Positions 1-33,099 of a DNA stretch of 33,099 nucleotides are shown here, piece after piece. The stretch is from the IMG/VR virus record IMGVR_UViG_3300045988_127900, one strand, 5' to 3'. Under the pieces are notes generated by a model. The model searched no databases. It was not told the origin of the DNA and saw only the letters and a program-made list of their open reading frames with translations. Numbering within the stretch: the first letter of the stretch is position 1; each line of letters opens with the position of its first letter. The position numbers and the translations under genes were made by a program. The DNA is from a virus.

Positions 1-55
1 AAAGGAAATATTGTACTCATTATAAGCTCACCAACTTACTTACAACAGCAAATTT
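1..55. repeat. Terminal overlap; nt 1-55 identical to nt 33045-33099, closing a 33,044-bp circular unit
   Basis: Both ends read AAAGGAAATATTGTACTCATTATAAGCTCACCAACTTACTTACAACAGCAAATTT. The overlap carries the stop of ORF 20-346 and the ATG of ORF 32636-33064 in a normal TAATG gene junction. Confidence 0.95.
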
Positions 56-346
56 ATCACCTATCTTAAACATTATTACTGTGTCCTCTTCCTCAAAGGT
101 ATCTATGAACGGATTTTTTACTTCATGCCTATGTTCCTGGCTTGTTTCTGTATTAAATGTTTCTATCTGCCTATCAAGAATCCAACTATCTATTAAAATA
201 TCTTCTTTTTCTAATATGACATTATTTACCTCTATTTTTAAATCTGGTAATTTACTTTTAATTTCCCCAATAAAAAAAGAAGGTTCATTGTAATGTTTTC
301 CTTCCTCTCTTATTATTCCTATAAATTCATTTATTGGATTAGCCAC
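20..346 (-). CDS. Baseplate-module protein, XkdR-like (DUF2577-type)
   Basis: 108 aa. Lies between the XkdQ-like and XkdS-like genes in PBSX order. Start is tightly packed against the upstream gene. Confidence 0.55.
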   Translation of the reverse strand: MANPINEFIGIIREEGKHYNEPSFFIGEIKSKLPDLKIEVNNVILEKEDILIDSWILDRQIETFNTETSQEHRHEVKNPFIDTFEEEDTVIMFKIGDKFAVVSKLVSL

Positions 347-361
347 TATATCACCACCTTT

Positions 362-2104
362 TTATAAATACCTTCTAGCTGTTACATAATTTTTAGCGTA
401 ATAACTACCACTTAACTTACTTATTTTTACAACATCACCAGTATGTGGAGAATGAATAAATTCGCCACTTCCAATAAACATGCCAACGTGGTCTATTGCT
501 CCATTTGCTCCTTTACTAGAAAAGAAAACTAAATCTCCTAGTTGTAAACTTCCTTTACTTACTGCTTTACCTGCCTTTCCCTGGTCTCTTGATACTCTAG
601 GAATGTTTATACCTATCTTTTTGTAACACCATTGAGTGAATCCACTACAATCAAAAGTATTTGGACCAGTAGCTCCCCAAACATACTTACAGCCTAGCTT
701 GCTTTTTGCTATACTTATCAATTCTTTAGCTTTTCCTGTTGCATTTGTATAGCCTGTGCCATCTCCAATTATTATTGTTCCTTTTCTTCTTCCAAAATCA
801 TTACATTCTTTTTCACTAGACATTAATATATCTATTCTATACACTCCGTTTTTTAAGCCAATCGCTCCTCCTCTGTCTGTTACTGTATAAGTTTTACCAT
901 CAATTTTAGTTCCAGGACATTTTGCTTGAATTTTTGTTTTAAATTTAAGTTTACTAGGTGCAGCACAAGTATTGTTTGAAGGTACAAGTCTTTTACCATC
1001 CATAGCTTGATAATAACCACCCTCCATAGGGTTATTAGACGGATAATAAGCTGTAAATTCTGCTTTTACTTCTCTTCCATTTAGTGTACCTTCTCCATTC
1101 AAATCTGAACTTTCTTCCTTCTGTTCGTCCTGTCCTGCTGTCTTTTCATCCATGATATTTTGAAAATTTAAATCTAAATCTATCTCATAATTTCCGTTAC
1201 TGTCCCAATTATGTTTATCTGTGTCTATATAAAATAGCCCTGTAAGACCTGTGTAACTATCCTTAACTTTTACACCTCTGCCAGTTATACAAGTCACGTC
1301 ACCATACCCTTTCAAACTGCAAGTCTGTTCTATTCCCTTGAACTCACTTTCAATATCTACAGTACTATTTTCTTGTTGCTGTATAACCTTTTGCATTATT
1401 ACTCCAACATCTTTAAAAATTTTATCGTCTATCTTTTCACTTATTTTATTTCCATACTGGTCTACAACTAATACCTTGTTTTTTACATTCTCCATACTCT
1501 CTGAAAAGCTCGTGTTAATAAGATTAGACCCTTCTTCAAACATAACATTTAGTGTAATAATCCCTTTTTCAATAACATTAAATTTATCTAAATTAGACTC
1601 TATCATATACTTTTTCTTCGTTGTCTTACTAGCTTCTGTATATGCACTCATTATAGTATCATAGCCAGTTACACCAATAAACATCTTAGTGTATTTAACA
1701 TTAGTTTTAGGTATATTTCCTATTGCAAGTTTATTGTCATTAAATACCTGTTTTGCAATATCTTCAACTAATTTATCTTTAAAGTTATATGACACTTCAC
1801 TCTGTGTTAACAAGAATCCCATATCTTTAGATACAAAACTAATACTATTGTTGCTAGAGTCTTTAGACCTATTAATTATCATTCCTCTATAGAGTTCTTT
1901 ATCATCCACATAAAAACAAACTGTACTAGCTATAGGTATATCTATCTTTCTAAAATTAATATCAGAAGCTGACTGTACTATAGAAAATTCTAATGTCCTT
2001 GATGGTGACTTATAATCACCACTCCATGTAACTTTTTCTACTATATCAGTTATATCATAGATATTGCCATTTTTTATGTGTACTTTTAACTTTATATTGT
2101 TAAT
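362..2104 (-). CDS. XkdQ-like tail/baseplate hub protein fused to a 3D domain and a C-terminal NlpC/P60 endopeptidase (tail-associated lysin)
   Basis: The frame stays open upstream of the tracked GTG (1909) to a TGA at 2111-2113 and encodes VTWSGDYKSPSRTLEF, an XkdQ-like N-terminus. Central FTAYYPSNNPMEGG...TVTDRGGAI looks like a 3D domain. C-terminal CKYVWGATGPNTFDCSGF...IDHVGMFIG is NlpC/P60 Cys-His. GGAGGTGA RBS at 2112-2119. Start codon uncertain (ATT 2102-2104 or ATA 2105-2107). Confidence 0.75.
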   Translation of the reverse strand: MNNIKLKVHIKNGNIYDITDIVEKVTWSGDYKSPSRTLEFSIVQSASDINFRKIDIPIASTVCFYVDDKELYRGMIINRSKDSSNNSISFVSKDMGFLLTQSEVSYNFKDKLVEDIAKQVFNDNKLAIGNIPKTNVKYTKMFIGVTGYDTIMSAYTEASKTTKKKYMIESNLDKFNVIEKGIITLNVMFEEGSNLINTSFSESMENVKNKVLVVDQYGNKISEKIDDKIFKDVGVIMQKVIQQQENSTVDIESEFKGIEQTCSLKGYGDVTCITGRGVKVKDSYTGLTGLFYIDTDKHNWDSNGNYEIDLDLNFQNIMDEKTAGQDEQKEESSDLNGEGTLNGREVKAEFTAYYPSNNPMEGGYYQAMDGKRLVPSNNTCAAPSKLKFKTKIQAKCPGTKIDGKTYTVTDRGGAIGLKNGVYRIDILMSSEKECNDFGRRKGTIIIGDGTGYTNATGKAKELISIAKSKLGCKYVWGATGPNTFDCSGFTQWCYKKIGINIPRVSRDQGKAGKAVSKGSLQLGDLVFFSSKGANGAIDHVGMFIGSGEFIHSPHTGDVVKISKLSGSYYAKNYVTARRYL

Positions 2105-2121
2105 TATAAATCACCTCCAGC

Positions 2122-2760
2122 CTATGGAATTACCAATACCCAACCATCTTGGATGATGTCAGGATTTTTAATTAATTTTTTATTTGCATCATAAATCTTC
2201 TTCCACAAATCCCCATTACCATAATATTTTTTTGCCAAACTCCAAAGGCTGTCACCTTTACTTACCTTATGAGTTCTTTGTTTCTTAACCTCAAATCCTT
2301 TTGTCAGTGGCACATCTTTTACAGAAGATAACTTTTCATCATTATTAGTATTTACTTTAGGTATCTGAATTCTTTTATATTCTTTTAAACTCAATGTAAA
2401 GTAAACATCGTTTGTACCATCCTGCTTGCCATGTTTGAAGCTTTCAATAATAACCTCCATATTCACATCAGTTTCAGTTATTATATACCTTAAAATTAAC
2501 CCCTGCTCCATCCACTTTTTCAATTTATTTACACAATCATATGGTTGTGGAAAATCTTTATAATTGCAAAAATGATATTGTTCACCTGGAAAAAAACTGT
2601 TTATCTCTGTTGTTCTAAGTCCCATACCCCCACAAACAATTACTTCTCCAAGTTTCAACACATTTGTTGTACTTGTATTTATATTTCCGCTTATTTCAAA
2701 AGAGGTCGGAAGTATAGGGAATCTAAAAGAATCATTCGATTGTCTAAGCCACATTTCCAT
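2122..2760 (-). CDS. LysM-domain tail protein, XkdP-like
   Basis: C-terminal LysM motif HKVSKGDSLWSLAKKYYGNGDLWKKIYDAN...GWVLVIP. Lies directly downstream of the tape measure gene. Confidence 0.8.
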   Translation of the reverse strand: MEMWLRQSNDSFRFPILPTSFEISGNINTSTTNVLKLGEVIVCGGMGLRTTEINSFFPGEQYHFCNYKDFPQPYDCVNKLKKWMEQGLILRYIITETDVNMEVIIESFKHGKQDGTNDVYFTLSLKEYKRIQIPKVNTNNDEKLSSVKDVPLTKGFEVKKQRTHKVSKGDSLWSLAKKYYGNGDLWKKIYDANKKLIKNPDIIQDGWVLVIP

Positions 2761-4514
2761 TAAACAACACCGCCCATTTTCGCCATTTGTATTTTTTTTA
2801 TTAAGCTTGATGTTATTCTTTCAATGTCAGCATCTTCTCTTATTACTATTTGTTCAGCAATTTTAGGAATTGTTATATTATAATTTGTGTTTTCTCCTTG
2901 CACTTGTCTAAAATTTGGAATACTTTTATTAATCATAGACTTACTTTCTGCATTTGTAAAAACCTTGCTACCACGTGGCATAGATACAAGTTCGGGTCCA
3001 TGTTCGCCTACGACAGAAAGTCCGCCCGACCAATATTTCGTTCCAGTTGCATTTCCAGCCAGTTTTCCAGCAACCCAACTAACTCCATCACTAATGCCTT
3101 TTGTTGCACCTATTATTCCATTGACTAATGGTTTTATGAAATCAGACGCTTTTTTAACTATTTTCATAACACTATCAAAAACATTTTTAAAAATCTTACC
3201 CATAGATTTTAAAGTACTTCCAACATTTAAAAAAATTGGCGCTAACTTAGAAATTAAAGAACTTACAACAGGAGCTACAGTTTTAACAGCAGAAGCAATC
3301 CCTGACAATGCAGAAGAAGCAACAGAAAGCAATCCTATAAAAACAGGGCTTAAAGCTCCTATAACTTGACCAATTATTGGGGCAACAGTTGATACAATCG
3401 AAGATACAGCTCCAAAAGCTGTTTGAAAAATTGGAGCTAAAGTTGGCATTTGTTGCTGTATCCATCCAATCGCCATACCTATTCCACTTGTTATTTTTGT
3501 ACCTACCTCTAATATCTTAGGACTAGCTTGGTCTATAAATCCAATTAAGCCAGTCATAACCGGTTTGAGAGGTTCTAACATGCCAAGCCCAATGTCTGCG
3601 ATATTAGACTTTAACTTACCCATTATCGTAGAAAGAAGTCCCGAACCACTTTCAGCGAGCTTATTTGCTCCTCCTGCATACATTGTTTCAAGTTTCTTTT
3701 GTACTTCCTTTGGGTCGTCTGTACTGCTTGCCTTAACTCCAAACTCCGTAAGTCTTGCCATTTCTCCAATGTTCATGTCCGCAAGTGCTTCCATAGCATC
3801 TCCAACGGTCTTGCCTGGATTTAGCGCCGCCATGTCCTCTGCTAGTTTAACCATCTGCATAGCATCTTTTGTATTTCCACCCGCTATTTGCAAAGAACGA
3901 GTTCCTGCTGATATAACTTCTCCAGTTTCAAATGGTGTCGCATTTGCATTATTTCTTAAATCTTTTAAATAGCTTGCGCTCATTCCATCAAGCTCTTTGC
4001 TAGACTTTCCTTTGTTTCCAACTCCCATGAAATGACGCATACTTATTTGTTGTTGCTCTAGTTCCATACCACTTTTAACAGCCATACCCGCAGCGCCAAC
4101 TGCAGCACCAACTGGAACTATAGTTGATAAACTAGTAAGCCGATTTTTTATTTTATCAATCATTCCTTTTGTTTCATCTTTAAGTTTTACGACAGGTCTT
4201 GCAATAAATTTTCCAAAAGATTTTACGTTCGATTTTATTCTTTCTATCTTTTCAGTTGCTAAATCTTTTATAACAACAGCTTTTACGAGTTTAGTACGAA
4301 GAGGTGCAAATTTTCGCCTTAAATCTTGTATAGTCCTGTGTGCAGGAGTTGCATCCATCCTTATGCGCATGCGCTCTCTACTTGCCGAACGCATCTCGTT
4401 ACGTGTCCGTCTAACCTCGTTTTGAAATTGTTTTTGCTCTCTTCTAATCCCCCTCATGGTAGCACTCATATTGTCTTTTAGAGATATAACTGCACCTATA
4501 TGCCTTCTAGCCAT
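2760..4514 (-). CDS. Tail tape measure protein
   Basis: 584 aa. Helical N-terminus, long Gly/Ala/Ile-rich hydrophobic central region. Lies after the chaperone pair. Confidence 0.85.
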   Translation of the reverse strand: MARRHIGAVISLKDNMSATMRGIRREQKQFQNEVRRTRNEMRSASRERMRIRMDATPAHRTIQDLRRKFAPLRTKLVKAVVIKDLATEKIERIKSNVKSFGKFIARPVVKLKDETKGMIDKIKNRLTSLSTIVPVGAAVGAAGMAVKSGMELEQQQISMRHFMGVGNKGKSSKELDGMSASYLKDLRNNANATPFETGEVISAGTRSLQIAGGNTKDAMQMVKLAEDMAALNPGKTVGDAMEALADMNIGEMARLTEFGVKASSTDDPKEVQKKLETMYAGGANKLAESGSGLLSTIMGKLKSNIADIGLGMLEPLKPVMTGLIGFIDQASPKILEVGTKITSGIGMAIGWIQQQMPTLAPIFQTAFGAVSSIVSTVAPIIGQVIGALSPVFIGLLSVASSALSGIASAVKTVAPVVSSLISKLAPIFLNVGSTLKSMGKIFKNVFDSVMKIVKKASDFIKPLVNGIIGATKGISDGVSWVAGKLAGNATGTKYWSGGLSVVGEHGPELVSMPRGSKVFTNAESKSMINKSIPNFRQVQGENTNYNITIPKIAEQIVIREDADIERITSSLIKKIQMAKMGGVV

Positions 4515-4680
4515 TTTTTACACCTCCAAACATAGCACCTATTAGCTCAGAAATAAGTTTTATTTTTTCTTCTTCTTCATATAGCATACAAGCGATGTGA
4601 AAATTTTTTTCTATCATATTTAAATTAGTTAATTTATCTAAATCGACACCTTTTTCTAGATAATGACTAATCATTTGCAT
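4507..4680 (-). CDS. Downstream (-1 frame) segment of the tail assembly chaperone pair (gpT-like part)
   Basis: Not in the track (57 aa, MQMISHYLEKGVDLDKL...GGVKNG). The -1 frame is open from 4713 onward. Reached by slippage at A_AAA_AAC (4701-4707). Overlaps the tape-measure ATG. Confidence 0.6.
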   Translation of the reverse strand: MQMISHYLEKGVDLDKLTNLNMIEKNFHIACMLYEEEEKIKLISELIGAMFGGVKNG

Positions 4681-4697
4681 TTCCACATCGCTTTTAA

Positions 4698-5081
4698 TTA
4701 GTTTTTTAAGTCTTCAATTTCCTCTACAACCCCAAACCCTGCAAACTTTGTTGCAATCTTGACAATATCAGTAATTTCACCTGCTTCAAATAATACATCG
4801 ACTATATCAAGTGGGTTATCTTTACATCCAAATTCAGCATGCAATTTTTCGCTCTTTAAATTCGGACTTTTAACAATTTCATATACAAAATATTTATCTC
4901 CTTCGACTGCGTCTTCCATTTCTATTGCATCAAGACACAACATCCTGTCCGGCTTTGAAATCTCTATATTTCCATCAAGCGAAGGAATATATAATTGCTT
5001 GGTTTCTTCACTTTTCTTTGCAAAATATTCTTTTCTTCTTAAAATATCCTCTATTGTTACCATTTCTTTTTTATTATCCAT
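4698..5081 (-). CDS. Tail assembly chaperone, XkdN-like (gpG equivalent)
   Basis: 127 aa, acidic. Lies between the tube and tape measure genes. Slippery site at its 3' end. Confidence 0.75.
   Translation of the reverse strand: MDNKKEMVTIEDILRRKEYFAKKSEETKQLYIPSLDGNIEISKPDRMLCLDAIEMEDAVEGDKYFVYEIVKSPNLKSEKLHAEFGCKDNPLDIVDVLFEAGEITDIVKIATKFAGFGVVEEIEDLKN
4701..4707 (-). promoter_or_regulatory. Programmed -1 ribosomal frameshift slippery heptamer A_AAA_AAC
   Basis: The minus strand reads GAC TTA AAA AAC TAA. The heptamer sits immediately before the stop of the 127-aa chaperone ORF, and the -1 frame is open for 60+ codons beyond it. Confidence 0.65.
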
Positions 5082-5127
5082 TTTAAAATCCTCCTATTAT
5101 ATAAAAAAGGATAGTAAAAACTATCCT

Positions 5128-5577
5128 TTAAATTTCGTCTATTTCGTCCATCACGTCTGAATCGTTTGGTGTAAATCCAAAGCTTAGCTCTTCTTCGATT
5201 TTTCCGCCCTTTTCAAACTGTGATAAAGCTAGTTCATTAAACCACACGTTGTTAATTGTGACTGTTTCTGCTTGTTTCCCAGGTGTGCTAGGGTCTTTCA
5301 CCTTACTTGTAAGTGTGCTTCGTGGGTCTTCTCCATTTTTCCAAGCTTCCAATAATTTTTTCTTCCCCCTGGAATACACTTTTCCAAGTTTTACAGTCCC
5401 TTCGCCGCTTAGCGATGTTATTTTAGAATCTTTACTCATTCCAAACTGAATCTCTTCTCTATTTGCTGTAACTTTAGCTTCAAAACTAAGCACCTCAGCA
5501 ATTAAAGTTCCATCCCACCAAAGCTTTCCCCATGTGCCGGAAATTTGACTACTTCCTACGATATTTTCTTTGCCCAT
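5128..5577 (-). CDS. Tail tube protein, XkdM-like
   Basis: 149 aa. Directly downstream of the sheath gene. ISGTWGKLWWDGTLIAEVLSFEAKV matches the XkdM-type N-terminus. Confidence 0.8.
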   Translation of the reverse strand: MGKENIVGSSQISGTWGKLWWDGTLIAEVLSFEAKVTANREEIQFGMSKDSKITSLSGEGTVKLGKVYSRGKKKLLEAWKNGEDPRSTLTSKVKDPSTPGKQAETVTINNVWFNELALSQFEKGGKIEEELSFGFTPNDSDVMDEIDEI

Positions 5578-5590
5578 CTATTCACCTTCT

Positions 5591-6658
5591 TTACATATAT
5601 ATTTTAAATTTCAAGTCTTCCATAGCATCAGTAACAGTGATGTTTCCTTCTATAAAAACATAAGAACCTGTATTAGCTTCTTTTATTTGCTGTTCAGTCA
5701 TTTCGCTATAATCAATGCCTTTTTCTTTTAGATATTTTTTATGCGCTTCTATATCTATCTGTGCATAAGCTTCTTGGCTGTTGTCAAGTACTTCATCACG
5801 TTGCAACTCTTTAAAATAATTGTTTACAGCAGATAAAAACAATATTTTATTATCATATTTATTAGTTACTTTACCAACATAATTTTCGTTCCAGGTTTGA
5901 AGAATATCATCTTGTATCATATCAATAGCTTCAACTATTTTTATTTTCTTCAAGTCTTCTGTATCCTCTTTGCTTAAAGTTATTAATGAGTTTACGCCCC
6001 TAGCTATCCTTATCCCATTATTATTTATTAAAATTAGTTTTCCTTCGTCTACAGCTTCGTCAGGATTTTCAGTAGGTTCTATCTCTGTAACTTCATCTAA
6101 AACAAAATATGTGCAGCTCTCTGAAAGCGATATGCCCGCCAAAATGCCTGCGACTCTAGCTGTGTATTCTGCTGTTGTATAAACTTTTTCGCCAACTTTT
6201 ATTCCTGTTGTCGAGAAGTTTATAATTGCCTTCTCGTTAGCATTAGTAACGCTTGGCAACACAGCTTTGTATATCTCTTTTTCCCTTCTAGCTGTTTTTA
6301 TCCAATTAACTATTTTAGTTTTGTCAACTTCTTCACTTATAAAAGGAATAGCTAAATAGTTAAATTTATTCTCCCTTAAAGCTTTCAAAGCATCGTCTAA
6401 AGACCTTTCAGAATCAACTGAATCATTAATAACTTCAATAATAACCTTGCTAGGTTTTCCTAAAAATGCAAGCCTTATATAATCATAATTTTCTTTTGTA
6501 AATTCAGTTTCATTTATATCCGTTAAAAAATCGATAGAATAAGATTTCTTTATAGCTGTTGAATCTTTAAGTATTAAAGCTACAATACCTCTTCGACTTC
6601 TAAATTTAACAGTCCTTGAACGTCTTTGAAACTCAATTATCGCACTTGGTAATCCCAA
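5591..6658 (-). CDS. Contractile tail sheath protein, XkdK-like
   Basis: 355 aa. TTG start 7 nt after GGAGG. Position and size fit a sheath upstream of the tube gene. Confidence 0.85.
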   Translation of the reverse strand: MGLPSAIIEFQRRSRTVKFRSRRGIVALILKDSTAIKKSYSIDFLTDINETEFTKENYDYIRLAFLGKPSKVIIEVINDSVDSERSLDDALKALRENKFNYLAIPFISEEVDKTKIVNWIKTARREKEIYKAVLPSVTNANEKAIINFSTTGIKVGEKVYTTAEYTARVAGILAGISLSESCTYFVLDEVTEIEPTENPDEAVDEGKLILINNNGIRIARGVNSLITLSKEDTEDLKKIKIVEAIDMIQDDILQTWNENYVGKVTNKYDNKILFLSAVNNYFKELQRDEVLDNSQEAYAQIDIEAHKKYLKEKGIDYSEMTEQQIKEANTGSYVFIEGNITVTDAMEDLKFKIYM

Positions 6659-6674
6659 AATAAAACCTCCTTTT

Positions 6675-7091
6675 TTAAATATTCATTTCAAGCTCTTTCA
6701 TAAGCTCATATTTACTTTCGTCTTCTTCTATAATTTCAACTACTTGCAAATTAAATTTGTATTGTAAAACATTCTCATATATTTCTACACTTTTTTCTTC
6801 TATAGTCAATTTGCCCCCTTCAATTTCTAAAATACAATCTTGAAATAATATATTAAGCTTATCAATCATTTTTAAATTTTCTAATTCTGTCTTTTCTTTA
6901 GAAAAATAATGTATATTAACAAGTAATGTACTATTTGAAAAACTTGGGTCGCTAGCCATTTCAATAGGAATGATTTGAATAAAAAAAGCAGGTTTTTCAA
7001 ACCCGCTCCTTATTTCATTTGCTACTATTTTTATATTTAAAGACTTAAGCTTTTCAACTATAGCTTTTTTTACAGAAACAATTTTTAACAC
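6675..7091 (-). CDS. Tail completion/terminator-type structural protein (position of XkdJ)
   Basis: 138 aa. Lies between the gp10-like gene and the sheath gene. Call rests on synteny only. Confidence 0.4.
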   Translation of the reverse strand: MLKIVSVKKAIVEKLKSLNIKIVANEIRSGFEKPAFFIQIIPIEMASDPSFSNSTLLVNIHYFSKEKTELENLKMIDKLNILFQDCILEIEGGKLTIEEKSVEIYENVLQYKFNLQVVEIIEEDESKYELMKELEMNI

Positions 7092-7102
7092 TCTTACCCC
7101 CT

Positions 7103-7516
7103 CTAAAGATTAAAAGTTTCATCAACCATTTTTTCTATTCTTTTATCAATTTTCGCTCTCTGATGCTCCATCGTTTGTTGCAACATATGTTTTCCTTCGA
7201 CATAGCCTCCATTTTTTGTTACCCAGCCATTTTCTATTAGATGCGCATGTGGAGAATTATTTTTTAAAACACCTACAAAATTCCCATTTTTAGACTGCGT
7301 TTTAGTTTTCCAATTATCTTTCATGTGCTTAGCTCTTTTGTATTTTTTAGGCTTTTTATCTGACTTCGGAGTTCTTGCAATAGCTTCTCCTTTGCATTTT
7401 CCTAAGCTGATATTCATAAGCTTTTCAGCTTTCTTGGGGTATTCTTTTACAATACGCTTAAATAGTTTATTTGTATAATCATCTAATCCATTCATATTAA
7501 AATCTGTATTACTCAT
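7103..7516 (-). CDS. HK97 gp10-family head-tail joining protein
   Basis: Preferred start is ATG 7514-7516 (MSNTDFNMNGLDDY...). It has an AAGAAGGTG RBS and an ATGAGTAA overlap with the upstream stop. The tracked start at 7561 adds an implausible 15 aa. Confidence 0.7.
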   Translation of the reverse strand: MSNTDFNMNGLDDYTNKLFKRIVKEYPKKAEKLMNISLGKCKGEAIARTPKSDKKPKKYKRAKHMKDNWKTKTQSKNGNFVGVLKNNSPHAHLIENGWVTKNGGYVEGKHMLQQTMEHQRAKIDKRIEKMVDETFNL

Positions 7517-7847
7517 TGTAAACACCTTCTTTATAAAGAATACAATCAATATTTGTTTCATATTTATTTAGCTCTTTTATATTATTTACATGCTTTATAT
7601 CATAGACAACATCATTACAAACTATTCTCATAGCTTCTGTTATATCAGTTCTATATCTTATTTTAAATCTGTAAGAATACTCTATATTTTCTTTATCTAA
7701 CACATAATTATTACTATTTCTAAGCAACGATTTGTTAGCCCAAAGTTTTTTATAAGTAGCCCATCCCTTTGTAACCTCTCCTATGTCGTTTTCAATTTCT
7801 CCATAAATTTGTATATCTATTCTTTGAGTTAATTTTCCAATATCCAT
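7509..7847 (-). CDS. Head-tail adaptor / head closure protein
   Basis: LTQRIDIQ...GEVTKGWATYKKLWANK matches the head-tail joining family pattern. Confidence 0.7.
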   Translation of the reverse strand: MDIGKLTQRIDIQIYGEIENDIGEVTKGWATYKKLWANKSLLRNSNNYVLDKENIEYSYRFKIRYRTDITEAMRIVCNDVVYDIKHVNNIKELNKYETNIDCILYKEGVYNE

Positions 7848-7850
7848 TTT

Positions 7851-8138
7851 TTAATACCTACTACATATAGAAATTTGAGATATTATACTTTCTAAAACAA
7901 ATCTAACTTTTTCGCTATTACTTTCTGTTGCACCTCTTTTTTCATATTGCTCTGCAACATACATTTTTACATACAAACTAACAAGTTCAGATTTGTTAGT
8001 TTCATTAAAAACTTTTCCTGTTCGATTTTCTAAATCCTCCTCTGCTGCTTTAAGAAGAGACAAAAGCAGATTATCATCTTCTTTATAATCTGCCTCTAAT
8101 CTCAAATATTCTTTTATTTCTTCTAATGACACAATCAT
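7851..8138 (-). CDS. gp6-like head-tail connector protein
   Basis: SLEEIKEYLRLEADYKEDDNLLLSLLKAAEEDLENRTG is the typical gp6-like connector N-terminus. Directly downstream of the capsid gene. Confidence 0.75.
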   Translation of the reverse strand: MIVSLEEIKEYLRLEADYKEDDNLLLSLLKAAEEDLENRTGKVFNETNKSELVSLYVKMYVAEQYEKRGATESNSEKVRFVLESIISQISICSRY

Positions 8139-8147
8139 TCAAAACAC

Positions 8148-9416
8148 CTACTTCGCAACTGCACTAGTTTTTTTAACTATCATACCAAAAGCTTTATTAC
8201 TTATAACATTGCCATCAACTAATGAATAAGTTAAATAATCTGTTTTTCTACTTTTTACATGTTCATCTGTATATAAAGTTACATTCTCATTTATATTTAT
8301 CGCATAACCTTTCGATATATTTCCAGCAAGAATCTCGCCATCTGCCATGCTGTCATCCATTTTAACAACCCTGCCAAACATCCTTCCAACTCCGTCACTA
8401 TTTGCAGCGTCAGGGATAAAAATAGGCTTTCCAGTTGTATCTAATATTTCAGCTAATTGTGTCCATATAGTTGTGCTATTAGCATAAATACAAGCTCCAT
8501 TGCTCCATTTCTTTAAAACAGACATCAATTTCGTTATATCTGTATAAGCTATCTTGTCAGTATATTCTATTATTTGTGCCTTACTAACTTCCTTGCTTAA
8601 AGCAGTTTTTATTCCAAGCGGCTGAGGTTTAAAAGAATCACTTTCCCCCGGTTTTCCTTTTCCATCTACAATCGCTTTCGCCAATGCTGCACCCATTTTT
8701 TCAGCCAATAAAGTAGTTATATATGGAACAAATTCATCAATACTCATTTTTTTCAATTTCCACGACACAGTTATATCTTTTGCAAGCTCACAACCTCTTA
8801 AGGTTATTTCCTTTAGCTTATAACCATCCTCTTTAACTTCTGTTTCTTCATCATACCACGCAGCATCATCGCCACCATCTTCTTCTGCTATAATCGTCAA
8901 ATCACCTGCTACAAAAGTTGGAGAAGCATCTCCGAATAACGGATACATGTCACCAATTTCTTTCCATATACCCGAAGCAACAGTTTTAGGGATTAAAATA
9001 GTATTATTTTCGCTTGTTTGAACTTCCGCTCTATATGCTGAGTTAATACTATTAAATATCTCCTGTTCTTCTGAATTTAACTGCTTTCCTAACATATCTT
9101 TAGCCCAAGCATTTTTATATTGTTCTTGTTCATCCTTAACAGTTGTGTCTTCTATACCTTCTATTTTACCTTTGTTATTAGTTAAATTAAAAATAGTAGG
9201 GTCGATTTTGACATCATCCTGCAATGCTTTTAAATTCGCCCTAGCTTTTACATTTCTTTCATATTCCTCATCTAAAGCTTTTATCTTATTAGCTATTTTT
9301 TCAGCTTCTTCCGTCTTTTCTTCTCCTGTTCCTTCTTCTCCAATTTCATCATCAAGTAATTTTTGTGCTTCGTCTATCATTTCTTGTCTTTTCTTAAAAT
9401 ACTCTTCTCTAGTCAT
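8148..9416 (-). CDS. Major capsid protein, HK97 family, with N-terminal scaffold-like delta domain
   Basis: 422 aa. Charged coiled-coil first ~100 aa, then an HK97-like body. Follows the prohead protease gene. Confidence 0.85.
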   Translation of the reverse strand: MTREEYFKKRQEMIDEAQKLLDDEIGEEGTGEEKTEEAEKIANKIKALDEEYERNVKARANLKALQDDVKIDPTIFNLTNNKGKIEGIEDTTVKDEQEQYKNAWAKDMLGKQLNSEEQEIFNSINSAYRAEVQTSENNTILIPKTVASGIWKEIGDMYPLFGDASPTFVAGDLTIIAEEDGGDDAAWYDEETEVKEDGYKLKEITLRGCELAKDITVSWKLKKMSIDEFVPYITTLLAEKMGAALAKAIVDGKGKPGESDSFKPQPLGIKTALSKEVSKAQIIEYTDKIAYTDITKLMSVLKKWSNGACIYANSTTIWTQLAEILDTTGKPIFIPDAANSDGVGRMFGRVVKMDDSMADGEILAGNISKGYAININENVTLYTDEHVKSRKTDYLTYSLVDGNVISNKAFGMIVKKTSAVAK

Positions 9417-10146
9417 TTAAACCCCCTAATTTTAATAAGTCCAGTTTCATCTGAACTCTTTTTTTATTATTATTTTCTTTTTTATTACTAGTCTTATCTA
9501 TTTTATTTTTTAAAGCATGAGGTACTTTATTATACTTATCAAAATAATCGCTCACGCAAGCAGCAACCTCTTTTTTCTCATCAACTTCAAAATTAAAATA
9601 ATTTGATGCTTCTTTACCAGTAAACCAAGTTTCTTCACTTAGCTTTTCTTTTATTTCTTCAATATCAATTTCTTCTTTTAAGTTATCTTGATATACATTT
9701 AAAATACCTTCCTCTATTCTGTCTAAATCCTCTGCCGCCTTAATTAATTTATCTGAATTATAAGCACCACATAAACCTATCCAAGGCTTATGAATCATAA
9801 AATAGGCATTTTGAGGGATTACAACTCTATCACCTGCTAAAGCTATAACACTCGCAATACTCGCTGCAATACCATCTACATAAACAGTTTTAAATCCTTC
9901 GTGCCTTTTTAGCATATTATATATTGCCATACCTGCAAATACAGAACCACCACCGGAATTGATATAAATATTTAAATCTTTTCCCTGTTCTTGTGCTAAA
10001 AAATCTTTTATTGCAAGTGGATACTGGTCTTCTTCTGTCCAGGCATCCCACTCATCACAGACAATATCACCATAGAAAAACAAATCTGCATTTGTTTCTG
10101 TAGAGCTTTTAACTTTTAAAAATTCTTTCAAATTATCACTAGCCAT
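9409..10146 (-). CDS. ClpP-family (S14) prohead protease
   Basis: INSGGGSVFAGMAIYNML, DGIAASIASVIALAGD and FMIHKPW are ClpP-like Ser/His motifs. Confidence 0.85.
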   Translation of the reverse strand: MASDNLKEFLKVKSSTETNADLFFYGDIVCDEWDAWTEEDQYPLAIKDFLAQEQGKDLNIYINSGGGSVFAGMAIYNMLKRHEGFKTVYVDGIAASIASVIALAGDRVVIPQNAYFMIHKPWIGLCGAYNSDKLIKAAEDLDRIEEGILNVYQDNLKEEIDIEEIKEKLSEETWFTGKEASNYFNFEVDEKKEVAACVSDYFDKYNKVPHALKNKIDKTSNKKENNNKKRVQMKLDLLKLGGLND

Positions 10147-10151
10147 TTAAT

Positions 10152-11306
10152 TTAATCACCCCCTTCCACAATAGCAGTATCTAATCGGCGAACTGGCTTG
10201 TCTCCGCCCTCTATTGGCGAAAGGTTCATTATCTTACGCCATTCGTTCGGAGCAAGCGAACCCCTATCAACCATTTGAACCAAATTCAATTTAGTAGACA
10301 TACTTGCATACTGTAAATTAGAAGCTTCAAAAATAATTTCATTTCCAAAACTTCTTTCTTTTCTAGTAAATAATTTTTGCGTATATTCTTTAGATAGTTG
10401 CAATCCTACTGGCTCAATTTCAGACTCATAATAAGCATTCCATTCGTCTTCGGTATATTTACTTTGAATTATTTTCTCATTTGTATTAAAAAACGAATAT
10501 AATCTTTGTGTAGTTTTGTCCATCTGTGCGGCGTTAGGAACATAACTCTCAGCTTTAACCTGTTCAGCATCATATTTTGAATCAGTTGCGGCAGCTCCGC
10601 CTGCTTCCGAGTCTATTTGTAAGTAATTTTTTTCAAACTCTTTGACCTCTTTTTTAATATCGTCAGGTCGAAGTGATGTTTTAAATTTTAATAACCATTT
10701 GATTGTGTTGCTGTTTTTAATAGCCTTCACGACTCCCTGGTCTGTTGTATTTACAACTTCCATAAGCGCTTTAAGTACTTTAGTTGGAGGTGTTCCAAAT
10801 AAATCATTTTCGTTAAAATCTTTTCTTAAATGGATTATGTTCGAATATGGATAGGTAACTACTTTTCCATTTCTAAGTAAGAATTTTAAAAACAAAACTC
10901 TATCTTCATAAATAGCTTCAAAATTTAAAGCATTCAAAGGGTAAATTTGAGTTGGTATATTATCATCATCTTTAATAATCACAGCAAAAGCATTGCTATT
11001 AAGCTCTAATTGAGTAACCATCTTCTCTTGAAGTATTTGCCCACTCATAAATGGGTTCGGATTTTCAAGCAAAAATTTAATGTAAGGCTCTGGATTAGTT
11101 TTAAATTCAGTCTCATTACTTCTAATATGTTTAGCTGCCATTTTCCCAACAGCTTTAGCCTTCGGTCGTATAATACTTCTTACAATATCGCTTCTATATA
11201 AATTGCCATGCCAACTATAAAACCCGTTTCCCAAATCTAAAATGAGTTCCATTACAATTCTTTCAGGAGCTTCTTTATTTTTCTTCTTAGATTTAAATAT
11301 GTTCAT
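10152..11306 (-). CDS. Portal protein, HK97 family
   Basis: 384 aa. Lies between the large terminase and the prohead protease. Confidence 0.85.
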   Translation of the reverse strand: MNIFKSKKKNKEAPERIVMELILDLGNGFYSWHGNLYRSDIVRSIIRPKAKAVGKMAAKHIRSNETEFKTNPEPYIKFLLENPNPFMSGQILQEKMVTQLELNSNAFAVIIKDDDNIPTQIYPLNALNFEAIYEDRVLFLKFLLRNGKVVTYPYSNIIHLRKDFNENDLFGTPPTKVLKALMEVVNTTDQGVVKAIKNSNTIKWLLKFKTSLRPDDIKKEVKEFEKNYLQIDSEAGGAAATDSKYDAEQVKAESYVPNAAQMDKTTQRLYSFFNTNEKIIQSKYTEDEWNAYYESEIEPVGLQLSKEYTQKLFTRKERSFGNEIIFEASNLQYASMSTKLNLVQMVDRGSLAPNEWRKIMNLSPIEGGDKPVRRLDTAIVEGGD

Positions 11307-11321
11307 TTTTCACCACCTTAC

Positions 11322-12971
11322 TTAAATCATGTTTTCATATTCTGACATTTTTTCTTTTAGAACAACATAGCCTATAATTAAAGTGACACCTCCATCAATG
11401 CGTCGTCTTCTGTCCATACCTTTTATTGGCTGTATATTTCCATTTATATCTGTTTTTATTTCTATATTGCTAAGACACCATTTATCGATAGGGTTATTAT
11501 TATAAATAACTTTATTAGCTTTTAAATCAGCTCTTAACTCTTTCATGGGGGCTGATAAAGTATAAACTCCTTGCCTAACTTTAATCATTGCATCTTTTCC
11601 AAATTCATTCTCATAAGCTAAAAGCAGACTCGAATCTACATGCCAGGGGTCATATCCAATCCAGGGAATATAAATATCATGCTCTTCTTTAATTTCTCTA
11701 AACCATAATAAAAGGTCATATGGATTTATTTTATTTCCTTCGCATACCCTTAATAAACCCTGTTTTTCCCACAAATCGTATGGTATTTTATCTTCATCAA
11801 CTTTTTGCTTTAATCGTTCAGACGGAACCCAATACATAGAAAGTGTATAAATATTATCATCATATCTTTTCTTTAATAAAACTTTAGCAGATGCTAGGTC
11901 TGTAGTTTCAGCTAAGTCAAAACAACCTATGCCATATCTAAATTCCATTTCATTTACATTAAATTTAGTTTCATTGTTTAACTCATCCCACCTCAACCAA
12001 GCAGTCGCAGAGTTTTCTTTCATATTAAAATCTTTTACCATGACAGTAGGCTTAAAACTTGGGTCTGTCTTAGCTTTATTAACACAGTCTCTTAAAAAAT
12101 CAAGTTTTTTTATAGTACCTAAACCTGGATTAGCTTTTATCCAGCATTCTTCTCTATCCCATTCATCCTTGTCGTCTAGCTCATAAATAAAAGCTATAAA
12201 TCTATCATCTTTTATTTTTCCATCTAAAACATTGCAAGCATACTCATATTGTGCATCAAAAATACCCTCTCTCACAAAACCATTTGTGGTAATGCAATTT
12301 AAAAGGGGTTGATTTCTTGCACTCATAGATTGCTTCATTAGGTCGTAAATATCTCTATTTTTTATAGCTGCCAATTCATCTATAGTTACCATATGCGAGT
12401 TTAATCCATCGAGCCCATTACTATTACTAGCAAGTGCCTGTAAAAAACCATAATTAGCGTGAAAATAGAGGTCTGATTTTCTTTTCTTAATATGCTTAGA
12501 TAAAATTTTAGATTGCTGTACCATTTTGTAGCACTCTTTAAACCCTTTTTGTGCCTGTTCGTATTTAGTTGCAATATTATAAACCTCTGGCGACCCTTCA
12601 TTGTCTGCAATTAACATAAATAATTCACCTGCTGCCAATTCTGTAGTCTTACCATTTTTACGACCTCGAATATCAAGTACTTCTTGATATTTTCTAAACC
12701 CAGTCTCTTTATCAACAAAACCGAACACAGCTTGATGTTTAGCCTTTTGAAATAATTCAAGTTTCAAAGGTTCGCCCAACTTACCTTGCGCTTGCTTACA
12801 AAAAGTCTCTATAAACTCGATAGGTCTATTAGCAAGCTCTTCATCAAAAACCCAATTTTCTTTTGGATTATATAGGTCTTGGACAAGCTTTTTGTACACC
12901 TGCTTAATTCTGCTACAAGCAACTATTTCTCCATTTAATATTTTTTGATAATACTCTTCAATGTAGGTCAT
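11322..12971 (-). CDS. Terminase large subunit (Terminase_1-like)
   Basis: 549 aa. ATPase P-loop-like DIRGRKNGKTTE, and TIDELAAI Walker B-like. A C-terminal nuclease-type region is present. Confidence 0.9.
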   Translation of the reverse strand: MTYIEEYYQKILNGEIVACSRIKQVYKKLVQDLYNPKENWVFDEELANRPIEFIETFCKQAQGKLGEPLKLELFQKAKHQAVFGFVDKETGFRKYQEVLDIRGRKNGKTTELAAGELFMLIADNEGSPEVYNIATKYEQAQKGFKECYKMVQQSKILSKHIKKRKSDLYFHANYGFLQALASNSNGLDGLNSHMVTIDELAAIKNRDIYDLMKQSMSARNQPLLNCITTNGFVREGIFDAQYEYACNVLDGKIKDDRFIAFIYELDDKDEWDREECWIKANPGLGTIKKLDFLRDCVNKAKTDPSFKPTVMVKDFNMKENSATAWLRWDELNNETKFNVNEMEFRYGIGCFDLAETTDLASAKVLLKKRYDDNIYTLSMYWVPSERLKQKVDEDKIPYDLWEKQGLLRVCEGNKINPYDLLLWFREIKEEHDIYIPWIGYDPWHVDSSLLLAYENEFGKDAMIKVRQGVYTLSAPMKELRADLKANKVIYNNNPIDKWCLSNIEIKTDINGNIQPIKGMDRRRRIDGGVTLIIGYVVLKEKMSEYENMI

Positions 12972-13357
12972 TTATTAAGTCTACCTTTTTTTATAAACTT
13001 AATAAGTTCGTCCTCTTCTTCCTGTTTCATATCGCTTGGAATAATATCAATTAGTTGCTTCATGACATTAGAATAAAGTTTCATAAAATTTAAATATATC
13101 TTAACTTGAAGTCTTTCCCTTTCAAATTCCTGCTTGCCTTGCTTGAAAATTTCAGTCAAACCCTCTTTTGTCAAAATTTCTCTAGTTTCTTCTAAAGATA
13201 TTTTTAAAAAAGCTGCTTCATTTACTAACCCATCCAAAATTTTAACTTTTTCTTTTTCTAAATCTTTATAGTTTTTCTTTAATCTGCTTACCTCTTGTTT
13301 TATCTTTTTTTCTTTCTCTAATTGTTCGTAAATTATTTTAAATAACCCCCCTCCCAT
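12968..13357 (-). CDS. Putative terminase small subunit
   Basis: 129 aa. 4-nt overlap with TerL. Lies between the HNH gene/cos-like region and TerL. Weak RBS. Confidence 0.5.
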   Translation of the reverse strand: MGGGLFKIIYEQLEKEKKIKQEVSRLKKNYKDLEKEKVKILDGLVNEAAFLKISLEETREILTKEGLTEIFKQGKQEFERERLQVKIYLNFMKLYSNVMKQLIDIIPSDMKQEEEDELIKFIKKGRLNK

Positions 13358-13454
13358 TCTGATTTTTTCATGCGGAGGAAAATTGATGTGGGGACATCGG
13401 TATTTGAAATCAGCCCCCAGGGTCGTTTTTAAGGGGGGGATATACTATTTTTTT
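13358..13454. other. Candidate cos/packaging-recognition region
   Basis: A locally GC-rich island in a very AT-rich genome, with G and C runs (CCCCCCTCCC, GGGG, CCCCC, GGGGGGG). Contains inverted repeat CTGATTT...AAATCAG. Lies between the HNH and TerS genes. Confidence 0.4.
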
Positions 13455-13748
13455 CTAAATCGAAATCAATTCCCCTTTTTCATTAAATTTTAACCCTGTT
13501 CTAGTAATGTCTTTCTTACTCTTATGTTTTTTACTATGACAGTCTTTACATAGCAATATTAAATTCTCCTCACCTAAAGTTATCTCAACATCATGTATAT
13601 TAGCAGGAGTTAAATATTTTATATGATGCACTTCTTCTCCTAGCTTCCCACACTCAGCACACAAGCCTAGATATTTCTTAATAATTGATTGCCTACACTC
13701 CTTCCAAGCTTTGCTATTATAAAAGCTTCGACTAAACTCTCTAGCCAT
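13455..13748 (-). CDS. HNH endonuclease (terminase-associated)
   Basis: CAECGK...EVHHIKYL...LCKDCHSKKH gives a zinc-finger HNH signature. Adjacent to the terminase genes. Confidence 0.85.
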   Translation of the reverse strand: MAREFSRSFYNSKAWKECRQSIIKKYLGLCAECGKLGEEVHHIKYLTPANIHDVEITLGEENLILLCKDCHSKKHKSKKDITRTGLKFNEKGELISI

Positions 13749-13963
13749 TATATAAGCACTCCCTCACACTCTACCTCATTAAGCTTACTTAAAAACTTAT
13801 CAATCAAAAGCTCCATAGTTGCCACATCCCTCTTATACTCTTCTTTTTCATCAAAAGCATATGGGAAGTTTTTATAAGCTTTGCCTAAGTTGCGAGAAAC
13901 TTTTAAATCTAATACTGAAATAATCAGTTTAATCTCTTTATCATCCAACTCTATTTTCTTCAT
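13748..13963 (-). CDS. Hypothetical protein, first gene of the late operon
   Basis: 71 aa. ATG overlaps the HNH start region by 1 nt. GAGGTG RBS upstream. Confidence 0.5.
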   Translation of the reverse strand: MKKIELDDKEIKLIISVLDLKVSRNLGKAYKNFPYAFDEKEEYKRDVATMELLIDKFLSKLNEVECEGVLI

Positions 13964-14159
13964 AAAACACCTCTTTTTCTATACGAACATTATTAAAAAC
14001 TAATTAAATATAGTTCGTATTTCTTCATTTGAACGTCTTATTTTCTTAGAGAACCAGACATTCAATCTATTTTTTTCTTACTTCTTATATAGTGATTTTG
14101 ATACCTTGAATATCACTACACCAAATTTTTAGACATTCAAACAGACAAATAAAAAAATA

Positions 14160-14720
14160 TCACCTTACAAAGTCGTCTAATGACTCACTGTAATGATGAT
14201 ACAATTCTTTATCTAAACCTAAATACATTTTTGTTTCTTCTATCGAAGAGTGACCCAACAATTCTTTAACTGCAACAATATCTTTTTCGCTATCAATATA
14301 AATTTTATAAGCATAAGTTTTCCTCATGCTATGTGCTGTTATATCATATAAACCAAAATATTCTCCTGCTTCTTTTAAAGCTTTGCTAACAGCTTCAACA
14401 CCAATGTGAGGATATTTTCTTTTTCTCGATGGAAACATGTATTCATAGTCATGCTTATCTTTTATATATTTCTTTAAAATTTGCGCAATCCTAGGTCTTA
14501 TTTCTACTGTACGAGGTTTTCTGTTCTTTTCCCTAATGTTTTTACTATTAGCTTTTTTACCTTCCATAATAGTAAATTCTTGTCTTTTTAAAGCTTCCCT
14601 TACGTCTCTAACTTTTAGTTTAACTAAATCTCCTGCTCTATATCCTGTTGTTATCCCTAGCATAAAAATCACATAGTTTCTATAACTTTTATATCTTAGA
14701 TATTCTTGAATATCTAGCAC
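14160..14720 (-). CDS. Short tyrosine recombinase (catalytic domain only); candidate multimer-resolution enzyme
   Basis: GYRAGDL (Arg I), HSMRKTYA (H-x-x-R), LLGHSS and TKMYLG (Tyr). The reading frame continues upstream to 14763 without a canonical start (see findings). Confidence 0.8.
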   Translation of the reverse strand: MLDIQEYLRYKSYRNYVIFMLGITTGYRAGDLVKLKVRDVREALKRQEFTIMEGKKANSKNIREKNRKPRTVEIRPRIAQILKKYIKDKHDYEYMFPSRKRKYPHIGVEAVSKALKEAGEYFGLYDITAHSMRKTYAYKIYIDSEKDIVAVKELLGHSSIEETKMYLGLDKELYHHYSESLDDFVR

Positions 14721-14791
14721 TTCTTGTGTACGCCTGATAGGCTTCGATGCTCTTTTTACTCCTAATCAAAATACCCCCTTTCAAAAGAGAA

Positions 14792-14824
14792 TAAAAAAAG
14801 CTCATGAGTTTTTTCTCACAAGCT
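14792..14824 (-). terminator. Rho-independent terminator after the sigma-like gene
   Basis: Minus-strand AGCTTGTGAG-AAAAAA-CTCATGAGCT (8 of 10 positions pair) followed by TTTTTTTAT. Confidence 0.5.
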
Positions 14825-14907
14825 TTTGAAGTAGAAACATATTTAATTTTCCACAATACAATTATAACATGTAACAAAAGTTTTGTGTTGACCTTTTTTA
14901 GTCCTTT

Positions 14908-15375
14908 TTATTCCCTATCTTTTTTCGCTTTTTCTCCATACTTCATCAATACAATTTTCCTCAAAGCGTCCGTATATTTCCTCTGAACGACCGTTTTAGA
15001 AATCATTAATAATTCAGAAATTTCCCCGTAGGAATTTATTTTTGAGTCAAAATGTCTAAGACTTATAATCTCCTGTTCTTCTTCGCTCAATCTTTTCGTG
15101 TAAATATTAATCATTTCTATTCTACTATCTATAATTTCAATTTCAGTCTCTTTTATATAAATTTTCTCCTGTGAATTTATAATCATATCATCTATACTAT
15201 AACTTCCGGAGCGCACTGGAAAACCAAGTTCATTAAAATTAATACTACTAAGCTTTTCATTCTTTTTAAGAAATTCTATTTCATCATTTAAAACTTCTTT
15301 TCTTACTCTAAGTTCTCTAACTTCATCTAAAAGTTTTATAACTTCATCAATGTACTCTTTTTTCAATTCAACCAA
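14908..15375 (-). CDS. Sigma-70 region-4-like / ArpU-RinA-type late transcription regulator, paralog 2
   Basis: The C-terminus LSEEEQEIISLRHF...YGEISELLMISKTVVQRKYTDALRKI resembles a sigma region 4 HTH. Clear paralog of ORF 15477-15938. Confidence 0.6.
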   Translation of the reverse strand: MVELKKEYIDEVIKLLDEVRELRVRKEVLNDEIEFLKKNEKLSSINFNELGFPVRSGSYSIDDMIINSQEKIYIKETEIEIIDSRIEMINIYTKRLSEEEQEIISLRHFDSKINSYGEISELLMISKTVVQRKYTDALRKIVLMKYGEKAKKDRE

Positions 15376-15476
15376 TCAACTCACCCTCTTCCTTTTTTAG
15401 CAATAAAAAAGCCTATCTAACATACTTTCTTTAGAAACGAAGTATAAAAATAGTCTTTTTTCTGTAAAAATAATGT

Positions 15477-15938
15477 TTACTCCAAAGCTTCATCACCATA
15501 TATCATTAAAGCTATTTTATTAATAGCAATAGCTTTTTTGTTATAAAGACTACTTCTATCATAATTTAATTCCCTTGCCATTTTTGTAATAGGCATTTTC
15601 CCATCCCAGCTATAAAAGTATACTAGTTCTATAATTTTTTGTTCTATCTCTGATAGCTCTTTTAAATAAATATTATAAAACTCTAGCTTTCGCTCTATAA
15701 TTTCAATTTCAGTTTCTTTGTTGTAGATAACATCCTCTATTGTTATAACCATGTCATCTATACTTTTTACACTTTTTTGCACTTTAAACCCCAATTCTTC
15801 ATAATTAATTTCTCTATAGTTTTCTTTGTGTTTAAGAATTGCTATTTCTTTTTTTAATACTCTTAACTTTCTATATTCATCTCCTAACATTTTTAATATA
15901 TTTTCAACTTTGTCAATATACTCTTTTTTTATTTTCAT
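15477..15938 (-). CDS. Sigma-70 region-4-like / ArpU-RinA-type late transcription regulator, paralog 1
   Basis: LSEIEQKIIELVYF...ITKMARELNYDRSSLYNKKAIAINKI. Shares KKEYIDKV, SIDDM and KETEIEIIE blocks with the neighbouring ORF. Confidence 0.6.
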   Translation of the reverse strand: MKIKKEYIDKVENILKMLGDEYRKLRVLKKEIAILKHKENYREINYEELGFKVQKSVKSIDDMVITIEDVIYNKETEIEIIERKLEFYNIYLKELSEIEQKIIELVYFYSWDGKMPITKMARELNYDRSSLYNKKAIAINKIALMIYGDEALE

Positions 15939-16185
15939 TTTTGCACCTCTTACACTTTTTGTTATAAATACCTAACTAATCCTTAAATTAAGGTTTGGGG
16001 ACTAGTTAGATACTTTTTAGCATTTCCAACCCTTATGTATTATTCAAAATGTTCTGGATTTTTATTTTGTTTTTTTGTTATAAAACTTCATTTTTTTAAG
16101 TTCAAATAAAATCTATTAATATAAATTATTTCTATCTTATCTGTTTAATAATTAAAGTAAATACCACTTATTCATACCTTTAACT

Positions 16186-16446
16186 TTAATCTATTTTTTC
16201 TAGCTTCCATTTTCTTCTTCTAAGTTTTTTGTTATGCTCTTTCAACCCTTCGCTTATGTTATGTATACCAATTATTTTAAATAAAGTGAGAATTGCTTGA
16301 AAAACATCTAAACCTTCTTCTAATATTTTCTTATTATCATCTAACGCAATAGCTTCTTTAAGTTCTAAAATTTCTTCCAATATCTTTTCAAATTGTTTTT
16401 GAACTGTCCAGCTCTCCGGCACATTAGCAATCATTTTAAAATTCAT
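16186..16446 (-). CDS. MazG-like all-alpha nucleotide pyrophosphohydrolase (small form)
   Basis: 86 aa. LEEILELKEAI ... ILEEGLDVFQAIL gives the paired E-x-x-E / E-x-x-D helices typical of MazG-type NTP-PPases. Confidence 0.5.
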   Translation of the reverse strand: MNFKMIANVPESWTVQKQFEKILEEILELKEAIALDDNKKILEEGLDVFQAILTLFKIIGIHNISEGLKEHNKKLRRRKWKLEKID

Positions 16447-16588
16447 CTTTGAACCTCTCTTTCTTCAAACTTTTTTCTCTTTTGCTTTTGCATTTATTAG
16501 AACAATATGCAATTTTACCATTATCATCAGAAAAAAATGCTTTTCCACACCAACCACAGATTTTTAAAACTTTCCCTTTCTTATCCAT
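16436..16588 (-). CDS. Small zinc-ribbon protein (50 aa, not in ORF track)
   Basis: MDKKGKVLKICGWCGKAFFSDDNGKIAYCSNKCKSKREKSLKKERFKDEF. CxxC...CxxxC pattern. AAAGGA RBS. Overlaps both neighbouring genes. Confidence 0.5.
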   Translation of the reverse strand: MDKKGKVLKICGWCGKAFFSDDNGKIAYCSNKCKSKREKSLKKERFKDEF

Positions 16589-16830
16589 TTTGCCACATCC
16601 TTTTCTAAATCCCAAAACGGAGCTGTTTCTCTATTTCTTTCAGCAGTTAAAACATTAACTATTCTATAGTTTTTAAGTTCTTTTTTTCTTTCAAGCTCCC
16701 TAATCCATTCATAAAATTTGCATCTATATTCAAGCGTATAAACATAATCGGGTAAATCATTATACTTAACTAATAAACTATCAAATTTTTCTAATGCTTG
16801 AGTAACATTCATTTTATTCATTTCTAACAC
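16564..16830 (-). CDS. Hypothetical early protein
   Basis: 88 aa ORF in the tightly packed early leftward operon. Confidence 0.5.
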   Translation of the reverse strand: MLEMNKMNVTQALEKFDSLLVKYNDLPDYVYTLEYRCKFYEWIRELERKKELKNYRIVNVLTAERNRETAPFWDLEKDVAKWIRKGKF

Positions 16831-16842
16831 TTCCTTCTTTCA

Positions 16843-17175
16843 TTATTTATTCCTACAAGGAAATTCTTTTATTTTTTCTTCTCTATCAATTCTAAGTAAT
16901 ATTTCAGTTGCTTTTTTATTCTTTATCCGAAGACTTTTAGTTTTGTTAAAAATACTGATAGCTTTTCTAAAATCTTTATCAAACAATTTCTCAATTATTG
17001 AATTATAAAATTCATTTTCTGTTATAGTCATTCCTAGATTCATATACAAACTTGCTTTAGATAAATGTTGTTCAGAAAGTTCCTCAAGGTTTCTTTTTAA
17101 TTCTTCTTCTTTTATCTCTAAGTCTTTTCTAAGCTTTAACAATTCTTCAGTTCTTACAAGCTTATAACCCAACAT
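16843..17175 (-). CDS. Hypothetical coiled-coil early protein
   Basis: 110 aa, heptad-rich. Confidence 0.5.
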   Translation of the reverse strand: MLGYKLVRTEELLKLRKDLEIKEEELKRNLEELSEQHLSKASLYMNLGMTITENEFYNSIIEKLFDKDFRKAISIFNKTKSLRIKNKKATEILLRIDREEKIKEFPCRNK

Positions 17176-17176
17176 A

Positions 17177-17338
17177 TCAAAACACCCCTTCGCATTTTTC
17201 TTTTTCTTCTAACTCTCTACAAGCCATATTAAACAATTCTCCTTTAGCCTTGTTTTGATATTTCTTTTTTAGTTCCATTTGTCTACTTCTAATAAAATCA
17301 GCTTTTTCCAATATACTCATTTCTGAAATTTTTTTCAT
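17177..17338 (-). CDS. Small hypothetical protein (53 aa, not in ORF track)
   Basis: MKKISEMSILEKADFIRSRQMELKKKYQNKAKGELFNMACRELEEKEKCEGVF. AAGGAG RBS 8 nt upstream. The stop abuts the next ATG. Confidence 0.5.
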   Translation of the reverse strand: MKKISEMSILEKADFIRSRQMELKKKYQNKAKGELFNMACRELEEKEKCEGVF

Positions 17339-17448
17339 TTGTTTTACTCCTTGTTACATATGTTAAGATACTTATTTTAACTAATTTGACACTATTAAAA
17401 ACGCACTTGACGACTAACATTGTTACTTTTCGTTTCTAGTCTTTGTAA

Positions 17449-17883
17449 CTAAAATGACGACTCGTATATTCTAGTCATATTCATTAAGCAATTTGGACAT
17501 ATAGCAACAGTTTCCAACTGTTCAAAAACACTTACATTCTCATCATATTTTGCCAAGATAGGAAACGAGGTTAGTTCCTCAGAGTCAGCAAATATTTTTC
17601 CGCATTTCTCACAACAAGCAATATCAGCAAATATTTCCTCTCGCTCTTCAACTTTATTAGTCCACAATTTAAATTCTACAAATTCATTTTCTTCTTTGCT
17701 CTCAACTTCTCGCTTATGCTTACTTAATATATCTAATGCTTTCTCTGCATTTTCTTCTGTACAAGAGTCAATACTTTCAACTTCTCCAAAACAAACTATG
17801 TTGTTATTATTTGTTTCTATAACTCTAAATTCCTCAATAAATTCTTTGATTTCTTTTGAGTTTTCAAATTCTATTTTTATCAT
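17449..17883 (-). CDS. Acidic zinc-ribbon early protein
   Basis: 144 aa, strongly acidic. CCEKCGK...CPNC is a four-Cys ribbon. AAGGAGG RBS. Confidence 0.55.
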   Translation of the reverse strand: MIKIEFENSKEIKEFIEEFRVIETNNNNIVCFGEVESIDSCTEENAEKALDILSKHKREVESKEENEFVEFKLWTNKVEEREEIFADIACCEKCGKIFADSEELTSFPILAKYDENVSVFEQLETVAICPNCLMNMTRIYESSF

Positions 17884-17950
17884 TTTCCAACCTCCTTATT
17901 TATTTTTTTACTTTTTTTAATTGGTTTAGCGTAGCCGTCAAAGTACGCTT

Positions 17951-18133
17951 TTAACAAATAATTTGTTCTATTTCTTTTACTGCTTCATTTAGTTTATTAA
18001 CATCTAAAATATCATTCTCAACAATGTTTTCTATTGTCTTTGCATTTAAAATACAGTCAACTATTCTTTGCTTTTCCTCACTCATATCTAAGTACAAAAT
18101 TGCATTTCTTAAAATTCTTTCTTCTCTAGTCAT
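17951..18133 (-). CDS. Hypothetical protein, first gene of the early leftward operon
   Basis: 60 aa. GGAGG RBS. Directly downstream of a consensus promoter. Confidence 0.5.
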   Translation of the reverse strand: MTREERILRNAILYLDMSEEKQRIVDCILNAKTIENIVENDILDVNKLNEAVKEIEQIIC

Positions 18134-18171
18134 AGAAACAACCTCCTGACTCCTATTGCGAATATATTTAT

Positions 18172-18200
18172 ATTATAGTGCGTAATAAGGGGCAAGTCAA
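18172..18200 (-). promoter_or_regulatory. Early leftward promoter, TTGACT-17-TATAAT
   Basis: Minus strand reads TTGACT tgccccttattacgcac TATAAT. Confidence 0.7.
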
Positions 18201-18253
18201 TAACTTTTACTAATTTATTTTCGCAAAACTACGCCCTAATGCGTTTTTTTGCG

Positions 18254-18282
18254 TTGACTTACGGGCAACTTTACTGTAAAAT
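18254..18282 (+). promoter_or_regulatory. Repressor-gene promoter, TTGACT-17-TAAAAT
   Basis: Plus strand reads TTGACT tacgggcaactttactg TAAAAT, then AAAGGAG RBS and ATG 18306. Confidence 0.65.
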
Positions 18283-18305
18283 TAAGCTATGAAAGGAGTT
18301 TTAAA

Positions 18306-18659
18306 ATGAATACTAGAATTAGAGACTTGCGAATTGCAGAGGGGCTATCTCAAATCGAATTTGGGAACAAGCTAGGAATGACTAGACACGAAATTTACAA
18401 TCTTGAAAGTGGAAGAACACGAATAAAAGAAAGTGATTTAAAATTAATAACTTCAACATTTAAGGTAAACGAAAAATGGCTAAAAACAGGCGAAGGCGAT
18501 ATGTATACTTTTTCAAACAATAACTTAATAACAGCAGAAGTCTTATGCGCAATAGATAAGAATGAACGTCTTGCTAAAGCAATGTTAAAATTTAGCAAGT
18601 TAAATGACAAAGAATTAGAGGCAATGGAAAAGCTACTAGAATTATTTCAAAAAGAATAA
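18306..18659 (+). CDS. XRE-family HTH repressor (CI-like, no S24 peptidase domain)
   Basis: LSQIEFGNKLGMTRHEIYNLESG is an HTH_3 motif. Divergent from the early operon. Confidence 0.85.
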   Translation: MNTRIRDLRIAEGLSQIEFGNKLGMTRHEIYNLESGRTRIKESDLKLITSTFKVNEKWLKTGEGDMYTFSNNNLITAEVLCAIDKNERLAKAMLKFSKLNDKELEAMEKLLELFQKE

Positions 18660-18871
18660 AAGGCTATCATCTTAAATTTGATAGTCTTTTCATATGTACA
18701 TATTTATTTTTTAGTTTTTTGCTTTAAATACAGATAAATAATCTCCAATATATCCTTATCCCCTACTTTGTCCAACATTTCTTTTATTTCTTCTTTCAAC
18801 CAAATCATCCCCCTATATGCAAGTAGAATAATACATTCTTAAAATTTGTAAAAAAATAACTTACAATTTTA

Positions 18872-18900
18872 ATTATACCCCCTTTTGTTCGATATTACAA
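18872..18900 (-). promoter_or_regulatory. Candidate promoter TTGTAA-17-TATAAT
   Basis: Minus strand reads TTGTAA tatcgaacaaaaggggg TATAAT. It faces the 3' end of the repressor gene. Confidence 0.5.
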
Positions 18901-18918
18901 GAACACATGTACGATTTT

Positions 18919-18947
18919 TTGTCGCAATTAAACATTTATACTACAAT
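18919..18947 (+). promoter_or_regulatory. Candidate promoter TTGTCG-17-TACAAT
   Basis: Plus strand reads TTGTCG caattaaacatttatac TACAAT. Back-to-back with the 18872-18900 promoter. Confidence 0.45.
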
Positions 18948-18953
18948 AATAGT

Positions 18954-19125
18954 ACCTTTTAGCAAATTTTGCTACTGGAAAATACTTCCAATTTCAAAAA
19001 ATACTGAATTTTCTTGCATATAAAAGTCGTAAGGTCAGAAATTCTAACCTTACATCAAAAAGTCAACGGGTCTGAAATTAATATATATATATATATATAA
19101 ATCAGACCCGTTGACTTTTTGTTTA
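18954..19125 (+). ncRNA. Candidate ~170-nt non-coding RNA
   Basis: Runs from the promoter at 18919-18947 to the 20-bp-stem terminator. No ATG with an RBS inside. Contains small palindromes TAGCAAATTTTGCTA and GTAAGGT...ACCTTAC. Confidence 0.3.
19056..19121. terminator. Bidirectional terminator / 66-bp palindrome with (AT)9 centre
   Basis: CAAAAAGTCAACGGGTCTGA, then a 26-nt AT loop including (AT)9, then TCAGACCCGTTGACTTTTTG. Perfect 20-bp arms with T-runs on both strands. Lies between convergent transcription units. Confidence 0.7.
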
Positions 19126-19181
19126 GATGCAAATTTCTAATTGTTCTTTTGATTCTGTTTCTTTTTTGATTAAATACAATT

Positions 19182-19529
19182 TTAATCAACTACAATTAAT
19201 TCTGCCCCAGCTGGTAAATTAATTTTTATAAGTTCTAGTAAAAGTTGTTTTGAAAGCTCCTCCCTTAAATCCTGTTCTTGATATTGAAGTTCAAAAAAGT
19301 ACTTATCAACTTCTTCATCATAATAAAAATTATACTCATGATATGCCGAATTTTCTTCTAACAATTCTCTGTATCCAAGATTAATGCCTATAGGTATAAA
19401 TTTATCTTTATTTTTTATATCTTTTATGAAATTATCATAGTCATTAAAAGCTCGTATTAAAAGCTCTGAAAACTCATAACTCACACTCACTATATATTTA
19501 TTTTTAACTTTAATATCTAATTCAAACAT
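19182..19529 (-). CDS. Hypothetical protein co-transcribed with the helicase
   Basis: 115 aa. 46-nt gap after the helicase stop. Confidence 0.5.
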   Translation of the reverse strand: MFELDIKVKNKYIVSVSYEFSELLIRAFNDYDNFIKDIKNKDKFIPIGINLGYRELLEENSAYHEYNFYYDEEVDKYFFELQYQEQDLREELSKQLLLELIKINLPAGAELIVVD

Positions 19530-19575
19530 CCTTTTTATCTCCTTATGTAAATATTTTTGAAATTTATTTTTGTCT

Positions 19576-21741
19576 CTACATAAAACCTTTTAATAACAAT
19601 AGTTTTTCATCTTCATCTAAAGAGTTCAACATCCTGTCTTTTGTATATTTTATAGCATTTTCTAAACTCTTATCTTTTTCGTCTAATTCTAAATCTTTTT
19701 TTATGTCATCTACAGTTATATATCTTTTTATATTATTAAGTTGTATTCGTTTTTTTTCAAACTGGCATGATATAGGATTTATATTTTTATAAAAAAACAT
19801 AGTTTCTATATCATGCCAGTTACTATATTTTTTCTTTTCTATAATAAAAATCCCATTCAGTGTAACGCTTAGCTTTTTAGTTGTTAAATCCCAGTTTTCC
19901 CCTAAAATTGTTCTTAAGTCGTTACTTAACTCTTGTAAATGCAATTCTTTATAAGATGTTCCAATTCCAAACAATTTATCTATATAATTAAATACTGTAA
20001 CTTGAATAAGTTCATCATTTAAAAACTCTGGATATTCCTCTTTTAATTCTCTATATATTAAAGTATTTATTTTATTAAATATTGCCCCACGTCTTTTGTT
20101 TGCTGTATTCGCTAGTTTCCAAGCAAGGTCTAAGTCGAACTTATTATCTAGTACATAATTAGAATATAGTTCTAACATGCTATTACTTTTACTTTTCTTT
20201 ACCAAATTATGTATGTCATACGCTCTGTAAGCCTCTAAGCACCCTTTTGAACTTAGTTTCATATCATTATGATACTGCATTAGTGAAAAGCTCTTAGAAT
20301 CGCTTTTAATCTGTCTATAACCTACTAGAATTTCTTTATGTTCTTTTAAAATTTCTCTTGTTGCATCTTTAATTTCTTTTACAACTTTCTTGTACTCTTT
20401 TAACTCTTTTTCATTTGTGCCAACTTCTTTAGCGTCAGTTATATTAACATTTTCAAAATATTCTTCTAATAGCACTTTAAAACTTTGAATTGTTCTTGTA
20501 TTGTAATAGTTGCTGTAAACTTGACTTTTTATATATAATTTATCTACTTTATAGCAATTATCTTTTGTACAGTAGTACACATTTGAGTCTATGCGAATTG
20601 GCGTTGCATTTATTCCAACTGTTTCAAACTGTAACATGTGTTTAGATACTTTGTTATAAGCATCTTTTAAGATAGTTGCTTTTTCTATATTTTTGTTAAC
20701 TAGCCATTCAATTTTGTATACATTGCACTCTTCTTCATATTTATTGAATATGTGTACATTTACTTTTTTTAAGTTTCTAAACCTTGCAACATACTGTTTT
20801 ATAGCTCCAACATCTTTTATATTAACAATAATTATATCTGTGATATCTTTGTTGTTTATATTTACACCAGCTAGGATTGTTGTTGTATTTAAAAGCGTTT
20901 CATAGTCTTTCATGTCTGAATTTTTAACTATTCTATTGTACAATTCATTTTCTTCTTTTCCATCTGCATATACAACTCCAACTTTTTTGTTCACTGAATC
21001 TCTTATAAATTCTAATGTTGATATATCATTCATCAACATGGCGCTGTTTTTAGATTTATTTATTATGTTAATCATTTCAGTAAAATTTTTATTGTCAAAG
21101 TCGTTGTACAATTTAACTTTATATTCTGTTTTTTGCTTTTGAGTGTACTCTATTATGTAGTCATATATTTCAAATTCAAGTTTTGTTGGTGTTGCTGTAA
21201 TGTCTATTCTTCCTTTGCACTTAGACATTATATTATTTAGATTTTTTATTGCTTTTCCTCGATATGCATCTGTATAAGTTTGATGTATTTCATCAACTAC
21301 AATTATGTATTCACTTAAGTCTGTGTTTATAAGTTTTTCAGTTTTATCCCAAGTCATTACAACTAAGTTACCATTTTTAAATGCTTCGCTAACAGGTATT
21401 TTGTCATATGCTCCTGGTATATCATACTCGTGCATTGCCTGCTCCACATTTGAAGCATTTGGAAGTATGAATAACGCTTTTGTTTTTAATTTTTTTAATG
21501 TATTTATAAAGCTATAACTTTTTCCTGCTCCTGTCGGTGCAATAAACAGGGTTTTCCCGCCATTTATCGCGTTGGCTATAGCCGTTTTAATTCCTAGTTT
21601 TTTTTCGTTTATATATTTTTTTATTTCATATGTTTCATGTCTATTGAAATTTGAATAATTTTCTTTTTCATGCTCTGCTCTTTCAGCGCTACATTCTTCT
21701 AAAAACATCTTATCTATATTATTTTTATTAACATTCTTCAT
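19576..21741 (-). CDS. SF2 (DEAD/DEAH-like) helicase with ~390-aa C-terminal region of unknown function; candidate replication protein
   Basis: APTGAGKS (motif I), VVDEIH (II), ITATP (III) and QYVARFRN (VI). Preferred start is ATG 21739-21741, 6 nt after GGAGGG. The tracked GTG at 21762 is unlikely. Confidence 0.8.
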   Translation of the reverse strand: MKNVNKNNIDKMFLEECSAERAEHEKENYSNFNRHETYEIKKYINEKKLGIKTAIANAINGGKTLFIAPTGAGKSYSFINTLKKLKTKALFILPNASNVEQAMHEYDIPGAYDKIPVSEAFKNGNLVVMTWDKTEKLINTDLSEYIIVVDEIHQTYTDAYRGKAIKNLNNIMSKCKGRIDITATPTKLEFEIYDYIIEYTQKQKTEYKVKLYNDFDNKNFTEMINIINKSKNSAMLMNDISTLEFIRDSVNKKVGVVYADGKEENELYNRIVKNSDMKDYETLLNTTTILAGVNINNKDITDIIIVNIKDVGAIKQYVARFRNLKKVNVHIFNKYEEECNVYKIEWLVNKNIEKATILKDAYNKVSKHMLQFETVGINATPIRIDSNVYYCTKDNCYKVDKLYIKSQVYSNYYNTRTIQSFKVLLEEYFENVNITDAKEVGTNEKELKEYKKVVKEIKDATREILKEHKEILVGYRQIKSDSKSFSLMQYHNDMKLSSKGCLEAYRAYDIHNLVKKSKSNSMLELYSNYVLDNKFDLDLAWKLANTANKRRGAIFNKINTLIYRELKEEYPEFLNDELIQVTVFNYIDKLFGIGTSYKELHLQELSNDLRTILGENWDLTTKKLSVTLNGIFIIEKKKYSNWHDIETMFFYKNINPISCQFEKKRIQLNNIKRYITVDDIKKDLELDEKDKSLENAIKYTKDRMLNSLDEDEKLLLLKGFM

Positions 21742-21748
21742 CTTTATC

Positions 21749-21769
21749 CCTCCAATTTCCACCTGGAGG
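21749..21769 (-). promoter_or_regulatory. Anti-SD hairpin sequestering the helicase RBS
   Basis: Minus-strand RNA reads CCUCCA-gguggaaau-UGGAGG, where UGGAGG is the Shine-Dalgarno sequence 6 nt before the ATG. Confidence 0.45.
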
Positions 21770-21828
21770 CTGACGCTCTTTTTTTGATTTTTTGTAATAA
21801 TTTTACTATTAAAATTACCTTAAAACCA

Positions 21829-21857
21829 TTGTGTTTTTCTACACTTTGTCTTATAAT
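21829..21857 (+). promoter_or_regulatory. Promoter TTGTGT-17-TATAAT for the small RNA
   Basis: Plus strand reads TTGTGT ttttctacactttgtct TATAAT. Confidence 0.6.
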
Positions 21858-21863
21858 ATAAAT

Positions 21864-21969
21864 ATAAGTATAGAAAAACAAGGATATATTATCCTTAAGA
21901 GAGGTCTAACCTCCGGTGTAAGGAACATGGTTTGTTTGACGGCAAGTACATGTTCCTTGTTTATTTTTT
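21864..21969 (+). ncRNA. Structured ~105-nt small RNA, antisense to the probable helicase leader (ctRNA-like)
   Basis: Promoter as above. Hairpins AAGGATA-tat-TATCCTT (21880-21896) and GAGGT-cta-ACCTC (21901-21913). Terminator AAGGAACATG-19 nt-CATGTTCCTT plus GTTTATTTTTT (21920-21969). No ORF. Confidence 0.55.
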
Positions 21970-22020
21970 GTAGATTTTTTTAAACCAATTAAAAAAAGTT
22001 TTCTGTTCGTTATGATTATA

Positions 22021-22034
22021 ATTATATCACATTT
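22021..22034 (-). promoter_or_regulatory. Extended -10 promoter (AAATGTGATATAAT) that would give the helicase mRNA a ~270-nt leader
   Basis: Minus strand reads aaaTGtGATATAAT (TGATATAAT = TGnTATAAT). The same 14-mer drives the antitoxin-like RNA at 23186-23199. Confidence 0.4.
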
Positions 22035-22109
22035 AATTTATAAAAAAATATACTGTTTTAAAAAATCAATTAAATTTTAGAAATAATTTTTTTAAATGTT
22101 AAATTTTGC

Positions 22110-22143
22110 TAAGACTTAGTGTACAAACTAAGTCTTATTTTTT
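22110..22143 (+). terminator. Perfect 11-bp inverted repeat plus T6: terminator/insulator or operator overlapping the exonuclease promoter
   Basis: TAAGACTTAGT-gtacaa-ACTAAGTCTTA-TTTTTT. TATAAT at 22143-22148, with TGTACA 17 nt upstream inside the loop. Confidence 0.5.
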
Positions 22144-22173
22144 ATAATTAAACTGTAAAGGGGGAATGACTTT

Positions 22174-22896
22174 GTGTTTAATTCAGTAAAAAGATTTTTA
22201 AAAACATTAAAAGAACCAGCTTTAACTGAGTTCGATATTGCAAAACAATACGATTTTAGCAAAGAACTTTCTAGTGATATAATCAGTTCTTTTAAAAGTC
22301 AAAAAGAAATTGAGTACGAAAAATTTATTAAATTTACAAATTCTAAAAATAAAGTTTTAGAGCATTATATTGTCTTTGATGTAGAGACAACTGGTTTAGA
22401 TGCTTCCAAAGAAGATATTATCGAGATAGCAGCTATTAAATTTGAAAGGGATGTCCCAAGCGAAATTTTTAGCACATTTGTGAAGCCAAGTAAAAGCATA
22501 AGAAAAAAGATAACTGATATAACAGGAATAACAGACGAAGACGTTGTTAATGCTCCAAGCATTGAGGAAGTGCTTCCGCACTTTTTGAATTTTATAAGTG
22601 ATTATACTCTTATAGCTCATAACGCTATTTTTGACATGGAATTTATATTAGATAAATTATATAAGAATGGATATAAAAAAATTACTAATAAGGTTATAGA
22701 TACATTAACTTTGTCAAGAAAGTACATAAGAACTTATGAGGGTAAAAAACTAAAAAGTTATTCTTTGCCTTCTTTGCACGAAGAATTAGGATTGAATTAT
22801 AGTTCTCATAGAGCATTAGAAGATTGCAAGAGTTGCGCATCAGTTTATAAAGCTTGTAAAAGCGAAATGAAGTTTAAAGATGAATTAGTTTATTAG
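22174..22896 (+). CDS. DnaQ-like DEDDh 3'-5' exonuclease with ~65-aa N-terminal extension
   Basis: FDVETTG (Exo I), AHNAIFDMEF (Exo II) and HRALEDC (Exo III). GTG start 8 nt after AAAGGGGGA. Confidence 0.85.
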   Translation: MFNSVKRFLKTLKEPALTEFDIAKQYDFSKELSSDIISSFKSQKEIEYEKFIKFTNSKNKVLEHYIVFDVETTGLDASKEDIIEIAAIKFERDVPSEIFSTFVKPSKSIRKKITDITGITDEDVVNAPSIEEVLPHFLNFISDYTLIAHNAIFDMEFILDKLYKNGYKKITNKVIDTLTLSRKYIRTYEGKKLKSYSLPSLHEELGLNYSSHRALEDCKSCASVYKACKSEMKFKDELVY

Positions 22897-22911
22897 TTAG
22901 TTGTTAAAATA

Positions 22912-22920
22912 TGTTATAAT
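22912..22920 (+). promoter_or_regulatory. Extended -10 promoter (TGTTATAAT) of the toxin mRNA
   Basis: TGnTATAAT ~90 nt upstream of the toxin ATG. Homologous to the convergent promoter at 23186-23194. Confidence 0.5.
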
Positions 22921-23012
22921 AATTTTAGCAAGGAAAAAATGATTGAAAAGCGTAAGGGTGGCTATTTCCATATTTAAACGCCAAATTCCATAACGGAAGG
23001 AGGTGGAACAGT

Positions 23013-23120
23013 ATGGTGATAAATTTTTTATTGAGTATACTAGCTGGTGTTATATCAGCTTTCATATATGATAAAATAAAAAACCACTCAAACGCGACTA
23101 AGAGTGGTTTAAGAAAATAA
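23013..23120 (+). CDS. Type I toxin-like small membrane peptide (35 aa, not in ORF track)
   Basis: MVINFLLSILAGVISAFIYDKIKNHSNATKSGLRK has one hydrophobic helix and a charged tail. Strong RBS GGAAGGAGGTGG. A convergent antisense RNA overlaps its 3' end. Confidence 0.65.
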   Translation: MVINFLLSILAGVISAFIYDKIKNHSNATKSGLRK

Positions 23121-23180
23121 GTTATTTTTCAAAGCATTGGAAATAGCTACTCTTGTGTAAGGTAAATCATTATTTCCTTG
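23075..23180 (-). ncRNA. Candidate antitoxin antisense RNA
   Basis: Extended -10 TGATATAAT at 23186-23194 (minus strand). Terminator AACCACTC-12 nt-GAGTGGTT plus TTTTTTATTTT on the minus strand, inside the last codons of the toxin ORF. Confidence 0.5.
23080..23109. repeat. 30-bp direct repeat, copy 1 (AAAACCACTCAAACGCGACTAAGAGTGGTT)
   Basis: Identical 30-mer at 23257-23286. Forms an 8-bp-stem hairpin. Confidence 0.9.
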
Positions 23181-23256
23181 CTTTTATTATATCACATTTT
23201 TTAAAAAAAGATACAATTTTACATCACTTCATATATGTTAATTAGTTTAAAAACAC

Positions 23257-23286
23257 AAAACCACTCAAACGCGACTAAGAGTGGTT
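23257..23286. repeat. 30-bp direct repeat, copy 2; sits in a degenerate toxin-tail remnant
   Basis: Identical to 23080-23109. The surrounding frame reads MLISLKTQNHSNATKSGWEF... with no RBS and no hydrophobic helix. Confidence 0.85.
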
Positions 23287-23358
23287 GGGAATTTGATTTA
23301 AAAATCAAATTCAAAAAGTCTAGATAATTTTTTACTTTAATTGTATTTATATTATTTG

Positions 23359-23420
23359 AATATTGTAATTAACAATATTAATATATTGTTGCAATATTAT
23401 AAAAACAATACTACAATATT
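23359..23420. promoter_or_regulatory. Cluster of AATATTG/CAATATT boxes upstream of parA (candidate centromere/operator)
   Basis: Boxes at 23359, 23373, 23383, 23392, 23406 and 23414, some arranged as inverted pairs. Confidence 0.5.
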
Positions 23421-23457
23421 ATTATAATATTATAAATATAATAATGAGGTGGAGAAA

Positions 23458-24267
23458 ATGGCTAATACAAAGCTACTTACGTACTTTAACATAAAAGGAG
23501 GTATCTATAAGACAACAACGTCTATAATGACAGCGTATGAACTTGCGAAAGATAAAGATAAAAAAATACTCTTATGGGACTTAGATGTACAAGCAAATCT
23601 AACACAATATGTTTATGAAATAAATCATAATGATAATACTACATTAGATATTTTAAAAGGGATTAGTGCTAATGATGCAATAGTCAAGTCACCTAATGAA
23701 AATTACATTAATGTAGACTTAATTCCTTCTGACATACAAATGGCTAGATTTGAACAAGAGCTATCACCTTTACCAGCCAGAGAAAAATTTTTAGCTCGCT
23801 GGTACATGCAAAACTTTAATACTTTGAGTGAGTATGATTATATTATCTGTGATTTATCTCCACGCTACGATTTGACAGCTAAAAATGTGCTTTTCTTAGC
23901 AGATAGTATAATTATTCCAATTCAAGATAAAAACATTTCTTCTTTAAGAGGAGCAGAATTATTTAAACAACTCTGGGATGTTGATAGAACCTATTTTGAT
24001 AAGGAGGATAATATAAAAAGTACTATTTTAGTTGGATTTGAGAAGAAGAAAACTCAAATTAGCGATACTTTCGATTCTTATCTGGAAGGGTTTAACGATA
24101 TGAGAGATATTATGTTAGATACATACATTAGAAAAAATGAGTTTATAGAGAAGGCACTATTAAAAAAACTATCTCTAACAGATTATACAAAAATAACTAA
24201 AGAACATTTCAGCAGACAGGAATTTACTAATATGTTAGAAGAATTGAAAAGAAAAGGAGTGTTATAG
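23458..24267 (+). CDS. parA: ParA-family partition ATPase
   Basis: Deviant Walker A NIKGGIYKTTTS. Preferred start is ATG 23458, after GAGGTGGAG. Confidence 0.85.
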   Translation: MANTKLLTYFNIKGGIYKTTTSIMTAYELAKDKDKKILLWDLDVQANLTQYVYEINHNDNTTLDILKGISANDAIVKSPNENYINVDLIPSDIQMARFEQELSPLPAREKFLARWYMQNFNTLSEYDYIICDLSPRYDLTAKNVLFLADSIIIPIQDKNISSLRGAELFKQLWDVDRTYFDKEDNIKSTILVGFEKKKTQISDTFDSYLEGFNDMRDIMLDTYIRKNEFIEKALLKKLSLTDYTKITKEHFSRQEFTNMLEELKRKGVL

Positions 24268-24600
24268 ATGCCAAGTTTCAACAGAGACCTTTTAGTTGAT
24301 AAGGAAAAACCGATTTTGAAAAATGGAACAATCGCACAAAATGATTCTACAACTACAGACAATAAGACATTAAACATATATAATTTAGTTAATAAGAAAA
24401 GTAAAAAAGTGACTATGAGTGCAACGCTTGATGAAGAACTTGTAAACAAATTAAAATCTTTTTCTATTGATATGAACAGCGACGTTAGTAAATTATTAAG
24501 TGATATACTAACTCAAATTTTATCTGATGTCACTATAAAAGAAGAGAATTTAAATATATACAATGAGAGAAATAGAAGAAATAAGACTAAGAAAAAGTAA
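24268..24600 (+). CDS. Ribbon-helix-helix centromere-binding protein (ParG-like partner of ParA)
   Basis: 110 aa. ATG abuts the parA stop. Disordered N-terminus, then MSATLDEELVNKLKSFSIDMNSDVSKLLSDILTQIL, an RHH pattern. Confidence 0.6.
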   Translation: MPSFNRDLLVDKEKPILKNGTIAQNDSTTTDNKTLNIYNLVNKKSKKVTMSATLDEELVNKLKSFSIDMNSDVSKLLSDILTQILSDVTIKEENLNIYNERNRRNKTKKK

Positions 24601-24614
24601 ATAATATTATATTT

Positions 24615-24697
24615 ATATTGTTTAGATATTACTTAAATATTGTATATATAATATTTAAGTAATATTTTAATATTATTATTACAATATATCAATATTG
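24615..24697. promoter_or_regulatory. Second AATATTG-box cluster, including a 16-bp perfect inverted repeat (24626-24641 / 24650-24665)
   Basis: ATATTACTTAAATATT-gtatatat-AATATTTAAGTAATAT, plus boxes at 24615, 24636 and 24690. Confidence 0.5.
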
Positions 24698-24743
24698 TTT
24701 AAATAATATGTTTTAACTATAATCTAAAAAGGGGTTGGAAAAG

Positions 24744-25025
24744 ATGAATGTTTATTTGCAAATTGGAAAAGAGTTATCTGAAAAAATGACTAAATCTGAA
24801 TTAAATAAGTTTTCACAGGAAGTTGTAAATTTTTTGCGATACGCTGGATTTGATAAGGATATGAAAATTAAACTATTTCAAACAATCATAGAAGCAGTTG
24901 CAAGAAAAAAAGTATCATTACCAAGCGACAGCGAATTTACGGAAGGAATATTGCAAAGCGACGAAGCAGAAATGACAATGAACGTAGGATTTTTAATCGA
25001 AGGATTGAGTTATCATAATAATTAA
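24744..25025 (+). CDS. Hypothetical protein
   Basis: 93 aa from ATG 24744, which is 9 nt after GGGG. The tracked TTG at 24735 has no spacing to the RBS. Confidence 0.5.
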   Translation: MNVYLQIGKELSEKMTKSELNKFSQEVVNFLRYAGFDKDMKIKLFQTIIEAVARKKVSLPSDSEFTEGILQSDEAEMTMNVGFLIEGLSYHNN

Positions 25026-25037
25026 ATCTTTAGCATT

Positions 25038-25076
25038 AAAAAAGCAGTGCATTTATTGAATACACTGCTTTTATTT
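25038..25076. terminator. Bidirectional rho-independent terminator
   Basis: AAGCAGTG-13 nt-CACTGCTT, flanked by A6 and T-rich runs. Confidence 0.65.
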
Positions 25077-25301
25077 CCGTATAGTTAATCTAAAAATAAT
25101 GTGATATTATATCATATAGATATAGATTAAATTGATATTTAAATCCCTTATAGTTAATATAAAATAATTTGATATTATATTATTTCTCTATAAATTAAAT
25201 TGACATTTAAATCCCTCATAGTTAATCTGAAAATTCTTATTACAATATCATTTCTAAATAAATTAAAAAATATTTTAAATCCCTTATAGTTAACCAAAAG
25301 C
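25068..25301 (-). CRISPR. CRISPR-repeat-like tandem array: four 29-nt repeat-like elements at 68-69-bp period, no cas genes; iterons are the alternative
   Basis: Elements at 25068-25096, 25137-25165, 25205-25233 and 25273-25301. Minus-strand forms include ATTTTATATTAACTATAAGGGATTTAAAT. Intervening 39-40-nt segments are related to each other. Confidence 0.4.
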
Positions 25302-25335
25302 GATACTATATACATTAATAATAATACTCTTCTAC

Positions 25336-25536
25336 TTAATTTTCAACTATATTTTGTAATTCTTGTTTACAATTTTCAATGCCTTCACGTAATTTTTCTA
25401 AAAAAGCTGATGAGCTATCATCTATATTTCTTTCAGCGATTTCTTCGAAATTTTCTTTATTGAATTTTTCATAACTATCCCAATTCAAACTTTTATCTTC
25501 CTTTTTCACACCATTTTTCGAACTCTTCATAATCAT
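25336..25536 (-). CDS. Small acidic hypothetical protein
   Basis: 66 aa as tracked (44-nt overlap with the upstream gene). Alternative TTG start at 25486-25488, 8 nt after GGAAG, gives 50 aa and no overlap. Confidence 0.45.
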   Translation of the reverse strand: MIMKSSKNGVKKEDKSLNWDSYEKFNKENFEEIAERNIDDSSSAFLEKLREGIENCKQELQNIVEN

Positions 25537-25807
25537 TTACATGGTAAATTTCTCCAAACATATCGTCTAAATGAGTTGGTGCTTGATTTAATGTGAAAAT
25601 ATTAATTTCTTTGTCATCATCTAAAAGTTTAGCCCAAGTTTGAACTGCTATCGCTTCAACTTTTCCTTGTATATCGATATAAATTTTTATATCATTAGTC
25701 TCTTTGATTAAACAACTTTCTTTAAAAGCTTTTATAGCTTCTTCTTCTATTTTATCTATATTCATATCTATAACTCTTAAAAATCTTCTAGCTTTTTGTT
25801 TATTCAT
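25493..25807 (-). CDS. Acidic hypothetical protein
   Basis: 104 aa. GGAGGA RBS. Lies downstream of the consensus promoter at 25848-25876. Confidence 0.55.
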   Translation of the reverse strand: MNKQKARRFLRVIDMNIDKIEEEAIKAFKESCLIKETNDIKIYIDIQGKVEAIAVQTWAKLLDDDKEINIFTLNQAPTHLDDMFGEIYHVNDYEEFEKWCEKGR

Positions 25808-25904
25808 TTTTTATATCCTCCTTTTGATTATTTCTTTCTTTAATTATATTATAAACGTTTGCGTTTATTAAGTCAATAGTTTTTTAAACTTTTCCGTTTA
25901 TTTC
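25805..25904. repeat. Duplicated ~100-bp promoter/operator/RBS module, copy 1
   Basis: Aligns base-for-base, with few mismatches, to 26978-27075, from the CAT of the start codon through the -35 and beyond. Confidence 0.85.
25848..25876 (-). promoter_or_regulatory. Consensus promoter TTGACT-17-TATAAT with the AAACGTTT palindrome in its spacer
   Basis: Minus strand reads TTGACT taataaacgcaaacgtt TATAAT. Confidence 0.7.
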
Positions 25905-26519
25905 TTTTAAGAATTTTTCTTTGGCTTTTTTGTATGCTTCTTCTGCTTCTCTTATGTTGTCATAGTATCCTAGATTATAATGCATTTTCTTAAATTCTAT
26001 TTGTGCACAGTATTTTCTTTTTTCTTTATTCCAAGAAACGCCTCTAATTTTAGTTTTTGAATTAGAATACGCTTCTGTCTTTTTTATAATAGATAGATTT
26101 GTATCATCAATAATATTTTTTTCTTTATGTACTTTTAACGCTATCTTTGCATTTTTTATATTAGATTCCTTTTTCAAGCATCCACATGATTTAGTTCTAC
26201 CAGTAGTTAAATTGTTTTCTGCTGTCTTAATCTCATTTCCACAATCACACTTACAAGCCCAAATATAGTGACCACTTTTAGCTTTTTTATTAGTGTTCTT
26301 TATTGCTGTTAATCTGCCAAACTTTTTGCCTGTTAAATCATTTTGTTTAAACTGTGTGTTACTTTTCATGCATCCACATGCTTTTATTCTTTTTAAACTA
26401 TCTGCCCTTATCCATTTTTCATTATTGCAATTACTACATTTACATAAGCAATATTTCCTGCCATTTTTTTGTTCTATATCTAGTATTGTAAGATTTTCAA
26501 ATTTATCTCCAATTTTCAT
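25884..26519 (-). CDS. AP2-domain DNA-binding protein with two N-terminal Cys-rich repeats
   Basis: RGVSWNKEKRKYCAQIEFKKMHYNLGYYDNIREAEEAYKKA looks like an AP2 fold. Two repeats of G.KF..LT...C.C.C...CGC. Confidence 0.65.
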   Translation of the reverse strand: MKIGDKFENLTILDIEQKNGRKYCLCKCSNCNNEKWIRADSLKRIKACGCMKSNTQFKQNDLTGKKFGRLTAIKNTNKKAKSGHYIWACKCDCGNEIKTAENNLTTGRTKSCGCLKKESNIKNAKIALKVHKEKNIIDDTNLSIIKKTEAYSNSKTKIRGVSWNKEKRKYCAQIEFKKMHYNLGYYDNIREAEEAYKKAKEKFLKEINGKV

Positions 26520-26530
26520 GTTTTCACTTC

Positions 26531-26980
26531 CTACAGATATTTTATAAACATTTCTTTTATCTTAGTTTCAAATTCTTCTGTTGTTATATATTCATCTTTG
26601 TAGTTTTCTTCTAATTCTTCAACATTTCCATTTTCTTCTAAGTATGTTTCATGCATATAATATAAGTCATAAACTTCATTGAATAAAGAACCATCTACAG
26701 TATATAAATGTTTCTCACAAGTGGCTAAATCTTCGTAACTAGCCCCCTCACCTACATAGCATCCTTCAAAAATATTTATATCGAAATCTTTGAATTGACA
26801 TTCACCTGCAAATTCAAACCAATATTCACATAAATTTATTATAGCATCAACACATTTTTCTTTACTTATTTTATAACAACTAATTCCTGCTTCAAAATGT
26901 TCTCCATCTCCAGTTGCAGAACTTACATGTTCTTTTCCTCTAAAGCCCTTATCGTAATCAAGTCTGATGAATTTTTCCAT
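26531..26980 (-). CDS. Strongly acidic hypothetical protein
   Basis: 149 aa, with roughly 37 Asp+Glu against 14 Lys+Arg. First gene after the consensus promoter at 27017-27045. Confidence 0.55.
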   Translation of the reverse strand: MEKFIRLDYDKGFRGKEHVSSATGDGEHFEAGISCYKISKEKCVDAIINLCEYWFEFAGECQFKDFDINIFEGCYVGEGASYEDLATCEKHLYTVDGSLFNEVYDLYYMHETYLEENGNVEELEENYKDEYITTEEFETKIKEMFIKYL

Positions 26981-27075
26981 TTTTATATCCCCCTTTGTTT
27001 ATCTTTCTTTAATTATATTATAAACGTTTACGTTTATTGAGTCAACACTTTTATTAAACTTTTACGCTTATTTTC
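26978..27075. repeat. Duplicated ~100-bp promoter/operator/RBS module, copy 2
   Basis: See 25805-25904. It also retains a remnant resembling the last codons of the AP2 gene. Confidence 0.85.
27017..27045 (-). promoter_or_regulatory. Consensus promoter TTGACT-17-TATAAT, paralog of 25848-25876
   Basis: Minus strand reads TTGACT caataaacgtaaacgtt TATAAT. Confidence 0.7.
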
Positions 27076-27078
27076 CCC

Positions 27079-27107
27079 TTGTCTTTTTAAACTTTTGCGA
27101 TTATAAT
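27079..27107 (+). promoter_or_regulatory. Promoter TTGTCT-17-TATAAT of the small HTH gene, with an operator-like motif in its spacer
   Basis: Plus strand reads TTGTCT ttttaaacttttgcgat TATAAT. The 18-bp motif AAACTTTTGCGATTATAA lies at 27089-27106. Confidence 0.65.
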
Positions 27108-27129
27108 ATAAGTAAAAGGAGTTGTTAAA

Positions 27130-27339
27130 ATGAAAGATGTATTTGAGGAACTAATCTCTATAAAAGATGCTTGTGAACTTTATAAAAAAGGTGAAAGTAC
27201 GTTAAGACTTAATATAAGAAACGGAAAATTTGTGGAAGGTGTAGACTGTAAAAAATTCGGAACGACATGGGTTTTTAAAAAAACAGCACTTGAAAGAGAA
27301 TATAACAAAAAGGATAAAAAAAGAGAGAGTGGTAACTGA
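27130..27339 (+). CDS. Small HTH DNA-binding protein (excisionase/MerR-like HTH_17 type); candidate regulator of the duplicated promoters
   Basis: 69 aa. ISIKDACELYKKGESTLRLNIRNGKF...GTTWVFKK. AAAGGAG RBS. Confidence 0.65.
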   Translation: MKDVFEELISIKDACELYKKGESTLRLNIRNGKFVEGVDCKKFGTTWVFKKTALEREYNKKDKKRESGN

Positions 27340-27359
27340 TGAAATAGTTACCACTCTCT
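27324..27359. terminator. Terminator of the late/lysis operon (14-bp perfect stem)
   Basis: AGAGAGTGGTAACT-gatgaaat-AGTTACCACTCTCT, with a T-run on the minus strand. Overlaps the last codons of the HTH gene. Confidence 0.75.
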
Positions 27360-27365
27360 ACAAAC

Positions 27366-28178
27366 TTATTTCTTAATAAAATCTAACGCTTTGTAAAGTG
27401 TATCAAATCTATCATTACCTTTTATCATTGTATAATGTTCTTTTGTTATAGAACTTATCTTTTCACATGCTCCACCACCAACAATATATAAATTTTCTGT
27501 CTGACCTGGTACGTAGTCTTTTATATCACATATCAATATTTTCCCATCATTATACCCCCAACCAACTACAGTTGCAGGGATTTTGTCAACTTCTCCACTA
27601 TAAACTATTGTATGTTTGTACATCTCTTTGACTCCCTCATCACCTATATTTTTATTCAATACACCCTCAACAATTAACTTAGCCATTCCTTCATATCCAA
27701 GTTTCTTAGCCTTCTCATAATCTTCTTTATTATCACAGAAGAAACTTTCAATTAATACTGCTGTAGGCTTTGAACTATTTAAGATATATAATCCTTTATC
27801 TAATTTAGCTCTTCTATTTCTAAATACTGTACCTAGCTTATTACATATTCTAGTTGCATATTCTAAACCTTTATTACTATAATATAGAACTTCTGAACCT
27901 TTTCCTTGACCGTTACTTGCATTTAAATGCAACTCTATAAGTAAATCATATCCTCCACTATTAACTCTAGGTATTTTATAAATCTTTTCTTCTGCTTTAG
28001 TTTTAAACTGCTTTTCAGGGCATATTATTACATCTGCCTTATGACCTTCTTTTCTAAATGTATCTGCTAATACTGGTGCAAGAAATTTATTGTATTGGTA
28101 TTCGTTAACTACCCCATCAGCAGAAGTGCATGCACCACTTTTTAAAATACTGTGTCCTACTGTAATACATATTTTCAT
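27366..28178 (-). CDS. Endolysin, N-acetylmuramoyl-L-alanine amidase (Amidase_3), CD27L-like
   Basis: MKICITVGHSILKSGACTSADGVVNEYQYNK...IELHLNASNGQGKGSEVLYY. Long stretches match my recollection of the C. difficile phage endolysin CD27L. Confidence 0.9.
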   Translation of the reverse strand: MKICITVGHSILKSGACTSADGVVNEYQYNKFLAPVLADTFRKEGHKADVIICPEKQFKTKAEEKIYKIPRVNSGGYDLLIELHLNASNGQGKGSEVLYYSNKGLEYATRICNKLGTVFRNRRAKLDKGLYILNSSKPTAVLIESFFCDNKEDYEKAKKLGYEGMAKLIVEGVLNKNIGDEGVKEMYKHTIVYSGEVDKIPATVVGWGYNDGKILICDIKDYVPGQTENLYIVGGGACEKISSITKEHYTMIKGNDRFDTLYKALDFIKK

Positions 28179-28435
28179 TATTTATTTTCCTCCTTCAACT
28201 GTTTGTAAGTTTGATTTATACCTATTGCAACTCCCCAACAGATTATTCCCTGTAAAACTGCACTAGGATTTAATCCTAGCATCCATATTGAGAAACCTAT
28301 ACCAAGTATCAATAACACTACTGGAATATACTTGTTATCTAATTGCTTATATTTCTTGCAACCTGCTCCTATAACATAAAGAGCAGCTACTAAAATTAGT
28401 AACTGCTCTGGTATAAAACTTATTAAATTATCCAT
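28178..28435 (-). CDS. Holin
   Basis: 85 aa with three hydrophobic segments and a charged C-terminus. 1-nt overlap with the endolysin gene. Confidence 0.8.
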   Translation of the reverse strand: MDNLISFIPEQLLILVAALYVIGAGCKKYKQLDNKYIPVVLLILGIGFSIWMLGLNPSAVLQGIICWGVAIGINQTYKQLKEENK

Positions 28436-28451
28436 CTTTTATCCTCCTAAT

Positions 28452-28682
28452 TTAAAATATTCCTCTCTGAATAGCAAATATAAAGAACCCTATTAGTGTT
28501 GTAATCATTGTTCCTATCAGCCACTTCAACATACTTGTAAGTGAATTTAGATTCTCACACAATGCTTTTAACTCTGCTTTAGACTCTATATTTGCTATCT
28601 TTAATTCGTCTATTTCATCACTGTGTCTGTTTATTCTTATTTCATTTCGTTTTATTTTTTCTTTTATAACTTCTTCATTCAT
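28452..28682 (-). CDS. XhlA-like lysis-associated membrane protein
   Basis: 76 aa. N-terminal coiled coil and a single C-terminal TM segment. Lies upstream of the holin gene, as in PBSX. Confidence 0.65.
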   Translation of the reverse strand: MNEEVIKEKIKRNEIRINRHSDEIDELKIANIESKAELKALCENLNSLTSMLKWLIGTMITTLIGFFIFAIQRGIF

Positions 28683-28718
28683 GAAAACCTCCTAATTAAT
28701 TGAAATAAAAAAAGAACC

Positions 28719-28901
28719 TTACGCCGTAGGTTCTGCTCCTTCTACTACTCCACTTTCTTTAATTATATAATCCTCTACGGCTTTTCTGTATTCTGTGTTA
28801 GTTACGTCATCTAACTCAAAAGGTCTGTTTTTTAAAGGGTTCAATCCTTTGTTTAATATTCTCTCCGCCAATATTCTTACTACAACATTATTTATATTCA
28901 T
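28719..28901 (-). CDS. Small hypothetical protein after the fibre genes (XkdW/XkdX position)
   Basis: 60 aa. Start overlaps the stop of the upstream gene. Confidence 0.4.
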   Translation of the reverse strand: MNINNVVVRILAERILNKGLNPLKNRPFELDDVTNTEYRKAVEDYIIKESGVVEGAEPTA

Positions 28902-30181
28902 TATAAAATTCCTCCCACTTTCTCATTTTCTACAATTAGTAATTGATTTTCTAACTCTTGTACACTAGCATCTGAACTATCAAAAGACTGCTTTATCTTT
29001 TCTGATAACTCAACTAGTGTATTATTCAAGCTTGCCTCTATGTTCTTTAATGCTAAAGTATTTATAATACTTGTTTTACCAGTTTTAAATGCATCTTTAA
29101 TTTCTATCCATTTATTTGTAACTTCATCTGTTGTAGAACCACTTGGAAGGGGTGCAATTCCTCTGCTTACGCTTACAACTTTTTCTACTGTAGCATTGGC
29201 ACTGTCTGTAACAACTATTTTAAGAGTATGCAGTGCATTATCTTCTAATGTATAGTTAATTGTCTTTTCAAGAGTTAAATCGGTTGTTATAGTTTCTTTT
29301 AATACATCATCTATAAAATATTCTATTTTAGTTAACAATGTAGGGTCTGTGTGGTCAGCTTTAAATGTTGCTGTAGTTGAGTTATAAGATGATACTGTTA
29401 AAAACGGTAATGCTTGAAGTAATGTTATTTTAGCATAACCATCTGCTTTAGTAGTATTACCTCCAGTAGTCATGACTACATTTTCAAGATAATATTCAGA
29501 TGTTGGTATATATCCAGGTGGCTTATAACTATCTTTAGTTAGTGCGTAACCACTTCCACCTGCAGCATTATAAGTACGATCGCCCGCACCGCCAAACCAC
29601 CCACCTCCTCCACCTTGCCCTGTTGATGTAGAATTTGCTCTACCAAACAAACCATTATACTTATCTTCAAGTCCTATTCCTCCTTGATACTGTGTACCTC
29701 CAGTAACAAAAGCATTAGAATATCCAAACCCTTTTGAACCTTCCATGCCACCACCATTTCCTACACCATAGTCACTACTGTTAATTGCACCTGCACCACC
29801 TGCAACAAGTATACGTGATAGTAATCCTTGTTCATTACTCCAACTTCCTCTAATAAGTCTTATATCAGTAGCACCTCCACCACATAATACAAATTTAGGG
29901 TCTACACTTGCATTAGCACCTCTTCCCCCTCCATTAAATCCAGTCCAGTTATTAATACCATTTGTAAACGGTTTGCATCCAGTTTCTCCAGCGTAAACAT
30001 ATAATATAGTTTCTTTTTTTAATGTAAGTTCTCCTTTAGAATAACCACCTTTAGCACCTTTAGTCCATTCGCTAAACCAACCTCCTCCACAAGCACCCCA
30101 GCACTCTAATTTATATTTACCAGGTTTCAATGTAACGCTTTGTTCTGCGCCTGTATAATCAAAATTCCATTCGGTTGTCAT
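28901..30181 (-). CDS. Glycine-rich tail fibre / receptor-binding protein
   Basis: 426 aa. Repeated GGG/GGGG tracts (CWGACGGG, FNGGGRG, GGGGGWFGGAG). Distal position in the fibre module. Confidence 0.7.
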   Translation of the reverse strand: MTTEWNFDYTGAEQSVTLKPGKYKLECWGACGGGWFSEWTKGAKGGYSKGELTLKKETILYVYAGETGCKPFTNGINNWTGFNGGGRGANASVDPKFVLCGGGATDIRLIRGSWSNEQGLLSRILVAGGAGAINSSDYGVGNGGGMEGSKGFGYSNAFVTGGTQYQGGIGLEDKYNGLFGRANSTSTGQGGGGGWFGGAGDRTYNAAGGSGYALTKDSYKPPGYIPTSEYYLENVVMTTGGNTTKADGYAKITLLQALPFLTVSSYNSTTATFKADHTDPTLLTKIEYFIDDVLKETITTDLTLEKTINYTLEDNALHTLKIVVTDSANATVEKVVSVSRGIAPLPSGSTTDEVTNKWIEIKDAFKTGKTSIINTLALKNIEASLNNTLVELSEKIKQSFDSSDASVQELENQLLIVENEKVGGIL

Positions 30182-30196
30182 TTTTCACACTCCTTT

Positions 30197-30976
30197 CTAT
30201 ATAGGTAACATATCATTTTGTATAGATATATTAACCTCATTAAATTTTTCTATCTTTGCAACAACTTCATCAATCGCATTTTGAACATTTGTAGCAGTAA
30301 GATTACTTGTTGCATTATTATAACTTGTTTTCTCTGCTGTTGTTTCTATACTATCTACACTAGTTTTGACCTCATTTAATGCATTAACTATATTTGTTTT
30401 ATCTGTTGTTTCAAGTTTTGTTGTATCACCTATTTTATTGTTTAACTCTGTTTTAGCAGTTTCTAAGTTGTTTGTTAATTCTGTTTTAGTTGTATCAATT
30501 TTATTGTCTAAATCTTGTGTATCTTTTAAAGTTGCTAATACAACTGTTGGGTCTATTTTTAAATTTATACTTGCTGCATTAGACACAGCTAATATAATTT
30601 TAATTAATATTTCTTTTACTGTTCCCGAATCCGGAGCAGGTTTATAAGTTTCGGGATAGCTAGATACTGCGAGAAGTTGGTCTTTAGAATCAAATACTCC
30701 AACCTCCCTGATTATAAAGTTTCCAGTATCTCCTGTTATAGTTTTTTGGATAACTACCCAATTAGGATTTTTTTCGTCTGTTTGAACATGCTCTAATGTG
30801 CTTTCCCACACCACATTTTTAAGTGCTGTTTGATTTTCTGTTGGAATATATGCACTTCCACCACCATCCCCAACCTTTATTTTTGCAAAATCAACTCTAG
30901 TCCCGAGTGCTGTAGCATTTGCTATAGCAGCCTTACCTATTTCTGTAAGTAATGTATAATATTGTGTTTGTGTCAA
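30197..30976 (-). CDS. Tail fibre protein with tail-collar-type N-terminus
   Basis: The N-terminus QYYTLLTEIGKAAIANA...FAKIKVGDGGG resembles the fibre N-terminal attachment domain. The C-terminal half is Thr/Asn-rich coiled coil. Confidence 0.7.
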   Translation of the reverse strand: MTQTQYYTLLTEIGKAAIANATALGTRVDFAKIKVGDGGGSAYIPTENQTALKNVVWESTLEHVQTDEKNPNWVVIQKTITGDTGNFIIREVGVFDSKDQLLAVSSYPETYKPAPDSGTVKEILIKIILAVSNAASINLKIDPTVVLATLKDTQDLDNKIDTTKTELTNNLETAKTELNNKIGDTTKLETTDKTNIVNALNEVKTSVDSIETTAEKTSYNNATSNLTATNVQNAIDEVVAKIEKFNEVNISIQNDMLPI

Positions 30977-31594
30977 TCATATCACCTCCTGTTTAGGGTA
31001 TAATGTTACCCTTTCAGCACTTTTGTTGTTTCCACTAGCTAGTATTATTTCCCCAAAACATGTTATGTCTTTAGGTGTATAAGGGTATATAGTAACTATT
31101 TCTCCTGTGCTGGTCATTGCTCCTGCATAAAGTCCGTTTTGATTATATAAAACTCTCTCAAATTTATGTTCTAAATGTGCAGGTTTTATTTCTTCTATTT
31201 TCTTATCTAACTCTAAAATAGTGCTATAACTACAATCATTTGTTATAAAGCTAAGTGTAAAACTAAATAGATTACTAAATACTTTTACATCAACATTAGT
31301 CTTTGTATAAGCCTCTCCTATAGCTTTTATAACTTCTATAGTAGTTGTACCCTTGCCACGCATCTTTGCTTTTATATTACTTCTTCTATCTTCTATACTT
31401 AAATCACATCTGTTTTTAATAGATAAAATGTTCTCCCAATAGTCAAGTCCCCACGTTGCAGTATCTACAAAAAACTGGTCAAAGGTATCGTCATAAGTTT
31501 CTCTAAGTGTTTCTAGTTCTATGTCATAAGCTTCTTGTATTTTACTAGTAATAGAATTGTTATAAAAATAAGGTAACTTATCAATTAACTTCAT
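30977..31594 (-). CDS. XkdU-like baseplate protein (DUF2313-type)
   Basis: LPYFYNNS...FFVDTATWGLDYWENIL matches the YmfQ/XkdU pattern. Follows the baseplate J gene. Confidence 0.7.
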   Translation of the reverse strand: MKLIDKLPYFYNNSITSKIQEAYDIELETLRETYDDTFDQFFVDTATWGLDYWENILSIKNRCDLSIEDRRSNIKAKMRGKGTTTIEVIKAIGEAYTKTNVDVKVFSNLFSFTLSFITNDCSYSTILELDKKIEEIKPAHLEHKFERVLYNQNGLYAGAMTSTGEIVTIYPYTPKDITCFGEIILASGNNKSAERVTLYPKQEVI

Positions 31595-32661
31595 TGAACC
31601 ACCTCACTAAAATTTAGAGTAGTTACACTTGGTACTTTGTCTTCTTCAAATACTATATTTTCAGCTTTATTATTTAATAATAAATTACTAAAGTCATGTA
31701 AACCTTCTGTACTTGCAAGTATTGCACTTACTTTAGTGTAAATTATTTCTTTATTAACATTTATTAAGTAACTATTAATGCTTTCTAAGAAGCTTTCTTT
31801 TACAAAATCTAGTGTATAACCTGCTTCTAGTTTTATAGATGCACTTATATTTATATCTAAAATAGTTGGAGTTAGAACTGTTAATGCAGGACCTATTGGC
31901 ATTTCTATCTCAATATGTTCTTTGCATCTTTCAATTACTTCTGTGTCAACAGCTTGATTATTTTCTCCAAATATTAATACCTTTACCGTTCCTGGTCCAT
32001 CCCATCTTGGATAAATTTTAGCATTATATACTCCTTCAACTTCTAAAGCCCATGCTTCATAGTGTGCCTTATTTCCACTTGTAGCTTGATTTTTCTGTAT
32101 TTTATAGAATCTCTCTTTTAATTCTTCGTCTGTTTCTATTTCTGTACCACCTTTAAAGTCTAAATTATTATATATTTTACTTATACCGTTTATTTCGTCT
32201 TGTAGCTTAAATTCTGTATTTGCAGGTATATTATATCTAATTCCAATTTCTAAAGCCTGTACGGGGCTTGTATTTTGTTCGATTTCTGAACTAATTACTA
32301 TATCTTTAATTACTACGAATAATAGCTCATTGTAAGATATAATTGTTCCGTTTTGAACAATTGTTCCAGCTTTTCCTTCAAATATTACCTCTCCAGTTGC
32401 TTCTGTTCCTAACTTTCTATATACTCCAAACTCATTTACTCTCTTATCTAAAAAATCGTCGAAGTTATCTTCAATAAAAGCTTTTTTATGAAGATATGAA
32501 AGTTCTATATAGAATTTTGCGAGTTCTGTACTGATTGGAGATACTATATCACTTAAAAAAGAACCCTCACTCTTATAGATATCTAAATCTATATTTGATA
32601 GAGTTCTATTTTTAATAACGTCATATGTTTGACTACTATACATTAACTTCCACCTCCCCAT
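31591..32661 (-). CDS. Baseplate J-like protein (XkdT-like)
   Basis: 356 aa. Called from position and size. 4-nt overlap with the downstream gene. Confidence 0.8.
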   Translation of the reverse strand: MGRWKLMYSSQTYDVIKNRTLSNIDLDIYKSEGSFLSDIVSPISTELAKFYIELSYLHKKAFIEDNFDDFLDKRVNEFGVYRKLGTEATGEVIFEGKAGTIVQNGTIISYNELLFVVIKDIVISSEIEQNTSPVQALEIGIRYNIPANTEFKLQDEINGISKIYNNLDFKGGTEIETDEELKERFYKIQKNQATSGNKAHYEAWALEVEGVYNAKIYPRWDGPGTVKVLIFGENNQAVDTEVIERCKEHIEIEMPIGPALTVLTPTILDINISASIKLEAGYTLDFVKESFLESINSYLINVNKEIIYTKVSAILASTEGLHDFSNLLLNNKAENIVFEEDKVPSVTTLNFSEVVQ

Positions 32662-33064
32662 AAATTGTTGAAATTTCTATATCTACACTTAATAAATCAT
32701 CTGTAAATTTTGTATTCTTGACATTGATATCTAATATATATGGATTAACTAATAAAGCCTCTTTTATATATCTACTAGCTTCACTTTCTGTAAGTCCTTT
32801 GCTGTATTTTTGACCTATAAGCTCTGAAAGTTCTGTTCCATAACCCCATGAATAAATCTCATGCTCATACTTGTTAGTTTTTATACATTTATACACCCAA
32901 ACTTTTATAGCTTCATTGCCCTCAATGACCTTAAAATCTCCATTTTCCACAACTGGTTCATCTTTTTCAAAATTCCAAGCCACTTCTCTAAATAATTCTA
33001 ATTCTTCTGTTTTCGGTATTTCATAATCTTCTGGTACACCTATGAAAGGAAATATTGTACTCAT
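32636..33064 (-). CDS. XkdS-like baseplate protein (DUF2634-type)
   Basis: EVAWNFEKDEP...EAIKVWVYKCIKTNKYEHEIYSWGYGTELSELIG. Its ATG lies within the terminal overlap. Confidence 0.7.
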   Translation of the reverse strand: MSTIFPFIGVPEDYEIPKTEELELFREVAWNFEKDEPVVENGDFKVIEGNEAIKVWVYKCIKTNKYEHEIYSWGYGTELSELIGQKYSKGLTESEASRYIKEALLVNPYILDINVKNTKFTDDLLSVDIEISTIYGEVEVNV

Positions 33065-33099
33065 TATAAGCTCACCAACTTACTTACAACAGCAAATTT
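33045..33099. repeat. Terminal overlap, second copy (identical to nt 1-55)
   Basis: See feature 1-55. Confidence 0.95.

Follow-up and report, generated by a model that had tools for sequence, protein, structure and literature searches.

A cas-less tandem array of CRISPR-repeat mimics downstream of acrIB2 in C. difficile phages: a candidate RNA-level anti-CRISPR

The type I-B CRISPR system on which C. difficile relies is unusually active and comprises many arrays, and AcrIB2 is, to our knowledge, the sole anti-CRISPR protein known so far for this system. Within the window analyzed in this study (IMG/VR record IMGVR_UViG_3300045988_127900; 33,099 nucleotides, corresponding to the C. difficile phage phiCDHM13/14/11), an acrIB2 homolog is followed, starting 35 nt past its stop codon, by a tandem array of elements resembling the CRISPR repeats of the host. 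This raises the question of whether the locus represents an adaptive CRISPR array, a relic of one, or an element that acts against the host system. The initial annotation, based on the sequence alone, had described a cas-less array of repeat mimics, and both the coordinates and the minus-strand letters of the four elements proved exact when re-read from the sequence (Table 1). No cas gene is found among the phage annotations (50 annotated CDS of phiCDHM13), which agrees with this description.

Table 1. Features of the acrIB2-array-orf96 region (positions refer to the window; bits refer to the Rfam model CRISPR-DR14; identities of R1-R4 refer to the prophage-type repeat)
Feature	Position	Strand	Properties
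orf96 (phiCDHM13 gp30), PHROG 4021, convergent gene	24744-25025	+	Array-linked in 28/28 loci
Bidirectional intrinsic terminator	25034-25072 (hairpin 25040-25072)	both	T/U runs on both strands
Array of four 29-nt elements	25068-25301	-	68/69-bp period
Terminal degenerate repeat R4 (TTTTTAGATTAACTATACGGAAATAAAAG)	25068-25096	-	23/29; 20.1 bits
Pseudo-spacer C, 40 nt	25097-25136	-	Contains TGATATAATATCA
Repeat mimic R3 (ATTTTATATTAACTATAAGGGATTTAAAT), best copy	25137-25165	-	24/29; 30.8 bits, E = 0.049
Pseudo-spacer B, 39 nt	25166-25204	-	Paralogous to the other two (78% identical to C, 62% to A)
Repeat mimic R2 (TTTTCAGATTAACTATGAGGGATTTAAAT)	25205-25233	-	23/29; 23.9 bits
Pseudo-spacer A, 39 nt	25234-25272	-	90% AT
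Repeat mimic R1 (GCTTTTGGTTAACTATAAGGGATTTAAAA)	25273-25301	-	22/29; 5' half degenerate; homologs known in other phages
Linker between acrIB2 stop codon and R1, 34 nt	25302-25335	-	Conserved; 8% variable columns
Promoter-like site TTGAAA-17-TATTAT	25346-25318	-	10/12; overlaps acrIB2 stop codon; kept in all linker variants
gp29, C-terminal half of AcrIB2 homolog	25336-25536 (annotated start 25509)	-	71% identical to AcrIB2 residues 98-156 (PMC10732046)
gp28, N-terminal half of AcrIB2 homolog	25493-25807	-	93% identical to residues 1-101
Near-consensus sigma-A-type promoter TTGACT-17-TATAAT	25848-25876	-	11/12; upstream of gp28
gp27, AP2-domain protein	25884-26519	-	AP2 E = 8.6e-6, below Pfam cut-off
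gp26, first operon gene	26531-26980	-	Acidic (pI 4.4)

Tandem Repeats Finder reported a 68-bp period with 3.1 copies (score 258) for the array, and a separate repeat search gave the same families. The segments between the repeats, termed pseudo-spacers A, B and C, are mutually paralogous (61-78% identical), as had been noticed initially, and their AT content of 85-90% compares with 69.5 +/- 9.3% in real spacers. As read from the sequence, the TGATATAATATCA stretch in pseudo-spacer C combines a palindrome with an extended -10-like motif (TGnTATAAT). The last 5 nt of R4 form the foot of the terminator stem, and R4 is the sole unit in phiCD481-1 and phiCD506, leaving a solitary repeat there. The terminator, which is common to the array and the convergent orf96, folds into a hairpin with an energy of -16.7 kcal/mol and a z score of -4.1, and a U run comes directly after it, in line with its first description. 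RNA folding of the repeats themselves does not discriminate, since genuine and mimic repeats both fold weakly. A small open reading frame hidden in the array (47 codons in the window; a CDS is annotated in AR1086-1) was rejected, because the frame is not kept from phage to phage owing to a 2-nt indel in R1, and no ribosome-binding site is present.

The last open reading frame of the upstream operon is real, and the array sits between it and the terminator, as proposed. The small acidic proteins mentioned in the initial annotation have pI values of 4.4-4.9, and two of them, gp28 and gp29, are the halves of the AcrIB2 homolog, which a single additional A in the run at 25502-25506 has split in two; this split AcrIB2 of phiCDHM13 was inactive. 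AcrIB2 is an experimentally validated anti-CRISPR; the phiCD38-2 prophage lowers interference, and transcription of acrIB2 and the genes upstream of it is high in a phiCD38-2 lysogen (PMC10732046). In the same study, gp27 was proposed to be an Aca-like regulator, and gp26 was without anti-CRISPR activity in the published assay. The promoter motif upstream of gp28 had been suggested to drive the array, and it is indeed present; a second promoter-like site, overlapping the acrIB2 stop codon, could drive the array alone and is considered a candidate dedicated array promoter. No hairpin terminator was detected in the linker between acrIB2 and the array.

Next, we compared the elements with the repeats of the host. 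The genuine C. difficile repeats taken from the data, GTTTTATATTAACTAAGTGGTATGTAAA[G/T] for the chromosomal type (30 copies, L014) and GTTTTAGATTAACTATATGGAATGTAAAT for the plasmid/prophage type (L135, an array with unique spacers), match those given in the initial annotation. The mimics share 22-24 of 29 positions with the prophage-type repeat (individual values in Table 1) and 19-23 with the chromosomal repeat, so that the earlier estimate of 23-25 was slightly too high. Single matches of this strength are not rare in AT-rich DNA, where shuffles reach 24/29, whereas four matches of at least 21/29 giving three same-strand pairs spaced 62-72 nt, and thus lying in CRISPR register, occurred in 0/400 dinucleotide shuffles. 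Rfam searches at the gathering threshold returned no match in the window; below the gathering score, CRISPR-DR14 matched R2, R3 and R4 over the full length and in the same orientation as in genuine arrays. As controls, genuine repeats scored 45.9 bits and a genuine degenerate terminal repeat 31.0 bits. The array copies vary among themselves at repeat positions 1-8, 16-17 and 29. Compared to every sampled C. difficile repeat, they show three fixed differences (A18, G21, T24) and lack G1, and recognition by C. difficile Cas6/Cascade is therefore assumed. Judged by their sequence, the elements mimic the type I-B repeat of the host.

The genuine arrays L014, L021 and L135 carry a leader motif (...ATTTTGGG) ahead of repeat 1 (see also PMC4556805). 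This motif is absent upstream of R1, where the acrIB2 stop codon and the unrelated linker are found instead. R1, the first repeat, has a degenerate 5' half, unlike the intact first repeat of an adaptive array; in the degeneracy of its last repeat, the array resembles real ones. When the pseudo-spacers were searched against 50,697 phage and 72,556 plasmid records, homologous arrays were the only matches, and a search against the rest of the same phage gave no match above chance. The matches in homologous arrays are flanked by the repeat end (AAT/AAA) and not by a CCW PAM, and homologous arrays would thus not be attacked. Furthermore, the same three paralogous pseudo-spacers are found in all carriers. 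Based on the missing leader motif, the shared paralogous pseudo-spacers and the restriction of matches to homologous arrays, the array is not adaptive, which is what the initial annotation had maintained.

About 30 phage records and about 25 plasmid records contain the three-part module of acrIB2, array and orf96, as do 28/28 IMG/VR records, and the arrays comprise one to four units. The array starts 35 nt past the acrIB2 stop codon in all 19 IMG/VR loci found via AcrIB2 and in all 28 evaluable IMG/VR loci found via the repeat. Two distant AcrIB2 homologs occur without an array, showing that the array is dispensable for that gene family. The carriers differ in replicon type and comprise ParA phage-plasmids, the integrase-bearing phiCD418 and 130-kb phiCD211-like phages; the module is also present in phages lacking the AP2 gene. 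In plasmid-like prophages, the parA operon is found 0.5 kb from the array, whereas parA is not adjacent in the phiCD211-like phages and phiCD418. One-unit loci with a solitary repeat were found in phiCD481-1, phiCD506 and two IMG/VR contigs. The number of units differs between phiCD481-1 (one) and the window (four) despite flanks that are 98.9-100% identical, and carriers generally differ in how many complete units of the same three types they have lost or gained (one to four units), without polarised spacer gain.

The conservation of the locus is uneven. Identity to phiCD211 amounts to 92.7% for the array, compared to 72.4% for acr and 81.8% for orf96, and the share of variable columns ranges from 5 to 28% in the array versus 39% and 31% in the coding flanks. 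An 18-nt repeat core (positions 9-15 and 18-28; TTAACTA plus AGGGATTTAAA) is invariant in 26 copies from 13 phages and shows 0/54 paralog differences versus 40/120 in the pseudo-spacers (p ~3e-8). This core includes the 5' tag as well as the site where Cas6 is expected to cleave; outside of it, each unit diverges by 22-64%. The repeat core is under purifying selection. The length of the pseudo-spacers stays at 36-40 nt despite indels, which is the range of real spacers (PMC4556805). In pseudo-spacers B and C, the 5' (seed-side) 16 nt are near-identical and conserved across phages, whereas the 3' ends vary. Within the array, conservation is highest in pseudo-spacer A (2/39 variable columns among nine 4-unit arrays), and both this segment and the linker are more conserved than the repeats, which a pure repeat-decoy model leaves unexplained. 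Part of the high conservation could stem from recent horizontal spread instead of selection.

What, then, might such an array do? Our preferred interpretation, to which we assign about an even chance, is that the array acts as a multi-copy pseudo-pre-crRNA decoy resembling the RNA anti-CRISPRs known as Racrs, i.e. as an anti-CRISPR at the RNA level. Such an RNA would comprise one to four type I-B repeat mimics and non-targeting pseudo-spacers of crRNA length. Either transcription of the acrIB2 operon would continue into the array, or the promoter-like site at 25346-25318 would start a separate minus-strand transcript; in both cases the RNA would end at the terminator shared with orf96. Host Cas6 would recognise the repeat core, bind the RNA and probably cut 8 nt before the repeat end, releasing products that consist of the 5' tag AUUUAAAU, a pseudo-spacer of 36-40 nt and a 3' repeat remnant. 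These products may tie up Cas6 and Cascade subunits in target-less complexes and thereby compete with host crRNAs. In this way, the decoy would complement the AcrIB2 protein and allow phage-plasmids to persist in hosts with matching spacers. We infer each of these steps, namely transcription of the array, Cas6 binding and cleavage, Cas sequestration and an effect on interference. C. difficile expresses many abundant crRNAs (PMC4556805), and the decoy would consequently need very high expression to compete.

Several other explanations have to be weighed against this decoy. The locus might be a vestigial array: a piece from the leader-distal end of a host or prophage array would have been taken up, then expanded or shortened through unequal recombination, and would persist as 3' untranslated and terminator region without any anti-CRISPR role. 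Genuine arrays do decay leader-distally, to repeats with 25, 22 and 22 of 29 identities in L136, the genuine terminal repeat scores with CRISPR-DR14 like a mimic, C. difficile prophages are known to bear real arrays (PMC4173771; L135), and the unit number shifts between near-identical phages. A neutral relic, however, is not expected to exceed the adjacent coding DNA in conservation, nor to hold a change-free 18-nt core while the rest diverges, and a functional module is suggested by the way the array stays tied to acrIB2 in phages with unrelated backbones; we regard this explanation as unlikely. Quite unlikely, in our view, is a regulatory guide array (a Cracr or crRNA-like RNA), whose pseudo-spacers would be partly complementary to PAM-flanked sites in a host promoter, such as the promoter of the functional partial cas operon or of a CRISPR-linked toxin, so that loaded Cascade silences immunity genes and the paralogy mirrors paralogous targets. 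This proposal draws on a report of phage multi-spacer 'Cracr arrays' in types I-C, I-E and I-F and of single candidates in type I-B (bioRxiv 10.1101/2024.10.29.618823), and it would fit the conserved seed side of pseudo-spacers B and C with their variable 3' ends, the exceptional conservation of pseudo-spacer A and the maintained spacer length. Against it, no CCW-PAM plus seed match rose above a shuffled-spacer null in 21 kb from two metagenome contigs (full cas operon, WYL regulator, promoters and leader). This search covered the full operon; the partial one (CD2455-CD2451) is the operon reported as functional in C. difficile (PMC10732046). In addition, six host loci held no CreR-like element with a similar pseudo-spacer start, and the one-unit form of phiCD481-1 and phiCD506 lacks any pseudo-spacer. 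No cas genes were found alongside the host mini-array loci L017 and L071, and a search for Cas6 gave only the full-operon paralog in C. difficile and otherwise hits in other genera.

The locus might also act at the DNA level, as iterons, a partition site or an operator array for a phage protein (ParA/RHH partition proteins, the AP2 protein or orf96), with an incidental likeness to CRISPR. The plasmid-like nature of several carriers with parA nearby, the palindrome TGATATAATATCA and promoter-like motifs in the pseudo-spacers, the high conservation of the linker and pseudo-spacer A and the strict linkage of orf96 to the array are all compatible with this. Nevertheless, the module follows acrIB2 and not parA, being kept in phiCD211-like phages and phiCD418 with other neighbours and in the absence of the AP2 gene; the pseudo-spacers resemble the AT-rich repeats near parA no more closely than shuffles do; and the one-unit form lacks the palindrome-bearing segments. 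The invariant core, moreover, coincides with the invariant positions of the CRISPR-repeat family and is recognised by CRISPR-DR14, which would be unexpected for an unrelated protein-binding site. A DNA-level element thus appears very unlikely, and the replication origin that the initial annotation had named as a possible refutation of its own proposal found no support. The published interpretation of the phiCD211 homolog, which is annotated as 'rpt_family=CRISPR' and has been treated in the literature as an array of four spacers aimed at phages (PMC10732046), assumes that a prophage uses host Cas proteins and its own spacers against rival phages. This reading is not supported and, for the array studied here, we consider inter-phage competition extremely unlikely and largely refuted, given pseudo-spacers that are paralogous and alike in all carriers, are far richer in AT than real spacers and match homologous arrays only, without a CCW PAM, and given the missing leader motif. 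The 'Cas3' fragment of phiCD211 does not resemble Cas3, and a homology search with it returned the fragment alone. With its phiCD211 homolog already annotated and discussed, the element had not gone wholly unnoticed before.

The third part of the module, orf96, is predicted to form a 5-helix bundle. It could not be assigned to any Pfam, PADLOC or NCBIfam family, a sequence search of the PDB gave nothing meaningful, and Foldseek searches against PDB and BFVD yielded nothing significant, the best, non-significant matches being Cas11/Csm2 subunits. It is tempting to imagine acrIB2, array and orf96 as one composite device, in which pseudo-crRNAs and orf96 as a Cas11-like small-subunit mimic would assemble host Cas6, Cas7, Cas5 and Cas8b into dead, target-less Cascade look-alikes, with AcrIB2 handling Cas3. 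As a model, we hold this to be highly improbable; if true, such an RNA-plus-protein decoy would be a kind of device so far undescribed.

If the decoy interpretation of the array holds, the locus that defined AcrIB2 would contain a second component, and the prophage-level protection credited to AcrIB2 could partly come from the array, which lies in the same transcript region. Such decoys could also blunt phage therapy as well as genome editing and antimicrobials based on the endogenous CRISPR system in C. difficile. At the same time, our analysis corrects the 'CRISPR array' annotation of phiCD211 and its reading as an anti-phage weapon.

Comparing the array to known systems, the C. difficile prophage arrays and viral mini-arrays (PMC4173771, PMC4556805, PMC11656645) share the repeat family, the location on prophages, the lack of cas genes and the dependence on host Cas proteins. 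Genuine prophage arrays such as L135, however, feature identical repeats, a leader motif and unique spacers with PAM-flanked protospacers, none of which the array possesses. Host CreA/CreR mini-arrays likewise have degenerate repeats around a pseudo-spacer, and their RNA is processed and loaded like crRNA without cleavage, which by analogy may also apply here; they are encoded within the CRISPR-cas loci of the host and their target promoter is defined, whereas our array is part of a phage anti-CRISPR locus. Cracr arrays (bioRxiv 10.1101/2024.10.29.618823) are also phage mini-arrays with degenerate repeats and several pseudo-spacers that are not used for cleavage. Their spacers resemble CreR/CreA and match host cas or toxin promoters at sites adjoining a PAM, whereas no such match was found for the array in the full cas operon locus searched, and the reported Cracr arrays belong to types I-C, I-E and I-F and not to type I-B.

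The closest parallel is found in Racrs (Camara-Wilpert et al. 2023, PMC10651486), which are host-repeat mimics in cas-less phages with a promoter upstream, and which adjoin acr genes. The array likewise adjoins an acr gene, probably on the same transcript, and has promoter-like sites upstream. RacrIC1, for example, is located 11 nt downstream of an acrIC5 homolog and co-transcribed with it (PMC10651486). The action proposed for Racrs, sequestration of Cas6 and backbone subunits, could by analogy apply to the array as well. The array sequences were not found in the supplement text of that study, as far as it was available to us, and no type I-B Racr was functionally tested there. While the one-unit form of phiCD481-1 and phiCD506 shows the exact solitary-repeat anatomy of a Racr, which has one repeat and no spacer, the window carries four repeats and three pseudo-spacers, and most arrays have two to four units with conserved paralogous pseudo-spacers, from which complete crRNA-like species are possible. 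If true, the array would represent a tandem, crRNA-shaped variant of the solitary Racr and the first candidate for an RNA-based anti-CRISPR in type I-B and in C. difficile.

At 100% identity, the region corresponds to phiCDHM11, phiCDHM13 and phiCDHM14, C. difficile phages that belong to Sherbrookevirus. Direct reading and repeat searches recovered all four repeat-like elements (R1 to R4) at the positions of the initial annotation, and the segments between them (pseudo-spacers A, B and C) measure 39, 39 and 40 nt. The absence of cas genes was likewise borne out, as the RefSeq record contains 50 coding sequences, none of them cas, and leaves the array interval without any annotation.

Coordinates of the array, its neighbours and related elements (L-numbers, fetched comparison sequences)
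Feature	Sequence	Position	Strand	Remark
R1	window	25273-25301	minus	29 nt
R2	window	25205-25233	minus	29 nt
R3	window	25137-25165	minus	29 nt
R4	window	25068-25096	minus	29 nt
gp28	window	25493-25807		AcrIB2 homolog, first part
gp29	window	25336-25536		AcrIB2 homolog, second part
A5 run	window	25502-25506	minus	
Near-consensus promoter	window	25876-25848	minus	motif match
Promoter-like TTGAAA-17-TATTAT	window	25346-25318	minus	overlaps acrIB2 stop codon
orf96	window	24744-25025	plus	phiCDHM13 gp30
parA	window	23449-24267		
orf110	window	24268-24600		
Repeat block	window	23349-23443		
Repeat block	window	24603-24709		
Solitary repeat	L071 (HC132)	7523-7551	plus	
One-spacer mini-array	L071	1883-1976		
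One-spacer mini-array	L017	104-170		
Repeat-like sequence	L136	11021-11049	plus	cas3/cas4 junction
Repeat-like sequence	L014	near 6963		cas3/cas4 junction
ADOKEBJH_00151	L126 (AR1086-1)	2145-2285	minus	
PHICD211_20146	L002 (phiCD211)	3743-3892	minus	

For comparison with the host, reference repeats were drawn from sequence data. The chromosomal array adjoining cas3-cas4-cas1-cas2 (L014) carries GTTTTATATTAACTAAGTGGTATGTAAA[G/T], and a plasmid-borne array of eight repeats with unique spacers of 36-40 nt (L135) carries GTTTTAGATTAACTATATGGAATGTAAAT. R1 to R4 match these genuine repeats at 22-24 of 29 positions, so the proposed host-repeat likeness holds at a slightly lower identity than the roughly 23-25/29 claimed. 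Tested against shuffled AT-matched controls, a lone 24/29 match is unremarkable, being also reached by shuffles of 70%-AT DNA; the arrangement of three same-strand pairs at 62-72 nt among four matches of at least 21/29 was found in 0/400 dinucleotide shuffles. Rfam CRISPR-DR14 (threshold 45 bits) served as an independent curated test and gave 45.9 bits for genuine repeats, 31.0 for a genuine degenerate terminal repeat and 30.8, 23.9 and 20.1 for R3, R2 and R4, which fall below threshold but align full-length in the same orientation as the genuine repeats. In the real array of L136, the last repeats retain 25, 22 and 22 of 29 identities. As judged from sequence, R1 to R4 are therefore members of the host's repeat family by descent, and their decay is comparable to that at the eroded end of a genuine array. 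Three fixed bases of the mimic (A18, G21, T24) occur in no sampled C. difficile repeat, a sample drawn with a pattern fixing several positions, whose “invariant” positions are thus partly by construction; related clostridia do have each of these bases in genuine repeats. At 26/29, the nearest real repeats were those of C. bornimense and of a Clostridium MAG from horse gut.

Repeat-like elements were also seen on the host side. A contig of C. difficile HC132 holds a solitary repeat, CTTTTATATTAACTAAGTGGAAAACAGAG, whose 3' end makes up the base of a terminator stem, as in R4, and one-spacer mini-arrays occur in L071 and L017. A repeat-like sequence, TTTTTATATTAACAATGTGGCTAAAATTT (19/29), lies exactly at the cas3/cas4 junction of the host's full cas operon and may reflect chance or an internal Cas6 site.

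Several features set the element apart from an ordinary adaptive array. The conserved leader motif ...ATTTTGGG, found immediately 5' of repeat 1 in genuine C. difficile arrays (PMC4556805) and in loci examined here, is absent before R1, which instead follows a stop codon and a 34-nt linker of unrelated sequence. As first noticed, the pseudo-spacers are paralogous, unlike real spacers, with 61-78% mutual identity; their AT content is 85-90%, compared to 69.5 +/- 9.3% in real spacers (n=30), and types A, B and C recur in every phage having the array. The suggested database search of these segments, run with the whole array on 50,697 phage and 72,556 plasmid records, matched only carriers of a homologous array. 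Within the phage itself, the best match of each pseudo-spacer remained at the level of shuffled controls.

The non-coding array is conserved above its coding flanks, with 92.7% identity to phiCD211 (acr 72.4%, orf96 81.8%) and 92.4% to phiCD418 (acr 75.8%, orf96 87.3%). Across nine four-unit arrays, 5-28% of columns vary by segment, against 39% in acr and 31% in orf96. Repeat positions 9-15 (TTAACTA) and 18-28 (AGGGATTTAAA) do not vary among 26 first or internal copies from 13 phages; variation is found at positions 1-8 and 16-17 and at the pseudo-spacer 3' ends, and pseudo-spacer length is held at 36-40 nt. Among the paralogous units of the window, differences amount to 0/54 in the core, 17/33 at other repeat positions and 40/120 in pseudo-spacers (core vs pseudo-spacer, Fisher p about 3e-8 with non-independent pairs). 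The invariant block takes in the site where Cas6 would be expected to cleave, together with the 8-nt 5' tag described in PMC4556805, while the relaxed 5' part would matter for spacer integration, which the array presumably does not undergo. Both the anatomy and the evolutionary constraint are well supported.

The module, in the order acrIB2, array, terminator and convergent orf96, was detected in about 30 phage and 25 C. difficile plasmid records, in 19/19 IMG/VR loci reached via AcrIB2 and in 28/28 evaluable loci reached via the repeat core. Its backbones differ and include ParA phage-plasmids, phiCD418, which carries an integrase, and phiCD211-like phages of 130 kb. Unit number differs even between near-identical phages: one in phiCD481-1 and phiCD506 (the terminal repeat merging with the terminator, a solitary-repeat anatomy), two in pZ1322HCD0102-4, three in phiCD38-2, JD032/JD033, phiCD418 and CD1801, and four in the window, phiCD211, AR1086-1, AR1074-1 and pCd18_3. 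Distant AcrIB2 homologs (57-59% identity) in LIBA6276 and ES-S-0107-01 lack array and orf96, which may be ancestral or a secondary loss; linker-like sequence lies 3' of both. An annotated 46-aa “hypothetical protein” wholly within the AR1086-1 array (ADOKEBJH_00151) is probably a spurious call, its frame being broken between phages by a 2-nt indel in R1.

The array starts 35 nt past the gp29 stop codon. Here, gp28 shares 93% identity with residues 1-101 of phiCD38-2 AcrIB2, the sole inhibitor so far validated for type I-B CRISPR-Cas of C. difficile (PMC10732046), and gp29 shares 71% with residues 98-156. The split results from one added A; in JD033, phiCD481-1 and phiCD38-2 the run is A4 and the gene is intact. 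The added base may represent a genuine frameshift, a slippery programmed-frameshift site or a homopolymer sequencing error common to phiCDHM11/13/14; the split gene showed no activity in a published assay (PMC10732046). Further 5' lie gp27 (AP2-domain protein) and gp26 (acidic protein). The promoter initially assigned to the array is present as a near-consensus site, and no hairpin terminator was found between acrIB2 and the array; a second, promoter-like candidate is preserved in all linker variants. The terminator noted at the 3' end was confirmed: R4 merges into a stable hairpin (-16.7 kcal/mol, z = -4.1) with a run of U after it, which serves as a bidirectional terminator common to the array and convergent orf96. 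In a stable phiCD38-2 lysogen, acrIB2 and upstream genes are highly transcribed, and the prophage reduces CRISPR interference about tenfold (PMC10732046). Deletion of acrIB2 from this prophage proved impossible (PMC10732046), and therefore the array's share was never separated from that of the protein. In phiCD211, a 49-aa ORF adjoining the module (PHICD211_20146) is labelled “CRISPR-associated endonuclease Cas3-HD”; this annotation appears unsupported, since a search of 5.8 billion proteins matched the ORF only to itself and the ORF does not resemble full-operon Cas3.

The conserved, convergent orf96 is linked to the array in 28/28 loci and missing wherever the array is missing. Its single-sequence AlphaFold model is a five-helix bundle (pLDDT 82.7, pTM 0.74). 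Every Foldseek match in the PDB was non-significant (best E = 2.5); ranks 1, 2, 3, 7 and 25 are CRISPR effector small subunits (Csm2 in 8bmw and 6iqw; chain E of type I-A Cascade 7tr6), with the list's highest TM-scores (0.46-0.58). The model thus gives a hint only of a resemblance to Cas11/Csm2 small subunits, for which no sequence-level support was found; comparison with BFVD was uninformative.

A mini-array targeting competitor phages is contradicted, as no protospacers were found in the phage and plasmid records searched. The phiCD211 homolog, pseudo-spacers included, is annotated “rpt_family=CRISPR” and was described as a 4-spacer array aimed at known C. difficile phages (PMC10732046), but the likeliest identity of these “targets” is the homologous arrays that those phages carry. 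In them, the repeat end (AAT/AAA) rather than a CCW PAM flanks each segment, and such arrays would therefore escape attack. The pattern of conservation fits poorly with a neutral relic of a CRISPR array. Also contradicted is a DNA-level iteron or partition site, the origin-like alternative of the initial annotation: the module is independent of parA, likeness to par-region repeats is at chance level, and the invariant core matches a CRISPR repeat family. The window does contain 33-bp tandem repeats upstream of parA and an 11-bp-periodic AT-rich block just 3' of orf110, which has a weak Arc-like ribbon-helix-helix match; the two repeat blocks are candidate partition sites of a plasmid-like prophage.

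Phage “Cracr arrays”, as described in a recent preprint, use pseudo-spacers to steer Cas proteins to shut cas or toxin promoters (10.1101/2024.10.29.618823). That pseudo-spacer A is so highly conserved, as are B and C in their seed-side halves, is the observation most favouring such guides here. Across 21 kb covering a full cas locus of the C. difficile type (WYL regulator, cas6, cas8b, cas7, cas5, cas3, cas4, cas1, cas2, array), no PAM-flanked seed match exceeded the shuffled-spacer null, and no CreR-like element was found in the host loci examined. The guide reading is weakened by this as far as the full cas locus goes; PMC10732046 reports the partial cas operon to be functional. Taking decoy and guide types together, an RNA-level anti-CRISPR role is fairly probable; that the array makes a decoy RNA has about an even chance.

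In the best-supported reading, the array RNA would act as a decoy, a pseudo-pre-crRNA that is bound, and probably cut, by host Cas6. The products would be shaped like crRNAs, with a 5' tag close to the native one (AUUUAAAU vs AUGUAAAU) and target-less pseudo-spacers, and could titrate Cas6 and Cascade subunits off host crRNAs and complement AcrIB2. In the literature searched, where a single paper mentions AcrIB2, we found no earlier description of the array as an RNA anti-CRISPR or as mimicking repeats, and nothing linking C. difficile phages with solitary repeat units; the supplement text of PMC10651486, as far as examined, did not contain the array sequences. The closest precedent is the Racr described in that paper, repeat mimics occurring as solitary units, often beside acr genes; RacrIC1 sits 11 nt 3' of an acrIC5 homolog and shares a transcript with that gene (PMC10651486). 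In contrast, the array of the window is tandem and has conserved pseudo-spacers. It would represent a type I-B relative, tandem and shaped like crRNA, of both Racr and the crRNA-like RNAs of phages, placed inside the AcrIB2 locus.

What the first reader, a model, noticed from the sequence alone, without database searches (positions are those of the whole stretch)
25336..27339. Candidate anti-defence (Acr/Aca-like) island: strong duplicated promoters, small acidic proteins, HTH and AP2 regulators
Two leftward mini-operons each start from a perfect TTGACT-17-TATAAT promoter.
- Operon A encodes a 149-aa protein with a net charge near -20 and a 211-aa AP2-domain protein.
- Operon B encodes acidic 104-aa and 50-66-aa proteins followed by the CRISPR-repeat-like array.

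A divergent 69-aa HTH gene (27130-27339) carries the same operator-like motif in its own promoter. The layout therefore combines very strong promoters, small acidic proteins of unknown function, and a small HTH repressor whose operator lies in the promoter. This is the known organisation of anti-CRISPR (acr-aca) and other early anti-defence loci. Strongly acidic proteins are typical of DNA mimics such as Ocr or ArdA. I could not recognise a family for any of the three small proteins.
Basis: inference. Interest (0 to 1): 0.8.

Follow-up and report, generated by a model that had tools for sequence, protein, structure and literature searches.

The report
Published phage anti-CRISPR locus, frameshifted copy
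This is the gp26-gp29 accessory island of Clostridioides difficile phage phiCDHM13, proposed and bench-tested as an anti-CRISPR locus in 2023; its anti-CRISPR gene (an AcrIB2 homologue) is split by one extra base, so the finding is real but largely known.

Summary
The window is phage phiCDHM13 (100% identity).

Muzyukina et al. 2023 (PMC10732046) proposed exactly gp26-gp29 of phiCDHM13 as an acr locus. They validated the fused homologue in phiCD38-2 as AcrIB2 and found no phiCDHM13 gene active in their assay.

New here:
- The 104- and 66-aa ORFs are one acrIB2 gene broken by a single extra A (A4 to A5). The split allele occurs on about 160 independent contigs, so it is not a sequencing error.
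- The promoter spacer co-varies with the type of divergent regulator, not with the AP2 gene. This points to the HTH protein, which has a MerR/excisionase-type fold, as the Aca-like repressor.
- The promoter duplication marks insertion of a gp26-AP2 cassette.
- gp26 has a confident predicted fold with no known relative.
- The downstream CRISPR-like array has conserved, mutually similar pseudo-spacers and is found only next to acrIB2. It may be an RNA anti-CRISPR.

The parts
27324..27359 (.). Strong hairpin that ends the lysis operon coming from the right. On the minus strand it is followed by a U7 run. It overlaps the stop codon of the HTH gene and insulates promoter P1 from late transcription.
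   Evidence: Terminator scan. Folding gives -22 to -23 kcal/mol, z -6.8 to -7.8.
27130..27339 (+). 69-aa basic DNA-binding protein (HTH69) with a MerR/excisionase-type winged helix. It is the proposed Aca-like repressor of P1, P2 and its own promoter. It is not annotated in the phiCDHM13 records.
   Evidence: ORF. Pfam HTH_17 and HTH_59 at E about 1e-4, below cut-off. PHROG 2655 'excisionase' at 1e-20. AF2 pLDDT 79.7. Foldseek best matches are TraN, Tn916 Xis, Pukovnik Xis, BldC and MerR N-domains, TM 0.53-0.61. No CDS is annotated here in the phiCDHM13 records. The exact sequence occurs on 467 contigs.
27079..27107 (+). Promoter of the HTH gene (TTGTCT-17-TATAAT). Motif copy O3 occupies its spacer.
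27021..27104 (+). Three direct copies of TAAACNTTTNCGNTTAT, spaced 34 and 33 bp apart: O1 27021-27037, O2 27055-27071, O3 27088-27104. O1 fills the spacer of P1 and O3 fills the spacer of the HTH promoter.
   Evidence: D2; 5 hits in the window against 0.03 expected. The same triplet lies between HTH69 and an intact acrIB2 in phiCD481-1.
27017..27045 (-). Promoter P1 (TTGACT-17-TATAAT). It drives gp26 and gp27 and probably reads through into gp28/29 and the array.
   Evidence: The -35, -10 and 5'UTR are conserved in other phages.
26531..26980 (-). gp26: 149 aa, net charge -21, 17% aromatic residues, orphan family. Candidate anti-defence cargo of unknown target.
   Evidence: charge. No Pfam, NCBIfam or PADLOC family. 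PHROG 18831 of unknown function. 15 clusters at 90% identity and 53 at 50%. AF2 pLDDT 86.8, pTM 0.83. No PDB fold match at E<=0.001. Best BFVD match is an unnamed 140-aa viral protein, E 2e-4, TM 0.44.
25884..26519 (-). gp27: 211 aa, basic (net +26). It has two N-terminal Cys-rich repeats of about 64 aa and a C-terminal AP2-type DNA-binding domain. No nuclease motif was found. Its last six codons are encoded by operator copy O2'.
   Evidence: Pfam AP2 E 8.6e-6, below cut-off. PHROG AP2/HNH-endonuclease families hit residues 148-206. Internal repeat D10. The cluster is named 'AP2 domain-containing protein'. The C-terminus differs in phiCD418, which lacks P2.
25848..25901 (-). Internal promoter P2 (TTGACT-17-TATAAT, 25876..25848), with motif copies O1' (25852-25868, in the spacer) and O2' (25885-25901, overlapping the end of gp27). 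It is a duplicate of the P1/O1/O2 module.
   Evidence: (D3, 87% over 61 nt).
25493..25807 (-). gp28: the N-terminal 101 residues of an AcrIB2 homologue plus 3 out-of-frame residues and a stop. It has a strong Shine-Dalgarno sequence.
   Evidence: 93% identity to AcrIB2 residues 1-101. PHROG 4337 (156 aa) covers gp28 and gp29. RBS AGGAGG.
25502..25506 (-). A5 run that carries the single extra A splitting acrIB2. JD032, phiCD38-2 and CD1801 have A4.
   Evidence: Alignment A1; codon view.
25336..25536 (-). gp29 ORF: the C-terminal part of the AcrIB2 homologue in the +1 frame. None of its three possible start codons has a recognisable ribosome-binding site.
   Evidence: 71% identity (92% positives) to AcrIB2 residues 98-156.
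25318..25346 (-). Candidate weak promoter (TTGAAA-17-TATTAT) overlapping the acrIB2 stop codon, about 10 nt upstream of the first repeat unit. Its hexamers are conserved even where the coding sequence differs.
   Evidence: 10/12; sequences. Function is inferred.
25068..25301 (-). CRISPR-like array in the sense of acrIB2. It has four repeat-like units, each matching 19-25 of 29 positions of the bona fide C. difficile type I-B repeat variants. They are separated by three 39-40-nt pseudo-spacers that resemble each other and are conserved between phages.
   Evidence: (D1, D5).
25034..25072 (.). Bidirectional intrinsic terminator. It ends the leftward unit (hairpin plus U6) and the convergent gp30 gene.
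   Evidence: -16.7 kcal/mol, z -5.1 on the minus strand; -13.4 kcal/mol, z -3.8 on the plus strand.

Best explanation
The region is the anti-CRISPR accessory island of the temperate, ParA-carrying C. difficile myophage phiCDHM13. It lies between the lysis genes and the partition genes.

Transcription unit. One leftward unit of about 2 kb runs from promoter P1 to the terminator at 25034-25072. It carries, in order:
- gp26, an orphan, very acidic protein
- gp27, an AP2-type DNA-binding protein
- P2, an internal copy of the promoter
- an acrIB2 homologue
- a short CRISPR-like repeat array

Regulation (inferred). The divergent 69-aa MerR/excisionase-type protein most likely binds the five direct 17-nt sites. 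Two of these fill the -35/-10 spacers of P1 and P2, and one fills the spacer of its own promoter. On infection the unit would fire strongly and then be damped as the protein accumulates, as Aca proteins do for acr operons.

The acr gene (shown). acrIB2 here is broken by one extra A in an A4 run. It yields a 104-aa N-terminal fragment and a C-terminal ORF without a ribosome-binding site. Full-length protein could arise only from a rare +1 slip of tRNA-Lys from AAA to AAG. This fits the published lack of activity.

The promoter duplication (shown). It is the scar of a gp26-gp27 cassette inserted between the regulator/operator module and acrIB2.

Shown: identity of the phage, homology to AcrIB2, nature of the frameshift, motif statistics, regulator-operator co-variation, predicted folds.
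Inferred: repression by the HTH protein, read-through from P1, any function of gp26, gp27 and the array.
For: - Identity and prior work. The window is 100% identical to phiCDHM13, phiCDHM14 and phiCDHM11. PMC10732046 names gp26-gp29 as a putative acr locus and validates the phiCD38-2 homologue as AcrIB2.
- Homology. gp28 and gp29 are 93% and 71% identical to the two parts of AcrIB2. One PHROG of 156 aa covers both.
- Frameshift. There is a single extra A relative to JD032, phiCD38-2 and CD1801, and only one other substitution relative to JD032. The split 104-aa sequence is on 160 contigs and the 66-aa ORF on 176, against 170 for the intact JD032 allele. gp29 has no Shine-Dalgarno sequence, whereas gp26, gp28 and the HTH gene have strong ones.
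- Operator. The motif gives 5 hits against 0.03 expected, all in one orientation with 33-34 bp spacing, and sits in the spacers of three promoters.
- Co-variation. The -35, -10 and 5'UTR are conserved across phages, while the 16-17-nt spacer changes with the regulator class:
  - HTH69 class: phiCDHM13, JD032, phiCD481-1, CD1801, L116, L182
  - gp24 class: phiCD38-2, AR1074-1, phiCD418, L148, L190, L197
  - phiCD506 class: phiCD506, L120, L220
- Operator belongs to HTH69, not AP2. phiCD481-1 has HTH69 and the motif but no AP2. phiCD418 has gp26 and AP2 but the other regulator and no motif.
- Fold. HTH69 matches Xis, BldC and TraN, proteins known to bind direct repeats head to tail.
- Cassette scar. 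The last six codons of AP2 are operator copy O2', and phiCD418's AP2 ends differently.
- Unit boundaries. Terminators lie at both ends and none in between.
- gp26-AP2 linkage. The pair recurs at 64% and 39% identity in an unrelated phage, between parA and the endolysin gene.
Against: - No phiCDHM13 gene protected a targeted plasmid in C. difficile 630 delta-erm (PMC10732046, data not shown there). Anti-CRISPR activity of this particular copy is therefore unproven and probably lost.
- Repression by HTH69 is untested. MerR-type proteins can also activate transcription.
- In phiCD38-2 lysogens the homologous operon is reported to be highly transcribed, so control may be only partial.
- The regulator classes are few (three) and many of the loci are close relatives. 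The co-variation therefore rests on a handful of independent recombination events.
- In the gp24 class a palindrome just upstream of the -35 (TCAAAG-N6-CTTTGA) may be the true operator, rather than the spacer.
- Promoter consensus matches of this quality are not rarer than chance in this genome.
Confidence: 0.7

Rival explanations
1. The split AcrIB2 is still functional. Either it acts as a two-piece protein, or it is made as a fusion by programmed +1 frameshifting at AAA-G, as the 2023 authors suggested.
For: - The split allele is as common as the intact one: 160-176 contigs against 170. A second 104-aa variant with one substitution exists.
- A +1 slip of tRNA-Lys from AAA to AAG would recreate exactly the wild-type sequence EKEDKSL.
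- The split falls in a predicted unstructured linker (PMC10732046).
Against: - The gp28-gp29 pair was inactive in the published assay.
- There is no slow or rare codon, no upstream Shine-Dalgarno-like stimulator and no structure at the site.
- gp29 has no ribosome-binding site.
- The intact and split genes differ by one substitution only. The lesion is therefore recent, and its abundance may reflect clonal spread of one prophage.
Confidence: 0.15
2. The AP2 protein gp27, not the 69-aa HTH protein, is the regulator (Aca) of the locus. The HTH protein would instead be an excisionase-like or packaging-related factor.
For: - AP2 genes are often found in acr loci, and gp27 was proposed as the Aca (PMC10732046).
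- HTH69's best PHROG is labelled 'excisionase'.
- The fold matches include Xis proteins and small-terminase N-domains.
Against: - The motif travels with HTH69 and not with AP2. phiCD481-1 has the motif and HTH69 without AP2; phiCD418 has AP2 with no motif.
- One motif copy lies in HTH69's own promoter.
- The only 'integrase' annotated in the genome is a 167-aa product.
Confidence: 0.1
3. The island is an ordinary moron or lysogenic-conversion cluster. gp26 and gp27 are unrelated to defence, and only a decaying acr gene links the region to anti-defence.
For: - The region occupies the slot between the lysis and lysogeny genes, where C. difficile phages carry variable accessory genes.
- gp26 was negative in the anti-CRISPR assay.
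- gp26 shows no fold or family link to any known anti-defence protein.
Against: - The variable slot always ends in acrIB2 and is always under the same regulated promoter.
- Its cargo proteins are mostly small and acidic.
- gp26 homologues lie among small early or accessory genes of other phages.
Confidence: 0.2
4. The repeat array downstream of acrIB2 is a conventional phage CRISPR mini-array. It would use host Cas proteins against competing phages, as proposed for phiCD211.
For: - The repeats match 19-25 of 29 positions of genuine C. difficile repeat variants, in the same orientation as the flanking transcription.
- The phiCD211 copy is annotated as CRISPR. Its spacers are said to target known C. 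difficile phages.
Against: - The pseudo-spacers are 54-79% identical to each other, against a mean of 31% (maximum 49%) in genuine arrays.
- They are the same in phages of different genera.
- All C. difficile phage records matched carry this array (at the homologous position in those inspected); no match in a phage lacking it.
- No full-length match was found in about 1 Mb of prophage contigs.
- A protective array placed beside a gene that disables the same Cas machinery is paradoxical.
Confidence: 0.15

Closest known systems
acrIB2 locus of phage phiCD38-2 (Muzyukina et al. 2023, PMC10732046)
   Same: - The acr gene is homologous: 93% and 71% identity over the two parts.
- The position is the same, between the endolysin gene and the gp30/parA genes.
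- The leftward promoter core and 5'UTR are the same.
- A divergent small regulator gene is present.
- The same CRISPR-like array and terminator follow.
   Different: - The acr gene here is split by a 1-nt insertion.
- The upstream cargo is gp26 plus AP2, not phiCD38-2 gp25 and gp26.
- The regulator is of a different class: a MerR/Xis-type 69-aa protein instead of the 70-aa gp24.
- The promoter spacer differs accordingly.
- This locus has an extra internal promoter copy.
acr-aca operons of Pseudomonas, Pectobacterium and Listeria phages (Aca1/Aca2-type repression of the acr promoter; established knowledge, and the introduction of PMC10732046)
   Same: - A strong promoter drives small acidic inhibitor genes.
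- A small DNA-binding protein has repeated sites that overlap the promoter.
- Autoregulation is implied.
   Different: - The regulator is transcribed divergently rather than co-transcribed downstream.
- The regulator's fold is a MerR/excisionase winged helix, not an XRE-type HTH.
- The sites are direct repeats 33-34 bp apart rather than inverted repeats.
- Nothing has been tested biochemically.
acr-racr loci, e.g. acrIC5-racrIC1 (Camara-Wilpert et al. 2023, PMC10651486)
   Same: - CRISPR-repeat-like units without real spacers lie immediately next to an acr gene in a phage.
- A promoter-like site lies just upstream.
- Some relatives (phiCD481-1, phiCD506) carry only a solitary repeat unit.
   Different: - Here there are up to four units with conserved inter-repeat segments, which is more than a solitary repeat.
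- The system is type I-B, which does not occur in that paper's main text.
- No expression or inhibition data exist.
DNA-mimic anti-restriction proteins Ocr and ArdA
   Same: gp26 is small and strongly acidic (net -21, pI 4.4) and is encoded in an early or accessory position.
   Different: - gp26 shows no sequence or fold similarity. Foldseek against the PDB gave no match at E<=0.001 and TM scores of 0.3 or less.
- The predicted fold is a mixed beta-sheet/helix domain with conserved Cys, His and aromatic positions.

Membership tests
AcrIB2 (type I-B anti-CRISPR, phiCD38-2 gp27) | Sequence homology over the whole 156-aa protein | tested here: met
   gp28 is 93% identical over AcrIB2 residues 1-101 and gp29 is 71% identical (92% positives) over residues 98-156. 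PHROG 4337 covers both. The AcrIB2 sequence was checked against Table S5 of the paper.
AcrIB2 (type I-B anti-CRISPR, phiCD38-2 gp27) | A single intact reading frame of about 156 codons | tested here: not met
   One extra A at 25502-25506 shifts the frame, giving a stop after 104 codons.
AcrIB2 (type I-B anti-CRISPR, phiCD38-2 gp27) | Inhibits C. difficile type I-B interference | not testable with these tools
   The published assay of the phiCDHM13 genes was negative. Table S4 lists 'double orf, Non-functional'.
Aca (anti-CRISPR-associated transcriptional regulator) | Small DNA-binding protein encoded next to an acr gene | tested here: met
   HTH69 lies 150 bp from gp26, divergent, and directly beside an intact acrIB2 in phiCD481-1.
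Aca (anti-CRISPR-associated transcriptional regulator) | Binds repeats overlapping the acr promoter and represses it | not testable with these tools
   The evidence is comparative only. Five motif copies lie in three promoter spacers or their flanks, and the regulator class co-varies with the spacer.
Aca (anti-CRISPR-associated transcriptional regulator) | Homology to a named Aca family | not tested
   No Aca profile library was available. Pfam gave only HTH_17 and HTH_59, below cut-off. There was no PDB sequence match. The fold class is MerR/Xis.
AP2 DNA-binding domain (PF00847), gp27 | Match to the Pfam model above the gathering score | tested here: inconclusive
   E 8.6e-6, but 26.4 bits against a cut-off of 33.3. 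It is supported by several PHROG families on residues 148-206 and by NCBI's name for the cluster.
Ocr/ArdA-type DNA mimics, gp26 | Strongly acidic small protein | tested here: met
   Net charge -21, pI 4.37.
Ocr/ArdA-type DNA mimics, gp26 | Sequence or fold similarity to a known mimic | tested here: not met
   No family hit. PDB sequence search had a best E of 0.3. Foldseek against the PDB found nothing at E<=0.001.
CRISPR array (C. difficile type I-B) | Repeats matching the host repeat | tested here: inconclusive
   The units match 19-25 of 29 positions of the genuine repeat variants. Rfam CRISPR-DR14 scored 30.8 bits against a cut-off of 45.
CRISPR array (C. difficile type I-B) | Unrelated spacers acquired from foreign DNA | tested here: not met
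   The pseudo-spacers are 54-79% alike and conserved between phages. All C. difficile phage records matched carry this array (at the homologous position in those inspected); none lacks it.
Racr / solitary repeat unit RNA anti-CRISPR | Phage-encoded repeat mimic near a promoter and often near acr genes | tested here: met
   The array starts 35 nt after the acrIB2 stop codon and has a promoter-like site at 25346..25318. phiCD481-1 and phiCD506 carry a single unit.
Racr / solitary repeat unit RNA anti-CRISPR | Expressed as a small RNA that binds Cas proteins and inhibits interference | not testable with these tools
   No expression or binding data are available. Folding of the repeats was uninformative.

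The most novel reading that the evidence does not exclude
The acrIB2 gene of C. difficile phages is the protein half of a two-component anti-CRISPR module.
- The CRISPR-like array that always follows acrIB2 would be a type I-B RNA anti-CRISPR, either a decoy or a regulatory crRNA mimic. Its sequence includes the pseudo-spacers. Between phiCDHM13 and phiCD211 the array region is better conserved than the flanking coding genes (90% against 72% and 83%).
- The RNA would be made from the same promoter system, which is held in check by a new MerR/excisionase-type Aca family.
- In phiCDHM13-type prophages, where the protein half is broken, the RNA half, gp26, or both may carry the anti-defence load.
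Probability: 0.3. Interest if true: 0.65.

Novelty: already known. Interest (0 to 1): 0.3.

Why it matters
C. difficile relies on an active type I-B CRISPR system, and phage-based therapies against it must get past that system. AcrIB2 is the only validated inhibitor.

The core of this finding, that phiCDHM13 gp26-gp29 is a candidate acr locus, is already published and was tested in 2023. It therefore adds little by itself. Three things from this check are useful:
- A concrete, testable regulatory model. A 17-nt operator occurs five times, with a MerR/Xis-type repressor. This could supply a native, tunable promoter/repressor pair for C. difficile.
- A simple explanation for the negative assay. 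One extra A is responsible, and a natural intact control (JD032_24) differs by that base and one synonymous change.
- The observation that the repeat array tied to acrIB2 does not behave like an immune array. If it proves to be an RNA anti-CRISPR, the published 'inter-phage warfare' reading would need revising.

Tried and rejected
- Rfam over the whole window at gathering scores found nothing. At the E-value threshold there was only a sub-threshold CRISPR-DR14 hit and a spurious miRNA hit on the terminator hairpin.
- PDB sequence searches with the gp26 profile, gp27 and HTH69 gave no significant match.
- NCBIfam and PADLOC gave nothing for gp26, gp27 or the acr homologue. HTH69 had only a weak 'mad1' hit (E 6e-4), which I did not rely on.
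- Pfam scans of the larger gp26-family members (284 and 255 aa), looking for an informative fused domain, found none.
- Folding genuine and phage repeat units to look for a shared Cas6 hairpin was uninformative. All are essentially unstructured.
- A collection scan with the conserved promoter core also returned mostly chance hits. Only the loci that also encode the locus proteins were used.
- A text search for the C. difficile repeat sequence in papers found nothing. The repeat was instead recovered from prophage contigs.
- I rejected a sequencing error as the cause of the split.
- I rejected a -1 frameshift, because it leads into the wrong frame.
- I rejected the idea that the array is the par centromere. 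Separate AT-rich inverted repeats flank parA-gp31 (I1-I5), and the array units clearly derive from the CRISPR repeat.

Full report
**Identity of the window.**
- The stretch 23400-28200 is 100% identical to Clostridium phages phiCDHM13, phiCDHM14 and phiCDHM11 (genus Sherbrookevirus) and 97% identical to JD032.
- They lie between the endolysin gene gp25 and gp30/gp31/parA.
- The 69-aa HTH gene is not annotated in phiCDHM13. It is annotated in JD032 and phiCD481-1.

**Check of the observation.**
- The two leftward TTGACT-17-TATAAT sites are at 27045..27017 and 25876..25848. The HTH gene has TTGTCT-17-TATAAT at 27079..27107.
- A consensus match of 11/12 is not by itself unusual in this AT-rich genome: 4 sites in the window against 2.8 +/- 1.7 in shuffles.
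- The real signal is threefold:
  - The two sites sit in a duplicated 61-nt block (87% identity, D3).
  - The block is conserved upstream of homologous genes in other phages.
  - A 17-nt motif, TAAACNTTTNCGNTTAT, occurs exactly five times in 33 kb, against 0.03 expected. All copies are on one strand and all in these two regions, with 33-34 bp between neighbours.
- The charge estimates hold: gp26 has net -21 and pI 4.37.

**Prior work.**
- A full-text search found Muzyukina et al. 2023 (mSphere, PMC10732046). Their guilt-by-association chain started from an AP2 protein encoded next to an AcrIC5 homologue and led to phiCDHM13 gp27.
- They proposed gp26 and gp28/gp29 as candidate anti-CRISPRs and gp27 as a candidate Aca.
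- They cloned all four phiCDHM13 genes. None restored conjugation of a CRISPR-targeted plasmid.
- The fused gp28-gp29 homologue of phiCD38-2 did restore it, and was named AcrIB2.
- Their Table S4 lists phiCDHM13 as 'double orf, Non-functional'.

**The two small acidic ORFs are one broken gene.**
- PHROG 4337 (156 aa) covers gp28 and gp29 end to end.
- gp28 is 93% identical to AcrIB2 residues 1-101. gp29 is 71% identical (92% positives) to residues 98-156.
- A DNA alignment with JD032, phiCD38-2 and CD1801 shows a single extra A: GTGAAAAAGG against GTGAAAAGG, at window 25502-25506. Only one other substitution separates the gene from the intact JD032 gene.
- The split is not a sequencing error. 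The exact 104-aa product is on 160 contigs and the 66-aa ORF on 176, including complete C. difficile chromosomes. The intact JD032 allele is on 170.
- gp29 has no Shine-Dalgarno sequence before any of its three possible starts, whereas gp26, gp28 and the HTH gene have strong ones.
- A +1 slip of tRNA-Lys from AAA to AAG would recreate the wild-type sequence exactly. No stimulatory element is visible.
- I conclude that this copy is most likely a recent loss-of-function allele. That explains the negative assay.

**Regulation.**
- Across relatives the leftward promoter keeps its -35, its -10 and the following 5'UTR. The 16-17 nt between the hexamers change together with the type of small gene transcribed divergently:
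  - ACGTTTRCGTTTATT goes with HTH69 (phiCDHM13, JD032, phiCD481-1, CD1801, and IMG/VR loci L116 and L182).
  - TCTATATGAATATCT goes with the unrelated 70-aa gp24 type (phiCD38-2, AR1074-1, phiCD418, L148, L190, L197).
  - CGTCTAGMCGTGCAT goes with the 160-aa phiCD506 type (phiCD506, L120, L220).
- The cargo behind the promoter varies independently of the regulator:
  - phiCD481-1 has HTH69 and three motif copies directly in front of an intact acrIB2, with no AP2 gene.
  - phiCD418 has gp26, AP2 and acrIB2 but the gp24-type regulator and no motif.
- The motif therefore belongs to HTH69, not to AP2.
- In phiCDHM13, motif copy O1 fills the P1 spacer, O1' fills the P2 spacer and O3 fills the spacer of the HTH promoter. 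This geometry would occlude RNA polymerase and gives autoregulation.
- The AF2 model of HTH69 has pLDDT 79.7. It matches TraN of pIP501, the Tn916 and Pukovnik excisionases, BldC, RdfS and MerR N-domains, with TM 0.53-0.61. From general knowledge, several of these bind direct repeats head to tail, which fits five same-sense sites three helical turns apart.
- All of this is inference from comparison. No binding was tested.

**Origin of the duplicated promoter.**
- phiCD481-1 shows the simplest state: regulator, operators, then acrIB2.
- In phiCDHM13, JD032 and CD1801 a cassette sits between them, and a second copy of the promoter with two operators precedes acrIB2. The cassette is gp26 plus AP2, or a 99-aa protein plus AP2.
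- The last six codons of AP2 (EINGKV, stop) are encoded by operator copy O2'. phiCD418's AP2, which lacks P2, ends differently.
- The duplication is therefore a recombination scar, and the conserved promoter core acts as the junction for cargo exchange.
- No terminator lies between P1 and 25072. Strong hairpins bound the unit at 27324-27359 and 25034-25072.

**gp26.**
- It has no Pfam, NCBIfam or PADLOC family.
- It forms a small orphan family: 15 clusters at 90% identity and 53 at 50% identity, mostly stand-alone proteins of 140-160 aa. The longer members carry no known fused domain.
- The AF2 model is confident (pLDDT 86.8, pTM 0.83). It finds no PDB match at E<=0.001. It finds only one unnamed 140-aa viral protein in BFVD (E 2e-4, TM 0.44).
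- It is not detectably related to Ocr, ArdA or any solved Acr.
- Homologues lie in runs of small accessory genes of other phages.
- In one unrelated phage a 64%-identical homologue again sits near an AP2 gene, between parA and the endolysin gene.
- The function remains open. Anti-defence is plausible from context only.

**The repeat array.**
- On the acr strand, 35 nt after the stop codon, there are four units (25301-25068) matching 19-25 of 29 positions of the genuine C. difficile repeat variants. I recovered the genuine repeat from 95 prophage contigs.
- Genuine arrays have spacers about 31% identical to each other (maximum 49%). The three inter-repeat segments here are 54-79% identical to each other, and they recur unchanged in phages of several lineages (phiCD38-2, phiCD211, AR1074-1, phiCD418, CD1801). 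The number of units ranges from one to four.
- Between phiCDHM13 and phiCD211 the array region is 90% identical, against 72% for acrIB2 and 83% for gp30.
- All C. difficile phage records that match the array query carry this array, at the homologous position in those inspected; no C. difficile phage lacking it matched. The 'targets' reported for phiCD211 may therefore be array-to-array matches.
- None of the contigs with genuine arrays carries acrIB2 or gp30.
- This behaviour fits a conserved functional RNA element linked to acrIB2, in the manner of acr-racr loci (PMC10651486), better than it fits an immune array. Nothing about its expression is known.

**Verdict.**
- The added value is the frameshift diagnosis, the operator/regulator assignment, the cassette history and the odd array.
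- I score interest as low to moderate and file the core finding as already known.

Noticed in passing
window 23013-23120 (+) and 23235-23327 (+): Two short ORFs (35 and 30 aa) hit NCBIfam NF047374, 'C. difficile type I toxin-antitoxin system toxin'. One matches the N-terminal part of the model (E 1.7e-12) and the other the C-terminal part (E 1.3e-9). They share a 37-nt direct repeat (23073-23109 and 23250-23286, 95% identical). This looks like a split or duplicated type I toxin gene upstream of parA, about 2 kb from the CRISPR-like array.
   Followed up: partly
window 25068-25301 (-): The CRISPR-like array next to acrIB2 has pseudo-spacers that are paralogous to each other and conserved across phage genera. 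Between phiCDHM13 and phiCD211 it is better conserved than the flanking genes. It never occurs with genuine prophage arrays. It may be an RNA anti-CRISPR or a regulatory mimic.
   Followed up: partly
window 23370-23443 and 24605-24678: AT-rich 74-nt inverted repeats (76% complementary), with internal 33-nt tandem units, flank the parA-gp31 operon. gp31 has a weak Arc-like repressor hit. These are candidate centromere or operator sites of the partition system.
   Followed up: no
window 25885-25901 / 25884-25904: The last six codons and the stop of the AP2 gene are formed by an operator copy. The AP2 homologue in phiCD418 has a different C-terminus. This is a visible recombination junction.
   Followed up: yes
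window 27130-27339 (+): The 69-aa HTH gene has no CDS feature in either phiCDHM13 record, although the identical gene is annotated in JD032 and phiCD481-1 and the exact protein is on 467 contigs.
   Followed up: yes
window 18172-18200 (-): A third TTGACT-17-TATAAT site lies upstream of a 60-aa ORF (17951-18133, -) and is divergent from a 117-aa ORF (18306-18659, +). By its position relative to the ORFs annotated nearby, this is probably the lysis-lysogeny switch region. Its spacer is unrelated to the 17-nt motif.
   Followed up: no
L010 6001-6444 and neighbours: A 57%-identical gp26 homologue lies on a 77-kb metagenomic element, beside an HTH gene and a few genes from a Csf1/Csf3/PAPS-reductase cluster that looks like a type IV-B CRISPR-Cas system.
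   Followed up: no
L109 2022-3422: In an unrelated phage contig a gp26 homologue (64% identity) and an AP2 protein (39%) again lie together between parA and an Amidase_2 endolysin gene. This suggests that gp26 and AP2 are functionally linked.
   Followed up: partly
window 24735-25025 (+): gp30 (96 aa, PHROG 4021, function unknown) is convergent with the acr unit and shares its terminator. It accompanies acrIB2 in nearly all phages examined. The 2023 paper also remarks on it.
   Followed up: no
window 25109-25124 (pseudo-spacer 3, nt 13-28): A 16-nt exact match (TATATCTATATGATAT) to eight C. difficile prophage contigs that carry genuine arrays (L021, L051, L053, L060, L063, L078, L087, L097). 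It lies in the middle of the unit rather than the seed, so it may be chance or a shared binding site.
   Followed up: no
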